Under the pieces are notes generated by a model, which was not told where the DNA came from, did not search any database, and saw nothing but the letters and a program-made list of their open reading frames with translations. Positions 1 through 64,000 of a stretch of 64,000 nucleotides of DNA are shown here, in pieces. Each line of letters opens with the position of its first letter. Position 1 is the first letter of the stretch. A program made the translations under genes and the position numbers. Source of the DNA: Fibrobacteria bacterium (GTDB lineage: Bacteria; Fibrobacterota; Fibrobacteria; UBA11236); assembly GCA_050486505.1 (NCBI GenBank), contig JBJHDK010000002.1:1292-65291 (forward strand), read 5' to 3'.

Positions 1-1211
1 TGCGCGCGCGCGGCGGGATAAGTCGCCGATGTTTCGGACGAGGGGCGAGCCGTTGCGCGCTCGACACGGTTCCATGTTCCCGTGTCGTTCTGGAAGAGCG
101 CCTTAAACAAGCCGAGCAACAGGGCGTAGTTCATCGAGACGAAATAGAACGGGATCAACAGGAACTTGTGCCGGCGGGCCCGGGACTTGGCAAGGTAACC
201 GAGCGCGGAGAACACGTAGAATGCCACCTGCAAGACGAGAAGGGACGCGTAAAACAGCGAAGCGGCCGCCAGCACGGCATTGGCGGCCAATGCGACGAGC
301 AGCACGATCGGAGCGATCCACCGCAAGAACTTGTGCGAGAAGAAGCCGTAAGCCACCAAGGGGTGCAACGGGTTCAAAAGAGGAGCGTAGCGCCGAAGAA
401 GGTTGAAGTTGGCCTGGCTGATGCGGACCTTGCGGTGAAACTCACCGTACGTGTCGAGCGATGTCTCCTCGCTGCCGATTGCCTGGGGTTCGTAGACAGC
501 TGCCTTTCCGGCGCGCAGCACGCGCGTGGTGACGAAGAAGTCATCCATTACCTTGCAGGCAGTGGGGATCGGGTGAAAAAGCTCCTTGCGGATGGCGTAG
601 ATTCCGCCGTTGGCCCCGATGACGATGCCAAGCGCCCCTTCCTGCTTCTTGATCTCCGATTCCAGATTCCAGTAAATGCTCTCGCCGATACTGAGGGCCG
701 ATTCACCAGCGTCGTGAAGAATGAGGCGTCCGCAGACGCAGCCCGTGTCGGGATCTTCGAAATGAGCCAGCAACTTCTGCAACACGTTTTTCAGGAGCAT
801 CGTGTTCGCGTCGCAGAAGACGAGAATGTCTCCCTGGGCCGCCGGAACCAACCTGTTCAGGACAGCGGCCTTTCCCTCCCGCTGGGGGAACGCGAAGAGC
901 TTGACGTCGGGGGCATACTGGGCTGCGATGGCCTCGGTGCGGTCGCTGGATCCGTCGGACCCGATCAGGATTTCCAGCTTGGATCGGGGGTATTCGAGCT
1001 CGAAGCAATTCCGGATCTTTTCCTCGAGAATTTTCTCCTCGTTGTAGGCAGCGATGATGATCGAAACCTTCGGGAGCTCCCTCCCGCCTCCGGCAACCGG
1101 AGCCGCTCGACGCGAGGGGACGATGCTACGGAGTACCGGAAGGGAGAGAGGGTACAGGATGTAAGTGTGCAGCAAAAGCGCCACCGACACCCAGAAAACG
1201 ACCTCGATCAT
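1..1211 (-). CDS. Family 2 glycosyltransferase (partial; start codon at 1211-1209, C-terminus beyond window start)
   Basis: My reverse-strand translation from ATG 1211: MIEVVFWVSVALLLHTYILYPLSLPVLRSI...KVSIIIAAYNEEKILEEKIRNCFELEYP...GSDGSSD...VFCDANTML. This is a typical GT2 fold with N-terminal TM helix and D/DxD motifs. No in-frame stop down to position 1. Not in the ORF track because it has no stop; the + ORF 168..1310 is its antisense. Confidence 0.75.
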   Translation of the reverse strand, partial: MIEVVFWVSVALLLHTYILYPLSLPVLRSIVPSRRAAPVAGGGRELPKVSIIIAAYNEEKILEEKIRNCFELEYPRSKLEILIGSDGSSDRTEAIAAQYAPDVKLFAFPQREGKAAVLNRLVPAAQGDILVFCDANTMLLKNVLQKLLAHFEDPDTGCVCGRLILHDAGESALSIGESIYWNLESEIKKQEGALGIVIGANGGIYAIRKELFHPIPTACKVMDDFFVTTRVLRAGKAAVYEPQAIGSEETSLDTYGEFHRKVRISQANFNLLRRYAPLLNPLHPLVAYGFFSHKFLRWIAPIVLLVALAANAVLAAASLFYASLLVLQVAFYVFSALGYLAKSRARRHKFLLIPFYFVSMNYALLLGLFKALFQNDTGTWNRVERATARPSSETSATYPAARA

Positions 1212-1723
1212 CCTTGTTCCTTCACGAACTCATCGAAGGTCATCTTGCGTTCACGCGCTCCGGAAGAAACGTACGTGAGCAACTGGAGCATCAGCTCGGG
1301 ATCGGCATAGGACGCGAATCGGCCGATGATCTCGCCCTTGGGGTTGATGAAAAGCAGCGTCGGGTAGCCGCTGACCCCCCAGATCGTTCCCGCCAACTCC
1401 CGGAAGGTCGTCGTCTGCCCGTGCCAGATGACGGGCTGGTCGCTTTCCGCATTGATCATCACGCTCTCGAAATTCTTCCAAAGCTCCGCAAGCACAGGCT
1501 CGGCGCGAAGGGTCACATTGTTGAGGCGCCGGCAATAACCGCACCAGTCGGTATAAACCGAAACGAAGACGTATTTGTCCGCCGACGCAGCGCGCTCCAG
1601 ACTCTGCTCAAGGGAAAGCCACCGCACCGATTTGGGAACGGACGAACGGTCGGGCTGGGCCGTCCCTGCGGAAGGGAGGAGCAACAGTGCGAAAGCAAGG
1701 ACTGCCGCAAGTGAACGCATCAT
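1208..1723 (-). CDS. Secreted thioredoxin-fold protein (WCGYC active site; TlpA/DsbD-like thiol:disulfide oxidoreductase family)
   Basis: Signal peptide MMRSLAAVLAFALLLLPSAGTAQ; WCGYC redox motif; 4-nt overlap (ATGA) with the GT2 gene start. Confidence 0.8.
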   Translation of the reverse strand: MMRSLAAVLAFALLLLPSAGTAQPDRSSVPKSVRWLSLEQSLERAASADKYVFVSVYTDWCGYCRRLNNVTLRAEPVLAELWKNFESVMINAESDQPVIWHGQTTTFRELAGTIWGVSGYPTLLFINPKGEIIGRFASYADPELMLQLLTYVSSGARERKMTFDEFVKEQG

Positions 1724-1735
1724 AACCGGAAAAGG

Positions 1736-2065
1736 CTAAAGAGAAGCGTCCAGCTTCTCCGCGATCTTGGCCTTGGGGTAGGCGCCGACCAGTTGCTGGA
1801 CCATTTCCCCGTTCTTGAAGAACATGATGGTGGGAATGCTGCGGATCCCGTAACGCGATGCGATTTCAGAGGCTTCGTCGGTATTCAGCTTGGCGACCTT
1901 CGCCTTGCCTTGATACTCCTTGGCGATTTCTTCGACGACGGGGCCGACCATTCGGCAAGGACCGCACCAAGGAGCCCAGAAATCCACCAGAACCGTTCCT
2001 TGGTACTGGGCCACTTCCTGATCGAAGTTCTCGTTCGTCAACTCAACCACTGCTTCACCGGCCAT
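1736..2065 (-). CDS. trxA: Thioredoxin
   Basis: 109 aa; canonical WCGPC motif; full-length thioredoxin-1-like sequence. Confidence 0.95.
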   Translation of the reverse strand: MAGEAVVELTNENFDQEVAQYQGTVLVDFWAPWCGPCRMVGPVVEEIAKEYQGKAKVAKLNTDEASEIASRYGIRSIPTIMFFKNGEMVQQLVGAYPKAKIAEKLDASL

Positions 2066-2381
2066 TGGGCTCTCCTTGTTTTTCTTGTTGCAACGCCTCG
2101 ATCCGCGCGACGACCCGTTCCTGGAAAGGCCTCCAAGCGTCGGGGTTCCCGGCTAGTTGCATGTAATGCTCATGAAACTCCGCGGATGTCATCCCATGTT
2201 GGGCCAAAACGACCCGCCTCATCTCCGCCGCCCTTTCAATGTCATGATCCAGAGCGAGGGAGACCAGCTTCAAATCCGCGTACAAATCTACAAATTTGGC
2301 ATCAGGGGTATGCTCATCGGTGCCACAGGCCACAAGAAAAAGCAGGCTCCAAATTCCCAATATTGCCCGCTTTTCTACCAT
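2055..2381 (-). CDS. Hypothetical lipoprotein
   Basis: Lipobox LFLVAC-G after MVEKRAILGIWSL; start chosen at the internal Met (2381) of track ORF 2055..2411; overlaps trxA start by 11 nt. Confidence 0.5.
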   Translation of the reverse strand: MVEKRAILGIWSLLFLVACGTDEHTPDAKFVDLYADLKLVSLALDHDIERAAEMRRVVLAQHGMTSAEFHEHYMQLAGNPDAWRPFQERVVARIEALQQEKQGEPNGR

Positions 2382-2472
2382 ACTGCCCTCTTTTCCACAA
2401 TCTAACGCCAATCGGCTGATCCGGCGTACGGGGAACGTCGCGACCGCGTCACGTTTTTGTCAGCACCCGCCT

Positions 2473-3378
2473 TCACGCACCGAACAGCCCCCTCGCGAAA
2501 GTTTCCCGGTCGAAAGGGAGCAGATCATCCAACCCCTCTCCGACTCCGACCCAGCGGACGGGCGCATCGAACTCCCTTGAAAGCGTCAGGACCGCCCCTC
2601 CCTTCGCTGTTCCGTCAAGCTTCGTGATGACCAGCCCGTCGAGCGGCACCACGGCTCCGAAGCCCTTGAACTGGGGAATGGCATTTTGCCCGGTATTCCC
2701 GTCGACCACCAGCAAAGCCTGGTGAGGAAGGGCCGGGTCGTGCTTGCGAAGCACCCGAATCAACTTGCGCAGCTCCTCCATGAGGTTGTCGCGCGTGTGC
2801 AGGCGGCCCGCGGTGTCGATGAGCAAGACATCATGACCGCGGGCCTTGGCGGCGGCGTAGGCATCATACGCCACCGAGGCGGCATCGGCCCCCTCATGGT
2901 GCTTGATGACTTCGACCCCGGCCCGATCGGCCCAGGTTTCGAGCTGTGCCACCGCTCCGGCGCGAAAGGTATCGCAGGCGGCGAGCAGCACCTTCTTGCC
3001 CTCGCCGAGGTAACGGTGCGCGATTTTCGCCACCGATGTCGTCTTGCCGGCGCCGTTGACTCCGATGAACAAGACGACGAACGGCTTGGGAAGGGGCGAG
3101 GGAAGGGGGGCCGGCTCGCGCAGGAGTTCCTTGGCCTCCTCGGCGAGCCAGGTCAGCAGGAGTTCCGGGGTCACGTCGCGGCCGTGCGCCCGTTCCCGAA
3201 GCCCTTCGAGCAGGCGCTGGGTCGTCTCGATGCCGATGTCGGCCGCGAGCAGCCGCTCCTCGAGGGACTCCAGGGTCTCTTCCGTGAGAAGGCCCTTGCC
3301 GAAGGCGCCCAGCAGCTCGCGCGTCAGGCTTTCGCGGGTGCGCGAAAGGCCCGAGCGTATCTTGTCGAACAATCCCAT
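2473..3378 (-). CDS. ftsY: Signal recognition particle receptor FtsY (short form)
   Basis: NG domain with GVNGAGKTT P-loop, DTAGR and TKLDG motifs. Confidence 0.95.
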   Translation of the reverse strand: MGLFDKIRSGLSRTRESLTRELLGAFGKGLLTEETLESLEERLLAADIGIETTQRLLEGLRERAHGRDVTPELLLTWLAEEAKELLREPAPLPSPLPKPFVVLFIGVNGAGKTTSVAKIAHRYLGEGKKVLLAACDTFRAGAVAQLETWADRAGVEVIKHHEGADAASVAYDAYAAAKARGHDVLLIDTAGRLHTRDNLMEELRKLIRVLRKHDPALPHQALLVVDGNTGQNAIPQFKGFGAVVPLDGLVITKLDGTAKGGAVLTLSREFDAPVRWVGVGEGLDDLLPFDRETFARGLFGA

Positions 3379-3400
3379 TGCGAGGGGATCCGAACTGCGC

Positions 3401-4003
3401 CTAGAAGCGCGGGGAGACGATGTCGACGAGCCCGTAAGCCTTCGCTTCCTCGGACGTCATGAACTTGTCGCGGTCGGTGTCTTGCTCGATCTTGTCGACA
3501 TCGTGGCCGGAGTGGTCGGAGAGGATCTTGTTCAACGTCTGACGAATGCGCAGCATTTCCTCCGCCTGGATCTCGATGTCTGACGCGGGGCCGAACATGT
3601 GGCCGGAGATCAGGGGTTGGTGGATCATGACGCGGGCGTTGGGCCAAGCGTAGCGCTTGCCCTTGCGTCCCGCGGCGAGCAGCACCGCTCCCATGCTCGC
3701 AGCCTGGCCGCACACAACGGTCGCCACCGGGGACTTCACCGCCTGCATGACGTCATAGATGGCCAGCCCCGAGGAAATCACGCCACCCGGGCTATTAATG
3801 AAGAATGTGATTTCTTCGTTGCCCTTTGAGTCGAGATAGAGGAACTGCTTCACGAGACGCTCGGCCGCAACGTCGTCCACCGGCGTCCAAAGGAAAATCT
3901 TGCGCTGCTTCAGGAAGGATTCTGCGATTTCCTTGGCCAGGGCAAAGCCCTCGTCCTTATCCTTCTCCTTGTCCTTGTCGTCATTCAACAAAAAATCGCG
4001 CAT
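3401..4003 (-). CDS. clpP: ATP-dependent Clp protease proteolytic subunit
   Basis: ClpP-family motifs IFL..PVDD, GQAASMGA (Ser nucleophile), MIHQP (His). Confidence 0.9.
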   Translation of the reverse strand: MRDFLLNDDKDKEKDKDEGFALAKEIAESFLKQRKIFLWTPVDDVAAERLVKQFLYLDSKGNEEITFFINSPGGVISSGLAIYDVMQAVKSPVATVVCGQAASMGAVLLAAGRKGKRYAWPNARVMIHQPLISGHMFGPASDIEIQAEEMLRIRQTLNKILSDHSGHDVDKIEQDTDRDKFMTSEEAKAYGLVDIVSPRF

Positions 4004-4104
4004 AAAACCGCCTGAGTTTCAGTGTTTTGGGGAGAAGATACATCCGCCCCGTAACCATGGAAATGCGTTTCAGGATGGAACAGGGGGCAATCAATACAAC
4101 ATAC

Positions 4105-4190
4105 AGCAAAACAGCAATACAACAATAGGGAAGCCGGAATTCGATCGCCCGCCCCTTTATTGTTGTACTGCTGTACTGTCCATTGTTTTA
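4105..4190. repeat. Long imperfect inverted repeat (~35-nt arms, ~32-nt loop) in the AT-rich cysS-clpP intergenic region
   Basis: CAATACAACATACAGCAAAACAGCAATACAACAAT ... ATTGTTGTACTGCTGTACTGTCCATTGTTTTACTGTACACTG; arms built from repeated CAATACAACA / TGTACTG units; local GC far below the window average. Confidence 0.5.
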
Positions 4191-4202
4191 CTGTACACTG
4201 CC

Positions 4203-5633
4203 CTACTGCCTCTCCCATTCCATCGTCCCGTCCGGGTTGTCTTTCAGCACGAAGCCAGCGGCGCGGAACCGGTCCCTGATCGCGTCACTGCGCGCCCAGT
4301 CCTTGTTCTTGCGGGCTTCGGCGCGCTCCGCCAGAAGCGGGACGAGTTCGGCGGGCAACTCGACCGCGTCCTCCGTTTCGGCGGGCTCCGTCAGACGAAG
4401 TCCGAGCATGGTGTCGAACAGCGCCACCAGCCCCGCACGCTCGCCCTCGAGCAAGTCGGGATCCTTCAGCATGAGGTTCATGATGCCGAGTGCCTGGGGG
4501 AAGTTCAGATCATCGCCGACCGCCTCCTCGAAACGGGCGCGCCACTCGAGTGCGCGGTCGGAGCGCACGGGGGCCGCCTTGCCGATGAACGGATCGGTAC
4601 GCTTGCGCAGGTTGCGCAGGGAATCGCGCGCGGTGTCCATGCCCTGGTAGCTGAAGTTCAGGTAATTGCGGTAGTGCGCCGTCAAGCAGAAGTAGCGGTA
4701 ATCCATGGCCGAGTAACCCTGCCTGATCAGCACATCGAGCGTGATGAACTCGCCGGAGGACTTGGACATTTTGCCCGCCCCCCCTTTGCACGTCTCGTCA
4801 GGCGCCTCGAGCAACCAGCCGCCGTGGATCCAGAAGCGCGCGAACGGCTTGCCGGTGGCGCACTCCGATTGCGCGATCTCGTTGGTGTGATGCACGCGGA
4901 TGTGGTCGGTGCCCCCGCAGTGGATGTCGATGGTCTCGCCCAGCAGCTTCATCGCCATCGCGGAGCATTCGACGTGCCATCCCGGAAACCCGCGGCCCCA
5001 CGGGGAGTCCCATTCCATCTGTCGTTGCGCGTCTTTGGGCGAAAACTTCCACAGCGCAAAGTCGGTGGGATTACGCTTCCCCTCCGCCATGGCGACGCGC
5101 GCCCCCGCCTGCATTCCCTCGAGGTCGAGCTTCGCGAAGTCGGCATAACGCGGAAACTTCGCTGTGTCGAAATACACGCCATCTTCGGGCACGACATAAG
5201 CGTAACCCTTCTCCTCGAGCTCGCGCACCAGTTCGATCTGCTCGGGAATGTGCCCCGTCGCCTTGGGCCAGGCGGTGGGCTCACGCAGGTTGAGCGCCTT
5301 CCAGTCCTTGAAGAAGGCCTGCGCATACTGTTCCGCGATGTCCCACACCGACTTGCCCTCGCGGCGGGCACCCTTCTCCATCTTGTCTTCGCCGGTGTCG
5401 GCGTCGGAGGTGAGGTGGCCAACGTCGGTGATGTTGACCACATGCTGTACGGTGTATCCGGCGTGCTCGAGGGCGCGGCGCAACAGGTCCTCGAAGACGT
5501 AGGTGCGCAGGTTGCCGATGTGGGCGAAGTGGTACACCGTCGGGCCGCAGCAGTACATCTTCACGATCCCGGGCGTGATGGGTTCGAAGGGCTGCTTGGC
5601 ACGGGCGGCGGTATTGTAAAGATGGAGCTGCAT
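4203..5633 (-). CDS. cysS: Cysteine--tRNA ligase
   Basis: HIGN and KMSKS class-I aaRS motifs; full-length CysRS. Confidence 0.95.
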   Translation of the reverse strand: MQLHLYNTAARAKQPFEPITPGIVKMYCCGPTVYHFAHIGNLRTYVFEDLLRRALEHAGYTVQHVVNITDVGHLTSDADTGEDKMEKGARREGKSVWDIAEQYAQAFFKDWKALNLREPTAWPKATGHIPEQIELVRELEEKGYAYVVPEDGVYFDTAKFPRYADFAKLDLEGMQAGARVAMAEGKRNPTDFALWKFSPKDAQRQMEWDSPWGRGFPGWHVECSAMAMKLLGETIDIHCGGTDHIRVHHTNEIAQSECATGKPFARFWIHGGWLLEAPDETCKGGAGKMSKSSGEFITLDVLIRQGYSAMDYRYFCLTAHYRNYLNFSYQGMDTARDSLRNLRKRTDPFIGKAAPVRSDRALEWRARFEEAVGDDLNFPQALGIMNLMLKDPDLLEGERAGLVALFDTMLGLRLTEPAETEDAVELPAELVPLLAERAEARKNKDWARSDAIRDRFRAAGFVLKDNPDGTMEWERQ

Positions 5634-5773
5634 GGGTCACCAAAGATAGTAGGGGCGACCCGCCGGGTCGCCCTCGGCACAGGGAGCACGCAAGGATCGC
5701 CGCCGCGCGCGCCGCGTACTGTGCGCCCCGACAGGGAGTCGATGTCCCCGCAAAGGCGAGCCACGGCTCGCCC

Positions 5774-7255
5774 CTACTCCTCCCCGACACCCACAACGGT
5801 GATGTACAGGATGCCGTGGCTCAACGGCAATTCCAAAAGTTCGTTGGCAAGGTCGTCGTAGTAGCCGCCGATGCCCGACGAGCCGAGATCGCGGTGCACC
5901 GCCCACAACTGGATGCGCTCGCCGATCATGCCGCAGTCCATGCAGGCGTAGCGATACCCGCGATCCCCGTACGCGTCGACCAGCGCCTCGATGTCGGCCG
6001 TGTACACGAGGGCGAAGGCGCAGTCCGAGGCGATGTCCTGGCCGAGGCTGACGGCGTGCATGTCGGCCCTGAAATCTCCCGCGCGCTTGAGGCTCCACTC
6101 CTGCGTCGCGGGATCGACGGCGTAAACGCCGGGCTCGATCCCGTCCACGGAAAAGGCGACGACGTGCAGCCCGAGAACGTCCCGGGTGAGGGTGACCTGC
6201 TCCACGCCCGCCGCCGGACGGAGCGCGAATCGCAGCATGTCCTCCGCATCGCGCAAGGAGATGGATGCGCCGGTGAAGCGCCGCGTCGAACGACGGCGAA
6301 GAATCACCGGCTGCGGGTTGAAGTCCGCCTCCCCGGGCCTGGCCTGTCGTCCGAACCTTGCCGCGTCGTCAGGCAAGGACAGTCCGCCGACCGCTGGACG
6401 CAAGGGGTCGCTCAGCGCAATGCGCTCGCAGGCGTTTTGCTGCACCTGCATGGCGTCGTCGGAGTCGGCACGGGTGATGGCCACCTCGGGGAGCGGTCCC
6501 GGAAACTGTCCCCCGCCGGGGGGAAGATGGCCTCCGGGCCCCAAAGCGATCCCCAGCAAGGGAAACTCCTCCTTGCGTCCGAGGAAAAGAAGTTCCTCGA
6601 GGCCGTCGTCCCGGAACCCGCCGAGCACGCGGGCATCGATTCCCATGGCCGCCGCGACCTCGAGCAGGTTGGCGGCGGCGTGCCCCGTGTCAAGGAGGAT
6701 GCGGCGGTAGGCACGCTCCTTGTAACGCCAGGCGCTGCGCGCGTAAACGCCCGTGAAAAGCACCATGCAGCGGGTTTTGGCGACGACGGAATGTCCCAGA
6801 AAGTGGTGCCTCAGATCGGCAAAGAAATCTCCCTGCCAAACCGGAATGAGAGCGTTGCGCAAGGAGTGGTAGTGGTAAATGCCCGCGGGGAGATCGACGA
6901 AATCGCGTACGGCGACGTAAACCTCGGTCGGGTAGAGCCCGCCTGCGGACGGGGCTGCGCGCAGGTACCAATCGTTGCCCCCGCCCGTGACGCGCGCGGT
7001 GAGTCCCAACGTCAGGTGCAGCAGGCGGACAAGCGCGGGCAGGGCCTCGTCTCCCAGCCAAGGGGCGACGGGGCCGAACGGCGCATCGACTTCCTCGAAG
7101 AGCCCCCGCAACTGCGGAACGAGGTCGACGCTGCGACCCTCGGGCGCATCCTTGAAGGGCTCGGGTTGCTCCGTCCAACGGACCGTGCCGAGGCGATCAA
7201 TGGTTTCGGGCCGGTATTTGGTGAGCTCGTGGTAGCGCGCGGTAAAACTTGGCAC
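5774..7255 (-). CDS. SagB/ThcOx-type dehydrogenase (tandem nitroreductase-fold domains)
   Basis: 493 aa; two nitroreductase-like halves; the ~500-aa SagB-type architecture; no adjacent cyclodehydratase. Confidence 0.65.
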   Translation of the reverse strand: MPSFTARYHELTKYRPETIDRLGTVRWTEQPEPFKDAPEGRSVDLVPQLRGLFEEVDAPFGPVAPWLGDEALPALVRLLHLTLGLTARVTGGGNDWYLRAAPSAGGLYPTEVYVAVRDFVDLPAGIYHYHSLRNALIPVWQGDFFADLRHHFLGHSVVAKTRCMVLFTGVYARSAWRYKERAYRRILLDTGHAAANLLEVAAAMGIDARVLGGFRDDGLEELLFLGRKEEFPLLGIALGPGGHLPPGGGQFPGPLPEVAITRADSDDAMQVQQNACERIALSDPLRPAVGGLSLPDDAARFGRQARPGEADFNPQPVILRRRSTRRFTGASISLRDAEDMLRFALRPAAGVEQVTLTRDVLGLHVVAFSVDGIEPGVYAVDPATQEWSLKRAGDFRADMHAVSLGQDIASDCAFALVYTADIEALVDAYGDRGYRYACMDCGMIGERIQLWAVHRDLGSSGIGGYYDDLANELLELPLSHGILYITVVGVGEE

Positions 7256-7326
7256 GGATTCAAGTTAGGCAGGGAGGCTCTTTTTGTACACTATACCCCC
7301 ATGTTTCCGCCAGGCTGTCCCCGTTC

Positions 7327-10300
7327 ATGACGCGCCACGCGCTGTGCGCCCTGGCCGCGCTTTTCCTGCTTCACGGCGCGCATGCGGGCGGATTCACGCT
7401 CAACCGCAATGCCGCGCACATCGACTGGCGCACCGCCGAGACCGAGCATTTCAGGTTTCACTACCCCCGCGAGCTTGAGGACGTGGCGGGTCACATTGCC
7501 GGAATCGCCGAAGAGGTGGCTGCCGACAAGCTGGCCCGTTACGCCATCACGCTACCCAACAAGGTCGAATTCGTCGTGCGCGACGACATCTTCTCCAACG
7601 GTTGGGCGAACGCCCTGCAAAACACCATGACCGTGTGGGCCACGGACTGGGACTTTCCGGTGCGCGGCACCCACAACTGGATCCGCGACGTCGTCACCCA
7701 CGAGTTCGCCCATCTTGTTTCAATCCAGTCGGGGTCGAAGCTGCCCAGCTTCTTGCAGGGCGTGGTCGCAGGGTTCGAAGGATATTACAACGCGCCCCTG
7801 CAACCCCGTCTCGCGACCATTTTTCCCTTCACGCACCAGCCCGCATGGTTCGCCGAGGGCGTCGCTCAATACGAATCGGAACTTTCCGGGTATGACGCAT
7901 GGGATTCCCATCGCGACATGCTCCTGAGGATTTCGGCCCTGGAGAACCGCCTCCTGCCGATCGAGCGCATGAGCGTCTTCGCCGGCAATGCGCTTGAGTA
8001 CGAGCTGGGCCCATACACGCAAGGCTTCGCCCTCACCCGCTTCATCGCCGAACGTTACGGCGACGAAGCCGTATTGCGACTTTGGGCCGAGAATGCCCGG
8101 ATCCATCGCCAGACGATGTCGGGGTCGATGCAGCGCGTCCTCGGCAAAAGCGACCGCGAGGTGTTCCGGGAGTGGAGAAGCGAAATCACGGCACGTTACA
8201 CCGACCAGGTCCGCGACCTGGGCGAGCTGCACCAAGGGCAGAAGCTCACCTCGAAGGGCTTCTACAACTACTACCCGCGCTGGGACGCGAAAGGCGAGGG
8301 GGTTTTCTTCGTCAGCAATGCCGGGCGCGACGACTTCCGCGCGACGCTCGGGCGGGTGGCGCTCGAGGATACCGTCAAGCCCGAGGAAGAACGGTTCGAG
8401 CCCGTGCCCGGCATCAGGGGATTCTTCGATGTCGCCGCGGACGACAGCACCTTCCTGTACGCGTCGGCCCGCGAGCGGGACAGGAACGGAGTCCACACCC
8501 TCGACATCTACCAGCGCAACCTGCGGCGCGACGCGCGATTCTTCGAGAGACAGGATCCCACCGAGAAGCGCTTCACCCGCGACCTCAATGCCGTGCATCC
8601 GAACTACGCCCCTGACGGAACGCGCATCGCCTTCGTATATGCCGAGGCTTCGAATTTCTTTCTCGCGGTCGCACCGGTTCCCGAAGGGGACTCCCTGGAT
8701 GCGGAGGACGTCCGCACGCTCTTCCCTCCGCCCGAATTGCTGGAGAGGAGATTCGGCTTCAACATCTATACCCCGAAGTTTTCCCCCGACGGGGAGCGTA
8801 TCCTGTTCTCTTGGTTTGACGGGGCGGAACGCAACATCGGCATCATCAACGCCGACGGATCGGGGTTCCAGGGATTGGTCACCGGCCCCGAGGACGCGCG
8901 CGACCCGGAGTGGGACCCCGATGGAAACTCCTTCTACTATGCCTCGGACAAGACCGGCATTTTCAACCTCTACCGTTTCGACCTGACGACCGGCGACACG
9001 GAGCCCGTCACCAATGTGCTTGGCGGCGCCTTCCTGCCCTCCGTTTCGCCCGACGGGGAACGCATCGCCTACGTGAATTACGACCGCGACGGTTTTTCCA
9101 TCTACGTGTTGCACGACCCCGTTCGCGTGAACGTACCCGCGGCCTCGCATCTGGAGCAGCGACATGCGACATCGGCGCCGCCCGCGCTCGAGTTCGCCGG
9201 GCTAGGGCGCTCCTATACCCCGGTGCCGACCCGGGGGATTCTTACGCCCATCCTTTTCGGGCAGCAGACACTGGCGGCCACCCGCGAGAAGGGCGTCATC
9301 CCCGAACAGGGGGTCACCAAGTGGCTCGCCGGAGCCTCGGGGTACCTCACCGATCCCGTGCTCAAGAACGAGCTCTCCGCCGTGCTGCTCGCGGAAATCG
9401 GCAACGGGTTCGCATACTTCGGCAGGCACAGCGCATTGGTGTCTCCCGACAAGGAATCGCAGCTCTACGTCGACATCACCAACAATGCCACTCCGGTGAC
9501 CCTGCAGGCATCCTTCTTCCGCGGGAACCTCAACACCTTCGACACCGTCACCGTCCGCGACCAGCCGCAGCCCGGCGGCGGCGTGGCCGACGAGCAACTG
9601 CGCCAGGATTACGCGCTCACGTTCCGCAGCGTGGAAGCCGCCGCGGCCTACAATCTGTTCGACGCCCAGGCAGTGGGAACCTGGGATCGTCCCAGCCACG
9701 TGCGCATGGCACTCGGCTACGATTGGAACGACTTCAACTTCTACGATCTCGGCGGCGGGCAGGGGTTCGCCTTCACCTACTACAAGAGCCTGCGCCTGAC
9801 CACGAGCCTGAATCTTCACGGCTCGGGCTACAGCGACAAGGGGTTGGTGGCTCCGAGAGGTTTCGCCGCGATCCTGGCTCACACCTTCCGCGAGAGCGAT
9901 CTCTTCGGTTGCGACAGCGATTACATCAGCGACTGTTTCGACTTCGAGGGCGGCGCCCTTCGTCCCCGCTACCAAACCTACCGGTTTCACGAACTCGATG
10001 CCGGGGCGACCTACGGTCGCGCAATGCCGTGGTCGCGCAATGCCAGCATCGTCGCATCGGTGTTCGCCTCGAGCCTCGCCGACTGGTCGCTCACCCGCAG
10101 CGAACTCGCCGCCGACACGCTCGACCGCTTTTTCGAGAGAGGCCTGTTCCTGCGCGGCTACCCCTTCCTGCGCGACATCGAAAGCCTCGCCTTCGGCGGG
10201 GAGAATTCCATCACGCTCAGCCTTGATCTCAATCAACCCCTGATCGCCGACATTTATCGCAACTACTGGACGGTGTTCGTCGAGGATCTTTATCTGCACC

Positions 10301-10668
10301 TGTTCTGGGAAGCCGGGCGGGCATGGAATGGATCGATGTGGGATGCTGAGTTGTTCTCCCCCTCGGCGTGGACGCCGGAGCGTCGGGCTGACGGCTGGTA
10401 CCAAAGCGTGGGCGGAGGCCTCAAGCTGAACGCGCGCATCTACCACAACTATCCTTTTCTCGTGTACTTTCAGGCCGCGCGCGCGCTTTCGGGCCTACCC
10501 GACGGCGAAGGCGGATTCATCGCCTTGGACAACGTGCGCGTCGCCGGTTTCGAAACTCCCGCCAGCCGCATCGAGTTCGGCGTGAGCTTCGGGCTCTACA
10601 GCGGCCTGCTCACCCGCAGAAGCGAGCGCCACCCCCTGAATCCGGAGTCGCCCTTTGCCAGGCGCTAG
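7327..10668 (+). CDS. Secreted multidomain protein: N-terminal HExxH zinc-metallopeptidase-like domain, TolB/PD40-type beta-propeller repeats, C-terminal beta-rich Omp85-like region
   Basis: Signal peptide MTRHALCALAALFLLHGAHA from the internal Met of track ORF 7249..10668; HEFAHL...FAEGVAQYE motifs; repeats of the PDG(E/T)RIAF / SPDGERI(L/A) type; C-terminal alternating hydrophobic strands (GFAFTYY, LKLNARIYHNYPFLVYF, RIEFGVSFGLY). Confidence 0.8.
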   Translation: MTRHALCALAALFLLHGAHAGGFTLNRNAAHIDWRTAETEHFRFHYPRELEDVAGHIAGIAEEVAADKLARYAITLPNKVEFVVRDDIFSNGWANALQNTMTVWATDWDFPVRGTHNWIRDVVTHEFAHLVSIQSGSKLPSFLQGVVAGFEGYYNAPLQPRLATIFPFTHQPAWFAEGVAQYESELSGYDAWDSHRDMLLRISALENRLLPIERMSVFAGNALEYELGPYTQGFALTRFIAERYGDEAVLRLWAENARIHRQTMSGSMQRVLGKSDREVFREWRSEITARYTDQVRDLGELHQGQKLTSKGFYNYYPRWDAKGEGVFFVSNAGRDDFRATLGRVALEDTVKPEEERFEPVPGIRGFFDVAADDSTFLYASARERDRNGVHTLDIYQRNLRRDARFFERQDPTEKRFTRDLNAVHPNYAPDGTRIAFVYAEASNFFLAVAPVPEGDSLDAEDVRTLFPPPELLERRFGFNIYTPKFSPDGERILFSWFDGAERNIGIINADGSGFQGLVTGPEDARDPEWDPDGNSFYYASDKTGIFNLYRFDLTTGDTEPVTNVLGGAFLPSVSPDGERIAYVNYDRDGFSIYVLHDPVRVNVPAASHLEQRHATSAPPALEFAGLGRSYTPVPTRGILTPILFGQQTLAATREKGVIPEQGVTKWLAGASGYLTDPVLKNELSAVLLAEIGNGFAYFGRHSALVSPDKESQLYVDITNNATPVTLQASFFRGNLNTFDTVTVRDQPQPGGGVADEQLRQDYALTFRSVEAAAAYNLFDAQAVGTWDRPSHVRMALGYDWNDFNFYDLGGGQGFAFTYYKSLRLTTSLNLHGSGYSDKGLVAPRGFAAILAHTFRESDLFGCDSDYISDCFDFEGGALRPRYQTYRFHELDAGATYGRAMPWSRNASIVASVFASSLADWSLTRSELAADTLDRFFERGLFLRGYPFLRDIESLAFGGENSITLSLDLNQPLIADIYRNYWTVFVEDLYLHLFWEAGRAWNGSMWDAELFSPSAWTPERRADGWYQSVGGGLKLNARIYHNYPFLVYFQAARALSGLPDGEGGFIALDNVRVAGFETPASRIEFGVSFGLYSGLLTRRSERHPLNPESPFARR

Positions 10669-11596
10669 GCGCAAGCGGGTCGCCCCGGCGTCGCCGCAAC
10701 CCCCGGGTTATGCGTACGTCAACGGTCGCATCACGCGCGCGGACCGCGCCGCCATCTCCGTCTTCGACCGCGGCCTCGTCCTGGGCGACGGGCTCTTCGA
10801 AACACTGCGGGCGCATCACGGAGTTCCGGAGTTCCTCGACCTGCATTACCGGCGCCTCGTGAAATCAGCGCGCCGCTTGCGCATCCGCGTGCCCGTGACG
10901 GAGACGGAGCTGCGCGACATCATCGCGACGCTGTGTCGCAAAAGCCGGATGTACGACGCCGCGGTCCGCATCACCCTGACGCGCGGCCGCTATTTCGGCG
11001 GCCTCGCCATCGACCCCGAGGTTCCCCCATCGCTCATCGTCGTGGTGTTGCCGGTGCAACCGCTTCCCACCGACATCCTCGCACGCGGGGTGAAAGTGGC
11101 GGTGTCCTCGATCAACAAAACAGCCGCATCGGGCCTCGACCCGCGCATCAAGTCGATCAACTATCTGGCCAACATCTTCGCCAAGGCCGAAGGCGACCGC
11201 AAGGGGTGCTACGAGGCGATTCTGCTCGGCCCGCGCGGCGAGATCGCCGAATTGTCCACCTCAAGTTTCTTCTGCGTGCTCAAGGGCGTGGTCGTCACGC
11301 CCCCCATCGACACCGGCATCCTGCCCGGCATCACCCGCCAGGTGCTGCTGCGCGAGATGAAGCGGCACCGTATCCCCTTCCGCGAGGCGGAAGTGTTTCC
11401 CAAGGACGTGGAGAAGATGTCGGAAGCGTTCCTGTGTTCCTCGGTGCGCGGCCCGGTGCCGATCGCGCGCATCGACGGAAAGAAGGTGGGAACGGGCAAG
11501 CCGGGCTCGATTTTCGCGCGACTCAGGGATCTGTATCAGGATGCGTGCGAGAGGGAGTTGCGAGTCGCGAGTTACGAGTTACGAGTTACGAAGTAA
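10655..11596 (+). CDS. Class IV (fold-type IV) aminotransferase: aminodeoxychorismate lyase / branched-chain or D-amino-acid aminotransferase family
   Basis: Family-typical N-terminus YAYVNGRI...; length about 300 aa; the last ~13 codons (ELRVASYELRVTK) and the stop lie inside the heptamer repeat arm. Confidence 0.8.
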   Translation: MPGARRKRVAPASPQPPGYAYVNGRITRADRAAISVFDRGLVLGDGLFETLRAHHGVPEFLDLHYRRLVKSARRLRIRVPVTETELRDIIATLCRKSRMYDAAVRITLTRGRYFGGLAIDPEVPPSLIVVVLPVQPLPTDILARGVKVAVSSINKTAASGLDPRIKSINYLANIFAKAEGDRKGCYEAILLGPRGEIAELSTSSFFCVLKGVVVTPPIDTGILPGITRQVLLREMKRHRIPFREAEVFPKDVEKMSEAFLCSSVRGPVPIARIDGKKVGTGKPGSIFARLRDLYQDACERELRVASYELRVTK

Positions 11597-11770
11597 AAGG
11601 CGATGCATCGGGATCGCTTGCTCCATGCCTGAAGGCATCACGCCCTTCCTGCTCCTCTGCTTGAATGCTGCATCTTTTCGTCATTCATGAAATTCTGCAC
11701 GCCACCCACAAGATCCCTGTAGAGCGGTTTCATTCGTAACTCGTAATTCGTAACTCGTAATTCTCAACTC
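11555..11770. repeat. Heptamer-repeat inverted-repeat element, copy A: 5 GAGTYRC units (11555-11589), 146-bp unique core, 5 GTAAYTC units (11736-11770)
   Basis: Left arm GAGTTGC GAGTCGC GAGTTAC GAGTTAC GAGTTAC; right arm GTAACTC GTAATTC GTAACTC GTAATTC TCAACTC is its inverted complement; sits between convergent genes and supplies both their stops. Confidence 0.8.
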
Positions 11771-12513
11771 CTTTTCGCTTCCACCACCCAGTCCCACGGC
11801 CACGGCTCCTTCATCCAGCGCGGCGGGTCGGGAAACTCCGTGTCCCAGCCGTACTCCACCTTCTCCACGGAATCGACCGTGAAGCCGGAGGAGCCGAGCA
11901 AGACGCGTAGTTCCTCCCGCAGATAGTGCTTCGTGCGCACGCCGTCGATCGCGAGGATTCCGCCCAGCGCATCGCGGCCCCCGGATCCGGACAACGTTGT
12001 CGGCAAGGGGATGCCGCGCTTCGCCCGGGAACGGCGCATCCACTCCGTGCGACGCGCGTGCGCGAACAGCGAGGATTCAAGTGAGGGGACGAGCATCAAT
12101 AATGTGCCGCCCTTGCGCGTCGCGCGTGCGAGGCGCCGCAGGACGCGCTCCCGTGTCGCGGCTGAAGGCATGATGAGCACGTTCGCGCAAAGGGTAAAGT
12201 CCGCCTCGCCGACTCCGGCATCCGGGTCGGACAAGTCCTCGCGCAGAAAGGAAACGTTCTTCAGGTCCGCATGAAGCGCGCGCGCTCGGCGCACGCATTC
12301 TCCGGACAGGTCGGACGCCCACACCGTGCCGAAGCCGCTGGACAGCAGCGGGAGGTATTTCCCCACCCCGCAGCCGAAATCGAACGCAGTCGCCCGTCGA
12401 TTCGCGTGCCGCCGGATGCGCTTCAGCAGGACGCCGTTCCGGTCTCCCGCCAGAGAGTCGAAAATCTCCCCGTCATAATCCCTCGCCACGGTCTCCCAAT
12501 ACTTCCGGTCCAT
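11764..12513 (-). CDS. Class I SAM-dependent methyltransferase
   Basis: FDFGCGVGKY glycine-rich SAM motif; 249 aa; stop TGA lies within the repeat arm. Confidence 0.8.
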   Translation of the reverse strand: MDRKYWETVARDYDGEIFDSLAGDRNGVLLKRIRRHANRRATAFDFGCGVGKYLPLLSSGFGTVWASDLSGECVRRARALHADLKNVSFLREDLSDPDAGVGEADFTLCANVLIMPSAATRERVLRRLARATRKGGTLLMLVPSLESSLFAHARRTEWMRRSRAKRGIPLPTTLSGSGGRDALGGILAIDGVRTKHYLREELRVLLGSSGFTVDSVEKVEYGWDTEFPDPPRWMKEPWPWDWVVEAKRS

Positions 12514-12531
12514 CTCCCCGCCTTTCTCCCC

Positions 12532-13143
12532 TCACGCCCTCCCCAACCACGTATCCAGCCCCTGCAGAATCATCTCGATGGCGAAGGTCCCGATCACGAT
12601 CGCCATCACGCGGCCGGTAATGTCCCAGTAGCGGCTGACAAGCGCCTCGTTGCGCGAGTTCACATGGTCGTGGATGGCTTTCAGCACAAACAAGGCCACG
12701 GTGGTCGCCAGCAATGCGGAAACGATCGCCAGCAACGCGAACCCCGGCGACAGACGGCCCCCGGCCATGATGCTTGCGCTCACGGTCGCCGGCCCGATCA
12801 TGAAGGGCATGGCCACGGCCCCTCCGAAGTGGCGGGGGTCTCCCCGAAACACGCTCACCGAGTCCGCCCCCCCTTGAATGAACCGAAGGCCGACCATCAC
12901 GAAGATGATGCCTCCGAAGATCTGGAAGGCGGCGTAGCGCGCCTGCAGCACATCGGTGAACACGACGTCTCCGACGAGCGCGAAAACGAAGAACACCGTC
13001 ACGCTAATGAACGCGCCGCGCGCGACCACGAGACCGAACGTCCTGGAGTCGAGCGTCCGGATCAGGGGAGCGAGGTACACGCTCATCAGGAACGGGTTCA
13101 AAAGAACGAAAAGCAGCAGCGTGGAACTGGTGAAGTCGGACAT
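12532..13143 (-). CDS. MarC family (UPF0056) integral membrane protein
   Basis: About 200 aa, six TM helices, conserved LLNPF-type N-terminus; start taken at the internal Met MSDFTSS. Confidence 0.75.
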   Translation of the reverse strand: MSDFTSSTLLLFVLLNPFLMSVYLAPLIRTLDSRTFGLVVARGAFISVTVFFVFALVGDVVFTDVLQARYAAFQIFGGIIFVMVGLRFIQGGADSVSVFRGDPRHFGGAVAMPFMIGPATVSASIMAGGRLSPGFALLAIVSALLATTVALFVLKAIHDHVNSRNEALVSRYWDITGRVMAIVIGTFAIEMILQGLDTWLGRA

Positions 13144-13222
13144 GAAGGTCTCCCGCGAGTTCATATAGAACGTCTCCGCGCCAGATGCAAAACCCGTGCG
13201 CGCAAGGACTTAATTTTGCCGC

Positions 13223-13645
13223 ATGCGCTGGCATTCCACAGAACTGCGCGTGCGCGCACCGCGCCGCGGCCTGCACGACGTCACCGGTGAGGTCGCTGAG
13301 GCGGTCCGAGGCTTCGGCATGCGCGAAGGCATCCTCTTTCTGTTTCTCCGCCACACCAGCGCGTCCCTGTGCATCAGCGAAAACTGGGATCCCACGGCGC
13401 GTCGCGACCTGGAGGTCTTCCTCGATCGCATCGCGCCGGACGGAGAGCCCTGGCACGCGCATACACTGGAGGGCGAGGACGACTCCCCCTCCCATATGCG
13501 CTCCATTCTCACCGGCGTGGACCTCACAATTCCCGTGGCGGAAGGGAAGATGCAGCTGGGGACCTGGCAGGGCATCTACCTCTGCGAGCACCGCAAGCAT
13601 CCCGAGACCCGCACTTTGCTCTTGAGGGGTTTGAGAGCGGATTGA
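13223..13645 (+). CDS. YjbQ/UPF0047 family protein (secondary thiamine-phosphate synthase-like)
   Basis: 140 aa with the LVTGEV..., HTSASL and HLxxIL signature blocks of UPF0047. Confidence 0.8.
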   Translation: MRWHSTELRVRAPRRGLHDVTGEVAEAVRGFGMREGILFLFLRHTSASLCISENWDPTARRDLEVFLDRIAPDGEPWHAHTLEGEDDSPSHMRSILTGVDLTIPVAEGKMQLGTWQGIYLCEHRKHPETRTLLLRGLRAD

Positions 13646-13714
13646 CGGCCGGCGCATGTTCGGGGTGTTGTGATTAAATAAACTTCCCGAACCGATCCGG
13701 CACACGGAGGCTCC

Positions 13715-14287
13715 ATGACGCTCACGCACGATCCCGCCCTGCATTTCGCAAGACTGCTCGCTTCCCGCCCCGAGATTCGGCGCGCGGGCGTGCCACGCAC
13801 CCTGAAAAAAGGCGGCCAGGTCTTCCGTGATGACGATGCCGACCGCATCTTCGTCCTGGAACACGGTCTCATCAAGCTCTGCTTCATCCCCCCCGACGGC
13901 AAGGAATGGATCCGCTCCTTCGTCGCGGCGCCGGGCGCCTTCGGCATGCGTTACCTGCAAACGCGGGACGAAACCGAGAGGGGAGATTTTCTCGCGATCT
14001 GCCTCGAGAACTGCACCCTCGTCGCCTACCCGTACGACTTGCTCAACCGACTCGGCGGCGAAGACCCGGAGGTCGCGCGCGCGGGCCTCGACCTCATCCA
14101 CCACTACACCATGCAGCGGGAGCGGCGCTGGCGCAACATGCTTTCCCTGTCCACCGAAAAGGCCTACAGGGCGTTTCTCGAAGAGCACCCCGACATCGCC
14201 ACGCGCATCACCCAGGCCGACACCGCGCGCTACCTGGGCATCACGCCGGTGGCGCTCAGCCGCATCCGCGGGCACATGGATCATTGA
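13715..14287 (+). CDS. Crp/Fnr family transcriptional regulator
   Basis: cNMP-binding-like N-domain plus C-terminal HTH (TRITQADTARYLGITPVALSR); RBS GGAGG upstream. Confidence 0.8.
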   Translation: MTLTHDPALHFARLLASRPEIRRAGVPRTLKKGGQVFRDDDADRIFVLEHGLIKLCFIPPDGKEWIRSFVAAPGAFGMRYLQTRDETERGDFLAICLENCTLVAYPYDLLNRLGGEDPEVARAGLDLIHHYTMQRERRWRNMLSLSTEKAYRAFLEEHPDIATRITQADTARYLGITPVALSRIRGHMDH

Positions 14288-14398
14288 GCCGGAAAGCATG
14301 GGGAACCCTGCCGGTTCCCCCTCCGTCGGGGTTTTCTTCACGGGGAACCCCCGAATCCCCCTGAAATTCTACCTTTGCCCGCTCTTCGGGCACCAGTA

Positions 14399-14475
14399 GC
14401 TCAGCTGGATAGAGCGTCGCCCTCCGAAGGCGAAGGTCACAGGTTCGACTCCTGTCTGGTGTACCACCTCACCCA
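14399..14475 (+). tRNA. tRNA-Arg (anticodon CCG)
   Basis: Folds by hand into a cloverleaf: acceptor GCACCAG/CTGGTGT, D-arm GCTC-AGCTGGATA-GAGC, anticodon loop CTCCGAA, T-arm ACAGG-TTCGACT-CCTGT, 3' ACCA. Confidence 0.85.
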
Positions 14476-14484
14476 TCCGCATCC

Positions 14485-14796
14485 TCATCGCGCCTCCCGC
14501 CGCCAGGCCAGGATCCACCCCGCATCGCGGTGGCGCACGATCGCGCGACCTGCAGCGATAGCCCGGCGCACTTCCGTGTCGCGGCGCTTCAGCCAGAGCT
14601 CCAGCCGGAGCGCCTCCGGCTTTCCCGACACCTTTCGCCTCCACACGCACTCCGCCGGACGGCGGGACGGCACCATGTACCGGGCGCCCTTTCCGGAGTT
14701 GTGCATCGCCAGACGGCGCTCCAGATCGTTCGTTACCCCGCAATAAAGGGAGCCGTCGCGGCAGCGCAGGAGGTAGACGATCCAGGGGGATTTCAT
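14485..14796 (-). CDS. GIY-YIG nuclease family protein (UPF0213-like)
   Basis: WIVYLLRCRDGSLYCGVTNDLERRLAMHNSGKGARY is a canonical GIY-YIG block; start taken at the internal Met of track ORF 14485..14874; lies immediately 3' of the tRNA-Arg. Confidence 0.75.
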   Translation of the reverse strand: MKSPWIVYLLRCRDGSLYCGVTNDLERRLAMHNSGKGARYMVPSRRPAECVWRRKVSGKPEALRLELWLKRRDTEVRRAIAAGRAIVRHRDAGWILAWRREAR

Positions 14797-15134
14797 GGGG
14801 TTCCGCCTCGAAACCCCTCTGCGGAGGGGCTGGAAGAATGAAAAACCCGGTTTCCGCTTTTTCCGAAATCGCACCGAAACGGTGTTCCGGTCCCGGGTTC
14901 AAATCGCCTTAACGCATTGAAAGAACAAATACTTATAAAACAAGCGGCCGGTTTCGGGATGCGCAAAACCCGGGCAGGGAGGGCACTTCCGGGCGCACCC
15001 CCGATTTTTCCTTGTGTTTTTTTTTCATTTAACACCTATCTTTTTCGTTGAGTCCTTTTGAAGTTCATGTGCCCTGTGTCCAGAGCCGCTCCATTTGGAT
15101 TTCACAATCCAACCCCCCCTCAAGGAAATAGTGT

Positions 15135-15434
15135 ATGAATCTGTTCGTCGGTAACCTCGCATGGGCCACGACCCAAGCGGATCTGGAAGCGGCTTTCGGC
15201 GCCTACGGTGAAGTGTCCTCTGCAAAGATCATGACGGATCGCGAAACGGGAAAGTCCCGCGGCTTCGCCTTCGTCGACATGCCCAATGACTCCGAGGCCC
15301 GCAAGGCCATCGAAGAGCTGAATGGCAAGGACCTCAAGGGTCGCGCCATCAACGTGAACGAAGCGCGTCCCCGCGAAGAGCGTCCGCGCTCCGGCGGCTT
15401 CGGCGGTGGCGACCGCGGCCCCCGTCGCTGGTAA
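15135..15434 (+). CDS. RNA-binding protein (RRM/RNP-1 domain, Gly/Arg-rich tail)
   Basis: RNP-2 LFVGNL and RNP-1 RGFAFV motifs; long AT-richer 5' leader. Confidence 0.9.
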   Translation: MNLFVGNLAWATTQADLEAAFGAYGEVSSAKIMTDRETGKSRGFAFVDMPNDSEARKAIEELNGKDLKGRAINVNEARPREERPRSGGFGGGDRGPRRW

Positions 15435-15449
15435 GCTTCGGAAGTCATC

Positions 15450-15488
15450 AAAAAAGAACCCGCCCAGAAGGGCGGGTTCTTTTTTTTG
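15450..15488 (+). terminator. Rho-independent terminator
   Basis: AAAAAAGAACCCGCCC agaa GGGCGGGTTCTTTTTTTT: GC stem plus U-tract. Confidence 0.85.
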
Positions 15489-15511
15489 TCCGTGCGCGGC
15501 GCGGAGGCGAA

Positions 15512-16648
15512 TCAGCGCACGGCGTACTTGGCCAGCGCTTCGGAAGCCGGAGAGGCCACCGGTTTGACGAGATACCGGATATCGGGCCACGTTCCGGTGA
15601 GAATCACGGCATATCCTTGGTCGACACCCGTGGCGACGTATGACGACATGTCGCCGCCGAAGGATTCTTCGGTGGCGAGGTCGCCCGTGTGCGTGCGTGT
15701 CGCCAAGTCGATCTTCTCCACGCCGCCTTCCAAGTCGCCGTAGCCGGCGACGCCGGCGATGTACCAGACACCATCATGAACGGACGCGGCAATCGGATTA
15801 CGAAAGTTCAGGGGAATGGTGTCGGTGATCGTGCGCGTGGCGGCGTCGATCACGAGCACCAGCGACGTGTCATTCGCTTGCCACTGGTGATCGAGGCGTT
15901 GCAGGGCGACGAAAACATTGCCGCCGTGCGCCGCGACAAGGGACATGCGCGGGACATTCGTCGAGGAGTCGCGTGAATACGCCGACAGGTCGATCGAATC
16001 CCGGGCACCGCCGTCGATGGCATCGGGATCAACGATCAGGAGGTGGGTGGAATTATAGCGCGGAATCCACGCCTTGCCGCCGGCGATGGCCACACCGTAG
16101 GGATTGGAGTTCGGCCCTGCCTGAACGTCCAGGGTGATGTTGCGGCCGGGACGATTTCCCTCGAATCCCGTCACGACGCCGATCGAGCGGTCGAGCAGAT
16201 AAACCCTGCCGTCCGCGGCGGCGACCGAGGGATCGGATCCGATCGACCCCACGCTCTGGCGGATGCGCCCCGCCACGGGATCGATGACGCTCACCCCGCC
16301 TTCCACGTAATCGGTTTCCGTGACGACGACGTGGCCATCCGCGGTGAACGCAAGCGAGGTAGGAGGCAGAAGCTGCGGATAGTAAGCCGTAATGATCCCG
16401 GTGGAAACATCCACAGCGGCCACACCGGGCTCCGACGCGTGGCGGTTCCCTGCATAGAGAATACCGTCGCGGTATGCGAGTCCGGAGACATCGGTCAGGC
16501 TGTCCACCGACTTTCCGACCCAGGCGGAATTCGTGCCCGAGACACCGGAATTCCCGGAAGGGCCGGAATCGAAAAGGTTGCAGGCGGAGAGCAACAGGGC
16601 GGTCGCCCCGAGAAGCCCGATGCGTGGAAGGGAGTGATGTGTTTTCAT
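15512..16648 (-). CDS. Beta-propeller surface lipoprotein, BtuG-like (cobalamin-binding partner of BtuB in Bacteroidota)
   Basis: Lipobox LLLSAC; repeated propeller-blade pattern; immediately downstream of the B12-riboswitch-controlled TonB receptor. Confidence 0.6.
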   Translation of the reverse strand: MKTHHSLPRIGLLGATALLLSACNLFDSGPSGNSGVSGTNSAWVGKSVDSLTDVSGLAYRDGILYAGNRHASEPGVAAVDVSTGIITAYYPQLLPPTSLAFTADGHVVVTETDYVEGGVSVIDPVAGRIRQSVGSIGSDPSVAAADGRVYLLDRSIGVVTGFEGNRPGRNITLDVQAGPNSNPYGVAIAGGKAWIPRYNSTHLLIVDPDAIDGGARDSIDLSAYSRDSSTNVPRMSLVAAHGGNVFVALQRLDHQWQANDTSLVLVIDAATRTITDTIPLNFRNPIAASVHDGVWYIAGVAGYGDLEGGVEKIDLATRTHTGDLATEESFGGDMSSYVATGVDQGYAVILTGTWPDIRYLVKPVASPASEALAKYAVR

Positions 16649-16657
16649 GTAGTTCCT

Positions 16658-18628
16658 TTACAGGTTGAGGGAAAGACCGAGCGACCAGGTCCGACCGCTT
16701 CGGGGACTGTAGACGAAGTCCCGATACTGTCGGTCGGTGAGATTTCGGACATCGAGGGAGAGTCTGATCGGGCCGCGATGCAAGGCACCGTGGGCACCCC
16801 ACTCCACCTCGGCATCCCGGCGCGATACGGGAAGGTTGGCTTCGCCCGGATACCATGGGCTCCGGAAACCGAGCGTCGGTCCCAGGCGCGCGCCCTCGAA
16901 CGGCTTGGCGAAGAATCCCGCGTGCGCCTCGACGGGACTGTGGTGCGCGGGGCGGTTTCCCGCGTGCAGTCCCTCGGTGATCTCCGCGCGCGACAGGGCG
17001 GCCGATGCCGCGGCTTCGAAACGGCGCGAATCCCATCCCCCTGAAAGTTCAAGACCGCGCACTTGGTAATCCGCACGGTTCTCGTACAGCAGAAAGGGAG
17101 AAGCGCCGCGCGCGCCAAGGCGGATCGGGTCGGTGTGAAGATTCCAGTATGCCTCCCAACGCGCGCTCCATGCCCCATGACCGAGGCCGTGCAGGATCGA
17201 AACCCCCGACGTTTCCTCCGGGCGCAGCGCTGTGTTCGCCTGCACGCCGTGGTTGTCGCCCAGCAATTCGCCGGAAGAAGGCGCGCGCTGCTCATGCTTG
17301 GCCACGGCCGCGAAGATCCCCACGGTCGTTTGCCATTGCAGTGCGGCACGCAATGTGGATGGCATGCGCGCCACCGAGACCCGATCTCCCTCGGGTGCGT
17401 CGGGATAGGCGCGCACCGCATCGGCATCGAAACGCACCGCCGCCGCCCGCGCCTCCAGCGTTGCGTTCAGGAACGGCGTGATGCCGTGATCCATGCGCCA
17501 CCCGAGCAGTGCCTCCAGCCTGCGCCCCGCGGGCGCGGACATGTTTTGCGAAAACGGCGTTTCGCGCGGATCGACGGTTTCGGCACGCAAATGAGCGTCC
17601 GTCGCGAAGGCCAGTGTCCCGGTCAGCGGAAGCCGCGCGCGCGCGTCCACCCCGGCGGATGTCGAGACCCGTTCCAACGCGTGCGAGAGATGGCCCAGCG
17701 TGCGACCGGGATCGCGATACGCGTCGGTGGCGCGATGCGCCTGCACGCCCGCCTCCCAGGACATGATCTCACCGTGATGCCGCGCGCGCCAGGCCCCCAT
17801 CCATGCCTCGCGCACCGTGTAGGCGCTTGATCCGGTGCCGAGCAACCCGGGATATTCCTTGCGCGATTCCAGCCAAAGCAGGGAGACGTCCTGGCCAAAA
17901 AACCCGTTTCCGGCGCGGGCCGAGGCACGGACCCCCCGGCTCCAGTACCCGTTGTTCCGCATGCGCGTGACACCGTCGTCGTCCGGATTGTGGATCGTGC
18001 CGTTGTCGTTGAACCATGGGTAATCGTTGCGGGCATGCTGGCCCTGCACACCGATCGACCATTGCGTCACCCCGTTTCCGCGAACGGTCACGGCGGACTC
18101 CGCGGTTCCATGCGAGCCACCCCGGGCGTGCGCTTCGGTTCGGTCGGCACCGTGGGAGGACAAATCGATGCGGGCCAGCATGCCGGAACCGACGACGTCG
18201 GGATCGACCCCGGTGCGCGCCTCCAGCGACGTGAACCAAAGCAACGGCCACTTGGAAAGATCGGGCGCGGGGTCGCCATCCTGGTTGAGGCGCATTCCGT
18301 CGACGTAGATCTCGATGGATGAGGCGCGCGCGCCGCGAAAACTCAATTCGGAGTAGCCGCCCAGCCCGCCCTGCCGGCGCACGCGAAAACCCGGCAACGA
18401 AGCGATCGCATCCTCAAGGGTCGCGAAACGGCGCAGGGCCTCGCCCTCGATGCGATGCGTGTCGGGTGAGGAGGACTCACTGCTGCGGCCGTACGCCTCC
18501 GTTCCCGGCAACTCGAGCGCTTCGGGCGTGACGCCATCGTCCGCGGCGACGGAAACCGCAAGGACAAACGGCACGGCGCGGGCGAAGGTCCGCGCAAAGA
18601 TCCGCTTTCCCGTAGGGACGTGCGGCAT
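16658..18628 (-). CDS. btuB: TonB-dependent outer-membrane receptor, BtuB-like (cobalamin)
   Basis: Plug and barrel motifs; C-terminal ...SLGLSLNL; start at internal Met MPHV (RBS AAGGAAGG upstream) rather than the track start 18709, which falls inside a palindrome; cobalamin riboswitch upstream. Confidence 0.8.
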   Translation of the reverse strand: MPHVPTGKRIFARTFARAVPFVLAVSVAADDGVTPEALELPGTEAYGRSSESSSPDTHRIEGEALRRFATLEDAIASLPGFRVRRQGGLGGYSELSFRGARASSIEIYVDGMRLNQDGDPAPDLSKWPLLWFTSLEARTGVDPDVVGSGMLARIDLSSHGADRTEAHARGGSHGTAESAVTVRGNGVTQWSIGVQGQHARNDYPWFNDNGTIHNPDDDGVTRMRNNGYWSRGVRASARAGNGFFGQDVSLLWLESRKEYPGLLGTGSSAYTVREAWMGAWRARHHGEIMSWEAGVQAHRATDAYRDPGRTLGHLSHALERVSTSAGVDARARLPLTGTLAFATDAHLRAETVDPRETPFSQNMSAPAGRRLEALLGWRMDHGITPFLNATLEARAAAVRFDADAVRAYPDAPEGDRVSVARMPSTLRAALQWQTTVGIFAAVAKHEQRAPSSGELLGDNHGVQANTALRPEETSGVSILHGLGHGAWSARWEAYWNLHTDPIRLGARGASPFLLYENRADYQVRGLELSGGWDSRRFEAAASAALSRAEITEGLHAGNRPAHHSPVEAHAGFFAKPFEGARLGPTLGFRSPWYPGEANLPVSRRDAEVEWGAHGALHRGPIRLSLDVRNLTDRQYRDFVYSPRSGRTWSLGLSLNL

Positions 18629-18691
18629 GATTCCTTCCTTCCGCGGGGCTGGGCCGCGGAACGATTGTCTGCGTCTGTCGAGGGGGCGGGC

Positions 18692-18719
18692 GTAGGGGCA
18701 AATAATCATTTGCCCCTAC
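18692..18719. repeat. 28-bp palindrome copy 1 (GTAGGGGCAAATAATCATTTGCCCCTAC), extended by flanking GGGCGGGC/GCCCGCCC
   Basis: Read directly; lies in the btuB 5' leader between the riboswitch aptamer and the start codon; near-identical copy at 62963-62990. Confidence 0.8.
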
Positions 18720-18804
18720 ATCGCCCGCCCTCGTCCCGAAGAGCAGCGCGTGAACCCGCAGGTGAGTCTTCTGGCTTGCGGCGGGAACCCCTGTTGGGGG
18801 GATC

Positions 18805-18985
18805 CGGAAGTCTTCCGCCTTCCCGCCCGGCGCCCCGTTCCCCGAAGGGGGGGGATGGCCTGGACAGTGGCTGGCGCGCGCAGTTGCGGGCGCCGGGAAA
18901 ACATCAACCGCTTACAGCGACGAGCTCGCTCCCGATTCGCACGGGATTCCTCGTTATGCCCTTCCGAACCGTTCGGAGGGCTCCC
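18805..18985 (-). ncRNA. Cobalamin (adenosylcobalamin) riboswitch
   Basis: The minus strand reads ...AGGAATCCCGTGCGAATCGGGAGC...GCTGTAAGCGG...GCAACTG...GCCACTG...GGGAAGGC. This matches E. coli btuB leader blocks (AGGGAAUCCAGUGCGAAUCUGGAGCUGAC...GCAGCGGUAAGG) plus the B12 box GCCACTG and GGGAAGGC. Sits upstream of a TonB receptor. Confidence 0.8.
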
Positions 18986-19107
18986 TGTGAGCGAATGGAA
19001 TAGTAGTCAATGCGGATAGCGGGGCGTCAAACGGGCGACCCCACGGGTCGCCCGTACATGAATCGATGCCGAAGGAATGTAGGGCCGAGCCGCTGGCTCG
19101 CCCGAAA

Positions 19108-20655
19108 TCAACGTGCCCGCAGCGCCCGCAGGTCTGACCGCCCCTGATGCTGGATCATGAACGCGATCTGCTCGCCGGCCTCCATCTCCCGAATCGCGTT
19201 CGAAAGCTGGCGCGCGTCGCGGACCGGACGGAAGTTGGGATCCTGACGCCGCTTGAAATGCGTGATCAGCATTCCCTCGCGCAAGCCGTTCTCGGCGGCG
19301 GAAGAGCCGTCCATGACTTCCAGAACGACCACGCCCGCTGCTTCGGGCGCGAGGTTGAAACGCTGGCGCGACGTCGCGTCGGGGGCGTCGAATCTCATCC
19401 CGAGCTTGCCCGAACTATAGCCGCCCCGGGTATCCTCCCCTTCAGGTAAGGACGGCCCGTCGACATCATCTCCTTCCTCGCCAGGTCTCGCCCCGATCTT
19501 CGCGTTGATGCGCGTCTTTTTTCCATCGCGCCAAAGCTCGACAGGATAGCTCTCATTCGGGCGCAGATCCGCGACGAGGTTGCGCAGGTGGGACGCGTCC
19601 TGGATCTCCGACCCGTCGATGGTGAGAATGATGTCGCCCGTGCGGATGCCGGCGCGCGCCGCCGGCGAGTTCGGAACGACCTCGCGCACGAGGGCACCGT
19701 GCAGCCGCTCGAGGCCGAGCGCCCCGGCGAGGTTCTCGTCGACGTTGTCGATGGCGACGCCGAGGTACCCGCGCGTCACGCGACCGTCGTAGATCAGGTC
19801 CTCGGCGACCTTGATCGCCATGTTGATGGGAATCGCGAAGCTGACGCCCATGTAGCCGCCGGTTCGCGTGTAAATGGCGGAGTTGATGCCCACGACCTCG
19901 CCGCGCAGGTTGACCAAGGGGCCGCCGGAGTTTCCGGGGTTCACCGCCGCATCGGTCTGGATGAAGTTCTGGTAGGAATCCGGGCCGCCGATGCGGTCGC
20001 GGCGCCCCTTCGCAGACACGATGCCCGCGGTCACGGTGTTCTGGAGGGCGAAGGGGTTGCCGATGGCCAGCACGCGCTCGCCGATGCGGACCTTGTCAGC
20101 GTCGCCGAATGCCAGTGGGTGGAGTTCGCCGCGCGGCGCATCGATCTTCAGCACGGCAACGTCGGTCTGGCGATCGATCCCCACGATGCGCGCTTCGTAG
20201 CTCTTGCGGTTGGGAAAGCCGACCTTCACGATGTCGGCGCCCTCGAGGACGTGCGCATTGGTAAACACGTATCCGTCACGGGAAACCACGAAACCCGAGC
20301 CGCCGCCCAGCGGGATGTTGCGGCCCGGTGCGCGTTCCTCCGGCATGCGGGGCTGGGGAATTCCGAAGAAGTCGAAGAACGGGTTGTGTTGCTGGCGTTG
20401 CTGTTGCGGCGTCCAGCGCCGCTCCGTGGTGATCGAGACCACGCCCGGCGTGACCGCATCGACGACCTTGACATAGAGATCGTTGTACTCGTTCACCCGC
20501 CGGGGGTCGGTCTGGGCCAAAGCCCCCTTGCCCAGCTCCACGCTGCCGCGGGCAGGGCGGGCGTCCTTGTCGCCTTGTGCCACGGCACAGGTTGCGGCAA
20601 AGACCACGCCGGCAAGCCCCAATGCTACGCGTCTCGTCCAATTCGGCTGAAACAT
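19108..20655 (-). CDS. Periplasmic serine endoprotease, DegP/HtrA (Do) family, two PDZ domains
   Basis: Signal peptide; catalytic blocks TNAHV, GNSGGPLVN; two PDZ-like regions. Confidence 0.9.
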   Translation of the reverse strand: MFQPNWTRRVALGLAGVVFAATCAVAQGDKDARPARGSVELGKGALAQTDPRRVNEYNDLYVKVVDAVTPGVVSITTERRWTPQQQRQQHNPFFDFFGIPQPRMPEERAPGRNIPLGGGSGFVVSRDGYVFTNAHVLEGADIVKVGFPNRKSYEARIVGIDRQTDVAVLKIDAPRGELHPLAFGDADKVRIGERVLAIGNPFALQNTVTAGIVSAKGRRDRIGGPDSYQNFIQTDAAVNPGNSGGPLVNLRGEVVGINSAIYTRTGGYMGVSFAIPINMAIKVAEDLIYDGRVTRGYLGVAIDNVDENLAGALGLERLHGALVREVVPNSPAARAGIRTGDIILTIDGSEIQDASHLRNLVADLRPNESYPVELWRDGKKTRINAKIGARPGEEGDDVDGPSLPEGEDTRGGYSSGKLGMRFDAPDATSRQRFNLAPEAAGVVVLEVMDGSSAAENGLREGMLITHFKRRQDPNFRPVRDARQLSNAIREMEAGEQIAFMIQHQGRSDLRALRAR

Positions 20656-20814
20656 GGCGAATCCTTTCGTGAATCGCCCGATATTTTACAAAGCCGGGCC
20701 GGATTTTCCATGAATCCGCCCGTTCCGGGGCGTGGCCCGTCCGATCGGAAGGCCATTCCCGGAGGGCCCTTTAGCTACCTTTGCCGTCCCAAAACCAACT
20801 TCAAAGGAACAAGC

Positions 20815-22233
20815 ATGGCACAAGCGGACATCGGACTCATCGGCCTCGCGGTGATGGGTGAAAACCTCGTCCTCAACATGGAAAGCCGGGGCTACACGGT
20901 TGCAGTCTACAACCGCACCACCTCCAAGGTGGATGATCTCGTCAATGGACGCGGCAAGGGAAAGAAGCTCGTGGGCGCTCACTCCATCGAGGAGTTCGTC
21001 GGATCCCTCAAGTCGCCCCGCAAGATCATGATGATGGTCAAGGCCGGTCCCGCCGTGGATGCTCTCATCGAGCAACTCATCCCCCATCTCGACAAGGGCG
21101 ACATCCTCATCGACGGCGGCAACAGCTACTTCCCCGACAGCATCCGCCGCACGAAGGATCTTGAGGCCAAGGGCTTCCGTTTCCTGGGCGTGGGTGTCTC
21201 CGGCGGCGAAGAAGGCGCCCTGAAGGGGCCCTCCATCATGCCGGGCGGTTCGGACAGCGCGTGGGAAGATGTCCGCCCGATTTTCCAGGCCATCGCCGCC
21301 AAGGTCGGCCCCAAGGCCGACATCCCCTGCTGCGAATGGGTCGGCGCCGACGGCGCAGGCCACTATGTGAAGATGGTGCACAACGGCATCGAGTACGGCG
21401 ACATGCAGCTGATCTGCGAGGCCTACGCGATGATGAAGCACCTGCTGGGCATGACCCCGCCCGAGATGGCCGAGGTCTTCACCAAGTGGAACGAGGGGCC
21501 CCTGGACTCCTACCTCATCGAAATCACCCGCGACATCCTGAAGAAGAAGGATCCCGAGAGCGGCAAGTGGATGGTGGACGTTATCCTCGACAAGGCCGGC
21601 CAGAAGGGCACAGGCAAGTGGACCTCGCAGAACGCCCTCGACCTCGGCATTCCCATCCCCACCATGATGGAAGCCGTCGTGGCCCGCAGCCTCTCCGCGC
21701 TCAAGGACGAGCGCGTCGCCGCCGGCCGCCGCTTCGCCGCGCCCGCGCTGCGCACCCCCGAGGATCGCGAGAAATTCCTGCAGGCGATTCACGACGCGCT
21801 CTACGCCTCCAAGATCATGTCGTACGCGCAGGGTTTCCAGCTGCTGCGCGCCGCGGCGACGGAGTACAAGTGGGATCTCAACTACGGTTCGGTCGCCCTG
21901 CTTTGGCGCGGCGGCTGCATCATCCGTGCCCGCTTCCTCGAGGAGATCAAAAAGGCCTTCGACGCCGAGCCGGGCCTCAAGAACCTGATCCTTGCGCCGT
22001 ACTTCACCGACGTGATCCAGAAAAGCGAGTCGAACTGGCGGCGCGCCGTTTCCGAGGCGGTGCTCTCGGGCATCGCGGTACCCGCATTCACCTCCGCGCT
22101 GGCCTACTACGACGGTTACCGCAGCCCCGAACTCCCGGCGAACCTGCTCCAGGCGCAGCGCGACTACTTCGGCGCGCACACCTACGAGCGCATCGACAAG
22201 CCCGGATCCTTCCACACGGAGTGGCTGGGGTAA
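20815..22233 (+). CDS. gnd: 6-phosphogluconate dehydrogenase (decarboxylating)
   Basis: GLIGLAVMGENLVLN Rossmann N-terminus; full-length 473 aa with conserved Gnd blocks; start at internal ATG of the 881-aa track ORF. Confidence 0.95.
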   Translation: MAQADIGLIGLAVMGENLVLNMESRGYTVAVYNRTTSKVDDLVNGRGKGKKLVGAHSIEEFVGSLKSPRKIMMMVKAGPAVDALIEQLIPHLDKGDILIDGGNSYFPDSIRRTKDLEAKGFRFLGVGVSGGEEGALKGPSIMPGGSDSAWEDVRPIFQAIAAKVGPKADIPCCEWVGADGAGHYVKMVHNGIEYGDMQLICEAYAMMKHLLGMTPPEMAEVFTKWNEGPLDSYLIEITRDILKKKDPESGKWMVDVILDKAGQKGTGKWTSQNALDLGIPIPTMMEAVVARSLSALKDERVAAGRRFAAPALRTPEDREKFLQAIHDALYASKIMSYAQGFQLLRAAATEYKWDLNYGSVALLWRGGCIIRARFLEEIKKAFDAEPGLKNLILAPYFTDVIQKSESNWRRAVSEAVLSGIAVPAFTSALAYYDGYRSPELPANLLQAQRDYFGAHTYERIDKPGSFHTEWLG

Positions 22234-22269
22234 TCCCCCGGCGCCCCAAGGGGGAGCGGGAAATTTTCA

Positions 22270-22300
22270 AGGGCGTCCCGATGGGACGCCCTTTTCGTTT
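22270..22300 (+). terminator. Rho-independent terminator of gnd
   Basis: GGGCGTCCC gat GGGACGCCC followed by TTTTCGTTTC. Confidence 0.85.
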
Positions 22301-22425
22301 CATCGTGCCCAAGACAAGCAAGCGCGACCTGGGTATCGTGCCCGTTCATCTCGCTGGAGGGGGCCATCCTTCTTTAGTGCGCGGACTCATCCGCGATGAT
22401 TTCGCACTTCGCGCTTCCCGCTTCT

Positions 22426-24276
22426 CTATTCGGAAAACCGCACCCGCAAAAGCCCTGCGCGCAGCTGCACGGGGATCCCGACGCGGGTTTCGCCATCCGC
22501 GCGCAGGGCGGCATGGAGGCGGCGCCCCTGAAGGTCGAAGAGCTCGACCCTGCGCATTCCCTGCGGCCACGCCAGATCGCCCCCCCGATGCACATGCAGG
22601 AAGCCCTGCACCTGGCGTTCGCGCATCTCCGTTGCGGTACGCCGCACGCTCACCGGCAGACAGCTTCCGGTATATTCGATCCGGGCGATGCGGGTGGCAT
22701 TCGAGGACTGGAAGAATCCGGCCGCGTAATGCGCCACGTACAACGCCCCATCGTGGGGGCCGACCTGGATGTCGATCATCCCGACCGCGCCCGAAGGCCT
22801 GAACGTCGCCGCAAAGCCGGGGAAATCCTCGACCGAAACGACCTCCGTCCCCGAATCATTGAGGGTGACGAGCTTGACCCAGTTCCGGGCGTTCTCGAAA
22901 ATCAACCACTTGCCGTCGAGATGAGGCGGCATCTTGACCAACGACGCAAGCGTTCCCTTGTAGCGCAGCATCGGGCCGCTGAATGCCGACGTGTTGCTGA
23001 CGGTCCCGAAACCGTAAGCGGGATTGTTCTGGCCGCTGTTCCTCGAGATCGGCAAGATGGACGGCTCCGCCGGGGTCAGGCGCGTGACGCCCGTGTTCAG
23101 GGGAGAGTTGTTGAACACGCTGTCCGGATTCTGCGGGGGAAGGCTGTAGCTCGAGCTTGCCGGGTTCCACATGGCGTAGCCACGGTTCGGCCCGACGAAA
23201 TAAGGCCAGCCGTGAAACCCCGGGCCGCGGACGACATTGAACTCATCGTTTCCGACCGGACCACGCGATGCGGTGGTGGAGACGTTGTCGGGACCGACAT
23301 CTCCGTAGAACAGCCAGCCCGTCTCCTTGTCCACGTGCAGGCTGTAGGGGTTGCGATGCCCCAGCGTGTAGATCTCGGGAAGGATCTTCGTCGTGTCTTC
23401 GCCCGCGACCCATGCCCCGCCAAGCTGCCGGTAAACGTCGCGATAATTCCCCGGAGGAATGGAGTAGCCCTTTTCGGAACCATCGGGCTTGATGCGGAAG
23501 ATCTTGCCGCGCCAGTCCATGGTGTTGGTCACCGCCGCCTGGTTGTCCTGCGTCGGGTTGTTCGAGTTCATGGGCGCGAAGTTGTCGGAGTTCTCGACGT
23601 TGTTGCCTGTGCTGAAGTACAGGTTGCCGTCGGCATCCCAGCTCATGGCGCCGCCCTGATGACAGCAAATGCCCATGCTCCACGGCATGTCGATGAGCAC
23701 CTTCTCGCTGGCCGGGTCGAAGTCTCCATTGGGTAGCACGGTGAAGCGTGAAAGGCGGTTGAGCTCGCCGAGCGCCACGCGGGGGTTGTAGATCACGTAG
23801 GCTTGGCGGTTGGTTTCGAAGTCGGGATCGAATGTGACGTAGCGAAGCCCGTACTCGCGGCTGTTGCCGGCGAGCTGCCCGGTGCCGAGCCCGGTGGACA
23901 CTTCGAGGGTCAGCACGGTGCGCGCCGTGTTGGTGGCGGGATCGAACGCCCTGATGCGCCCGGTGGTGTTGTTCGTCGAATTCGTCAAGGTCGTGCGCCG
24001 CTCGGTCCAGTACACCGTGCCGTCGGTGTGCACGTGCAGGCCCACCGGTTCGATCATGTTCGGATCGTGGACGATCGCATTCTGGTTCGCCCCGCGCGCA
24101 ACCAGCACCACCTCGCGAAAATCCGAAGGTGCAAGATCGGGGCACCCGGGCCATGTCAGGGCGCCATGCGACAGGCCGACCCCGGCCCCTGCGAACAGCA
24201 CGGCGGAAACGAGGGGATAAATGGGGGGACGGGTGGGCATGAGTGCTCCGGACGGAGGTGAATGAAGTGTTTTCAT
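22426..24276 (-). CDS. PQQ-dependent (soluble glucose/sorbosone dehydrogenase-like) beta-propeller oxidoreductase with C-terminal extension
   Basis: Signal peptide after internal Met MKTLHSPP; the GHRNP motif characteristic of the SGDH/YliI family; about 616 aa. Confidence 0.65.
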   Translation of the reverse strand: MKTLHSPPSGALMPTRPPIYPLVSAVLFAGAGVGLSHGALTWPGCPDLAPSDFREVVLVARGANQNAIVHDPNMIEPVGLHVHTDGTVYWTERRTTLTNSTNNTTGRIRAFDPATNTARTVLTLEVSTGLGTGQLAGNSREYGLRYVTFDPDFETNRQAYVIYNPRVALGELNRLSRFTVLPNGDFDPASEKVLIDMPWSMGICCHQGGAMSWDADGNLYFSTGNNVENSDNFAPMNSNNPTQDNQAAVTNTMDWRGKIFRIKPDGSEKGYSIPPGNYRDVYRQLGGAWVAGEDTTKILPEIYTLGHRNPYSLHVDKETGWLFYGDVGPDNVSTTASRGPVGNDEFNVVRGPGFHGWPYFVGPNRGYAMWNPASSSYSLPPQNPDSVFNNSPLNTGVTRLTPAEPSILPISRNSGQNNPAYGFGTVSNTSAFSGPMLRYKGTLASLVKMPPHLDGKWLIFENARNWVKLVTLNDSGTEVVSVEDFPGFAATFRPSGAVGMIDIQVGPHDGALYVAHYAAGFFQSSNATRIARIEYTGSCLPVSVRRTATEMRERQVQGFLHVHRGGDLAWPQGMRRVELFDLQGRRLHAALRADGETRVGIPVQLRAGLLRVRFSE

Positions 24277-24486
24277 TGTAACACGAAACCGCTTCGTTCG
24301 CCTTCCGTTTTCACGGAATCGGAACCCCGGGGGCAAAACTGCCGGAGATCGGGCCGAAAACCGTCCTCCCGTCCGCCTCCCTGATTGATTCTGCCCGCCG
24401 GTCTAGGTAAGTTTCCCCGACAGCAAGGGGATACGCCGGCCCGGGACTTTTCACCCCGGAGCGCCCGATCCTCCGGAGACCGCCGC

Positions 24487-26058
24487 ATGAAAGTCCTCTT
24501 CCTGAACCCTCCCTATTTCCCGATGTTTTCACGGGAATCCCGCAGCCCGAGCGTGACCAAGTCCAGCACCCTGTACTGGCCCATGTTCATGTGCTACGCC
24601 GCAGGTTGCGTCGAGGAGGACGGGAACGAATTGCTGGTGCTCGACTCCCCGGCCATGGACCTGGATCTCGCCGCCACGCTCGAAAAGGTGAAGGCCTTCA
24701 AGCCCGACTTTGCCGTCCTGAACACCTCGACACCCTCCATCAACAACGACATGCGCGTCGGCAAGGCGATCAAGGAAGCCGTGGGATGCCCCATTGCCAT
24801 GATGGGAACGCACGCCACCGCAGAACCGATCGAGATCCTCGAGCGCGAGCCCGCCATCGACTACGTCATCATGGGCGAGGCGGACTACACCGCCCGTGAG
24901 CTGGTGCGGCACCTGCGCGGCGACGGTCCCGACGCGATCGCGAAGGTCGCGGGAATCGCCTACCGCACGGGGGACGACTTCCATAAAACCCCCGAGCGCC
25001 CGAAGATCGAGGATCTCGACTCCCTGCCGTGGGTCAGCAAGGTGTACCGCAAGCACCTGTTCTCCTGCTACAAGCGTTACTTCTACGGGGCGAACATCAA
25101 CCCCCTCATCGTCATCCTTTCGGGACGCGGGTGTCCGTTCCGCTGCACCTACTGCGTCATCCCCCAGACGTTGACCGGCCACACCTACCGCAAGCGCTCC
25201 ATCGGCGATGTCGTGGACGAACTGGAATACATCAAATCCGCGTTCCCGGATCTGGGCGAAGTGTTCTTCGAGGACGACACCTTCACGGCCCACCCCACCC
25301 GCACCGCCGAACTTTGCGACGAGATCGTCAGGCGCGGGTTGAAGATCACCTGGTCCGCCAACGCCCGCGCCGACGTGAAGCCGGATGTCTTGTTGAAGAT
25401 GAAGCAGGCAGGGTGCCGGGAACTCTGCGTGGGCTTCGAATCCTGTTCCACCGATGTGCTCAAGAACGTCAAGAAGGGTCTGGCCAACGGCATGTCGGAA
25501 CGCTTCATGGAAGGCGCCAACAAGGCGGGCATCCTCATCCACGGCTGCTTCATGGTGGGGAACCTCGGCGACACCCCGGAAACCCTGCAGGCCACGCTCG
25601 AGTTCGCGAAAAAACTGAACCCGAATACCGCACAGTTCTATCCCATCATGGCCTATCCCGGAACCTCCGCCTACGAAGAGGCACGGGCGCGCGGCGAACT
25701 CGCTTCCGAAGACTACGACAAATGGCTCGACAAGGACGGCCAGCACAACACCACCGTCATCCGCAAAGGGCTGACCTCGCAGCAGCTGGTTGATTTCTGC
25801 GACCGCGCGCGGCGCGAATTCTACCTCCGTCCCCGCTACGTGTGGAAGCAGGCGATGATGGCCCTGACCAACAGCCGCGAGCGCTACCGCGTCTTCCGCG
25901 GCGCGGGCACCCTCTTCCGGCATCTCTTCCGCAAGCACGGAGCGCCGCAGGCGGCCAGCGAATACTCCGGGCGCCCCAAGGAGCCCTCGGCCCGCGAATT
26001 GACGGCCGCCCAGAAGGTGTCCTCCACCGAACGGCAAACTGTTTCCACGGACGCGTGA
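24487..26058 (+). CDS. B12-binding-domain radical SAM protein (class B radical SAM)
   Basis: N-terminal cobalamin-binding-like domain, then CPFRCTYC (CX3CX2C) radical SAM cluster motif; 523 aa from the internal ATG of the track ORF. Confidence 0.85.
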   Translation: MKVLFLNPPYFPMFSRESRSPSVTKSSTLYWPMFMCYAAGCVEEDGNELLVLDSPAMDLDLAATLEKVKAFKPDFAVLNTSTPSINNDMRVGKAIKEAVGCPIAMMGTHATAEPIEILEREPAIDYVIMGEADYTARELVRHLRGDGPDAIAKVAGIAYRTGDDFHKTPERPKIEDLDSLPWVSKVYRKHLFSCYKRYFYGANINPLIVILSGRGCPFRCTYCVIPQTLTGHTYRKRSIGDVVDELEYIKSAFPDLGEVFFEDDTFTAHPTRTAELCDEIVRRGLKITWSANARADVKPDVLLKMKQAGCRELCVGFESCSTDVLKNVKKGLANGMSERFMEGANKAGILIHGCFMVGNLGDTPETLQATLEFAKKLNPNTAQFYPIMAYPGTSAYEEARARGELASEDYDKWLDKDGQHNTTVIRKGLTSQQLVDFCDRARREFYLRPRYVWKQAMMALTNSRERYRVFRGAGTLFRHLFRKHGAPQAASEYSGRPKEPSARELTAAQKVSSTERQTVSTDA

Positions 26059-26741
26059 ACGCCCCTCTGAGAATCGCCGTCCTCGCCTCGGGGGGCGGCT
26101 CCAACTTCCAGGCCCTTCTGGATCATGCCCGCGCCGGAGACCTCCCGGCGCGGTTCGTTTTCGTGGCATCCAACAACAGCAGGGCCGGAGCACTCGAGCG
26201 GGCAAGGTCCGCCGGGATTCCAGCCCACCACGTCAGTGCCCGCACCGAAGGATCGGAAGAGGCCGCCGTTGCGCGCCTCCTGTCCCTGCTCGACGCGCAT
26301 TCGCCGGACCTGCTGGTGCTCGCGGGCTTCATGAAAAAAGTCCCCGACGAGATTCTCGCCCGCATGAAAAACCGCGTGGTCAATATCCATCCGGCGCTGC
26401 TCCCCGAATTCGGAGGCGCGGGAATGTACGGCGCCCACGTGCACGAGGCCGTCGTGAACGCCGGCCGCAAGGAGTCGGGGATGACCGTGCACATGGTCAA
26501 CGGCGAATACGACAAGGGACAGGTCGTGCTGCAGCGCCGCGTCTCCCTTCCTTCCGGCGCCGACGCGGATGAAGCCGGCCGGCGCGTGCTCGCGCTGGAA
26601 CACGACAGCCTCTGGCGTGTTCTCAAAGGCTTCGCGGACGGCGACATCGTTCCCACGGAATACGATGATCCCGCACGGGCCGTCCGCATCAACCCCGATT
26701 GGGCGGCGCGCATGCAGGCGCTCGCCCCCCCCAACGCGTGA
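26055..26741 (+). CDS. purN: Phosphoribosylglycinamide formyltransferase
   Basis: LRIAVLASGGGSNFQAL N-terminus and conserved His/Asp region (HPALLP); GTG start overlapping the rSAM stop (GTGA). Confidence 0.8.
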   Translation: MNAPLRIAVLASGGGSNFQALLDHARAGDLPARFVFVASNNSRAGALERARSAGIPAHHVSARTEGSEEAAVARLLSLLDAHSPDLLVLAGFMKKVPDEILARMKNRVVNIHPALLPEFGGAGMYGAHVHEAVVNAGRKESGMTVHMVNGEYDKGQVVLQRRVSLPSGADADEAGRRVLALEHDSLWRVLKGFADGDIVPTEYDDPARAVRINPDWAARMQALAPPNA

Positions 26742-27394
26742 GAGCGGACCCCTGGCCCGCGCTGCTCGCGCACGATCTTGCCTTCGCGGCGCGCGGGCCC
26801 GTCTGCGGGATCGACGAAGTCGGGCGCGGCCCCCTCGCGGGAAACGTGGTGGCGGCCTGTGTCATTCTCGACCTCGGGAATGACGGGGGTTCCCTTCCCG
26901 GCCTGAACGACTCCAAACGGGTCTCTCCGGTGAAGCGCTCCCTTCTGGACGCGCGTATCCGGGAGACCGCCGTCGCGTTCTCCATCGGTGAAGCGACTCC
27001 CCGGGAAATCGACGACATCAACATCCTTCAGGCCACTTTTCTCGCCATGCGTCGCGCCATTGACGCCTTGCCGGTGCGCCCGGGCCTCCTCCTTGTGGAC
27101 GGGAACCAAATACTCCCAGGCATCGACATCCCGCAAGTCTCACTCGTCGGAGGCGACGGGCTCTCCGCCTCCATCGCCGCGGCGTCGATCCTTGCGAAGG
27201 TTGCCCGCGACCGGCAGCTCGAGCAGGCGGGGATGCAATGGCCGGGATACGGGTTCGAGCGGCACAAGGGTTATGGCACCGCCGAGCATCGCAAAGCACT
27301 CCTCCACCAAGGGTTCACGCCCCTGCACCGGAAGACATTCTGCAGCGCGATTCTGGATGCACGCGAATCACCGATCACGGAGGTTCCCCGATGA
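26738..27394 (+). CDS. rnhB: Ribonuclease HII
   Basis: GIDEVGRGPLAGNVV...DSK catalytic blocks; start uncertain (GTG 26738 overlapping the purN stop, or TTG 26699 as in the track). Confidence 0.8.
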   Translation: MRADPWPALLAHDLAFAARGPVCGIDEVGRGPLAGNVVAACVILDLGNDGGSLPGLNDSKRVSPVKRSLLDARIRETAVAFSIGEATPREIDDINILQATFLAMRRAIDALPVRPGLLLVDGNQILPGIDIPQVSLVGGDGLSASIAAASILAKVARDRQLEQAGMQWPGYGFERHKGYGTAEHRKALLHQGFTPLHRKTFCSAILDARESPITEVPR

Positions 27395-28401
27395 GGGCCT
27401 CGAAGGCAAAGCCAGCCCCCTCGAAAATGCGTTCCTGGGTTTCAAACGCAGCGCGTATCGGTATCGGCATCTTCGTGGTGTGGGCGCTGGTACGCACCGG
27501 TGCGCTCAAGCCCGAGTTGCTCGGAGACGCAATCACGGGGCATCCGTTCCTGTATGCGACGGCCTTTTTCGTGTATCTCGTGCCGCTGCAAATCCTCGCC
27601 TGCGGACGCTGGTACTGGCTCCTGCGTTCGGCGAAAGTTTCCATCACCCTGAAGGAAACCGCTCGCCTGCATTTCACGGGTCTTTTTTTCAGCGGCTTTC
27701 TTCCCGGCGGCATGGGGGGAGATCTGGTGAAGGGATGGTACCTCGTGCGGGGACGCGACCGGATCGAAGGCGCGGCGGCGCTGGGGACGCTGGTGGTCGA
27801 TCGCATCATCGGCCTCTTCGGACTCATCGGTCTGGCGGCACTGACCACGCTGTTCAACGCCGGGGTATGGAAAGCTTCGCCCGTCCTGGCAACGCAGTCG
27901 ACCGTTATTCTCGCGGCTGCCGGCGGCATGCTGGCGATGACCTTCGCGTATCTCTCGCCTTGGAAGCCACGCTGGCTTCCGGAACCTGCACGCGAGGGTA
28001 ATGCCCGGGGATTCCTGATGGAACTCGCAGCGGCGCTCACGGCTTTCCGGAGCGCACCGCGCGTCTTCGTCGGAGGCATCCTCATTTCCATGATGGTACA
28101 CTTCTGCCTCGTCACGGTGTACGCCCTTTGCGGCGGCGCCCTCGAGGTCCCGCTCTCCTTCCGCTTGCATGCCTATGTCGCGCCCGTGCTGACCTTCGTG
28201 AACGGAATTCCCATTTCGCCTGGGGGCCTCGGCGTGGGCGAAGCGGCGGGCATGGTGCTCTACGATCTGGCCGGCGCGCCGCACTCCCAAGCGGAGATCC
28301 CCGCACTCGTGCGAACGATCGTGTTGATGACCGCGCTTCTCAGCGCGCCGGCATATCTCTTCATCAAGCAACAGAGGACGGGCCGTTCCGAAAACGCCTG
28401 A
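27391..28401 (+). CDS. UPF0104 / lysylphosphatidylglycerol-synthase-TM-region-like (flippase-like) membrane protein
   Basis: About 336 aa, 7-8 TM helices, family-typical GGxGxxEA-like block (PGGLGVGEAAGM); ATGA overlap with rnhB. Confidence 0.65.
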   Translation: MRASKAKPAPSKMRSWVSNAARIGIGIFVVWALVRTGALKPELLGDAITGHPFLYATAFFVYLVPLQILACGRWYWLLRSAKVSITLKETARLHFTGLFFSGFLPGGMGGDLVKGWYLVRGRDRIEGAAALGTLVVDRIIGLFGLIGLAALTTLFNAGVWKASPVLATQSTVILAAAGGMLAMTFAYLSPWKPRWLPEPAREGNARGFLMELAAALTAFRSAPRVFVGGILISMMVHFCLVTVYALCGGALEVPLSFRLHAYVAPVLTFVNGIPISPGGLGVGEAAGMVLYDLAGAPHSQAEIPALVRTIVLMTALLSAPAYLFIKQQRTGRSENA

Positions 28402-28491
28402 CGCCCCCGAGGAGGCTCCGACCTCCGCGGCCGCGGCCCTCATGAACTAACTTCCCCGGCAAGCACGCGACAGCGAACCCCCGGAGGCAGC

Positions 28492-28677
28492 ATGGATTTC
28501 ACCAAACCCCGTACATGGACCGTGGCAGAGATCGGCTGCCTGAAGTGGGCATCCATTCTCATCGGCGCTGTGATCGGCGCCTACATCCCCGATCTGGTCA
28601 AGCAATACGTTTGGGTCTTCGTGATCTCGGCGGCCATCCTTTCCATCAAGCCGATCTCGGGGTACTTCCGAAAGTGA
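28492..28677 (+). CDS. Small hydrophobic hypothetical protein (61 aa)
   Basis: Two predicted TM segments; weak support, no recognizable RBS check possible. Confidence 0.3.
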   Translation: MDFTKPRTWTVAEIGCLKWASILIGAVIGAYIPDLVKQYVWVFVISAAILSIKPISGYFRK

Positions 28678-28723
28678 ACCCGAAAACCCTGACGCTCCGA
28701 ACGCATTCCCCCACCCCCACCTC

Positions 28724-28772
28724 CCAACTCCCAACTCCCAACTCCCAACTCATAACTCGTAACTCGTAACTC
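28724..28772. repeat. Heptamer tandem repeat, half-element B: 4x CCAACTC, 1x ATAACTC, 2x GTAACTC
   Basis: Seven contiguous 7-nt units ending 3 nt before the ATG at 28776; same unit family as the inverted arms at 11555-11770 and 48691-48843; no inverted partner found nearby. Confidence 0.75.
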
Positions 28773-28775
28773 AAC

Positions 28776-29729
28776 ATGGGCACCTTCCAGCTCGCGGCCA
28801 CGGTTATCGCAGCCGTCATGCTGTTCCTGCACAGCCTGCAGTCCTTCTCGCGCGAAGTGCGCGTGCTGGGGCGCGACCGCCTACGCCTGTGGCTTGCGGC
28901 TGCGACGAAGAACCGCATTTACGGATTCACCCTCGGCGCGCTTTTCACGGCCCTGGTACAATCCTCGAGCGCAGTGTCGGCGCTGGCCATCGCCCTTGTC
29001 AACGGGGGCATGCTTTCCTTCACAGGTTCGCTTTCGGTGCTGCTGGGAGCGAAGGTCGGCACGACCATCACCGCGTGGCTGGTGAGCTTCAAGCTGACGG
29101 GGCTGGGTGCCTACGCCATCATCCTCGGCACCGTGATCTCGATGCTTCCCTACGGCATGCGGGTCATCGGCAAAAGCGTCTTTTACTTCGGGCTCATTTT
29201 CCTTTCGCTTGATTTGATTTCCACGGCACTGAGGCCCCTCCAGGACGATCCATGGCTGATCGACATCCTCTCCCTGGCCGCGACGCCATGGATCGGCGTG
29301 ATCGTGGGCGCGCTCGCCACGGCTCTGTTGCAGTCCTCGAGCGTGACGGCGGGTCTCGCCGTGCTGCTGGTGCTGCAGGGAGTTCTCGACCCGACGGGCG
29401 GCGTGGCCATCGTGATCGGGGCGAATGTCGGAACGACCGCGACAGCGCTCATCGCAAGCATCCCGATGGACCGCCCGGCCAAGCGGGCGGCGCTCGCGTA
29501 TCTCTTGTTCAACGGCACAGGCGCGCTCCTCTTCCTTCCCTTCATCCAGCCCTTCGCGACATTCACGCTCGGGCTGGTCGACACGCCCGCGGTGGGCGTG
29601 GCCTTGGCGCAGTTGTTGTTCAACCTGAGCACGGCCATTCTGTTCCTGCCCTTGCTCGGTCCGATCGGCCGATGGCTCGACCCCAGCGCCGGCCCGGATC
29701 TGCTGGCCGACATGCCCAGGCCCAAATAG
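28776..29729 (+). CDS. Na+/phosphate (Na/Pi) cotransporter family protein
   Basis: Duplicated QSSSA(V/T) Na/Pi-cotransporter signature; multi-TM. True start may be the internal Met at about 28818, since the repeat occupies the RBS position. Confidence 0.75.
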   Translation: MGTFQLAATVIAAVMLFLHSLQSFSREVRVLGRDRLRLWLAAATKNRIYGFTLGALFTALVQSSSAVSALAIALVNGGMLSFTGSLSVLLGAKVGTTITAWLVSFKLTGLGAYAIILGTVISMLPYGMRVIGKSVFYFGLIFLSLDLISTALRPLQDDPWLIDILSLAATPWIGVIVGALATALLQSSSVTAGLAVLLVLQGVLDPTGGVAIVIGANVGTTATALIASIPMDRPAKRAALAYLLFNGTGALLFLPFIQPFATFTLGLVDTPAVGVALAQLLFNLSTAILFLPLLGPIGRWLDPSAGPDLLADMPRPK

Positions 29730-29783
29730 TTAGATGTATCATGTTCTTGTGAACACGTGTGAATCCTCACAAAGGAGGTTAAC

Positions 29784-30371
29784 ATGGGATTTCGTATCCC
29801 CCCGGCCGCAATGATCCTGATTGCGGCTTTCCTGACGGTCACCAGCACTCCGGTTTTCGGCGAGACCGGAGAGGGGGGCAAGTATTCCATCGGTTTCGGT
29901 GCCGGCCTCACGGGAGGGTTCGGGCTTTCCTTCAAATACTGGATCGACGAAAAGAGCGCGCTCCAAATCAACTTTCTTCCGTTGTATTTCGAGGAAAAGT
30001 ACCCCGAGGACGGAGACTACTACTTCGACCCGAGAATCAGCGGATACTCAAACGAAGGAATGATCAGCCTGGGCGCACTTTACAAGCACGAGCTCGGAAG
30101 CGCGCAAAGCATGGGCCTGTCGGTTTTCACATATGGCGGCGGCAACTGGCTGGGAATCTTCAACAACAAGGACTACCGAACCGAAACGCGGATTGTGAAG
30201 AGCAACGAAACGCGGCACATTTCCTCTGCAGGCGGGGGGTTCGGAGGAACCCTGACCATCTGGCGCATAGAACTTTCCGGCATGCTGGGGTTTTTCGGGT
30301 CATACGACGCTTTTTCCGGTACGAAGAGCCTTTTGCCTTCCATCGATGCCGCTGCGCACTTTCGCCTTTGA
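29784..30371 (+). CDS. Outer-membrane beta-barrel protein (small porin/OmpW-like family)
   Basis: Signal peptide; alternating-hydrophobic beta-strand pattern; C-terminal aromatic (…AAHFRL). Confidence 0.5.
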   Translation: MGFRIPPAAMILIAAFLTVTSTPVFGETGEGGKYSIGFGAGLTGGFGLSFKYWIDEKSALQINFLPLYFEEKYPEDGDYYFDPRISGYSNEGMISLGALYKHELGSAQSMGLSVFTYGGGNWLGIFNNKDYRTETRIVKSNETRHISSAGGGFGGTLTIWRIELSGMLGFFGSYDAFSGTKSLLPSIDAAAHFRL

Positions 30372-30512
30372 CGCGAAGAACGCATCCCGGTCCGACTTTT
30401 CGCTTGCTTCGACGGAGTCCCTTCGTATACTGAAGTGTAGGGGCCCGTCCGTGGCGATGGCAGGATCCGGTGTCGCGGACGAGCCCTCCTTTACCCCGCA
30501 AAGGAGGATGTC

Positions 30513-30815
30513 ATGAGCGACGCAAAAGAAGACAAAGAACTCTACCGCCAAAAGCGACAGGCGCAGCTTGACGAATGGAAAGCCGAACTTGATCGCCTGA
30601 AGGCCAAGGCCATGGGTGCCAAGGCCGATGCGCAAATCGCCATCAACAAGCAGATCGAAGCCCTCGAGCCGAAACTCAAGGACGCCCGCGCCAAGCTTTC
30701 CGAATTGTCCTCGGCGAGCGGCGAAGCGTGGCATTCCCTGAAGCACGGGGTCGAATCCGCGTGGGATTCGATCAAGTCATCCGTGTCGGAGGCTTCGGAC
30801 AAGTTCCGGAAGTGA
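30513..30815 (+). CDS. Hypothetical coiled-coil protein (100 aa)
   Basis: Heptad-rich Lys/Glu/Ala composition; RBS AAGGAGGA upstream. Confidence 0.5.
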   Translation: MSDAKEDKELYRQKRQAQLDEWKAELDRLKAKAMGAKADAQIAINKQIEALEPKLKDARAKLSELSSASGEAWHSLKHGVESAWDSIKSSVSEASDKFRK

Positions 30816-30866
30816 CGCTCGGAAAAGCACGTCGCGCGGGAGGTTCCTGCTAACTTTCCGCGCGAC

Positions 30867-32381
30867 GTGACCACGGAGCCACCCCCGAACACAGAACTGC
30901 AGACGCAGGACACCCCCCGTCCCTCCCCCGAGGCCGAGACGCGTCTCCTGCGTCGCAAGATCCGACGCACCATCGCCGCCGCGGCCATCGGGGCGCACCT
31001 ACTCGGCATTCTATCGTCGTTCGACGCCGTCATGTCGACGCGCACCTCGCAAGGCGCGGTGGCTTGGGTCATCTCGCTCAACACCTTCCCCTGGCTCGCC
31101 GTGCCCGCCTACTGGGTATTCGGGCGCACCAAGTTCCAGGGATACGTGATCGGCCGGCAAGCCGACGACTCGGTGCTGCATGCGGCCGTCTCCGAAAAGC
31201 TCGACCGCTTGCGCGAGCACGCCGCGACATTCCCGCCCGAGGCACGCCACCTCAAGGTGATCGAGCGCCTGGCGAAAATGCCGATGGTCGGAGGCAATCG
31301 CGCCGAACTTCTGATCGACGGCGACGCGACCTTCTCGAGCATGTACGCCGGCATCGAGGCGGCGGAGCGCTACGTGCTGATGCAGTTCTACATCGTGCGC
31401 AACGACTCGGTGGGAAACGCTTTCCAGCGGCTGTTGATGCGCAAGGCCCGCGAGGGCGTGAAGGTGTACTTCCTGTACGACGAAATCGGCAGCCACCGCT
31501 TGCCGGGTTCGTGGCTGCGCGAGATGGCCGCGTCGGGCGTGGAGGTGCGGCGCTTCCATTCGACACAGGGACGGGGAAACCGCTTCCAGCTGAATTTCCG
31601 CAACCACCGCAAAATCCTCGTGACCGACGGAACGAAGGGTTGGGTGGGGGGACTCAACCTGGGCGACGAGTATTTGGGGCGCGATCCTCGCATCGGTCCA
31701 TGGCGCGACACGCACCTGAAGCTGGAGGGCCCCGCCGCGCTTTCGCTTCAATTGTCTTTCGCCGAGGATTGGCACTGGGCGGCGGGGGCGCTTCCCGAGC
31801 TCGACTGGGATCCCGTTCCGGCCGAGGAGCCCGGCCTGCCGGTGCTCGTGCTTCCCTCGGGTCCCGCCGACCGTTTCGAAACCGCGAGCCTGATGGCTCA
31901 GAACGCCATTCATTCGGCGCAGCACCGGCTGTGGATCTCGAGCCCGTACTTCGTGCCCGACGAAGGGGTCATCGCCGCGCTCAAACTGGCGGCCTTCCGA
32001 GGCGTCGACGTGCGCGTGCTCATCCCCGAGCGTCCCGACAACATCCTGACCTATTTCGCGGCCTATGCCTTCCTCGGCCCGCTGCTCGAGGCCGGGGTCG
32101 CGGTCCACCGATATGAGGACGGATTCCTGCACGCGAAAACGATGCTGATCGACGACGATCGCTCCGCCGTGGGAACGGTGAATTTCGACAATCGCTCCTT
32201 CCGCCTCAACTTCGAGATCACGGCCTGGGTCGTGGACGAGGGCTTCGCCACGGGAATGGAAGCGATGTTCAGCGACGACTTTTCCCGGGCCCGGCAGATG
32301 GTGCCCGAGGATGTTTTCGGGCGTCCCCTGTGGTTCCGGGCACTTTCCCGGGCGGCGCACCTGACCGCCCCGTTGTTGTAA
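30867..32381 (+). CDS. cls: Cardiolipin synthase (phospholipase D family, two HKD motifs)
   Basis: Two N-terminal TM helices; HRKILVTDG and HAKTMLIDD HKD motifs. The track start is a GTG that sits inside a 12-bp hairpin stem, so the exact start is uncertain. Confidence 0.8.
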   Translation: MTTEPPPNTELQTQDTPRPSPEAETRLLRRKIRRTIAAAAIGAHLLGILSSFDAVMSTRTSQGAVAWVISLNTFPWLAVPAYWVFGRTKFQGYVIGRQADDSVLHAAVSEKLDRLREHAATFPPEARHLKVIERLAKMPMVGGNRAELLIDGDATFSSMYAGIEAAERYVLMQFYIVRNDSVGNAFQRLLMRKAREGVKVYFLYDEIGSHRLPGSWLREMAASGVEVRRFHSTQGRGNRFQLNFRNHRKILVTDGTKGWVGGLNLGDEYLGRDPRIGPWRDTHLKLEGPAALSLQLSFAEDWHWAAGALPELDWDPVPAEEPGLPVLVLPSGPADRFETASLMAQNAIHSAQHRLWISSPYFVPDEGVIAALKLAAFRGVDVRVLIPERPDNILTYFAAYAFLGPLLEAGVAVHRYEDGFLHAKTMLIDDDRSAVGTVNFDNRSFRLNFEITAWVVDEGFATGMEAMFSDDFSRARQMVPEDVFGRPLWFRALSRAAHLTAPLL

Positions 32382-32417
32382 GCCGCGGACATTGACCGCT
32401 CGGGCGGGAATCCATAG

Positions 32418-33758
<1,341 letters not shown>

Positions 33759-33863
33759 GCGGCCTCCGGAACAGCACCGCGCTTCGGGATTTTCCCCGGA
33801 GCGCGGGCGTCTTTCTTGGTATACTGATACAGCGTTTTCACCTCTATTTTTCAGGAGTTTTTC

Positions 33864-34196
33864 ATGCACGTCCAGGTCAACACAGACAACCAGATCGAAG
33901 GCCATGAGCGGATGATCCAGTACACGCAGAAATTGGTGGGGGGCGCGCTGGAGCGATTCGGTGATTGGGTGACCCGTGTCGAGGTGCACCTGACCGACGA
34001 GAACAGTGCCGCCAAGGATGTCGGGAACGACAAGCGCTGCGTGATGGAAGCCCGCATCGCCGGTCGCCAGCCTTCCGCGGTCACACATTTCGCCCCCTCC
34101 ATCGACGAAGCCTTGAACGGGGCGCTCGTGAAACTCGAGAAAGTCCTCAACAACATGCAGGAGAAGGATCAGGACGCGCGCCATCGCGTGAAATAA
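33864..34196 (+). CDS. hpf: Ribosome hibernation promoting factor / RaiA family
   Basis: About 110 aa; alignment pattern consistent with the YfiA/HPF fold; terminator immediately downstream. Confidence 0.65.
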   Translation: MHVQVNTDNQIEGHERMIQYTQKLVGGALERFGDWVTRVEVHLTDENSAAKDVGNDKRCVMEARIAGRQPSAVTHFAPSIDEALNGALVKLEKVLNNMQEKDQDARHRVK

Positions 34197-34247
34197 GGCG
34201 CCCAGCCCGGCGCTTTCGCCGAAATTGATTTTGAGAGCTATCCTATT

Positions 34248-34285
34248 GGGCCCCGATTCCGCTTACGGGATCGGGGCCTTTTTCA
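34248..34285 (+). terminator. Rho-independent terminator
   Basis: GGGCCCCGATTCC gcttac GGGATCGGGGCC followed by TTTTTC. Confidence 0.8.
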
Positions 34286-34301
34286 TCACACGGAGTTTCC
34301 C

Positions 34302-34409
34302 ATGAGCAAAAGTCAGGATAGCCAGAAGAGCACCAAGAAGGCGCCCGCCAAGTCGATGAAGGAAAAGAAGGCGGACAAGAAGCTGAAGAAAGCAAGCAAG
34401 AAGTACTAG
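34302..34409 (+). CDS. Small lysine-rich protein (35 aa; MSKSQDSQKSTKKAPAKSMKEKKADKKLKKASKKY), absent from the ORF track
   Basis: ATG preceded by GGAG 8 nt upstream and placed right after a terminator; strongly basic composition; short, so low confidence. Confidence 0.35.
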   Translation: MSKSQDSQKSTKKAPAKSMKEKKADKKLKKASKKY

Positions 34410-34518
34410 CAGCCGACATAACGGGATTACGATGGGGGGACTCCGGGAGTCCTCCCTTTTCTTTGGGGGAAGCGGGTCCCTTGCCGGGTACGGGGCCGTG
34501 TACGCACATTCCGGAGTG

Positions 34519-35121
34519 ATGCGCAAACCTCCTACGTTGCTCACCGCGATCTCACTCGCATTCCTCGCGTTTTCCCTGTCGGGCTGCGCATGGCGGGTCA
34601 TGGCTCCGCCGCCGCCCACCGATCCCGTCACCGTCCATCTCACGGCATACGCCCTGCATTCGCGCGTCGCCGTGCCCGATGAAGAAGGCACGGGCCGCAT
34701 GATCGAATACGGTTTCGGCGACTGGGACTATTACGCCCTGCAACGTACGGGCGCGTGGCGCGGGTTCCGCGCGCTGTTCTTTTCGCGCGCCTCGGCCTTT
34801 TCGCGCAGGGAACTTCCCGCGCGTGACGATCCCGAAGCGTTCCGTGTACTAGCGGGGGGAAAGCGTACGCTGTCGGTGGAGGTCGAGCGGGAACGCGCGG
34901 ACGCGTTGCGCGAGGAACTGGAGGCGCGCTGGCACGCGCTGGACTCCGCCGGTGCGGATTTCGCGATCCGCGCGGGCAGCGGGGTGGAATTGCGCAGGAC
35001 GGAGGAGCGGTATCACCTGTTCCGCAATTCGAACCACCGCAGCGCGACGTGGATGCGCGAGTTGGGCTGCGAGGTGCGCGGGACCGCGATCACGAACCGG
35101 TTCAGGGAAGCGGTGAGGTGA
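34519..35121 (+). CDS. Hypothetical lipoprotein
   Basis: Lipobox FSLSGC after the internal Met MRKPPTLL. Confidence 0.5.
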   Translation: MRKPPTLLTAISLAFLAFSLSGCAWRVMAPPPPTDPVTVHLTAYALHSRVAVPDEEGTGRMIEYGFGDWDYYALQRTGAWRGFRALFFSRASAFSRRELPARDDPEAFRVLAGGKRTLSVEVERERADALREELEARWHALDSAGADFAIRAGSGVELRRTEERYHLFRNSNHRSATWMRELGCEVRGTAITNRFREAVR

Positions 35122-35165
35122 TGATGCTTACGCAAAGGTGACGTCAGCCCGTTCGGAATCTGGGA

Positions 35166-35597
35166 TCACTCACAACCTTCCGGATCAAGGCGCTGCAAGT
35201 CCAAATCGTAGCGTGAAATTCCGTCGCGGTCAGGATCGACCGGGTAAACGTTCATGATGCCCTTGACACTCGATGACGTCACCTCGGAAAACCTGAACGA
35301 GGCGGTCCTGAAGCCGCACATGTCCTGAAAACACCGGGTGATGCCATCCTTGATGATCACATCCTGAACGACGGAATCCATGGTCATGGTTGCCGGACGG
35401 ACACTGTACTGGTATGCTGATCCGGCTTCAACTGTATCGCTGCTAAAGCGCATGACCAAGTCAGGAGGCTCCTTTGCGGAGCATTCCTCGAAGATGATTC
35501 CGGAATGCGGTGTGGGTCGGTGACACTCATCGCAGACGGGATCCGGGAGGCAGCCTGCAATGATGATCGCCGCGAAAAGCAGAAGCAACTTTGGCAT
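35166..35597 (-). CDS. Hypothetical Cys-rich lipoprotein
   Basis: MPKLLLLFAAIIIAGC lipobox; several CxxC pairs. Confidence 0.5.
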   Translation of the reverse strand: MPKLLLLFAAIIIAGCLPDPVCDECHRPTPHSGIIFEECSAKEPPDLVMRFSSDTVEAGSAYQYSVRPATMTMDSVVQDVIIKDGITRCFQDMCGFRTASFRFSEVTSSSVKGIMNVYPVDPDRDGISRYDLDLQRLDPEGCE

Positions 35598-35681
35598 CCC
35601 GTCAACCTCCCGGCCACCTACACGCAGCGCATGACTCACTATTCACTCTTTCCCGCCACCCTTTTAAGGAAGCGGAGAACA

Positions 35682-37130
35682 TCAAACCCGCAACTCCTCG
35701 CCCTTCAAATCCTTCCAGTCGTTCCACCGCGCCAGTGCGGGCGCGACGTGGTCCTTCAGGAACTCCTCCGTCTGCTCCTTCGATCGGCCCGTGTACTTCG
35801 ACGGGTCGAGCATTTGCGTCAGCTTCTCCACCGTGGTGTCGAAGGACTTGTCGGCCGCGATGCGTTCGAGCAGATCGTTGGCGTTGCCGTGCTCCTTCAC
35901 CTGCCGCGCCGCCTCCACCGAATGCACGCGGATCTGCTCATGCAGCTCCTGCCGGTTGCCGCCGCGCTTCACCGCGTCCATCATGATGTTCTCGGTGAGC
36001 ATGAAGGGAAGCTCCTCGCGCAGGCGCCGCTCGATCACCTTGGGATACACCACCAGGTTCGACGACACGTTCTCCGCGATGATCAGCATCGCGTCGGCGG
36101 CCAGGAACGCCTGCGCCACCGAAAGGCGCTTGTTGGCCGAGTCGTCGAGCGTGCGTTCGAACCACTGCGTCGAGGACGTGAACGCCACCGAGGCATGCAG
36201 CGACTGCACGTAGCGCGCCAGCGACCCGATGCGCTCGCTGCGCATGGGGTTGCGCTTGTAGGCCATCGCCGAGGAGCCGATCTGGTTCTTCTCGAACGGT
36301 TCCTCGACCTCTTTGAGATTCTGCAACAGGCGCAAGTCGGTGGAATACTTCGACAGCGACTGCGCGAGGCTCGAGAGCGCCGCGAGCACGCGCGCGTCGA
36401 GCTTGCGCGTGTAGGTCTGGCCCGAGACGGGGAGGCTACGCGTGAACCCTGCGCGGCGCGTGACTTCGTCGTCGAGCTTCTTCACCTTCGCGTGGTCGCC
36501 CTCGAACAACTCGAAGAAGCTCGCCTGCGTGCCGGTGGTTCCCTTCACGCCGAGGAACGGCAGGCTTTCGGCCACCTGCACAACCTCTTCCAGGTCGAGC
36601 AACAATTCCTGGATCCACAGCGTGGCGCGTTTACCCACCGTCACCGGCTGCGCCGGCTGGAAATGCGTGAAGCCCAGCGCGGGCTGCGCCTTCCATGTGT
36701 CCGCGAAGGACGCCAGGGAGTTGATCGTCCGCAACAGGCGGCGGCGAAGAAGGTGCAGGCCTTCCTTCATCTGGATCAGATCGGTGTTGTCGGCCACGTA
36801 GGCCGAGGTCGCGCCGAGGTGGATGATGCCGGCGGCCTTGGGGCATTGCTTCCCGTAGGCGTGCACGTGCGCCATCACGTCGTGGCGGACACGTTTTTCC
36901 TGCGCCTCGGCCTCCGCGAAATCGATGTCCGTCGCGTGCGCCTTCAACTCCGCGATCTGTTCATCCGTGATCGGGAGGCCCAGTTCCTGCTCGGCTTCGG
37001 CGAGGTGGATCCACAGCGTGCGCCAGGTCTGGTGCTTGAATTGGGGAGAAAAAAGAAAGCTCATCTCCCGCGAAGCATAGCGGCGGATGAGGGGGTTATC
37101 GTACTGGGCGTAGGCGTTTTCGGTGCTCAT
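35682..37130 (-). CDS. purB: Adenylosuccinate lyase
   Basis: Full-length fumarate-lyase-family protein with GSSAMAYKRNP signature; start at internal Met MSTEN. Confidence 0.95.
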   Translation of the reverse strand: MSTENAYAQYDNPLIRRYASREMSFLFSPQFKHQTWRTLWIHLAEAEQELGLPITDEQIAELKAHATDIDFAEAEAQEKRVRHDVMAHVHAYGKQCPKAAGIIHLGATSAYVADNTDLIQMKEGLHLLRRRLLRTINSLASFADTWKAQPALGFTHFQPAQPVTVGKRATLWIQELLLDLEEVVQVAESLPFLGVKGTTGTQASFFELFEGDHAKVKKLDDEVTRRAGFTRSLPVSGQTYTRKLDARVLAALSSLAQSLSKYSTDLRLLQNLKEVEEPFEKNQIGSSAMAYKRNPMRSERIGSLARYVQSLHASVAFTSSTQWFERTLDDSANKRLSVAQAFLAADAMLIIAENVSSNLVVYPKVIERRLREELPFMLTENIMMDAVKRGGNRQELHEQIRVHSVEAARQVKEHGNANDLLERIAADKSFDTTVEKLTQMLDPSKYTGRSKEQTEEFLKDHVAPALARWNDWKDLKGEELRV

Positions 37131-37184
37131 GGGGGGCAAAGGTACCCTCCGGGCGGCCCGGGGCAAAGCCTCGGGGCGGCGGGG

Positions 37185-37526
37185 TCATTTCTTCGCGGAT
37201 TTCGCCTTCGGCTTTGTCACGGATTTCGCGGCGGCCGCGGAATACGGGGGCGTGGCCTCCGCCACCTTCTCCGCCAGCATGTGCTTCATCAGGGACTGGT
37301 AGGGCATGTCCTTTTGGTTCGCCATCATCTTGATACGGTCCAGCATGCCCTTGGGAAGACGGATCGAAATCGTCTCCGTGGAGGGCTTGAGATTGGGCAT
37401 CGCAGGATTCAGGATTGCCTTGGTAAAGTCGAAGAAATCGGTCGCATCGTGCGTCGCCCAAAACTCATGTTCCTCATCTTCCGACTTGAATTTCGGGATT
37501 TCCTTCACCTTAGTCGACTTGCGCAT
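37185..37526 (-). CDS. brnA: BrnA antitoxin (type II TA)
   Basis: N-terminal ...EHEFWATHDATDFFD block typical of BrnA; Lys-rich C-terminus; overlaps the brnT 3' end. Confidence 0.75.
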   Translation of the reverse strand: MRKSTKVKEIPKFKSEDEEHEFWATHDATDFFDFTKAILNPAMPNLKPSTETISIRLPKGMLDRIKMMANQKDMPYQSLMKHMLAEKVAEATPPYSAAAAKSVTKPKAKSAKK

Positions 37527-37815
37527 AACGCTCCCTCTCTTTCTTCGACATTGCCCGGGCCGACACAACGCGGATCCGTTTTTCACGAAAGACAAAAACA
37601 ATCGTCAACATTCTGTCCGCACGGGAACGCCCCAAGCATGTATAGCGCATTTCCCTCTCCGGGTATTTGGCCACATCAAACAGAACGGGTCGGTTAAAGA
37701 ACACCTCCTCGGCTTCCACCTTGGACACTTTGTGCTTTTCCCAGTTCTTGGCCGCATTCCAATGATCCCATTCGAACCCTTCGATTTTTGCGAGCTTTTG
37801 GGCCAAGGTTTCCAT
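37510..37815 (-). CDS. brnT: BrnT toxin (DUF497 ribonuclease toxin)
   Basis: About 100 aa; FEWDxxKxxxNxxKHG-like block (FEWDHWNAAKNWEKHKVS); low-GC locus. Confidence 0.75.
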   Translation of the reverse strand: METLAQKLAKIEGFEWDHWNAAKNWEKHKVSKVEAEEVFFNRPVLFDVAKYPEREMRYTCLGRSRADRMLTIVFVFREKRIRVVSARAMSKKERERYAQVD

Positions 37816-37907
37816 GTATATGAAGAATATATACACGAAAAACTCTGTATGCAAGCACAATCATCACGGTCCAACGGATTCGCCCCCACAAGGAGCGATC
37901 ATACCGG

Positions 37908-39101
37908 TTATTGCCCCAGCACCTTCCGAAACGCGGTGATCACATCCGCCACATCCTTGTCCGACAACGCCGCCGACAACGGCAGGGATACCGTGCGATC
38001 ACCGATGTCAGCCGCCACGGGACACTCGGAACGCTTCCAGCCCAAGGCCTTGCGATAGTACGGATGCTCGCACAGCGCGCGGTAATGAACGCCCGCGCCG
38101 ATTCCTTCCGCCGTCAGTGCGGCAAGCACGAAATCCCGCTTTCGTCCCGCGTTCTTGCGAATCAGCGGCGTGTAGAGATGGTATGCGTGCCGCTCGTCCT
38201 TCCCAGGCTCCGCGGGAAGCGTCACCGGCAGATCGGCAAACGCCTCCTGATATGCCTTCCAGATCGCACGGCGGCGACGCCAGTTGGTTTCCACGCGGCG
38301 TAACTGGGGAGTCCCGATCGCCGCCTGCAAGTCGGTCATGTTGTACTTGTACCCGAGGTCGACCACATCGTAGTGCACATACCCTGAATCGGAATAGCGC
38401 CGCCACGCGTCCTTGCTCATGCCGTGCAGCGCCAGCCGCTTGGCACGATCCGCCACGGCGGCGCCCCGGGCAAGGATCATGCCCCCTTCGGCGGTGGTCA
38501 CGTTCTTCGTGGCGTAGAAACTGAAGCAGCCAGCATCGCCGAAGGTCCCCGCCTTGCGGCCGCGCCATTCCGTCTCAATGGCATGCGCGCAATCCTCGAT
38601 GACCTTGATCCGGTGCGTTCGCGCGATGTGCAGGATCGCATCCATGTCGCAGGCGCGGCCCGCGAAGTGGACCGGAAGAACCGCCTTCGTGCGCTTCGTG
38701 ACCTTGCGCGCGATTTCATCCGGACTGATGTTGAAAGTGACCGGATCGCAATCGGCGAGCACGGGCGTCGCGCCCGCGTGCAGGATCGCGTTGGCCGTCG
38801 CGCAAAACGTCATGGGCGTCGTGATCACTTCGTCGCCCGGGCCGACGCCGAGGGAAAGAATGGAGAGGTGCAGCGCCGCCGTGCAGGAATTCACCGCCAC
38901 GGTTCTCGCCGGATCCATGCCCTTGTACGCGGCGAAAGCCGCCTCGAATTCCGCGACCTTCGGGCCGGTACCGATCCAGCGCCGCCGCAGGGAATCGGTG
39001 ACGCCCGCGATCTCCTCGCGGCCGATGCGCGGAGCGCCGAAGACCAGGAAGTCCTTGCGAGAGCGGACGGGTCTTCCCCCGTCGATGGCGAGTTTCGGCA
39101 T
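37908..39101 (-). CDS. DegT/DnrJ/EryC1/StrS family sugar aminotransferase
   Basis: PLP-dependent fold type I; conserved Lys block (FSFYATKNVTTAEGG). Confidence 0.9.
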   Translation of the reverse strand: MPKLAIDGGRPVRSRKDFLVFGAPRIGREEIAGVTDSLRRRWIGTGPKVAEFEAAFAAYKGMDPARTVAVNSCTAALHLSILSLGVGPGDEVITTPMTFCATANAILHAGATPVLADCDPVTFNISPDEIARKVTKRTKAVLPVHFAGRACDMDAILHIARTHRIKVIEDCAHAIETEWRGRKAGTFGDAGCFSFYATKNVTTAEGGMILARGAAVADRAKRLALHGMSKDAWRRYSDSGYVHYDVVDLGYKYNMTDLQAAIGTPQLRRVETNWRRRRAIWKAYQEAFADLPVTLPAEPGKDERHAYHLYTPLIRKNAGRKRDFVLAALTAEGIGAGVHYRALCEHPYYRKALGWKRSECPVAADIGDRTVSLPLSAALSDKDVADVITAFRKVLGQ

Positions 39102-39161
39102 TGGGCAAAATTAACCGCCGCTCCGGCAAAGCGACGGGAGTCGTTCGTATCTTGACGCCTT

Positions 39162-40916
39162 ATGTCGATCGCGGGCTGCATCCATCCTCCCGGACACGGA
39201 CACGTGTTGGCGCCGGTGGTGGAACTCCTCCATCCTCGCCGCAATCGCGACGCGACAGCCCGCGACGGGTATTTCACCCATGAGGCCCTGCATCTCGTCG
39301 AAACGGCCGCCCGCGAGCCTTGCGGGCATGCCGGTGAAGGGGTCAGGTGCTGGATCGACGGGCGCATCGACAACACCGCCGACCTGCTCAGGCGCTTCGA
39401 TCCCGAAGGAGACCCCCGGCCCGCCTTCCTTTTCGCCCGGGCGCATGCCCGCGGCCTTCTTGAGCAGGTGCTGCAAGCCGCGGACGGAGATTTTTTCGCC
39501 GTCGTGCACGATGCCCCCGCGCGCAGACTGTTTTTGTGTAACGACCGTCTGGGACTGCGGCCGGCGTACTTCGCGGAGGCGGCGCCGGGATTCTTGTTCT
39601 GTACGCGCCTGCGAGGATTCGCCGCCTTCCCCGGGTTCGCGCCCCGGATTTCGCCGGACGCGCTGGAATGCTTTCTGGATCTGGGACATTTCGTCGGCGA
39701 CCTGACGTGGTTCGAGGGTGTCCGCCAGCTTGCGCCCGCGACCCTGCTTGAGGTGGACACCGTCGACGGAAAAATCCGGGCGGCACGGAGGTACTGGACC
39801 TGGGAGCGCATCGGGCGCAGGAGCATCGGACTCGAAGCGGCCGCCGAAGAACTGGGCGACCTGTTGCGCGATGCCGTCGCGCGCAGGATCCTTCCCGGAG
39901 AGCGCGTCGCGATCCTGCTGAGCGGGGGCCTCGACTCGCGCGCGATTCTCGCCTGTACCCTGCCGGAGCAATGCGCGGGAACGGCCACGTTCGGACAGCC
40001 GGGTTGCCGCGATCTTCTCTACGCGGAACGTGTCGCCCGCGCCGCCGGAGTTCCGCACCGCGCGCTCCCCCTGACGGAGCACGAATGGTTCCTCAACCGG
40101 CTCCACGCCGTCTGGAAGACCGACGGCATGAGCGGGCCCGCCGACCTGCAGGGATCGCGCTTTCTCGGCGACCTCCTCGCGATCTCCCCGGTGAACCTGA
40201 ACGGCTTCGCGGGCGACCTCGTCGCAGGCGGCAGCTATCTTGATCCGGCGCGCCTGGATACGCCGCCCGATGCCGCCTTCGCCGCGTCGCGTTACGGGCG
40301 CCACGCGCGCTGGTCCGACCCCGCGGACGCCTATTTCAGGTCGCCGCGCACCGACCCCTACATCCTCGCCAACAGGGTGCGACGACTCACCGTCTCCGGA
40401 ACCCTCGAAGTCGAAGACGCGATGGAGCAACGAAAGCCCTTCATGGACACGCGACTGCTCGAGTTCCTGTACTCCCTTCCCGAAGCGCACCGCCTGCACG
40501 GACGCGTGTACCTTCGCGCCATGTTGCGCCTGCGGCCCGACCTTTTCGCGCGCGTGCCATGGCAAAAAACCGGGCTCTCCCCACGCTTCGGAGACGGGTT
40601 TCCCGTGCGCGCATACTGCGCCGTCTTCCGCCGCCTGCAGCGCCTCGGCTGGCCCTCGGCCCCCACGGAGCTCGCCGACTTTCCCCGCTGGATCGCGGCG
40701 TCACCCGGCCCTTTCGGCACACTGCTCGAAGATCCTCGCGCACTCTGGCGCGACCTCGCGCCCGCGCGCCTGCACCATCACTTTCAGTGGCGCGCCCATC
40801 CCTCCGCCGCACAGGCGCGCCTTCAGTTGCAGGCCGCGGGCGTGGAAGCCTGGTTCCGCCAACTCTTCAACGGCACGCACCGCGACCCGGAAGTTTCCGA
40901 AGCACCGCCTGCATGA
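39162..40916 (+). CDS. Asparagine synthetase B-like protein (polysaccharide-cluster type; N-terminus lacks Cys2)
   Basis: AsnB-like synthetase domain with SGGLDS PP-loop; N-terminus MSIAGC rather than MC... Confidence 0.65.
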   Translation: MSIAGCIHPPGHGHVLAPVVELLHPRRNRDATARDGYFTHEALHLVETAAREPCGHAGEGVRCWIDGRIDNTADLLRRFDPEGDPRPAFLFARAHARGLLEQVLQAADGDFFAVVHDAPARRLFLCNDRLGLRPAYFAEAAPGFLFCTRLRGFAAFPGFAPRISPDALECFLDLGHFVGDLTWFEGVRQLAPATLLEVDTVDGKIRAARRYWTWERIGRRSIGLEAAAEELGDLLRDAVARRILPGERVAILLSGGLDSRAILACTLPEQCAGTATFGQPGCRDLLYAERVARAAGVPHRALPLTEHEWFLNRLHAVWKTDGMSGPADLQGSRFLGDLLAISPVNLNGFAGDLVAGGSYLDPARLDTPPDAAFAASRYGRHARWSDPADAYFRSPRTDPYILANRVRRLTVSGTLEVEDAMEQRKPFMDTRLLEFLYSLPEAHRLHGRVYLRAMLRLRPDLFARVPWQKTGLSPRFGDGFPVRAYCAVFRRLQRLGWPSAPTELADFPRWIAASPGPFGTLLEDPRALWRDLAPARLHHHFQWRAHPSAAQARLQLQAAGVEAWFRQLFNGTHRDPEVSEAPPA

Positions 40917-40940
40917 CGCGCAGGCAACAGGAGCCCCCCC

Positions 40941-41594
40941 ATGAGAATCGACATCTGGTCCGACATCGTCTGCCCCTGGTGCTACATCGGGAAGCGCCGC
41001 CTGGAACAAGCGCTGGAGGAGCTTCCCGACGGCGCCGCCCACCAAGTGGTCTGGAGAAGCTACGAGCTCAACCCGAACGCTCCGCGCGCGTCAACGGAAA
41101 CAACCCGTGACATGCTCGCGCGCAAATACGGGGTCGCCCCGGAAAAGGCAGTCGCCATGCAGGCACACGTCACTGCCATCGCGGAGGGCTGCGGACTCGA
41201 CTACCACCTCGACCAGACACGGCCCGAGAGCTCCTTCGACGCTCACCGGCTCGTGCATCTCGCCAAGGCCTCCGGATTGCAAGGTGAAATGAAGGAACGC
41301 CTGCTCCGTGCTTATTTCACGGAAGGCCTTTCCATCAACGACAAGGCTACGCTGATCCGCTTGGCCGAAGAGGTCGGACTGGGGGGAACCTCCGCGGCCG
41401 AAACCCTGGACGGGGACGCCTTCGCGGACGCCGTGCGCGCCGATGAAGAAGAAGCCCTGCGCATCGGAATCCGGGGCGTTCCGTTCTTCGTGTTCAATGG
41501 ATCCCTCGCGCTTTCGGGCGCGCAACCGGTGGAAACATTCCGGGAGGCGTTGATGGAAGCGGCAAGTGGAATGCCAAGAGGAGATGGAACCTGA
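40941..41594 (+). CDS. DsbA/FrnE family dithiol oxidoreductase
   Basis: DIVCPWCYIG active site; FrnE-like length. Confidence 0.85.
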   Translation: MRIDIWSDIVCPWCYIGKRRLEQALEELPDGAAHQVVWRSYELNPNAPRASTETTRDMLARKYGVAPEKAVAMQAHVTAIAEGCGLDYHLDQTRPESSFDAHRLVHLAKASGLQGEMKERLLRAYFTEGLSINDKATLIRLAEEVGLGGTSAAETLDGDAFADAVRADEEEALRIGIRGVPFFVFNGSLALSGAQPVETFREALMEAASGMPRGDGT

Positions 41595-41621
41595 AAGGAC
41601 GGCGTACGAGGACGGAACGCC

Positions 41622-43073
41622 TTATCTCATTTTTTCCCGCAGGTCACGTAACGCCTCCCGCGCCGCAACCGGCGTAAACAGGCGCGCCACCAGCACAAAC
41701 AAGAGCGCGGCACCGAGCCCCGGTATGACCAATTCAAGAGCAGGCGACAACGACAAGCGCGCGGCGAGAAACGATGCCGCCCACGCCGCCGGAATCGCGG
41801 GAACAAGCGCCCAACCCGCCGCGCGGGCGATCGCCTTCGGTGCGACTCCCAACCAGCGGCGCGGCAGTTCAAAATCGAGGGGCAGGGTCAGCACGGTCAC
41901 GAACAACATCGCAACGGCTACCCCGAGCGTGCCGTAACGCGAGCCTGCCAGAATCGCAAGCACGCGTGCCGTCAACACGAGGACATTGACCCCGAAGCTG
42001 ACGCCCGCCTTCCCCAACGCAAGCACAAGGTTTCCCAAGGCGTTTCCCATCACGATCAGGAATCCCAGGACCGCCATCACGCGCAGTACCGGGATCGCGG
42101 GTTCCCAGCCCGTGCCGAGGACGGCCCGCAACAGGGGATCCGCAAGGCCGAGCAGCAACGCGTAAACCACCGAGGCCGGTAAAGCCAGCAGGGAAAGGGA
42201 ACGCAGATAGGCGCTCGCCATGCGCGCCCGGTCTCCCTGCATGCGCGCCAGCAAGGGAAGCAAGGTGCGCGTCACGAAAGGGCCGAACAGCGCGGCGGGC
42301 TTGAGCGCGATCTGCGCCGCCATGGAATAAAAGCCCGCCGCTGCGGGACCAAGCAAGGCCGCCACCAGCAGGCGATCGAGGTTGCCCGCCGCGTTGTTCA
42401 GGGCGCGCTCGCCCATCTGGAAGGCGCCGAACCCGGAAAGAGGCCGCAGGTCGGCGACCTGCAGCCGGGGAAGAGGCCGGAGCCCCGACAGCGCGCCGAG
42501 CAGCACGAAGCGGGATCCGACCAATGCGAGCTGGCCTGCGATGAGGGCCATGGGCTCTGCGCGCCAAAGGATCCATGCCACCGCGACCGCCAGCGCGATC
42601 ACCGCCGCGCCGATCTCTCCAAGCGCGAGCCGCTTGAAGCGGAGTTGTCGCTGCAGGCGGGCCTGAAACACAGCCGCGGGGCCAAAGAAGGGAAGCGACA
42701 GCGCGGCGATCCACAGCAGCGGCGCCAACCCTTCCAGCCGCAGCACCGTCGCGATGCCGCCGGCGAGCGCGACCAATGCCACGCACAAGACCGCTCCGGA
42801 AGATGCGGCGGCCCACCAGGCGCTGGCCCAGGTTTTTTCGGGGGACGACTCGCGCTGAACCAACGCGTTCGTCATTCCCAGGTCCGCGAACCCCCACATG
42901 AAGCCGGTCACCGCCAGGGCGACCGCAGCCAGCCCGAACTCCGCGGGAGTCAGCCAGCGCGCAAGCACCACGAGCTGAACCAGCTGGGACACCAACGTCG
43001 CAACGGCAGCGGAGGCGTTCCAGCGAAGCGCGGCGCCGGCGGCACGCCCCAACGACGGAGTTTCGGCTTCCAT
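41622..43073 (-). CDS. Polysaccharide flippase (MOP/Wzx family)
   Basis: About 480 aa, at least 12 TM helices; start at internal Met MEAE, overlapping the upstream GT stop. Confidence 0.7.
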   Translation of the reverse strand: MEAETPSLGRAAGAALRWNASAAVATLVSQLVQLVVLARWLTPAEFGLAAVALAVTGFMWGFADLGMTNALVQRESSPEKTWASAWWAAASSGAVLCVALVALAGGIATVLRLEGLAPLLWIAALSLPFFGPAAVFQARLQRQLRFKRLALGEIGAAVIALAVAVAWILWRAEPMALIAGQLALVGSRFVLLGALSGLRPLPRLQVADLRPLSGFGAFQMGERALNNAAGNLDRLLVAALLGPAAAGFYSMAAQIALKPAALFGPFVTRTLLPLLARMQGDRARMASAYLRSLSLLALPASVVYALLLGLADPLLRAVLGTGWEPAIPVLRVMAVLGFLIVMGNALGNLVLALGKAGVSFGVNVLVLTARVLAILAGSRYGTLGVAVAMLFVTVLTLPLDFELPRRWLGVAPKAIARAAGWALVPAIPAAWAASFLAARLSLSPALELVIPGLGAALLFVLVARLFTPVAAREALRDLREKMR

Positions 43074-44227
43074 CACGAGTTCAGGAAGGCGGGCAGTCCC
43101 CGCGCGTAAGCATCCCAATGCCAGCGCGTGCGCGCGACACGGCATGCAGCCGAGTGGGTTTCGTGGTTCCCGATCAATTGACGAAGGGCACGGGCGATAT
43201 CGTCGGGCGAAAACGCATCGGCCGCCACTCCCACACTCTCCTCTGCCAGCAAGGCCCTGTGGGCGGGATTGTCGCTGAACAACACGGGAATTCCGACCTG
43301 GACATAGTCAAAGATTTTATTGGAAAGCGTCAAGGCGAAGCTCTCGCACACCGGCTGCACGAGATGAATGCCGATGTGCGCGGCCGACATTTTCGAAGGG
43401 AGCGCTTCAAAGGGGACTGTCCCATGAAAAACGATACGGTCCCCGGCACCCGAGGCGAGCGCCTTTTCGCGCAACGATGCCTCCGCAACGCCGCCGCCAT
43501 AAACGTCGAGCGTGAGCCCGGGATGCGACGACATGACGACGAACAATTCCGGAAGCCCGCTTGCCTCCCGCAGGCTCCCCTGATACACGAGCTTCACGGG
43601 TTCGCCCGGGCGCGGGGATTCCGGCGAAGGTTCCCCCCCTCCTCCCCTGGCCTGCAACGGCATATTGGGCAAAAGGTGGAAGCGTACGCGGGGATGGCGG
43701 GCCTGCAGGCGTTCGAGAATCGCGGGGCTGACGGTGACGGCTTTTCGGATCAATGCGAAACCGGCATTTTCCCACGCCGTCCAGAACAGGCGGCGAGTGG
43801 CGCGGCTTCGCACCATCGGCGTTTCCAGGAACAACTCGTGGGAGTCGTACACGACCATGCGCCCGCGCAACCTCCCCCACAAGGCGAGCCAGAACAGCGG
43901 CGGGGCATCGAGGGAGATCCACACCCGGGCGGGCGTGCGCCACAGCAGGGGAAGCGACCGGAACATCCACGTCACGAATGCCGGCAGGAACCCCTGCAGG
44001 TGCGAGCGGCGCGTCAGAACGCGGATGTCGAACCCGTCCCAGGCAGGCCCCGGGGGATGCAAGGGTTGATCGCAGCAAATCACCGGCCGATAGCCGGCCT
44101 CGCGCAACGTCGTCGCGAGCTTGTAGCAGCGATGATCGGTCGACAGATCGGTGAGGATCGCGAGGAGAATCTCGGGGGAATCCTGCCCGGTCGATCCGGT
44201 GGATTGGTTGGGAAGGGGGGAAGTCAT
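43073..44227 (-). CDS. Glycosyltransferase (GT4-like)
   Basis: GT-B fold; C-terminal E-x7-E-like region (LSNKIFDYVQVGIPVL). Confidence 0.75.
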   Translation of the reverse strand: MTSPLPNQSTGSTGQDSPEILLAILTDLSTDHRCYKLATTLREAGYRPVICCDQPLHPPGPAWDGFDIRVLTRRSHLQGFLPAFVTWMFRSLPLLWRTPARVWISLDAPPLFWLALWGRLRGRMVVYDSHELFLETPMVRSRATRRLFWTAWENAGFALIRKAVTVSPAILERLQARHPRVRFHLLPNMPLQARGGGGEPSPESPRPGEPVKLVYQGSLREASGLPELFVVMSSHPGLTLDVYGGGVAEASLREKALASGAGDRIVFHGTVPFEALPSKMSAAHIGIHLVQPVCESFALTLSNKIFDYVQVGIPVLFSDNPAHRALLAEESVGVAADAFSPDDIARALRQLIGNHETHSAACRVARTRWHWDAYARGLPAFLNS

Positions 44228-44296
44228 GCGATTCCGGTGGAAAATGCAAAAAGGAAGACGGAGCGGCCGGGCGCCGCTTCATATCTTTGATTTTCC

Positions 44297-45448
44297 GTGA
44301 CCCGCACCGCCTTAAACCCGAACCTGACGCGCAGATGTCTGCCAGGACTGCTTGCCCTTGCAATCTCTCCCCTGTTGCGCGCATTGCTCCTGCCACTGCG
44401 CCGCCGCAGCCGTGAGGATGCTCCCGTTACCGTCTTCGCCAGCTACATGGTCGGCGACCTGTTCATGGCCTTGCCGGCGCTGAAGCGCATCGCGGCCGCG
44501 ATCCCGGTGCGCGTACTCTGCCGCGCAGACTGCGTGAGCTTCCTTGAACGCGAAGGCATCCCTGCGGCGCCCTTCACCAACAGCTTCCGGATCCGCCCCA
44601 CCGTTTCAACCTTCCTCGAAACCTGGCGTTCCGCATGGAGCCTCCGCGGCCACCTTGACGGCATCGCGCTGGACCTCGACGCGGATCCCCGCACGGCATT
44701 CTGGTTGCGCATTGCCGGAGTCGCGCGCGTCGTTTCCTACCGCCGCGCCTACGGAATCCTGTTCGATGATGCGTTCGCCCTGCCTTCCGGCGCCGTGCAC
44801 CAAGCCGACCGCGACATGGCGGTGGTGGAGGAGTTCTTGCGGAGGCACGTCCTGAACGGGAGACGGGCGACGGCAGACGGGAGAGCTCCCAGTATGGGCG
44901 ACCTTCCCGGCCTTCGCCGGGGTGACGGGGTCGCCCTTACGGAGAGAGTGTATCACCCCCCTCCCCCGTCTCCCGCCTGGCTCCTCTCAGTCTGGACGCG
45001 CAAGCCCGCAAAAAACTGGCCGCTCCCGAGCTGGGAGGCATTCATGCAACGCCTTCAGGAAAAGGGGGTTCCCTTCGCGGTCATCGACGCCCCCGATGGA
45101 GACGCGGAGTTCCGGGCCTTCCGGGAGCGGTGGAACGGGCGGGTCGACTTTGCACGCGGAAGCCTCGTCGAAATCGCGGACAGAGTCCGCTCCTCCGCGG
45201 GCGTGATCGCCACCGACAACTTCCTCGGCCACATGGCCGGGTATTACGGGAAACCCGTCCTGTGGATCAACGTCTGCTCGCCCGCGGAACAGGTGGAACC
45301 GCGTGGCCCCCGAACAGTGCGCGTGCAGGCGAAGGATCCGCGACAAGCGAAGGAGCTGGATTCCGAAACGGTGTGGCGAACCTTCGAGGATCTTCGCGCA
45401 GGCGCACCTGCGGCGGCTTCAACGTCTTCCGCTACTCGGGCAAGCTGA
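44297..45448 (+). CDS. Glycosyltransferase family 9 (heptosyltransferase-like)
   Basis: GT9-type architecture (…GDLFMALPALKRI…, C-terminal …TDNFLGHMAGYYGKPVL). Confidence 0.7.
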   Translation: MTRTALNPNLTRRCLPGLLALAISPLLRALLLPLRRRSREDAPVTVFASYMVGDLFMALPALKRIAAAIPVRVLCRADCVSFLEREGIPAAPFTNSFRIRPTVSTFLETWRSAWSLRGHLDGIALDLDADPRTAFWLRIAGVARVVSYRRAYGILFDDAFALPSGAVHQADRDMAVVEEFLRRHVLNGRRATADGRAPSMGDLPGLRRGDGVALTERVYHPPPPSPAWLLSVWTRKPAKNWPLPSWEAFMQRLQEKGVPFAVIDAPDGDAEFRAFRERWNGRVDFARGSLVEIADRVRSSAGVIATDNFLGHMAGYYGKPVLWINVCSPAEQVEPRGPRTVRVQAKDPRQAKELDSETVWRTFEDLRAGAPAAASTSSATRAS

Positions 45449-46928
45449 CTCCACCGGGAAGATCGAGGTGCTCCGTCGAGAGCACCGTACCGGCCGGATC
45501 GATCAACACTCGCCAAACTTCCTCCACGCCGGCACGGATCTTCCGCAAGGTCACGTCGGCCCCCTGCGGGCCTGCGGAACCCTCGGTGCGGATCGTGTCT
45601 CCGTTGACGTAAGCCGCAACCGTGGACATCATCCCCTCGAAGGCCTGCCCGATAGGCAACGGAACCTCGGGAATGAAGGCCGAAACCGTGCTCCGGACAG
45701 GACCCGTGCGCCAGTTGCGCGCGACGACGAAGTCGAGCAACTTGTGCTCGTCGATTTTCTCGGGAGCGCTTCCCAGCAACAACCGATAACTTGCGCCGTA
45801 TCGAACAAGGGAATCCCGATAGAAATACACCGTGTCGATCTGCATGCGCGCAGTGTCTCCTGCAAGGAGCAGGGCGCCATCTCCGGTTCCTTCGAAAGCA
45901 AAGGATGCCGTCGCACCATTCATGAGATGACGTTCTTCGTGCAGGCGCAGTTGCAGCAATGTGTCTCCGCCCTCCCCCGCGCCACGGCGCATGCCGGCCC
46001 GCATGTTCAACGTCAGCCTGCGGACTCCCGTGGGCGCGGAACTCCCGCGGACAATCCGGAAGAGTTCAACGACCCCGGATCCGGTTTCATCCCACAGGCG
46101 ACGATCCCAGTCCGCATCGCGGATGAGCGTCCATTCCAGGGTGTCCCCGCCCGCCGCCCGGCGGAGATGCTCGAACTCCTCGGGCACCGCCCCGGGTTCC
46201 GCATAAGCGCCTTCGGGACCATGGATGCGCACGCGCTTGCGATCCGTGCCACCATCGGGAAGCGGAGTCACGGTGGTGAATGTCGCCTCATCGAAGGTTT
46301 CCGTACGGTTCGAATTGACAAGGCGGTACGTTCTTCGCGAACCGTTCGCCTCGATGAGTGCGCCGCGCACCTCGAGAGGCATCAGCCAGCGCTCCGGATC
46401 CGCCTGAATCGAGTCGAGAAGCGATGAGACGGGCGTGACCGAAAAACGGTCGCGGATGAAGACGACCAGCGTGTCGGACCGCGAAAGTCCAGGAAGCTCC
46501 TGCTGCGCATAGGCATGAAGGCGTCCGAAGAGCAGCGCTTCCTGAATGCGGGTTCCGCCCAGGTCCAGTTGCCAGAGCGAGAGATCGATGGTGTCAAGGG
46601 TCGACTTCGCCAAGCCTCCGGCAGGGGGGGAGACCGTTGCGGCCATCAGGGATTTACCCAGCCCGGTCCCGGGCTGCGGCAGCTCGACCTGCAGGGAATC
46701 GAGCCCGTCGAGGTCGGGAGGTTCGGGCAATTCGAGATCCTGAAGCTGCTGCCACTGCGTCGCCGAGGCAACGTCGGTGACGGTGACGCGGCCGAGGTTC
46801 TGCACGGTGTTCGGAAAGTCTTCTCCCCCGCCACCGCCGCTGAACAGGGAGCCCCCCTCCTCAAGAAGGCACGCCGAAAGCACGCAGGCCGATGCCACGG
46901 CCAACATGCTTCGGACGGGCGAAATCAT
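45432..46928 (-). CDS. Hypothetical lipoprotein (498 aa)
   Basis: Lipobox VLSAC; Gly-rich linker; no recognizable family. Confidence 0.5.
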   Translation of the reverse strand: MISPVRSMLAVASACVLSACLLEEGGSLFSGGGGGEDFPNTVQNLGRVTVTDVASATQWQQLQDLELPEPPDLDGLDSLQVELPQPGTGLGKSLMAATVSPPAGGLAKSTLDTIDLSLWQLDLGGTRIQEALLFGRLHAYAQQELPGLSRSDTLVVFIRDRFSVTPVSSLLDSIQADPERWLMPLEVRGALIEANGSRRTYRLVNSNRTETFDEATFTTVTPLPDGGTDRKRVRIHGPEGAYAEPGAVPEEFEHLRRAAGGDTLEWTLIRDADWDRRLWDETGSGVVELFRIVRGSSAPTGVRRLTLNMRAGMRRGAGEGGDTLLQLRLHEERHLMNGATASFAFEGTGDGALLLAGDTARMQIDTVYFYRDSLVRYGASYRLLLGSAPEKIDEHKLLDFVVARNWRTGPVRSTVSAFIPEVPLPIGQAFEGMMSTVAAYVNGDTIRTEGSAGPQGADVTLRKIRAGVEEVWRVLIDPAGTVLSTEHLDLPGGVSLPE

Positions 46929-47803
46929 GCCTTTCCCTTGCGCACCTTCACGCGTCGCGACTTGGGAAAGAGCTGGATCGAGAGCTGCAAGATCATTTCG
47001 GGATCGGTGTCCTTCTCAACGAGGTCCAACATCTCCTTGCGGAAACGTTCGGCAAGATCCATCAACTTAAGGCGCGTCTCCTCGCTGACCATCACGAGCA
47101 GGGTGGAGATATGCCGGTCTGCGGGGCCAAACTTAAATGGAACCTCGGACGCCTGCAAAATCCACTCCCGGTTCAGGCGCCGCACCAGGGCCGACAGGGT
47201 CGGCGGGGGTTCGACAAATTTCTGGGTCACATGGTAGCGCCCCCCGCTCCCGCGGATGATGAGCCCCCAGACTTCAAGATCCTGGACGTACTTGCGAACC
47301 AGCGCCGGCGCAAGAGGGGGCTCCAGGAACTTCCCCAGCATCTCGCAATCGCCACGAAAGTCGAATGCATTCACGGCACAGCGCACCAATGCGTACCTGT
47401 AGTCCTGATAGTACTTGACCAACGAGGGACTGAACCGCGCGAAACGGCTGCGGTTACGGCGCTGCAGGATGTCCTTGTAGGCCCGTTGCCGCACGGAATC
47501 CTTCCTGGCCTGCCCGAACTCGACGAGAAGCAGCAGGAACTCCGTCTCCGCTTCATTGAGACCGAAGACGGGTGCCATCTTGAGAGCCTGGTTCCGGCTC
47601 AACGTACGCTTGCCGATGATGACGTCCAGGAGGTACCCGGGGTTCGTGATCCCCGCCTCACGGGCGAACTTGCGGTGAGACCAGGATGGATCCTCCGCCT
47701 TCAGGCCTTCGAATGCGGCCTTCAGGTACGCCCTGAAATCGTCATACTGGTAGACGTTCGGGCGTTCAGGAATTTTCGGTCCAGCTTCCATTCGGTCGCT
47801 CAC
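46925..47803 (-). CDS. TIGR02147-like hypothetical protein (FCB-group family; HTH-like N-domain)
   Basis: ATGA overlap with the downstream lipoprotein gene; N-terminal HTH-like block (REAGITNPGYLLDVIIGKRTLS). Confidence 0.5.
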   Translation of the reverse strand: MSDRMEAGPKIPERPNVYQYDDFRAYLKAAFEGLKAEDPSWSHRKFAREAGITNPGYLLDVIIGKRTLSRNQALKMAPVFGLNEAETEFLLLLVEFGQARKDSVRQRAYKDILQRRNRSRFARFSPSLVKYYQDYRYALVRCAVNAFDFRGDCEMLGKFLEPPLAPALVRKYVQDLEVWGLIIRGSGGRYHVTQKFVEPPPTLSALVRRLNREWILQASEVPFKFGPADRHISTLLVMVSEETRLKLMDLAERFRKEMLDLVEKDTDPEMILQLSIQLFPKSRRVKVRKGKA

Positions 47804-48228
47804 AGGAAAAAAACAGAACCCGCCGCCCCTTCAGGACGACGGGTTCGTGGGGCCGGAAGCACGGGCTTCCGGCCCCGGTTCAGGCGCACTCCCAGGCCCC
47901 CGCCCGGTTGCGCGCCTCCTCTCCCCCTTCGATCCTGTCTGCAAGAAAACCGGACACCCGGGGACGGTCGGTAATTTCACGTGACGAATGTACCGTGGTG
48001 CTCCAGACGTTGCAACATCATTTTGATGGCAAGATAACAATCAACGTTCATTTTATGGCGATTATTGGATTTAAATGCAGTTATTTCTCCTTTTCATATC
48101 GTTTTGGATTCGATTATTCGATAACATTATGCGGTCGACAAGTCCTTGTGCCCGCTTTTTCTGCGGAATTGCCGGGGATGCGGAAAACGGCTAGATAGTT
48201 CGAACACCCGAAACTCAAGGAGTAACCC

Positions 48229-48696
48229 ATGGAAATGGATATCGGATTGGCCAAAAAAGACCGCCAAAAGATTGCAACGGGGCTGTCGCGCGTTCTGGCG
48301 GACAGCTATACCCTCTATCTCAAAACGCACAATTTCCATTGGAATGTGACCGGGCCGATGTTCCAGACTCTCCATCTGATGTTCGAGACGCATTATACCG
48401 AACTTGCCGTGGCGGTGGACGACATCGCGGAGCGCATTCGCGCCTTGGGGCACCCCGCACCCGGAACCTACAAGGCGTTCGAAAAACTCTCTTCGATTCC
48501 GATGGAGGACGGCGTACCGAAGGCGACTGACATGATCCGCTCGCTGGTCAAGGGCCACGAGGCTGTGGCAAAAACCGCCCGCACCGCCTTCGTTGACGCG
48601 GATGCCGCTGGCGACGAGCCCACGGCCGACCTCCTGACCCAACGCATGCAGGTGCATGAGAAGACCGCGTGGATGCTCCGCAGCCTGCTGGAATAA
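48229..48696 (+). CDS. dps: DNA starvation/stationary phase protection protein Dps
   Basis: Ferritin-like ferroxidase residues (HWNVTG...HLMFE); the stop TAA lies inside the first repeat unit. Confidence 0.95.
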   Translation: MEMDIGLAKKDRQKIATGLSRVLADSYTLYLKTHNFHWNVTGPMFQTLHLMFETHYTELAVAVDDIAERIRALGHPAPGTYKAFEKLSSIPMEDGVPKATDMIRSLVKGHEAVAKTARTAFVDADAAGDEPTADLLTQRMQVHEKTAWMLRSLLE

Positions 48697-48843
48697 TTAC
48701 GAATTAAGAATTACGAATTTAACGCAGATGTCGCTGCCGCATGAAGAGTCCGTGCGCCATGCAAACGTGAATCGCCGAAGTCCGAGTTCAAGACGCCGCC
48801 CTTCATTCGTAATTCGTAATTCGTAATTCTTAATTCTTATCGC
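48691..48843. repeat. Heptamer-repeat inverted-repeat element, copy C: arms TAATTAC GAATTAA GAATTAC GAATTTA (48694-48721) and GTAATTC x3 TTAATTC TTATCGC (48809-48843), 87-bp core
   Basis: Arms are inverted complements; the dps stop (48694-96) and the hldE stop (48837-39) each fall inside an arm. Confidence 0.8.
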
Positions 48844-50288
48844 CTGCGAATCTTCTCAATGATCCCGGTGGTCGAAAGCCCCGGGATTTTTTCGACCACG
48901 TGAATGCGGCCGCCATGGCTGCGCACGAGCGGCGCCTCGATGCAGTCGGTACCGTACTCGGAGCCGTTCACGTGCACGTCGGGCCTGACTTCGTCGAGAA
49001 ACGGCATCGGCTCCTCCTCGTCGAAGACATGCACATAGTCCACGCAGCGCAAGGCGAGCAGCATGCGCGCCCGTTCCGCCTCGGGCACAAGCGGGCGATC
49101 CGCCGACTTGTAGCGCTTCACTGAGGCGTCGCTGTTGAGACCGACGATCAGCACGTCACCCTGACGCTTCGCTTCTTCAAGGATGTGAAGGTGTCCCGCG
49201 TGCAGCAGGTCGAAGGATCCGTTCACGGTCACGATGCGCTTCGCCTGCTTGCGCAGCAGCATCGCAAGCGCAGCCAGGCCCGCACGCTCGACCAGCCGGG
49301 TTCCGTTCAATGAATCCTGCAGCAACTCCTCGCGGGTGACGGTCGCGGTTCCCAGTTTTCCGACCACGATCCCTGCTGCGCGGTTCGCAAATTCTGCGGC
49401 GTCGCGGATCGATAACTTCGCGGAAATTCCGAGGACGAACGCCGCAGCGACCGTGTCCCCGGCCCCCGAGACATCGAAGATCTCCCGCGCCGATGTCGGC
49501 AGGCGAAAGCTTTCGCCGGAATCCCGGTCGAAGAATGCAAGGCCTTCGGGCCCCAAGGTCAATAACACGTGCGACGCGAACCGCTTTCGGAGGGCATCCC
49601 CTGCCGCCGACACCTTTTCGGGGGATGCTTCGCAGGCATCCCACCCCAGAAGCCCGAGCGACTCCTTCCAGTTGGGCGTCACGTAGTCGACTCCCCGATA
49701 GCGCGAACCATGCTGCGGACGCGGATCGACCAGCACCGGAATGCCGGCGCCCCGCGCGACCTCGAGGATTGCACGCGCGAGTTCTTCCGTGAAGACCCCC
49801 TTGGCATAGTCGGAGACCACGATCGCGCGCGCATCCGACAGGTGGCGGCGCGCGGACGCCAGGATCGCACCTGCCAGTTCCGATGAAATTTCCGTCGTGT
49901 CCTCGCGGTCGAGGCGAAGCAATTGCTGTCGCTGCCCGACCAGCCGTGTTTTGGTCAACGTCGGCCGGCCATCATCGAAGGCCTCCAGCCCGATGTTCGA
50001 GGCCGCGCACAACGCATCGAAAGTGATCCCGGCAACGTCACGTGCATTTCGCAGGGTGAAAAGCACTGGTTCCCCGCCCAAGGACGCGATGTTCGCGGCC
50101 GTGTTCGCGGCACCCCCCAGTACCTGCCGGGTCTTCCCGGGGTCAACCCGCAAGATGGGAACAGGGGCCTCCGGAGAAAGACGCGAGCAGTCGCCGGTGA
50201 GATATTCATCCACCATGCTGTCGCCCAGCACAAGAATTTTCGCTCCCCTGATGCGGGTCAGCGCGTCGCGCATGTCCATGGGGGTCAA
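48837..50288 (-). CDS. hldE: Bifunctional D-glycero-beta-D-manno-heptose-7-phosphate kinase / heptose-1-phosphate adenylyltransferase
   Basis: N-terminal ribokinase-like domain plus C-terminal cytidylyltransferase-like domain (GSFDLLHAGH). Confidence 0.9.
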   Translation of the reverse strand: MTPMDMRDALTRIRGAKILVLGDSMVDEYLTGDCSRLSPEAPVPILRVDPGKTRQVLGGAANTAANIASLGGEPVLFTLRNARDVAGITFDALCAASNIGLEAFDDGRPTLTKTRLVGQRQQLLRLDREDTTEISSELAGAILASARRHLSDARAIVVSDYAKGVFTEELARAILEVARGAGIPVLVDPRPQHGSRYRGVDYVTPNWKESLGLLGWDACEASPEKVSAAGDALRKRFASHVLLTLGPEGLAFFDRDSGESFRLPTSAREIFDVSGAGDTVAAAFVLGISAKLSIRDAAEFANRAAGIVVGKLGTATVTREELLQDSLNGTRLVERAGLAALAMLLRKQAKRIVTVNGSFDLLHAGHLHILEEAKRQGDVLIVGLNSDASVKRYKSADRPLVPEAERARMLLALRCVDYVHVFDEEEPMPFLDEVRPDVHVNGSEYGTDCIEAPLVRSHGGRIHVVEKIPGLSTTGIIEKIRRR

Positions 50289-50358
50289 TTCTATGAAAAT
50301 TCGAAGCGCCGGACCCCACGAACCGCGATGTTTCGGCTGTAACTACATTCCGCCGACG

Positions 50359-50832
50359 ATGTTGCGGATGAACCATCGCTTGCGTGCCGGCGGAGTTGCG
50401 TGGGGAATTTGCCTCCTCTACGTGCTTTTCCTGTTCGCGCCGCGCTTCGAGCTGTTCTCCCACGTCCATGAGCATGGGGATCGCCCCCATCATCACGGTT
50501 TCCTGAGCGCGCACGACGCGGTCTTGCAACAAACCGTGCGCGCCCTCGGGGAGGCACCTGCACCGAAGGGTTCTTCCGGGGCGGGATCCGCCTCCGCAAA
50601 CGCCCTCCTGCCCCTCGAGGCGGGCGTCGCCGGAGTGGCCCCCCAAAAGGGCATCGTGCATTCCCACTACCAGGAAGACCCCAATCTTCTGGGGCTGGGA
50701 AGCGATCCCTCCCGGATTCCGGAGGCGCGGGTGTTCCCGCCCGCCGTTCCGCCGGCGGAGCGCCCTGCCGCCACCGCGCATGTCGCGGCCACGGCGCGCG
50801 CGCCACCGTCCCCCGCTGCCGCGGTCGCCTGA
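50359..50832 (+). CDS. His-rich small membrane protein, hypothetical
   Basis: One TM helix followed by HVHEHGDRPHHHGF; sits upstream of a lipoprotein-TonB receptor unit; weak. Confidence 0.3.
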   Translation: MLRMNHRLRAGGVAWGICLLYVLFLFAPRFELFSHVHEHGDRPHHHGFLSAHDAVLQQTVRALGEAPAPKGSSGAGSASANALLPLEAGVAGVAPQKGIVHSHYQEDPNLLGLGSDPSRIPEARVFPPAVPPAERPAATAHVAATARAPPSPAAAVA

Positions 50833-50908
50833 CGACCTCGAGCGACGTCCCGAACGCGCCTCCGATCGGAGTACGCGTGACCCATGCCATCCTTCCAGGA
50901 GAACCGAG

Positions 50909-51679
50909 ATGCCCCTCTCGATCCGCAGGCCCGTCCTGTTCCATCGCTTCGTGCCCTTCGCCGCGGCTTGGGCGCTCGCCCTCGCGGGCTGCGCCACCGA
51001 TGCCGACGTGCGTCCGCGCAACGGAGTCATCGACTTCCACATCGCCGCGGGAAACGCCGGTTTCACCACCCGCCTCGGTGCGGATTCCCTCGTCTGGAAC
51101 CTCGACGCCGCCCTCGCCACCGTGGGCGAAATCGGCATCCACTGGGAACGGCTTCTCGCCAAGCCGGCGCACGACGTCCCCGGAGGCAGGCCTTCGCCCA
51201 AGATCTACGAGTATTTCGCCGTTGATTTGTTGCGGACACAGGCATTGCAAACCATCGCGGTCCCCGCGGCGATCTACGACCACGTCCACATGATTTTCCG
51301 GCCGGCGAGTGAAACAACCCGCGGCATCGACTCGCTGCCGGCCTTGCTGGGGCACAGCCTGTATTTCTCGGGAACCGTCACGGATGGAATCGACACATTG
51401 CCGTTCCGCGTCGAAATCGACAGCACGTATCGCGAGAACGACCTCGGGGATGCCGTCTTCAGCCTCCAGGTCCTTGCGGACCAACGCTATCGCATGTTCC
51501 TGGCTCCGGAGCTGGATCTCTGGTTCTCCGGAATCCTGCGCGGCGACCTTGTGCCCACGGCGGGGGACACCGTCGTCATCCGCCACGACAACGCAAACCG
51601 GCCCGCCGCGCTCAAGCTCGAAACCCGTTACACCCTGGACAACGCCTTCGGCGTGATGGTGGAAGCGCATGCGCCTTGA
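50909..51679 (+). CDS. Hypothetical lipoprotein (partner of TonB-dependent receptor)
   Basis: Lipobox LALAGC; overlaps the receptor start by 11 nt. Confidence 0.55.
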   Translation: MPLSIRRPVLFHRFVPFAAAWALALAGCATDADVRPRNGVIDFHIAAGNAGFTTRLGADSLVWNLDAALATVGEIGIHWERLLAKPAHDVPGGRPSPKIYEYFAVDLLRTQALQTIAVPAAIYDHVHMIFRPASETTRGIDSLPALLGHSLYFSGTVTDGIDTLPFRVEIDSTYRENDLGDAVFSLQVLADQRYRMFLAPELDLWFSGILRGDLVPTAGDTVVIRHDNANRPAALKLETRYTLDNAFGVMVEAHAP

Positions 51680-53792
51680 CCTCGCATGCTTCCGGGACGT
51701 CTTCGAGCGCCTGACCCTCGCCGTGGGATTCCTCGCCATCTCTGCGATGGCGGCGGGAGCACACCCATCCGCAGCAGCGGAAGATACCACCGGTGCCGAC
51801 CTGGAATTCGAACCGCATACGGTGACCGGCCGGGAACGCGACACCACGGCATCAAGGCCCTACCGGACACGCGTCACGGATCGCGGGGATCTGGATCGCG
51901 CTGTTTCCAACAACATCCTCGACGTGCTCGACCGGCAACCCGGACTCTTCAAGCAAATCGACTGTTCCGTCTGCAACACCGCGCAGATCCGGCTGCTGGG
52001 GTTGAACGGAGCCTACACCCAGGTGCTCGTCGACGGCGTCCCGTCCCATACCGGGCTCTCCATGATCCACGGCATCGAGCAAATTCCCCTCGCCAACATC
52101 GAACGCATCGAGGTAATCCAGGGCGTGGGCAGCGTGCGGCACGGCGGCAACGCCGTCGCGGGCATCATCAACATCGTCACCGCCCGACCCGGCCCGGTGC
52201 CCGAGGCCAACGTCTCCGTGCGGTACGGCGACTCCAACGAGCAGGACTACCAGGCATCCTATTCGGGTATGCATGGCGGCAAGGGCGTGCAGTTTTCCTT
52301 CGCCAAGCACTCGAGCCCGCAAATCAATTCCGACGGCAACCACGTGTACGATGTCGCGGAATTCGACCGCTCCACCTTCTCGGGGCGGTTGTCCGTGCCT
52401 TTGGGAAGCCGGGTTTCCCTCTTCTACGCCTTTCAGGCGGGAAGCGAGGAACGATTCGGGGGGACCGTGTCCAGTTCACGCCGCTGGATAGGGGACTTTC
52501 AACCCGAGTCCACCTTCACCGACGGGTTCGGCCAGACCGTGACGCAGCCATTGATTTATCAGGAGTACGTGCAAAGCCGCCGCGTGAGCTACGAGACCGG
52601 ATACACCGCGCATCTTGATGGCGGACTCGTGCAAAGTTCCCGCATCAACTTCACCGAGCACTACCAGAACGGGTATTACGGTTATCAACACTTGGAAGCC
52701 AAGCAGCGCCTGTTGTTCGTTGAGAACGATTGGACCTGGTACCGGCCCCGGCACGAAATTTCCCTGGGTGCATCCTACCAGGACGATTCCTTCCGCGACA
52801 ACCGCTCGCTCGGAAATCACTCCCACCGCGTGCCCGCGCTCTATGCACAGGACATCTGGAATCCCGCAGACGATTGGCGCGTGCTGGCGGGCGTCCGCGG
52901 CGATTTCCACAACGTGCATGGGCTGCTGTTTTCTCCGCGCGCGGGCCTCCACTACGGAGGCATCCCCGAGCTCGGCTTGCGCATCAACGCGGGCGCAGGC
53001 TTCCGCACCTTCAACCTCTTCAGCGAGGATCACGCCGCCGTCACCACTGCGCTCTACGTTCCGGACCCACTGGACGGACTCGATGCCGAGCGCTCTTGGT
53101 CGGTCGTGACGGGAGCGGAATGGTTCCCCCTCGCCCGCACAAACACCTTGTGGAACGTCGTGCTTGATGCCTCCGCTTACCAGACCTGGATCACCGGGTT
53201 CATCCAGCCGCGCTACCTGCCGGAGTTCACCGTGGATGGACGACAGCGCGTGCGCTACGAGAATCTTGACGGCCGCACCGTCGCGCGCGGCCTGCAGCTG
53301 ACCGGGGAATTGACGTCTCCGTTCGGCCTGGAGTTCGACGGGGGAATCAACCTGCTCGACAATTACAACACGCGAAGCGGGGAACAGACGCGACTTTACA
53401 ACACGCCGCGCCACACGGCTTCACTGGCCGCATCGCAAACCTTCGCGCGCACGGGTACGACCCTGCTGGCCGATGCAGCGCATGTCGGTCCGCAACGACT
53501 GCGCGAAGTACGCTTCGGCCCTCCGCCGGAGAGCGGGCCCGACGACGGCCTCGTGCAACCGGAGCGCGAGTCGGAATCCTATCGGATTTTCAATGCCGGA
53601 ATCGAGCAACGATTGGGAGCCTTCGTGGCCTCGCTCTCGGTGCGCAACATCGGGGATTTTTACCAGGCCCGGCGCGAACCCGTGTTTTACTCACACGAAT
53701 ACAACGTCATCACCAACTCCGTATTCGCCCCCCTCAAGGGGCGATCCATCCACCTTGGAATACGCGGCCGGTTTCAGGCCGGAAACTTTTAG
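51669..53792 (+). CDS. TonB-dependent outer-membrane receptor
   Basis: Plug (IERIEVIQG...) and 22-strand barrel; C-terminal ...RFQAGNF ending in Phe. Confidence 0.85.
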   Translation: MRLDLACFRDVFERLTLAVGFLAISAMAAGAHPSAAAEDTTGADLEFEPHTVTGRERDTTASRPYRTRVTDRGDLDRAVSNNILDVLDRQPGLFKQIDCSVCNTAQIRLLGLNGAYTQVLVDGVPSHTGLSMIHGIEQIPLANIERIEVIQGVGSVRHGGNAVAGIINIVTARPGPVPEANVSVRYGDSNEQDYQASYSGMHGGKGVQFSFAKHSSPQINSDGNHVYDVAEFDRSTFSGRLSVPLGSRVSLFYAFQAGSEERFGGTVSSSRRWIGDFQPESTFTDGFGQTVTQPLIYQEYVQSRRVSYETGYTAHLDGGLVQSSRINFTEHYQNGYYGYQHLEAKQRLLFVENDWTWYRPRHEISLGASYQDDSFRDNRSLGNHSHRVPALYAQDIWNPADDWRVLAGVRGDFHNVHGLLFSPRAGLHYGGIPELGLRINAGAGFRTFNLFSEDHAAVTTALYVPDPLDGLDAERSWSVVTGAEWFPLARTNTLWNVVLDASAYQTWITGFIQPRYLPEFTVDGRQRVRYENLDGRTVARGLQLTGELTSPFGLEFDGGINLLDNYNTRSGEQTRLYNTPRHTASLAASQTFARTGTTLLADAAHVGPQRLREVRFGPPPESGPDDGLVQPERESESYRIFNAGIEQRLGAFVASLSVRNIGDFYQARREPVFYSHEYNVITNSVFAPLKGRSIHLGIRGRFQAGNF

Positions 53793-53867
53793 CGACACCC
53801 CTGTTCACCCCACCCGAAAGGACAACCCGTGACAGACGCGCATCCAACCCGAACGAAAGGGAAAGAC

Positions 53868-54749
53868 ATGGCACAGACCCCTCGAAATACATGGTCGCTG
53901 ACCACAATGACAATGGCATCGGCATTCGCATTGGCGCTTGCCGGATGCTTCAGCACCGACAACAAGAAGGAAGACGGTCCCGGTACCATCGAATTCCGCA
54001 TTCAGGGTGAAGACATTCCGTACCACAATCTTCTCGGTGAGGACGACCTCGGTTATGTGTACGCGGATTCGGCCACCATCGAGTATGCGTACATGATCGT
54101 GCGCTCGCCGAAGTTGAACCCCGCGGGACACGGCCACCATCACTCGCTCGCGAAGACCGGTGCGACGCTACATTCGGGTGTCAACCTTCCCGGTTTCTTC
54201 GCGGTCGATTTGCTGCAGGGGGCGACGCTCGGTACGGTTGAGGGCGTGGATCCGGGAAACTACGGGATCAACCCGGAGATCACGATCTATCCGGCCAATG
54301 CTTCGGAGCGGGCGGGAGACAACATGACGGATTTCAACGAAGCGCTGGCGCAGATCCCCGAGGGGTACTCTTTCCGGTTCGGCGGGATGTTGTACATGAA
54401 GGACACGGCCGTGGGCGCGGTGCGCTATGAGGTCCGCCAAAACGTCGCGGGCATCGTCTCGATCGAGGAGTTCCCCCCGGATGGGGGCGACGGCACGCCC
54501 CTCGTCGTGAGGCCCGGCAAAACCCTCGTGGCCAGCTTCCATCCGCACATCGATCATGCGCTGGAAGTGCTTGCGGATGAAAACCAACTGGATTGGGCGT
54601 CGTTGGAGATGTCGGGAGACACCGTGGTTTTTTCCCCCGCGACGAACAACCTCGTCCTGGTCGGTAGTGACAGCGTGAATATTTATCAGGCGCTCGAGGG
54701 CAAGATCAAGCAGGGCGACCACTGGGATGTAAACGTCATTCCGGATTGA
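53868..54749 (+). CDS. Hypothetical lipoprotein
   Basis: Lipobox LALAGC; contains a HGHHH stretch; immediately downstream of the receptor. Confidence 0.55.
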   Translation: MAQTPRNTWSLTTMTMASAFALALAGCFSTDNKKEDGPGTIEFRIQGEDIPYHNLLGEDDLGYVYADSATIEYAYMIVRSPKLNPAGHGHHHSLAKTGATLHSGVNLPGFFAVDLLQGATLGTVEGVDPGNYGINPEITIYPANASERAGDNMTDFNEALAQIPEGYSFRFGGMLYMKDTAVGAVRYEVRQNVAGIVSIEEFPPDGGDGTPLVVRPGKTLVASFHPHIDHALEVLADENQLDWASLEMSGDTVVFSPATNNLVLVGSDSVNIYQALEGKIKQGDHWDVNVIPD

Positions 54750-54783
54750 ACGTCCCCGGATGGCGGCGCGGCTCTCGACTGGC

Positions 54784-55794
54784 CTACAGGGCCAACCGCC
54801 GTGCCAATGCAAGGAGCTCGCGATCGAGCTCCTTTTTCTTTCCGACCGCGTCGGCGAAGGGGACGAGTACCATCTCGCCGCCCGCCTCGCCGGCCATCTT
54901 GCCCGTCTCGCCCGCCATCGCGGAGCGTACCGCATACGCGCCGAGGCGCGTGGCAAGCAAGCGATCGCGCGCGGTGGGGGAGCCGCCGCGCTGCATGTGC
55001 CCAAGCACCGACACGCGATAGTCGTCGCCGGTGATTTTTCGCATTTCCTCGGCAAGCGCGGGTGCGCCGCCGGGGAAGGCTCCTTCGGCGACCACGACGA
55101 TGCTGCTCGTCTTGCCCGCCTTGCGGCCCCGATGCAGGCGATCGCATGTCGCCTTGAGGTCAACCGGATCCTCGGGAACAAGCACCTCTTCGGCGCCGCC
55201 GCACAGCGCGACCTGCAGCGCGATGAAGCCGGCGTGCCGACCCATCACCTCGACGAGGAAGTAGCGCTCGTGCGATTCGGCCGTGTCGCGGATCTTGTCG
55301 ATGGCCTCGAGCGCGGTGGTCACCGCAGTATCGTAGCCGATCGTTTCCTCGGTGCCATACAAGTCGTTGTCGATGGTCCCGGGAAGCCCGAGCACGATGC
55401 CGTCCCAAACCTCCTGCAGGGCCATGCACCCCGTCAGCGTTCCGTTCCCGCCGATGGCGATCAAGGCGTCGACGGCATGGGCGCGGAGGGTTTCCGCTGC
55501 GCTTGCCAGCCCCTCGGGGGTTCCGAACTCCGGGCAGCGCGAGGTGCGTAGCACCGTACCGCCGCGCTGCACGATGTTGGAGACGTCGCGCGGCCCCAAA
55601 GGATGCAATTCTTCCTTCAGCAAGCCGTAGTATCCGCGCTGAACCCCAAGGACAACATGCCCCAGCGAACAGGCTTCGCGCACCACGCCGCGCACCGCGG
55701 CATTCATTCCGGGGGCATCCCCCCCGCTGGTCAGGACTGCGAATCGTAGATGTGCCATGGCGAAAGAGTAAGCATTTCGCGCTTTCACCGACAT
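54784..55794 (-). CDS. pfkA: ATP-dependent 6-phosphofructokinase
   Basis: GGDAPGMNAA, GGNGT and MGR catalytic blocks. Confidence 0.9.
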   Translation of the reverse strand: MSVKARNAYSFAMAHLRFAVLTSGGDAPGMNAAVRGVVREACSLGHVVLGVQRGYYGLLKEELHPLGPRDVSNIVQRGGTVLRTSRCPEFGTPEGLASAAETLRAHAVDALIAIGGNGTLTGCMALQEVWDGIVLGLPGTIDNDLYGTEETIGYDTAVTTALEAIDKIRDTAESHERYFLVEVMGRHAGFIALQVALCGGAEEVLVPEDPVDLKATCDRLHRGRKAGKTSSIVVVAEGAFPGGAPALAEEMRKITGDDYRVSVLGHMQRGGSPTARDRLLATRLGAYAVRSAMAGETGKMAGEAGGEMVLVPFADAVGKKKELDRELLALARRLAL

Positions 55795-55894
55795 CTTCCC
55801 GAATTCACGCGCCGGATTGCAAGCCCTGCCTTATCTTAACCTTTGCCGGCCGCATGCAGCGGCGCGCGAAAGCACCGGACATCAAGGAGGCTCC

Positions 55895-56341
55895 ATGAGT
55901 GGACTCGTCGATCTCGGAAACCGCATCCTGAACATTGCACCATCCTGGTCCTGGCTGCCGCCCCTGCTGGCGCGTATCGCGATGGGCTGGGTATTTATCA
56001 CTTCGGGTCTCGGAAAGCTGCAAAACCTCGACAGGGTCACCGGCTTTTTCAACAGCCTCGGAATTCCGGCTCCCGGAGCGATGGCTCCTTTCGTCGGCAC
56101 GGTCGAACTTGTTGCCGGCGTGCTTCTGATCGCGGGACTCGCGACACGCCTCTCGGCCATTCCTCTCGTCATCATCATGGTCGTCGCGCTCCTGACCGCA
56201 ATCGGCCCGAGTGTCGAAGGACTGCGCGGGCTGTTCGGCACACAGGAATTTCTGTACGTCATCATGCTGATCTGGCTCATGGTCGCGGGCCCGGGCCCCG
56301 TCTCCATCGATTCGAAGGTATCCGGCAAATACCGAAGCTGA
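55895..56341 (+). CDS. DoxX family membrane protein
   Basis: Four TM helices, about 150 aa, DoxX-like. Confidence 0.75.
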   Translation: MSGLVDLGNRILNIAPSWSWLPPLLARIAMGWVFITSGLGKLQNLDRVTGFFNSLGIPAPGAMAPFVGTVELVAGVLLIAGLATRLSAIPLVIIMVVALLTAIGPSVEGLRGLFGTQEFLYVIMLIWLMVAGPGPVSIDSKVSGKYRS

Positions 56342-56463
56342 GAGGATCACCATCCACGCTTCCAGGAGCCGCCCCACCAGGGCGGCTTTTTTCTGCGTGT
56401 CCCGGCAAAATCCCCGAAAATCGCGCGGGTTGGCGAAGCCGACCCCCACCTCCAAAAAACCAC

Positions 56464-56489
56464 TTGACATTGAATTAGAATCATTCTAA
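56464..56489 (+). promoter_or_regulatory. Putative promoter (-35 TTGACA) overlapping a 7-1-7 inverted repeat TTAGAATcATTCTAA (PerR/Fur-box-like)
   Basis: Perfect 7-1-7 palindrome with the same geometry as Per boxes; ends 3 nt before the ATG of the Fur-family gene, suggesting leaderless autoregulated transcription. Confidence 0.55.
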
Positions 56490-56492
56490 ACT

Positions 56493-56909
56493 ATGGGCAT
56501 GGCACCGCTTCTCACCAAGCACCGCGAGACGATCCTCACCGTGGTTCAGTCCAGCAAGGACCACCCCACGGCGCGGCAGGTTTTCGAGCGTTCCCTGAAA
56601 AAGGATCCGCGCTTGAGCATGGCGACGGTGTACAACTCCCTGAACTTCCTGACGAGCGGGGGCTACATCCGCCGCATGGAAGCGGGCGAGGAAGGAACGC
56701 GCTACGACGGAATCCTCGCACGGCATGACCACCTGATCTGCCGCCAGTGCGGCCACATCGAAGACGTGGACGTTCTTCCCTCGGACAAGGCGCGCGTCGC
56801 GTCCTTCCCGCATTTCCAGGTCGAAGAGGTCACGCTACGTGTGACGGGACTGTGCGCCTCTTGCCGCAAGCAGTCCCGTCAAGGCAATGGAACCGCAATC
56901 ACGCCCTGA
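56493..56909 (+). CDS. Fur family transcriptional regulator (PerR-like)
   Basis: Winged-helix N-domain plus CRQCGH....C.SC metal-site motifs; sits next to dps and ahpC. Confidence 0.85.
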
Positions 56910-56926
56910 GTTTTTTTGGAATCACG

Positions 56927-56941
56927 TTAGAATTAGTCTAA
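56927..56941 (+). promoter_or_regulatory. Second Per-box-like 7-1-7 repeat TTAGAATtAGTCTAA upstream of dps paralog
   Basis: One mismatch from a perfect inverted repeat; 18 nt upstream of the dps2 start. Confidence 0.5.
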
Positions 56942-56958
56942 ATCAATTGGAGGTCCCC

Positions 56959-57435
56959 ATGAAAGCACCCACCATCCAGATCGGCATCAAGGAGGCGGAC
57001 CGCAAGAAGGTCGCCGAAGGGCTTTCCCGCGTGCTGGCCGACAGCTACACGCTTTACCTGAAAACGCACAACTTCCACTGGAACGTGACCGGTCCAATGT
57101 TCCAGACCTTGCACCTCATGTTCGAGGAGCAATACACGGAACTCGCCACGGCCGTGGACACCATCGCGGAGCGCATCCGCGCCCTCGGCTTCCCGGCCCC
57201 GGGAACCTACTCGGCATACGCGAAACTCTCCTCGATCTCAGAGGAAGAGGGCGTGCCCGAGGCGAAGGAAATGATCCGCTTGCTCGTGCAGGGAAACGAG
57301 GCCGTCGCCCGTACGGCGCGCGAAACCTTCCCCGCCGCGGAGAAGGCCGGAGACGAACCCACCGCCGACCTGCTGACCCAGCGCATGCAGGTCCACGAGA
57401 AAACCGCGTGGATGCTGCGGTCGCTGCTGGAATAG
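56959..57435 (+). CDS. dps: Dps paralog (about 75% aa identity to the copy at 48229)
   Basis: Nearly identical core and C-terminus to the first Dps; RBS GGAGG upstream. Confidence 0.95.
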
Positions 57436-57513
57436 ATGTGCAGGGGCGACGCATGCGTCGCCCTCAACAGAGAGCCAACCACACAGAGTCACCCAAACGA
57501 AAGGATCCATCAC

Positions 57514-58101
57514 ATGTCAACCCTCGTCACCAAACCCGCGCCCGCGTTCAAGGCCAAGGCCGTGCTGCCCGACGGCAGCTTCGGCGAAGTCGACCTCGCA
57601 CAGTACCGCGGCAAGCACGTCATCGTGTATTTCTACCCGCTGGCGTTCACCTTCGTGTGTCCGACCGAAATCATCGCCTTCGACAAGAAGATCGAGGAGT
57701 TCAAGGCGCGCGGCTGTGAAATCGTCGGCGTCTCCGTCGACTCGCACCACACCCTCGCGGCCTGGCGCAACACGCCGGTCAAGGAGGGCGGCATCGGCGC
57801 CATCCGTCACCCGGTGGTGTCCGACCTGAACAAGCAGATCGCACGTGACTACGGCATCCTCTTCAACGAGGAAGTCGCCCTGCGCGGACTGTTCCTGATC
57901 GACAAGGAGGGCGTCGTGCGCCACGCGCTGGTGAACGACCTGCCGCTCGGCCGCAGTGTGGATGAAGCCATCCGCACGCTCGACGCACTGCAGTTCTTCG
58001 AGGAGAACGGCGAAGTCTGCCCGGCCAACTGGCACAAGGGCGACGAGGCCATCAAGGAAACCCGCGACTCCGTGGGTGCGTACCTGGCGAAGTCGGCCTG
58101 A
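57514..58101 (+). CDS. ahpC: Peroxiredoxin, AhpC/Tsa typical 2-Cys family
   Basis: FTFVCPTE peroxidatic Cys and C-terminal resolving Cys (VCPANW). Confidence 0.9.
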   Translation: MSTLVTKPAPAFKAKAVLPDGSFGEVDLAQYRGKHVIVYFYPLAFTFVCPTEIIAFDKKIEEFKARGCEIVGVSVDSHHTLAAWRNTPVKEGGIGAIRHPVVSDLNKQIARDYGILFNEEVALRGLFLIDKEGVVRHALVNDLPLGRSVDEAIRTLDALQFFEENGEVCPANWHKGDEAIKETRDSVGAYLAKSA

Positions 58102-58242
58102 CCCTTCCGGTCTTCCGCACGCTTTCGACGAAAGTGATGCGGGGGACCCCCTGTAAGCAAGCCTGCCCCCGCGCTGCGACTACGGAGACAAAGCGGGGGC
58201 GCAACGGAGGGGGCCGGAGCCAATTCGGTTCTCCGTTGCCAG

Positions 58243-58282
58243 GAGGCTCCGGATCCGTCCGGAGCCTCCACCGTTTTCGCCC
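58243..58282 (+). terminator. Putative terminator hairpin after ahpC
   Basis: GGAGGCTCCGGA tccg TCCGGAGCCTCC followed by ACCGTTTTCGCC; weak U-tract. Confidence 0.45.
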
Positions 58283-58350
58283 GTCGCAGCGCACGAAGCC
58301 GCGGCGGATACTTATGATGTTTGCGTTCGCCCGCGAAAGGAAGTGCGCGC

Positions 58351-59133
58351 ATGGACATTTTCTGGATCGCGGTCCTGGCCAGCCTTGCCGCGGGCGCCGC
58401 CACGGGACTTGGGGCGCTTCCGGTTCTTTTCTTCCGCACACTGTCCGCACGCATGCGCGACGGGTTCCTCGGCTTCAGCGCAGGCGTCATGCTCGCGGCG
58501 TCGGCGTTCTCCCTGATCATCCCCGGAATCGAAGCCGCTTCGGAGCGCACGGGCACGACGATCGCCGCGGTCATCGTCGGTGCGGGGATCCTGCTGGGCG
58601 GCGGCTTCGTTTGGTTGATCCACGCCTTGGTGCCGCACGAGCACTTCGTGAAGGGGGCGGAAGGGACGACGGTTGCCGAGGCCCGCAAAATCCGTCGCAT
58701 CTGGCTGTTCATCCTCGCCATCGCGGTCCACAACCTTCCCGAGGGACTGGCCGTCGGCGTCGGATTCGGAGGAGAAAACATCGGAAACGGAGTCGCCCTC
58801 GCCATCGGCATCGGGCTGCAAAACCTGCCCGAGGGTTTCGCTGTGGCGGTCGCATTGTTGGGAATCAAGGGAATGACGCCCTGGAGGGCGGCAGGCATCG
58901 CTTTGCTGACGGGCCTGCTCGAGCCCGTGGGCGGAGCGATCGGCGCCGGGCTTGTGACGACGTCGGTCCTGCTGCTTCCGTGGGGACTCGCCTTCGCGGC
59001 CGGGGCGATGCTCTTCGTCATCAGCAACGAGATCATCCCGGAGACTCACGCGCAGGGGAACGAGCGCGAGGCCACTGCAGGCCTCATGATCGGCTTCGTC
59101 GTGATGATGGTTCTCGATGTGACCTTGGGCTGA
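58351..59133 (+). CDS. zupT: ZIP family zinc/metal transporter
   Basis: HNLPEGLAVG and QNLPEGFAV ZIP signature helices. Confidence 0.85.
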   Translation: MDIFWIAVLASLAAGAATGLGALPVLFFRTLSARMRDGFLGFSAGVMLAASAFSLIIPGIEAASERTGTTIAAVIVGAGILLGGGFVWLIHALVPHEHFVKGAEGTTVAEARKIRRIWLFILAIAVHNLPEGLAVGVGFGGENIGNGVALAIGIGLQNLPEGFAVAVALLGIKGMTPWRAAGIALLTGLLEPVGGAIGAGLVTTSVLLLPWGLAFAAGAMLFVISNEIIPETHAQGNEREATAGLMIGFVVMMVLDVTLG

Positions 59134-59168
59134 CGCAGCATCAACCCAAGATCGCTTCGACAGGCAGG

Positions 59169-59648
59169 CTAGTGCCCGTGGTGGCGGTGGTAGAAGTCGT
59201 CGGGATCGGGCGGCGCGATGCCGCGGAGGGTTTCCTGGAGCATGATGGCGACTTCGATCAGGGTGTTCATGCGCAGCCGCGCCTCTTCGGACTCCTCATC
59301 CTCAGGAAAGGGCGCGAGACAATCGCGTAGTTCGCAATACCGCACGGCGCGCGCATAGGCATCCGGGAACGCCCTGCGATGACGTTCGAGAAACGCCATG
59401 CCGACATGGATGAAGGCCTCGGGCTGGTAATGCCCGTCAAGCACTTCCTCCGCTTTCTTCGAAGCCTGCACCACCCGGTAATCCGCATGCCAGTACCATG
59501 TGGCTACCGCCGCGATCAGTGCAACCACCAGACCGTATACCAGGTGGATTCCCTGCCTGTTTCCGGATCGGGGAGGCAGGGTCAGGGCCGTGATCAACAC
59601 AAACGCAGCCGTTGCCGCCACGGTCACGATCAACAAAGATGAATTCAT
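59169..59648 (-). CDS. Hypothetical membrane protein
   Basis: Two N-terminal TM helices; C-terminal His-rich tail (YHRHHGH). Confidence 0.5.
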
Positions 59649-59729
59649 GCGGTCTCCAGGAAACTCAAACGGTTACCCAAAATAGTCAAAGCAGGGAGGA
59701 GCATGGCTGTTCGCAAGGAAAGCGGCCAT

Positions 59730-59767
59730 GACAATCCCGGACAAACCGCGCTTTGTCCGGGATTGTC
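59730..59767. promoter_or_regulatory. 16-bp perfect inverted repeat (GACAATCCCGGACAAA-N6-TTTGTCCGGGATTGTC) in a divergent promoter region
   Basis: Read directly; lies between a divergent membrane-protein gene and the ABC substrate-binding-protein gene. Confidence 0.6.
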
Positions 59768-59897
59768 GTTCTTGATGCGGCCCCGGGGTGACAAATGTTC
59801 GTTTCTGTGCCTGCACCCGACAGAATCGGCGCGGCACGGTTTTTGTTTCGGACTTGGTGACGGAGTCCTCCCTTTCATTTTATGCACGGGGTCAAGC

Positions 59898-60905
59898 ATG
59901 CACACGATCAAGGTTTTCCTGCAGCGCGCCGGTCTCTCCGGCGTCGTCGCCGCTCTCGCCTTTTCACTCTCCATCGTCGCGCTCAAGGCGCAGGCAAGCC
60001 CGCTCAAGATCGGTTACAGCGACTGGCCGGGCTGGGTCGCCTGGGATATCGGCATCCAGAAAGGGTGGTTCAGGGAAGCAGGAGTCGACGTGGAGTTTCT
60101 GTGGTTCGAATACGTCCCCTCCATGGACGCTTTCGCCGCCGGCCAACTCGACGCGGTGGCGATGACCAATGGAGACGCCCTCGTCACGGGGTCAACAGGC
60201 GCGAAAAGCGTCGCCATCCTCCTCAACGACTACAGCAACGGCAATGACATGCTGGTCGCACGCCCCGGCATCCGTAATCTCGGGCAACTCAAGGGGAAGC
60301 GGATCGGCGTCGAGGTCGGCTTCGTCGGTCACTTGCTGCTGCTCAATGCCCTGCAGTCCGCAGGACTGAAGGAAACCGACGTGACCCTCGTCGACATTCC
60401 CACCGACCAGACCCCGCAGGCCCTCGGAGGCGGTCAGGTCGATGCCATCGTCGCCTGGCAACCGAACAGCGGACAAGCCCTCACCGCCCTGCCCGGTTCG
60501 CGCGCACTCTTCACCAGCGCAGACGCGCCGGGAATCATCTACGACGTGCTTGCCGTCAATCCACGCTCCCTCGCCACCCGCCGCGACGACTGGAAGAAGG
60601 TCGTGGGCGTGTGGTTCCGCATCGCCGACTTCATCAACGACCCCGCCAATCTCGCGGAAGCCAGCCGCATCATGGGAGCACGCGTGGGGCTTCCCGCCGA
60701 CGAGTACGCGAAACTGATGAAAGGCACCTTCTTTCTGGGCAAGGAAGGCAACCTGAAGCACTTCCGCGAAGGAAACGACCTGACCTCGGTGTTCCACTCC
60801 AACCGGGTGGTCGACGCGTTCAATCTCGAGTACGGGGTCTACGAGGAGTCGCAGAACGATCCCTCCTATCTCGATCCCTCGCTCGTGCTGGAGTTGGCGA
60901 AATAA
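59898..60905 (+). CDS. ABC transporter substrate-binding protein (NitT/TauT family)
   Basis: Signal peptide; NMT1/SsuA-like periplasmic binding fold. Confidence 0.75.
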
Positions 60906-61001
60906 AGCCCGCGTGACGGGTCTCCGGGCCCGGTTGAAATCAAGGTGCAACGGCGTTCCGCACTGTCTGGGCCGTCGCCGTCGCCTGGAGCCTTTTTCGA
61001 A

Positions 61002-62060
61002 ATGACTTCCACATCCAATGCGCCCTGGTTCGCCCTGCGCAAGGACGTTCCGGTGCGCGCGCGCGGGCTGATGCTGGTGATGGCCTTCGTGGTGCCGCTG
61101 GGGGTTTGGTCGGCGGTCAGTTATCTCCCGTTTCTCTGGCACCCGCTGGTGTTGATCACCGACCCCGGGGACGCGAGCGTCGAAGGGTTTCACGACTATC
61201 TCGCGCGCGGCATGCTTGTCGAACGCGACGTCTTCAACGAGCGTAACGCGGAGCTTGCCGATGCCGGCGCCGCACTCGCCACGGGCATCCGCAAGAACCC
61301 CATCTACCTGCCCGCCCCGCACCAGGTCGCCGTCGCCTTCTACACAGGCTTCAGAACCCCTCCCGTACGCACGGGGGACCTGTGGTTGCACGAGAGCCTC
61401 GCGCACAGCGTCCGCGTGATCTTCAAGGGATTCTTTCTCGCGGTCCTTCTCGGCCTTCCGCTCGGGGTCCTGTGCGGATCCTTCGCCTTCTGGTCGCGCA
61501 TCTTCGAGCCCTTCGTCGACTTCATCCGCTACATGCCCGCGCCCGTGTTCGGCGCGCTGGCCGTCGCGATCTGGGGACTGCACGACGCACCCAAGGTCGC
61601 GGTCATCTTCATCGGAACGTTCTTTCAGCTCGTGCTGGTGACGGCCAACACGACAAGAAAAGTGGACGGGGCGCTCCTGGAGGCCGCACAAACCTTGGGG
61701 TGCTCGCGCCGCCAAATGCTTTTGCACGTGATCATCCCGTCCGCGATGCCGGGGCTGTACCGCGACCTGCGCATCCTGCTCGGCTGGGCTTGGACCTACC
61801 TCGTGGTGGCGGAACTCATCGGGGTGAAGTCAGGCATCACGGCCTTCCTTTATCAGGCGCAACGCTACAAGCAATTCGACAACGTGTATGCCGCCATGCT
61901 GATGATCGGGTTGATCGGGTTGTTCTCCGACCAGATCCTCGCCTGGATCGAAAAGCGGATCTTTCCCTGGCAGGAAGGTGCGCGTTCCTTCAGCAATCCG
62001 TTCCGTCGGCGCGCGACGCGCGTTGTGCCTGCCGCGTTGAACCCCGGAGGCACGCCGTGA
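61002..62060 (+). CDS. ABC transporter permease (NitT/TauT family)
   Basis: Six TM helices; EAA-like loop (...[21 protein letters not shown]). Confidence 0.8.
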
Positions 62061-62950
62061 ACGGCTTCAACTACAAGACGCAGTCCGAGGCCGTCGCGGA
62101 ACGTTTTCGCAAGCTCAAGGAACGCCCCGTCGTCCTGGAAGTCAACGGCCTGCAAAAGAGTTTCAGCGGAATGCATGTGCTGAAGGAAGTGAACCTCGAG
62201 GTGCGGCGACGGGAGTTCCTCTGCGTGGTCGGCGCATCGGGGTGCGGCAAGTCGACACTCGTGCGTCTTCTCGCCGGGCTTGAGGATCCGGACGGCGGCG
62301 AGGTGCTGCTCGACGGCAAGCCCGCGCGCGGGCCCTGCGCCTCACGGGGAATGGTCTTTCAGGGTTACACGCTGTTTCCATGGTTGAACGTGCGTCGCAA
62401 CATCATGTTCGGCCCGCGCATGCAGGGCAAGGGACGCGAGGCTTCCGCCGAGGAGGCCGACCAGTGGATCCAGCTCGTGGGGCTTTCCGATTTCGCGGAC
62501 GCTTACCCGCACCAGCTTTCGGGAGGCATGAAGCAGCGCGTCGCGATCGCGCGGGCCCTGGCAAACTCACCGCGCATCCTGCTCATGGACGAACCCTTCG
62601 GAGCCCTCGACGCGCAGACGCGCGCACAAATGCAGCGCAACCTGCTCCACATCTGGCGCAACGCCGACGTCACCATCGTCTTCATCACGCACGATCTCGA
62701 CGAGGCCATCTACCTCGCGGACCGCATCCTCGTGCTGCGCCCCAAGCCCGGCCCCGGACGCGAGAGCATCGCGGAACGCATCGAAGTCTCCGTCCCGCGA
62801 CCGCGCACCCCGGAACAGTTCGCCTCACCCGAGTTCGTCGCCACGCGTCGCCGCCTCGAAGAGTGGATCCATCCCGCCGGATCGGAGAACACGAACGAGG
62901 ACAACCTGCCCCGCCTGCGCCTCACCCGCGTGGGCGACGAGGTGGAATGA
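62057..62950 (+). CDS. ABC transporter ATP-binding protein
   Basis: Walker [10 protein letters not shown], signature LSGGMKQR, Walker B LLMDEPF; GTGA overlap with the permease. Confidence 0.85.
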
Positions 62951-62962
62951 CAGGGGACCGAT

Positions 62963-62990
62963 GTAGGGGCAAATGATCATTTGCCCCTAC
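62963..62990. repeat. 28-bp perfect palindrome copy 2 (GTAGGGGCAAATGATCATTTGCCCCTAC)
   Basis: Perfect self-complement; lies between the ABC ATPase stop and the DUF1989 gene; differs by 1 nt from the copy at 18692-18719. Confidence 0.8.
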
Positions 62991-63049
62991 CCTCGTCGCC
63001 CAAAAAAACCGTACGGATGAGGCATGCCTCATCCCAACAGGGAGATGAT

Positions 63050-63772
63050 ATGACACCCACTTTCCACACCGAAACCCTCCCCGGCGGGGCGGCCACCTCG
63101 CTCATCCTGCGGCGCGGCCTCGCACTGCGACTGACGTCGGGAGGCAACAGCGCGAACGTCTCCGCCCTGCTCTTCAACTCCGACCGTCCGCTGGAACGCT
63201 ACAACATGCCCGATACCCTGAAGGGGCAGTACACCGCCTTCCTGACGGCGGGCCGCGCCCTGTACTCCGACATGGGACGGGTGCTGTGCTCGATCACGGA
63301 AGACTCCTGCGGGTGGCACGACACCATCGGAGGGGTGCTTGATGCCCGGCGCGCTGCGGGAAAGTACGGTGTGCTGACCTACCAGCAGGCCCGCAACGAT
63401 TTCCACCGCAACGGGCGCGATAATTTTCTGATCGAACTCGCCAAGCACGGGCTCGGCAAGCGCGACCTGCACGCCAACGTCAATTTCTTCAGCAAGGTCG
63501 CCGTGGATGAGGAAGGCAGCCTGCGCTTCGTCGAGGGACACGCGTCTGCGGAATCCTTCGTGGAGCTGCGCGCGGAGATGAACACCTTGGTCGTTTTATC
63601 GAACACCCCGCATCCGCTCGCGCCCGCAGGCGCGTGGAATCCGCCGCCGGTCGGGCTCTCCGTGCGCGCCGTGCCGCCTCCCGACATGGACGACGCATGC
63701 CGGACATCCCGTCCCGAGAACGGGCGCGCCTTCGTCAACACCGAAACCCTGAACCGGTTGGAGACCGCCTGA
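63050..63772 (+). CDS. Urea-carboxylase-associated family protein (DUF1989)
   Basis: DUF1989-like sequence; placed after a NitT/TauT ABC transporter, as in urea carboxylase clusters. Confidence 0.65.
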   Translation: MTPTFHTETLPGGAATSLILRRGLALRLTSGGNSANVSALLFNSDRPLERYNMPDTLKGQYTAFLTAGRALYSDMGRVLCSITEDSCGWHDTIGGVLDARRAAGKYGVLTYQQARNDFHRNGRDNFLIELAKHGLGKRDLHANVNFFSKVAVDEEGSLRFVEGHASAESFVELRAEMNTLVVLSNTPHPLAPAGAWNPPPVGLSVRAVPPPDMDDACRTSRPENGRAFVNTETLNRLETA

Positions 63773-64000
63773 TGGCCATCCTGAACTACGTCGAAAGCGA
63801 ACTGCAGATCGAGAATGCGGTCTACGACCATATCCTCCCCGCCGGCGAAGGCTGGATGCACCGCATCCTGAAGGGGCAGACGTTTCGCATCACCGACCTC
63901 GAAGGGAACCAGGCGGTCGACACCCTGTTCTACAACGCCGCCGCTCCCGAGGAACGCTACGATGCCACGGAAACCCTCCTCGCCCAGGGCAACCTGTTCC
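63772..64000 (+). CDS. Second DUF1989 urea-carboxylase-associated protein (partial, continues past window end)
   Basis: ATG overlapping the upstream stop (TGATG); N-terminus MAILNYVESELQIENAVYDH...; no stop before 64000. Confidence 0.55.
   Translation, partial: MAILNYVESELQIENAVYDHILPAGEGWMHRILKGQTFRITDLEGNQAVDTLFYNAAAPEERYDATETLLAQGNLF

Follow-up and report, generated by a model that had tools for sequence, protein, structure and literature searches.

Is the Fur-family gene that precedes dps and a peroxiredoxin gene in this Fibrobacteria genome the switch of a peroxide-stress regulon, and how is its own expression set? The locus lies in a window of 64 kb, the whole stretch of DNA that was analysed, with a GC content of about 63%. 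We consider it probable that the locus is a PerR-type peroxide-stress regulon, composed of a repressor, an autoregulatory box, and dps and peroxiredoxin genes as targets. As judged from the sequence, the leaderless repressor gene and the adjacent dps-peroxiredoxin genes are most likely all silenced by the PerR-type repressor itself, via a 15-bp palindrome that overlaps both promoters. The features on which the argument is built are, in the order of their positions:

56364 to 56392, plus strand: intrinsic terminator of doxX, a GC-rich stem (GCCGCCC/GGGCGGC) followed by U6
56464 to 56469, plus strand: -35 hexamer TTGACA of perR, from the promoter scan
56475 to 56489, plus strand: operator 1, the perfect 7-1-7 palindrome TTAGAATCATTCTAA, extending over the spacer of the promoter and 3 nt into the -10 hexamer
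56487 to 56492, plus strand: -10 hexamer TAAACT of perR, from the promoter scan, overlapping the right end of operator 1
56499 to 56909, plus strand: perR, PerR-type Fur-family repressor, 136 aa counted from the conserved start (database version P0001: start at 56493, 138 aa)
56916 to 56944, plus strand: putative dps promoter, -35-like TTGGAA (56916-56921), 17-nt spacer, -10-like TAAATC (56939-56944)
56927 to 56941, plus strand: operator 2, dps-proximal, the one-mismatch copy TTAGAATTAGTCTAA
56959 to 57435, plus strand: dps, DNA-protecting ferritin-like protein, 158 aa (Pfam Ferritin, 1.1e-27)
57444 to 57463, plus strand: perfect GC palindrome of 20 nt, GGGCGACGCATGCGTCGCCC, forming a 9-bp stem-loop without a U tract
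57514 to 58101, plus strand: prx, typical 2-Cys peroxiredoxin of the AhpC/Prx1 type, 195 aa (Pfam AhpC-TSA and 1-cysPrx_C)
58242 to 58279, plus strand: terminator-like 12-bp hairpin followed by ACCGUUUUCG

The three open reading frames match the Pfam families FUR, Ferritin-like (Dps) and AhpC-TSA, in agreement with the family calls of the initial annotation for dps and ahpC. For the regulator, the Fur-family domain is recognised with 83.4 bits at a cut-off of 23.1 (PF01475), and the top NCBIfam models are PerR models (NF047406, 97.6 bits; NF052545, 86 bits), whereas Fur models reach at most 65.6 bits and the Irr models 43.8 and 43.3 bits. The curated cut-offs of the two PerR models, 200 and 180 bits, respectively, were missed; such a shortfall is expected for a protein from a distant phylum, since these models are lineage-specific equivalogs. 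The closest solved structure is PerR of B. subtilis (2fe3), and the alignment with it is free of gaps. Two CxxC pairs of the regulator (C83, C86, C121 and C124) align with C96/C99 and C136/C139 of the B. subtilis protein, and N48 aligns with N61 of the recognition helix, a residue that has a role in the specificity for the box. Moreover, H24, D72, H78, H80 and D91 occupy the positions of H37, D85, H91, H93 and D104. The regulatory site of PerR is made up of His37, Asp85, His91, His93 and Asp104 in B. subtilis numbering (PMC4866751), whereas Fur proteins carry a Glu at the position of Asp104 (PMC4866751). The metal ligands, the N48 position and the Cys4 site are invariant among 22 aligned homologues, and among 80 related loci of the Fibrobacterota and Acidobacteriota, 78 to 80 keep them; the position of Asp104, Asp91 in our regulator, is an Asp in 78 of the 80. 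According to these alignments, all five regulatory-metal ligands of PerR, the Cys4 zinc site and the PerR-type Asn are retained, and the earlier designation of the protein as a PerR-like Fur-family regulator was borne out by the conservation of all PerR ligands.

The two boxes are no chance occurrence. A check of the sequence recovered TTGACA, the perfect 7-1-7 palindrome, its one-mismatch copy and the GC palindrome where the initial annotation had placed them: the last base of operator 1 is located 3 nt ahead of the ATG at 56493, and that of operator 2 is located 18 nt ahead of the A of the dps ATG (56959). With up to three mismatches allowed, operators 1 and 2 are the only matches in the 64-kb window (0.27 expected), so that no box marks any further regulon member there at this threshold; with at most one mismatch, no match was obtained in any of 100 shuffles (0 expected). 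This excludes a chance origin. In 77 of the 80 related loci, the gene orthologous to the regulator is directly preceded by a box with up to two mismatches, which supports the proposed autoregulation via a Per-type 7-1-7 box. In the flanks of about 8 kb of these loci, other boxes with up to two mismatches were found only ahead of dps in close relatives, in L017 (downstream of the regulator gene) and in L067 (a second copy upstream). The second box ahead of dps is shared by the closest relatives L001-L004 and L006, and the variant TTAGAATTAGTCTAA of operator 2 is identical to the autoregulatory box of five other loci (L015, L016, L018, L029 and L033). The G at position 4 is kept in 85 and the C at position 12 in 83 of 86 sites, and in the phylogenetic footprint of the perR promoter region only TTG, the box and the ATG are invariant. 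The operator consensus of the regulator, as predicted from these alignments, is the 15-bp palindrome TTAGAATnATTCTAA.

It had also been noted that the half-site TTAGAAT differs by one base from TTATAAT of the Bacillus box. The difference, G4/C12, is present; it is not a novelty, as it is known in streptococcal Per boxes. By its sequence the box belongs to a known type: it agrees with the Per-box consensus of streptococci, with the core of the Irr element of alpha-proteobacteria and with the putative Fur box of Riemerella. When the literature was searched with the exact palindrome strings, only the Riemerella Fur paper matched, and a search for a study of PerR in Fibrobacter gave nothing relevant. 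In metagenomes, the exact box adjoins dps, rubrerythrin, rubrerythrin-VIT1, katG, peroxiredoxin and PerR/Irr-like genes. Since the same palindrome core is used by iron and heme sensors (Riemerella Fur and Irr), the box alone is no proof of peroxide sensing.

The promoter of perR is well delimited. The gene upstream is doxX (Pfam DoxX), and its terminator, which folds with -27.9 kcal/mol (z = -4.2, a stability reached by none of 200 shuffles), insulates perR from transcription arriving from upstream. The promoter scan revealed TTGACA-17-TAAACT with 10 of 12 matches. The TTG of the -35 hexamer is invariant in nine Fibrobacterota loci, the -10 hexamer is kept as TAA(A/T)(C/T)T in the relatives, and the exact string TTGACA-N5-box is found in L001-L006 and L081. 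An alternative -10 hexamer, TAGAAT in the left half-site, was rejected because no conserved -35 element is located at the right distance, neither in the window nor in the relatives. At the perR-dps-prx locus, an Rfam scan of the whole window at the gathering thresholds identified no known riboswitch or sRNA.

The regulator gene had been proposed to be transcribed without a leader. This idea is supported by the fixed distance of 9 to 10 nt between the box and the ATG in 14 loci (9/9 Fibrobacterota, 5/5 Blastocatellia); the ATG, however, is the one at 56499 rather than that at 56493. All 22 aligned homologues start at this second ATG, with a common MA(P/A)LLTKHR. Its distance from the -10 hexamer TAAACT is exactly 7 nt, whereas the ATG at 56493 lies 1 nt after the hexamer and could thus not be part of a transcript from the TTGACA-17-TAAACT promoter. 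To judge from the alignment, the true start codon is probably the second ATG and not the first one. Between the -10 hexamer and this ATG, each of the nine Fibrobacterota loci has a spacer of 6 nt, variable in sequence and devoid of a Shine-Dalgarno sequence, and this fixed spacer suggests that the perR mRNA is leaderless; the arrangement supports a predicted transcription start at the A of the ATG 56499. We regard it as unlikely that perR is not leaderless, i.e. that transcription starts elsewhere, that translation begins at 56493 or after a short leader, and that TTGACA-17-TAAACT is coincidental. Such a view could point to the database protein, which is annotated from 56493 (P0001, 138 aa), to the upstream in-frame ATG that occurs in L004 as well and the GTG in L001 and L002, and to most Pyrinomonadaceae orthologues, which have a leader of 13 to 28 nt and a different promoter register. 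However, the upstream in-frame codon is not conserved, unlike the common protein start, the exact TTGACA-N5-box string and the 6-nt spacing without any purine-rich Shine-Dalgarno sequence, and transcription reading in from upstream is disfavoured by the strong terminator at a distance of 70 nt. Moreover, perR is the only gene with a strong -35/-10/ATG arrangement of this kind in the 64-kb window; a weaker match at 54210 lies inside the open reading frame 53829-54749. Leaderless starts as a general trait of the host were rejected on the same count.

How are the downstream genes reached? In seven Fibrobacterota loci, dps is the next gene after perR. Its product has Dps as the best NCBIfam model, with a score below the cut-off of that model, and the gene is preceded by a Shine-Dalgarno sequence, GGAGG, at 56949-56953. 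Upstream of dps, a T/A tract, a -35-like hexamer, the box and TAAATC are conserved in L001-L004 and L006. The putative promoter was read from the sequence and was not reported by the stricter consensus promoter scan; its -35 hexamer is poor, and a start 7 nt past TAAATC would land in the Shine-Dalgarno sequence and leave a leader of only about 8 nt. The assignment of a dps promoter is thus a weak one. A terminator between perR and dps was considered and rejected: there is no hairpin (z = +2.0), and the U7 tract alone does not make a terminator. Relatives among the Fibrobacterota retain the gene order perR-dps-prx, with prx next after dps in L002, L004, L006 and L007, and about 50 loci of Acidobacteriota have perR-prx. 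L007 has only one box, and its perR gene runs into dps, the stop codon of the former overlapping the ATG of the latter.

The third gene had been called ahpC. Its product is indeed a 2-Cys peroxiredoxin of the AhpC/Prx1 type, and the translation contains the motifs FVCPTE and VCPANW; the AhpC identity proper does not hold, since the protein misses the cut-off of the AhpC equivalog TIGR03137 (144 vs 272 bits) and no ahpF gene is located immediately downstream of prx, where a gene for a ZIP/ZupT-like transporter follows. Against the NCBIfam model 'peroxiredoxin C', 229 bits were obtained at a cut-off of 301. No box of its own with up to three mismatches serves prx in the 64-kb window, and its transcription is most likely due to read-through from dps. 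Between the dps stop codon (57435) and the prx ATG (57514), the perfect GC palindrome reported ahead of the ahpC-like gene could be confirmed at 57444-57463. It folds with -18.7 kcal/mol (z = -2.7); a role in partial termination or, as a hairpin, in the stabilisation of an mRNA 3' end is probable. The element is absent from this position in L002, L006 and L007, and L004 has different hairpins; by this comparison it is lineage-specific. As it is present in a single copy in the window and not conserved in relatives, it was rejected as a repeated (REP-like) or conserved regulatory element. The hairpin at 58242-58279 (-29.7 kcal/mol, z = -3.2; none of 200 shuffles was as stable) probably terminates the transcription unit of dps-prx or of perR-dps-prx.

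Based on these observations, we propose the following model. As suggested by the conserved residues, the regulator would be a metal-loaded dimeric PerR-type repressor; the Cys4 residues would bind a structural zinc, and His24, Asp72, His78, His80 and Asp91 would make up the regulatory site for Fe/Mn. By analogy to PerR of B. subtilis, peroxide would oxidise the iron-bound histidines, and the repressor would leave the DNA. It would bind TTAGAATnATTCTAA, and at perR, in the layout TTGACA-N5-box, this sequence fills the spacer between the -35 and -10 hexamers as well as the first three bases of the latter. Since the box overlaps the perR promoter, bound repressor would exclude RNA polymerase, resulting in negative autoregulation. 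The second promoter-like element ahead of dps, TTGGAA-17-TAAATC, carries the one-mismatch box in the same register as the perR promoter. The perR mRNA would begin with the A of the ATG 56499, and its translation would involve neither a leader nor a Shine-Dalgarno sequence. As there is no terminator between perR and dps, the latter would probably be expressed by read-through from perR and from its own promoter, and prx, devoid of a box, would be co-transcribed with dps. The GC hairpin without a U tract may reduce the expression of prx relative to dps, and the transcription unit would stop at the hairpin and U tract at about 58242-58279. The boxed dps gene and prx downstream of it are the peroxide-defence candidates seen in these 64 kb of the genome.

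Could a signal other than peroxide control the locus? If the regulator were an iron-sensing Fur protein and the palindrome a Fur box of the Fibrobacterota-Chlorobi-Bacteroidota (FCB) group, iron would control dps and prx. We regard this as improbable, even though Fibrobacterota belong to the same superphylum as Bacteroidota and the proposed Fur box of Riemerella anatipestifer is ATTTAGAATTATTCTAAAT, with Fur shifting iron-uptake promoter fragments that carry this sequence (PMC5609570). In lower-GC metagenome contigs, moreover, the exact box adjoins FeoA-FeoB and a periplasmic binding protein, a TonB-dependent receptor, heme oxygenase and a SufS-like gene. However, the regulator and its orthologues have an Asp at the position of Asp104, where Fur proteins carry a Glu (PMC4866751), and an Asp at that of Asp85, in 78 to 80 of 80 loci. 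The higher scores of the PerR models as compared to the Fur models speak against Fur as well. Finally, the boxed genes are here only those for the regulator and Dps, with the peroxiredoxin gene next to them, the linkage of regulator and peroxiredoxin holds in two phyla, and no iron-uptake gene with a box (up to three mismatches) was found in the 64-kb window.

Even less can be said for an Irr-like sensor of heme or iron limitation that acts via the iron control element (ICE), an explanation that we hold to be very improbable. The core of our box, TTAGAA-N3-TTCTAA, is identical to that of the ICE consensus TTTAGAA-N3-TTCTAAA (PMC1698941). The left flanking T is absent from the window, which reads aTTAGAA, and L001 carries the full TTTAGAATCATTCTAAA. 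There are weak matches to the NCBIfam Irr models, and exact boxes adjoin rubrerythrin-VIT1 (MbfA-like) and rubrerythrin genes, which are typical Irr targets. The Irr scores of 43 to 44 bits are, however, far from the cut-offs of 150 to 170 and below those of the PerR models. The hallmarks of Irr are an HHH heme-binding motif or a Cys-Pro heme regulatory motif and the absence of the Cys4 site; the B. japonicum-type protein has the Cys-Pro motif and is not known to have the Cys4 site. In contrast, our regulator keeps both CxxC pairs, has HDH at positions 78-80 rather than the HHH motif, and its translation contains no Cys-Pro in the N-terminal region. Moreover, Irr in published work is alpha-proteobacterial, whereas the lineage of the host is Fibrobacterota-like. 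The PerR-type repressor remains the preferred reading.

The locus is most likely an ordinary peroxide-stress switch that confirms the textbook mechanism and does not reveal a new one. The analysis yields a well-supported annotation of regulatory elements in uncultured high-GC Fibrobacterota that extends to Blastocatellia and Pyrinomonadaceae, lineages without a characterised regulon: the operator consensus with its nearly invariant G4/C12, two promoter registers and a corrected start codon. One palindrome serves peroxide-, heme- and iron-type Fur-family regulators in different phyla. As it is common to different types of sensors, the transfer of regulons across phyla based on the motif requires the ligand signature of the protein, too. 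It is tempting to speculate, though rather doubtful at this point, that TTAGAA-N3-TTCTAA is the ancestral operator of a deep PerR/Irr/FCB-Fur branch that was kept in at least four phyla while the signal diverged to peroxide, heme and iron. On this view, the compact module would be a feedback unit of old age that is shared among phyla and not a peculiarity of the locus; in it, the operator would be fused to the -10 region of a leaderless regulator gene, so that one element of 35 bp would serve as promoter, operator and translation start.

The closest known system is PerR of B. subtilis. The two regulators share the Fur-family fold, the Cys4 zinc site, identical regulatory ligands and the Asn at the position of N61, with an identity of about 30 to 35% as estimated by eye from the alignment. 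In both cases, a 7-1-7 palindrome is placed over the promoter; a Dps homologue and a peroxiredoxin among the targets, as well as control of the regulator by itself, are known for B. subtilis and predicted for the window. The B. subtilis regulon comprises mrgA (dps), ahpCF, katA and perR. Compared with the B. subtilis Per box TTATAATnATTATAA, the boxes in the window have G/C instead of T/A at positions 4 and 12. Moreover, perR, dps and prx are clustered here in one locus, perR is predicted to be leaderless, and there is neither an ahpF gene beside prx nor a catalase gene nearby. In group A Streptococcus, a bacterium that differs from the host in phylum and GC content, the Per-box consensus reads TTANAATNATTNTAA; gel shifts with PerR were obtained for fragments of the ahpC and pmtA promoters that contain TTAGAAT half-sites (PMC2518855). 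Operator 1 fits this consensus perfectly and operator 2 with one mismatch; TTAGAAT is confined to one half of the streptococcal sites, whereas the boxes of the window have G4/C12 in both halves, positions that are nearly invariant across the 86 sites. A leaderless transcript of a PerR-like regulator is also known for mycobacterial furA. The same architecture is found for perR of Leptospira interrogans, where a start 0 to 1 nt from the coding sequence was mapped by RNA-seq and 5' RACE (PMC5243855), whereas it is inferred here from the sequence; the operator and the gene context differ. The alpha-proteobacterial Irr proteins, also of the Fur family, share the operator core (PMC1698941). The NCBIfam Irr and PerR models both score on Fur-family proteins next to boxes, and these matches suggest that Irr and PerR are related. 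Our regulator keeps the Cys4 site and the PerR-type sensing residues and fails the cut-offs of the Irr models, and Irr senses heme or iron and is not known to have the Cys4 site or the sensing chemistry of PerR. Finally, the palindrome is identical to the Fur box of Riemerella anatipestifer, a member of the Bacteroidota; there, the box controls iron-uptake genes via Fur (PMC5609570), whereas in the window it precedes the regulator gene and dps, and the regulator carries the PerR-type Asp ligands.

Features of the perR region (coordinates, strand, description)
55817-56341, +, DoxX-family membrane protein gene directly upstream of perR
56364-56392, +, strong intrinsic terminator ending the DoxX-family gene (-27.9 kcal/mol, z = -4.2)
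56464-56469, +, TTGACA, -35 hexamer of the perR promoter
56475-56489, +, box 1, perfect 7-1-7 palindrome TTAGAATCATTCTAA, 3 nt between its end and the ATG at 56493
56927-56941, +, box 2, one-mismatch copy TTAGAATTAGTCTAA, its last base lying 18 nt upstream of the A in the dps start codon (56959)
57444-57463, +, perfect 20-nt GC palindrome between dps and the next gene
58242-58279, +, 12-bp hairpin plus UUUU on the 3' side of the peroxiredoxin gene
58321-59133, +, ZIP/ZupT-like metal transporter gene after the peroxiredoxin gene, behind the terminator-like hairpin

TTGACA, the palindrome, its one-mismatch copy and the GC palindrome all lie where the initial annotation had placed them, and the three ORFs have Pfam matches to FUR, to Ferritin-like, and to AhpC-TSA plus 1-cysPrx_C, respectively. 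Boxes 1 and 2 are the only matches with up to three mismatches in the 64-kb window (0.27 expected; GC content about 63%), and none of 100 shuffles had any match with at most one mismatch: The box observation is real and chance is excluded. A search of one genome per species gave 80 related loci around the orthologous regulator gene. Fibrobacterota MAGs come nearest (L001-L007 with 64-84% identity, L013 with 48%), and most of the others are Acidobacteriota (Blastocatellia, Pyrinomonadaceae; 36-54%). Of these 80 loci, 77 have a box with up to two mismatches immediately 5' to the regulator gene, which argues for the autoregulation via a Per-type box that had been proposed. Other boxes at this threshold occur in the flanks of about 8 kb only in L001-L004 and L006, where the second box stands before dps as in the window, in L017 (downstream of the regulator gene) and in L067 (a second copy upstream). 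Across 86 sites, G4 is kept in 85 and C12 in 83, and when the upstream regions of nine Fibrobacterota loci are aligned, nothing but the TTG of the -35 region, the box and the ATG is invariant. The box 2 variant is the autoregulatory box of five Acidobacteriota loci and is therefore a tolerated operator variant. Two records labelled 'uncultured Bifidobacterium sp.' (L004, L005) share synteny with the Fibrobacterota loci (77-78% identity), and two labelled 'uncultured Clostridia bacterium' (L010, L011) have loci that are nearly identical to those of Blastocatellia; these titles look like taxonomic mislabels of MAGs.

A consensus promoter scan identified TTGACA-17-TAAACT (10/12 matches), ending at 56492, upstream of perR. 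Box 1 occupies the spacer from 5 nt past the -35 hexamer and covers the first three bases of the -10 region; a repressor bound there would occlude RNA polymerase. The idea of a leaderless perR transcript is retained, with the start codon and the predicted transcription start moved from 56493 to 56499: All 22 aligned homologues start at MA(P/A)LLTKHR, i. e. at this second ATG, the A of which is exactly 7 nt past the -10 region. The distance from box to ATG is fixed at 9 nt in all nine Fibrobacterota and at 9-10 nt in all five Blastocatellia loci. The 6 nt between the -10 region and the ATG are variable (ATGGGC, GTGTCC, CTGTGT, ATACCC, AATCTC, CTCCCC, TCTTTA) and contain no Shine-Dalgarno sequence in the nine Fibrobacterota loci. 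Since the upstream ATG is only 1 nt past the -10 region, where it is not conserved, and the homologues share the later start, the public annotation of the regulator from 56493 (P0001, 138 amino acids) is probably two codons too long (56493-56498). This arrangement of -35, -10 and ATG is the only strong one in the 64-kb window; a weaker match at 54210 lies within another ORF. In most Pyrinomonadaceae loci (among L019-L080), the gap between TTGACA and the box is 10 nt instead of 5 nt, which puts the -10 region, TATTCT, inside the box; a leader of 13-28 nt follows. The operator has been conserved while the surrounding promoter shifted. The predicted leaderless, operator-fused perR promoter is conserved and tidy but has a precedent: In Leptospira interrogans, the perR transcription start was placed experimentally 0-1 nt from the coding sequence (PMC5243855).

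The proposal of a PerR-like regulator is borne out by the protein. Its top NCBIfam models are two PerR equivalogs (97.6 and 86 bits, as compared to at most 65.6 bits for Fur and 43.8 bits for Irr); none of these scores reaches the respective cut-off, which is to be expected in so distant a phylum. Among solved structures, B. subtilis PerR (2fe3) is the best match, and in a gap-free alignment H24, D72, H78, H80 and D91 correspond to the regulatory site H37, D85, H91, H93 and D104, in which Fur proteins have Glu instead of Asp104 (PMC4866751). Moreover, N48 corresponds to N61 in the recognition helix, and two CxxC pairs to C96/C99 and C136/C139. None of these residues varies across the 22 homologues, and 78-80 of the 80 related loci retain them. 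The assignment to the PerR type, made from sequence, relies on this ligand signature and on the target genes; the box alone cannot assign the signal.

The order perR-dps-prx is retained in the Fibrobacterota relatives. L007 has a single box, and its perR stop codon and dps ATG overlap (ATGA); in L013 the two genes are 44 nt apart, with a Shine-Dalgarno sequence but without a box in between. In its simplest form, the system is therefore a single operon. In the window, box 2 lies in the same register within a weaker promoter-like element (TTGGAA-17-TAAATC, 56916-56944), and relatives repeat the T/A tract, the -35-like hexamer, the box and TAAATC before dps. A dps start placed 7 nt past TAAATC would land within the GGAGG Shine-Dalgarno sequence, and the leader from this putative promoter would be very short both in the window and in L006. 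Folding revealed no hairpin between perR and dps (z = +2.0), so read-through from the perR promoter probably contributes to dps expression as well.

No box of its own precedes the peroxiredoxin gene. The gene does follow the GC palindrome, as had been stated, but its product is a typical 2-Cys peroxiredoxin (FVCPTE and VCPANW motifs) that scores 144 bits against the AhpC equivalog (cut-off 272), and no ahpF follows; it is not the AhpC of an AhpCF system. The palindrome forms a 9-bp stem (-18.7 kcal/mol) that lacks a U tract, occurs once in the window, and is absent from L002, L006 and L007, while L004 has unrelated hairpins at this position. It is specific to this lineage and most plausibly acts as a partial terminator or by stabilising the mRNA 3' end as a hairpin. 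About 50 Acidobacteriota loci have a peroxiredoxin gene right after that of the regulator, and this recurrent pairing with peroxide defence in two phyla supports a role in peroxide stress.

The ZIP/ZupT-like gene, also found in L004 (2260-3063) and L005 (5756-6466), is reminiscent of zosA and pmtA, metal transporters under PerR control in the Firmicutes; in the window it has no box. A DoxX gene immediately precedes perR in several Fibrobacterota relatives (L001, L003, L005) as well, and on an unrelated metagenome contig (L102:6175, 41% GC) the exact box stands 12 nt before such a gene. In some lineages, DoxX may be a member of such a regulon; the window has a terminator between the two genes. 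Downstream of the transporter gene lies a 159-aa ORF without Pfam match (59169-59648, -). Unrelated to perR, the window contains a cobalamin riboswitch (18744-19003, -; RF00174, 67.6 bits) and, as its sole tRNA gene, tRNA-Arg (CCG; 14390-14466, +).

The initial interpretation is essentially right, and the Per-type box is real; it belongs, however, to known classes and does not represent a new type of operator. It agrees with the Per-box consensus of group A Streptococcus, TTANAATNATTNTAA, where PerR shifted ahpC and pmtA promoter fragments carrying TTAGAAT half-sites (PMC2518855); its core is the alpha-proteobacterial iron control element of Irr, TTTAGAA-N3-TTCTAAA (PMC1698941); and the box is identical to the proposed Fur box of Riemerella anatipestifer, ATTTAGAATTATTCTAAAT (PMC5609570). 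An exact-box search of metagenome contigs gave at least 120 loci. Among the matches listed, on contigs of at least 50% GC the box adjoins dps (at least three), rubrerythrin (at least four), rubrerythrin-VIT1 (at least two), katG (at least one), peroxiredoxin (at least two) and PerR/Irr-like Fur-family genes (at least three), and on lower-GC contigs also FeoAB, a TonB-dependent receptor, heme oxygenase and a SufS-like gene. On one contig (L095:524-538, 44% GC) it lies between divergent FeoA-FeoB and periplasmic-binding-protein genes, an iron-uptake context; on another (L156:1900-1946, 33% GC) two exact TTAGAATTATTCTAA boxes, separated by 32 bp, precede a rubrerythrin gene, and in L157 and L158 a degenerate second box directly follows the first. 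The palindrome therefore serves peroxide-, heme- and iron-type regulators, depending on the lineage. The finding is a probable PerR regulon of an uncultured, Fibrobacterota-like lineage, a new system of an already known kind.
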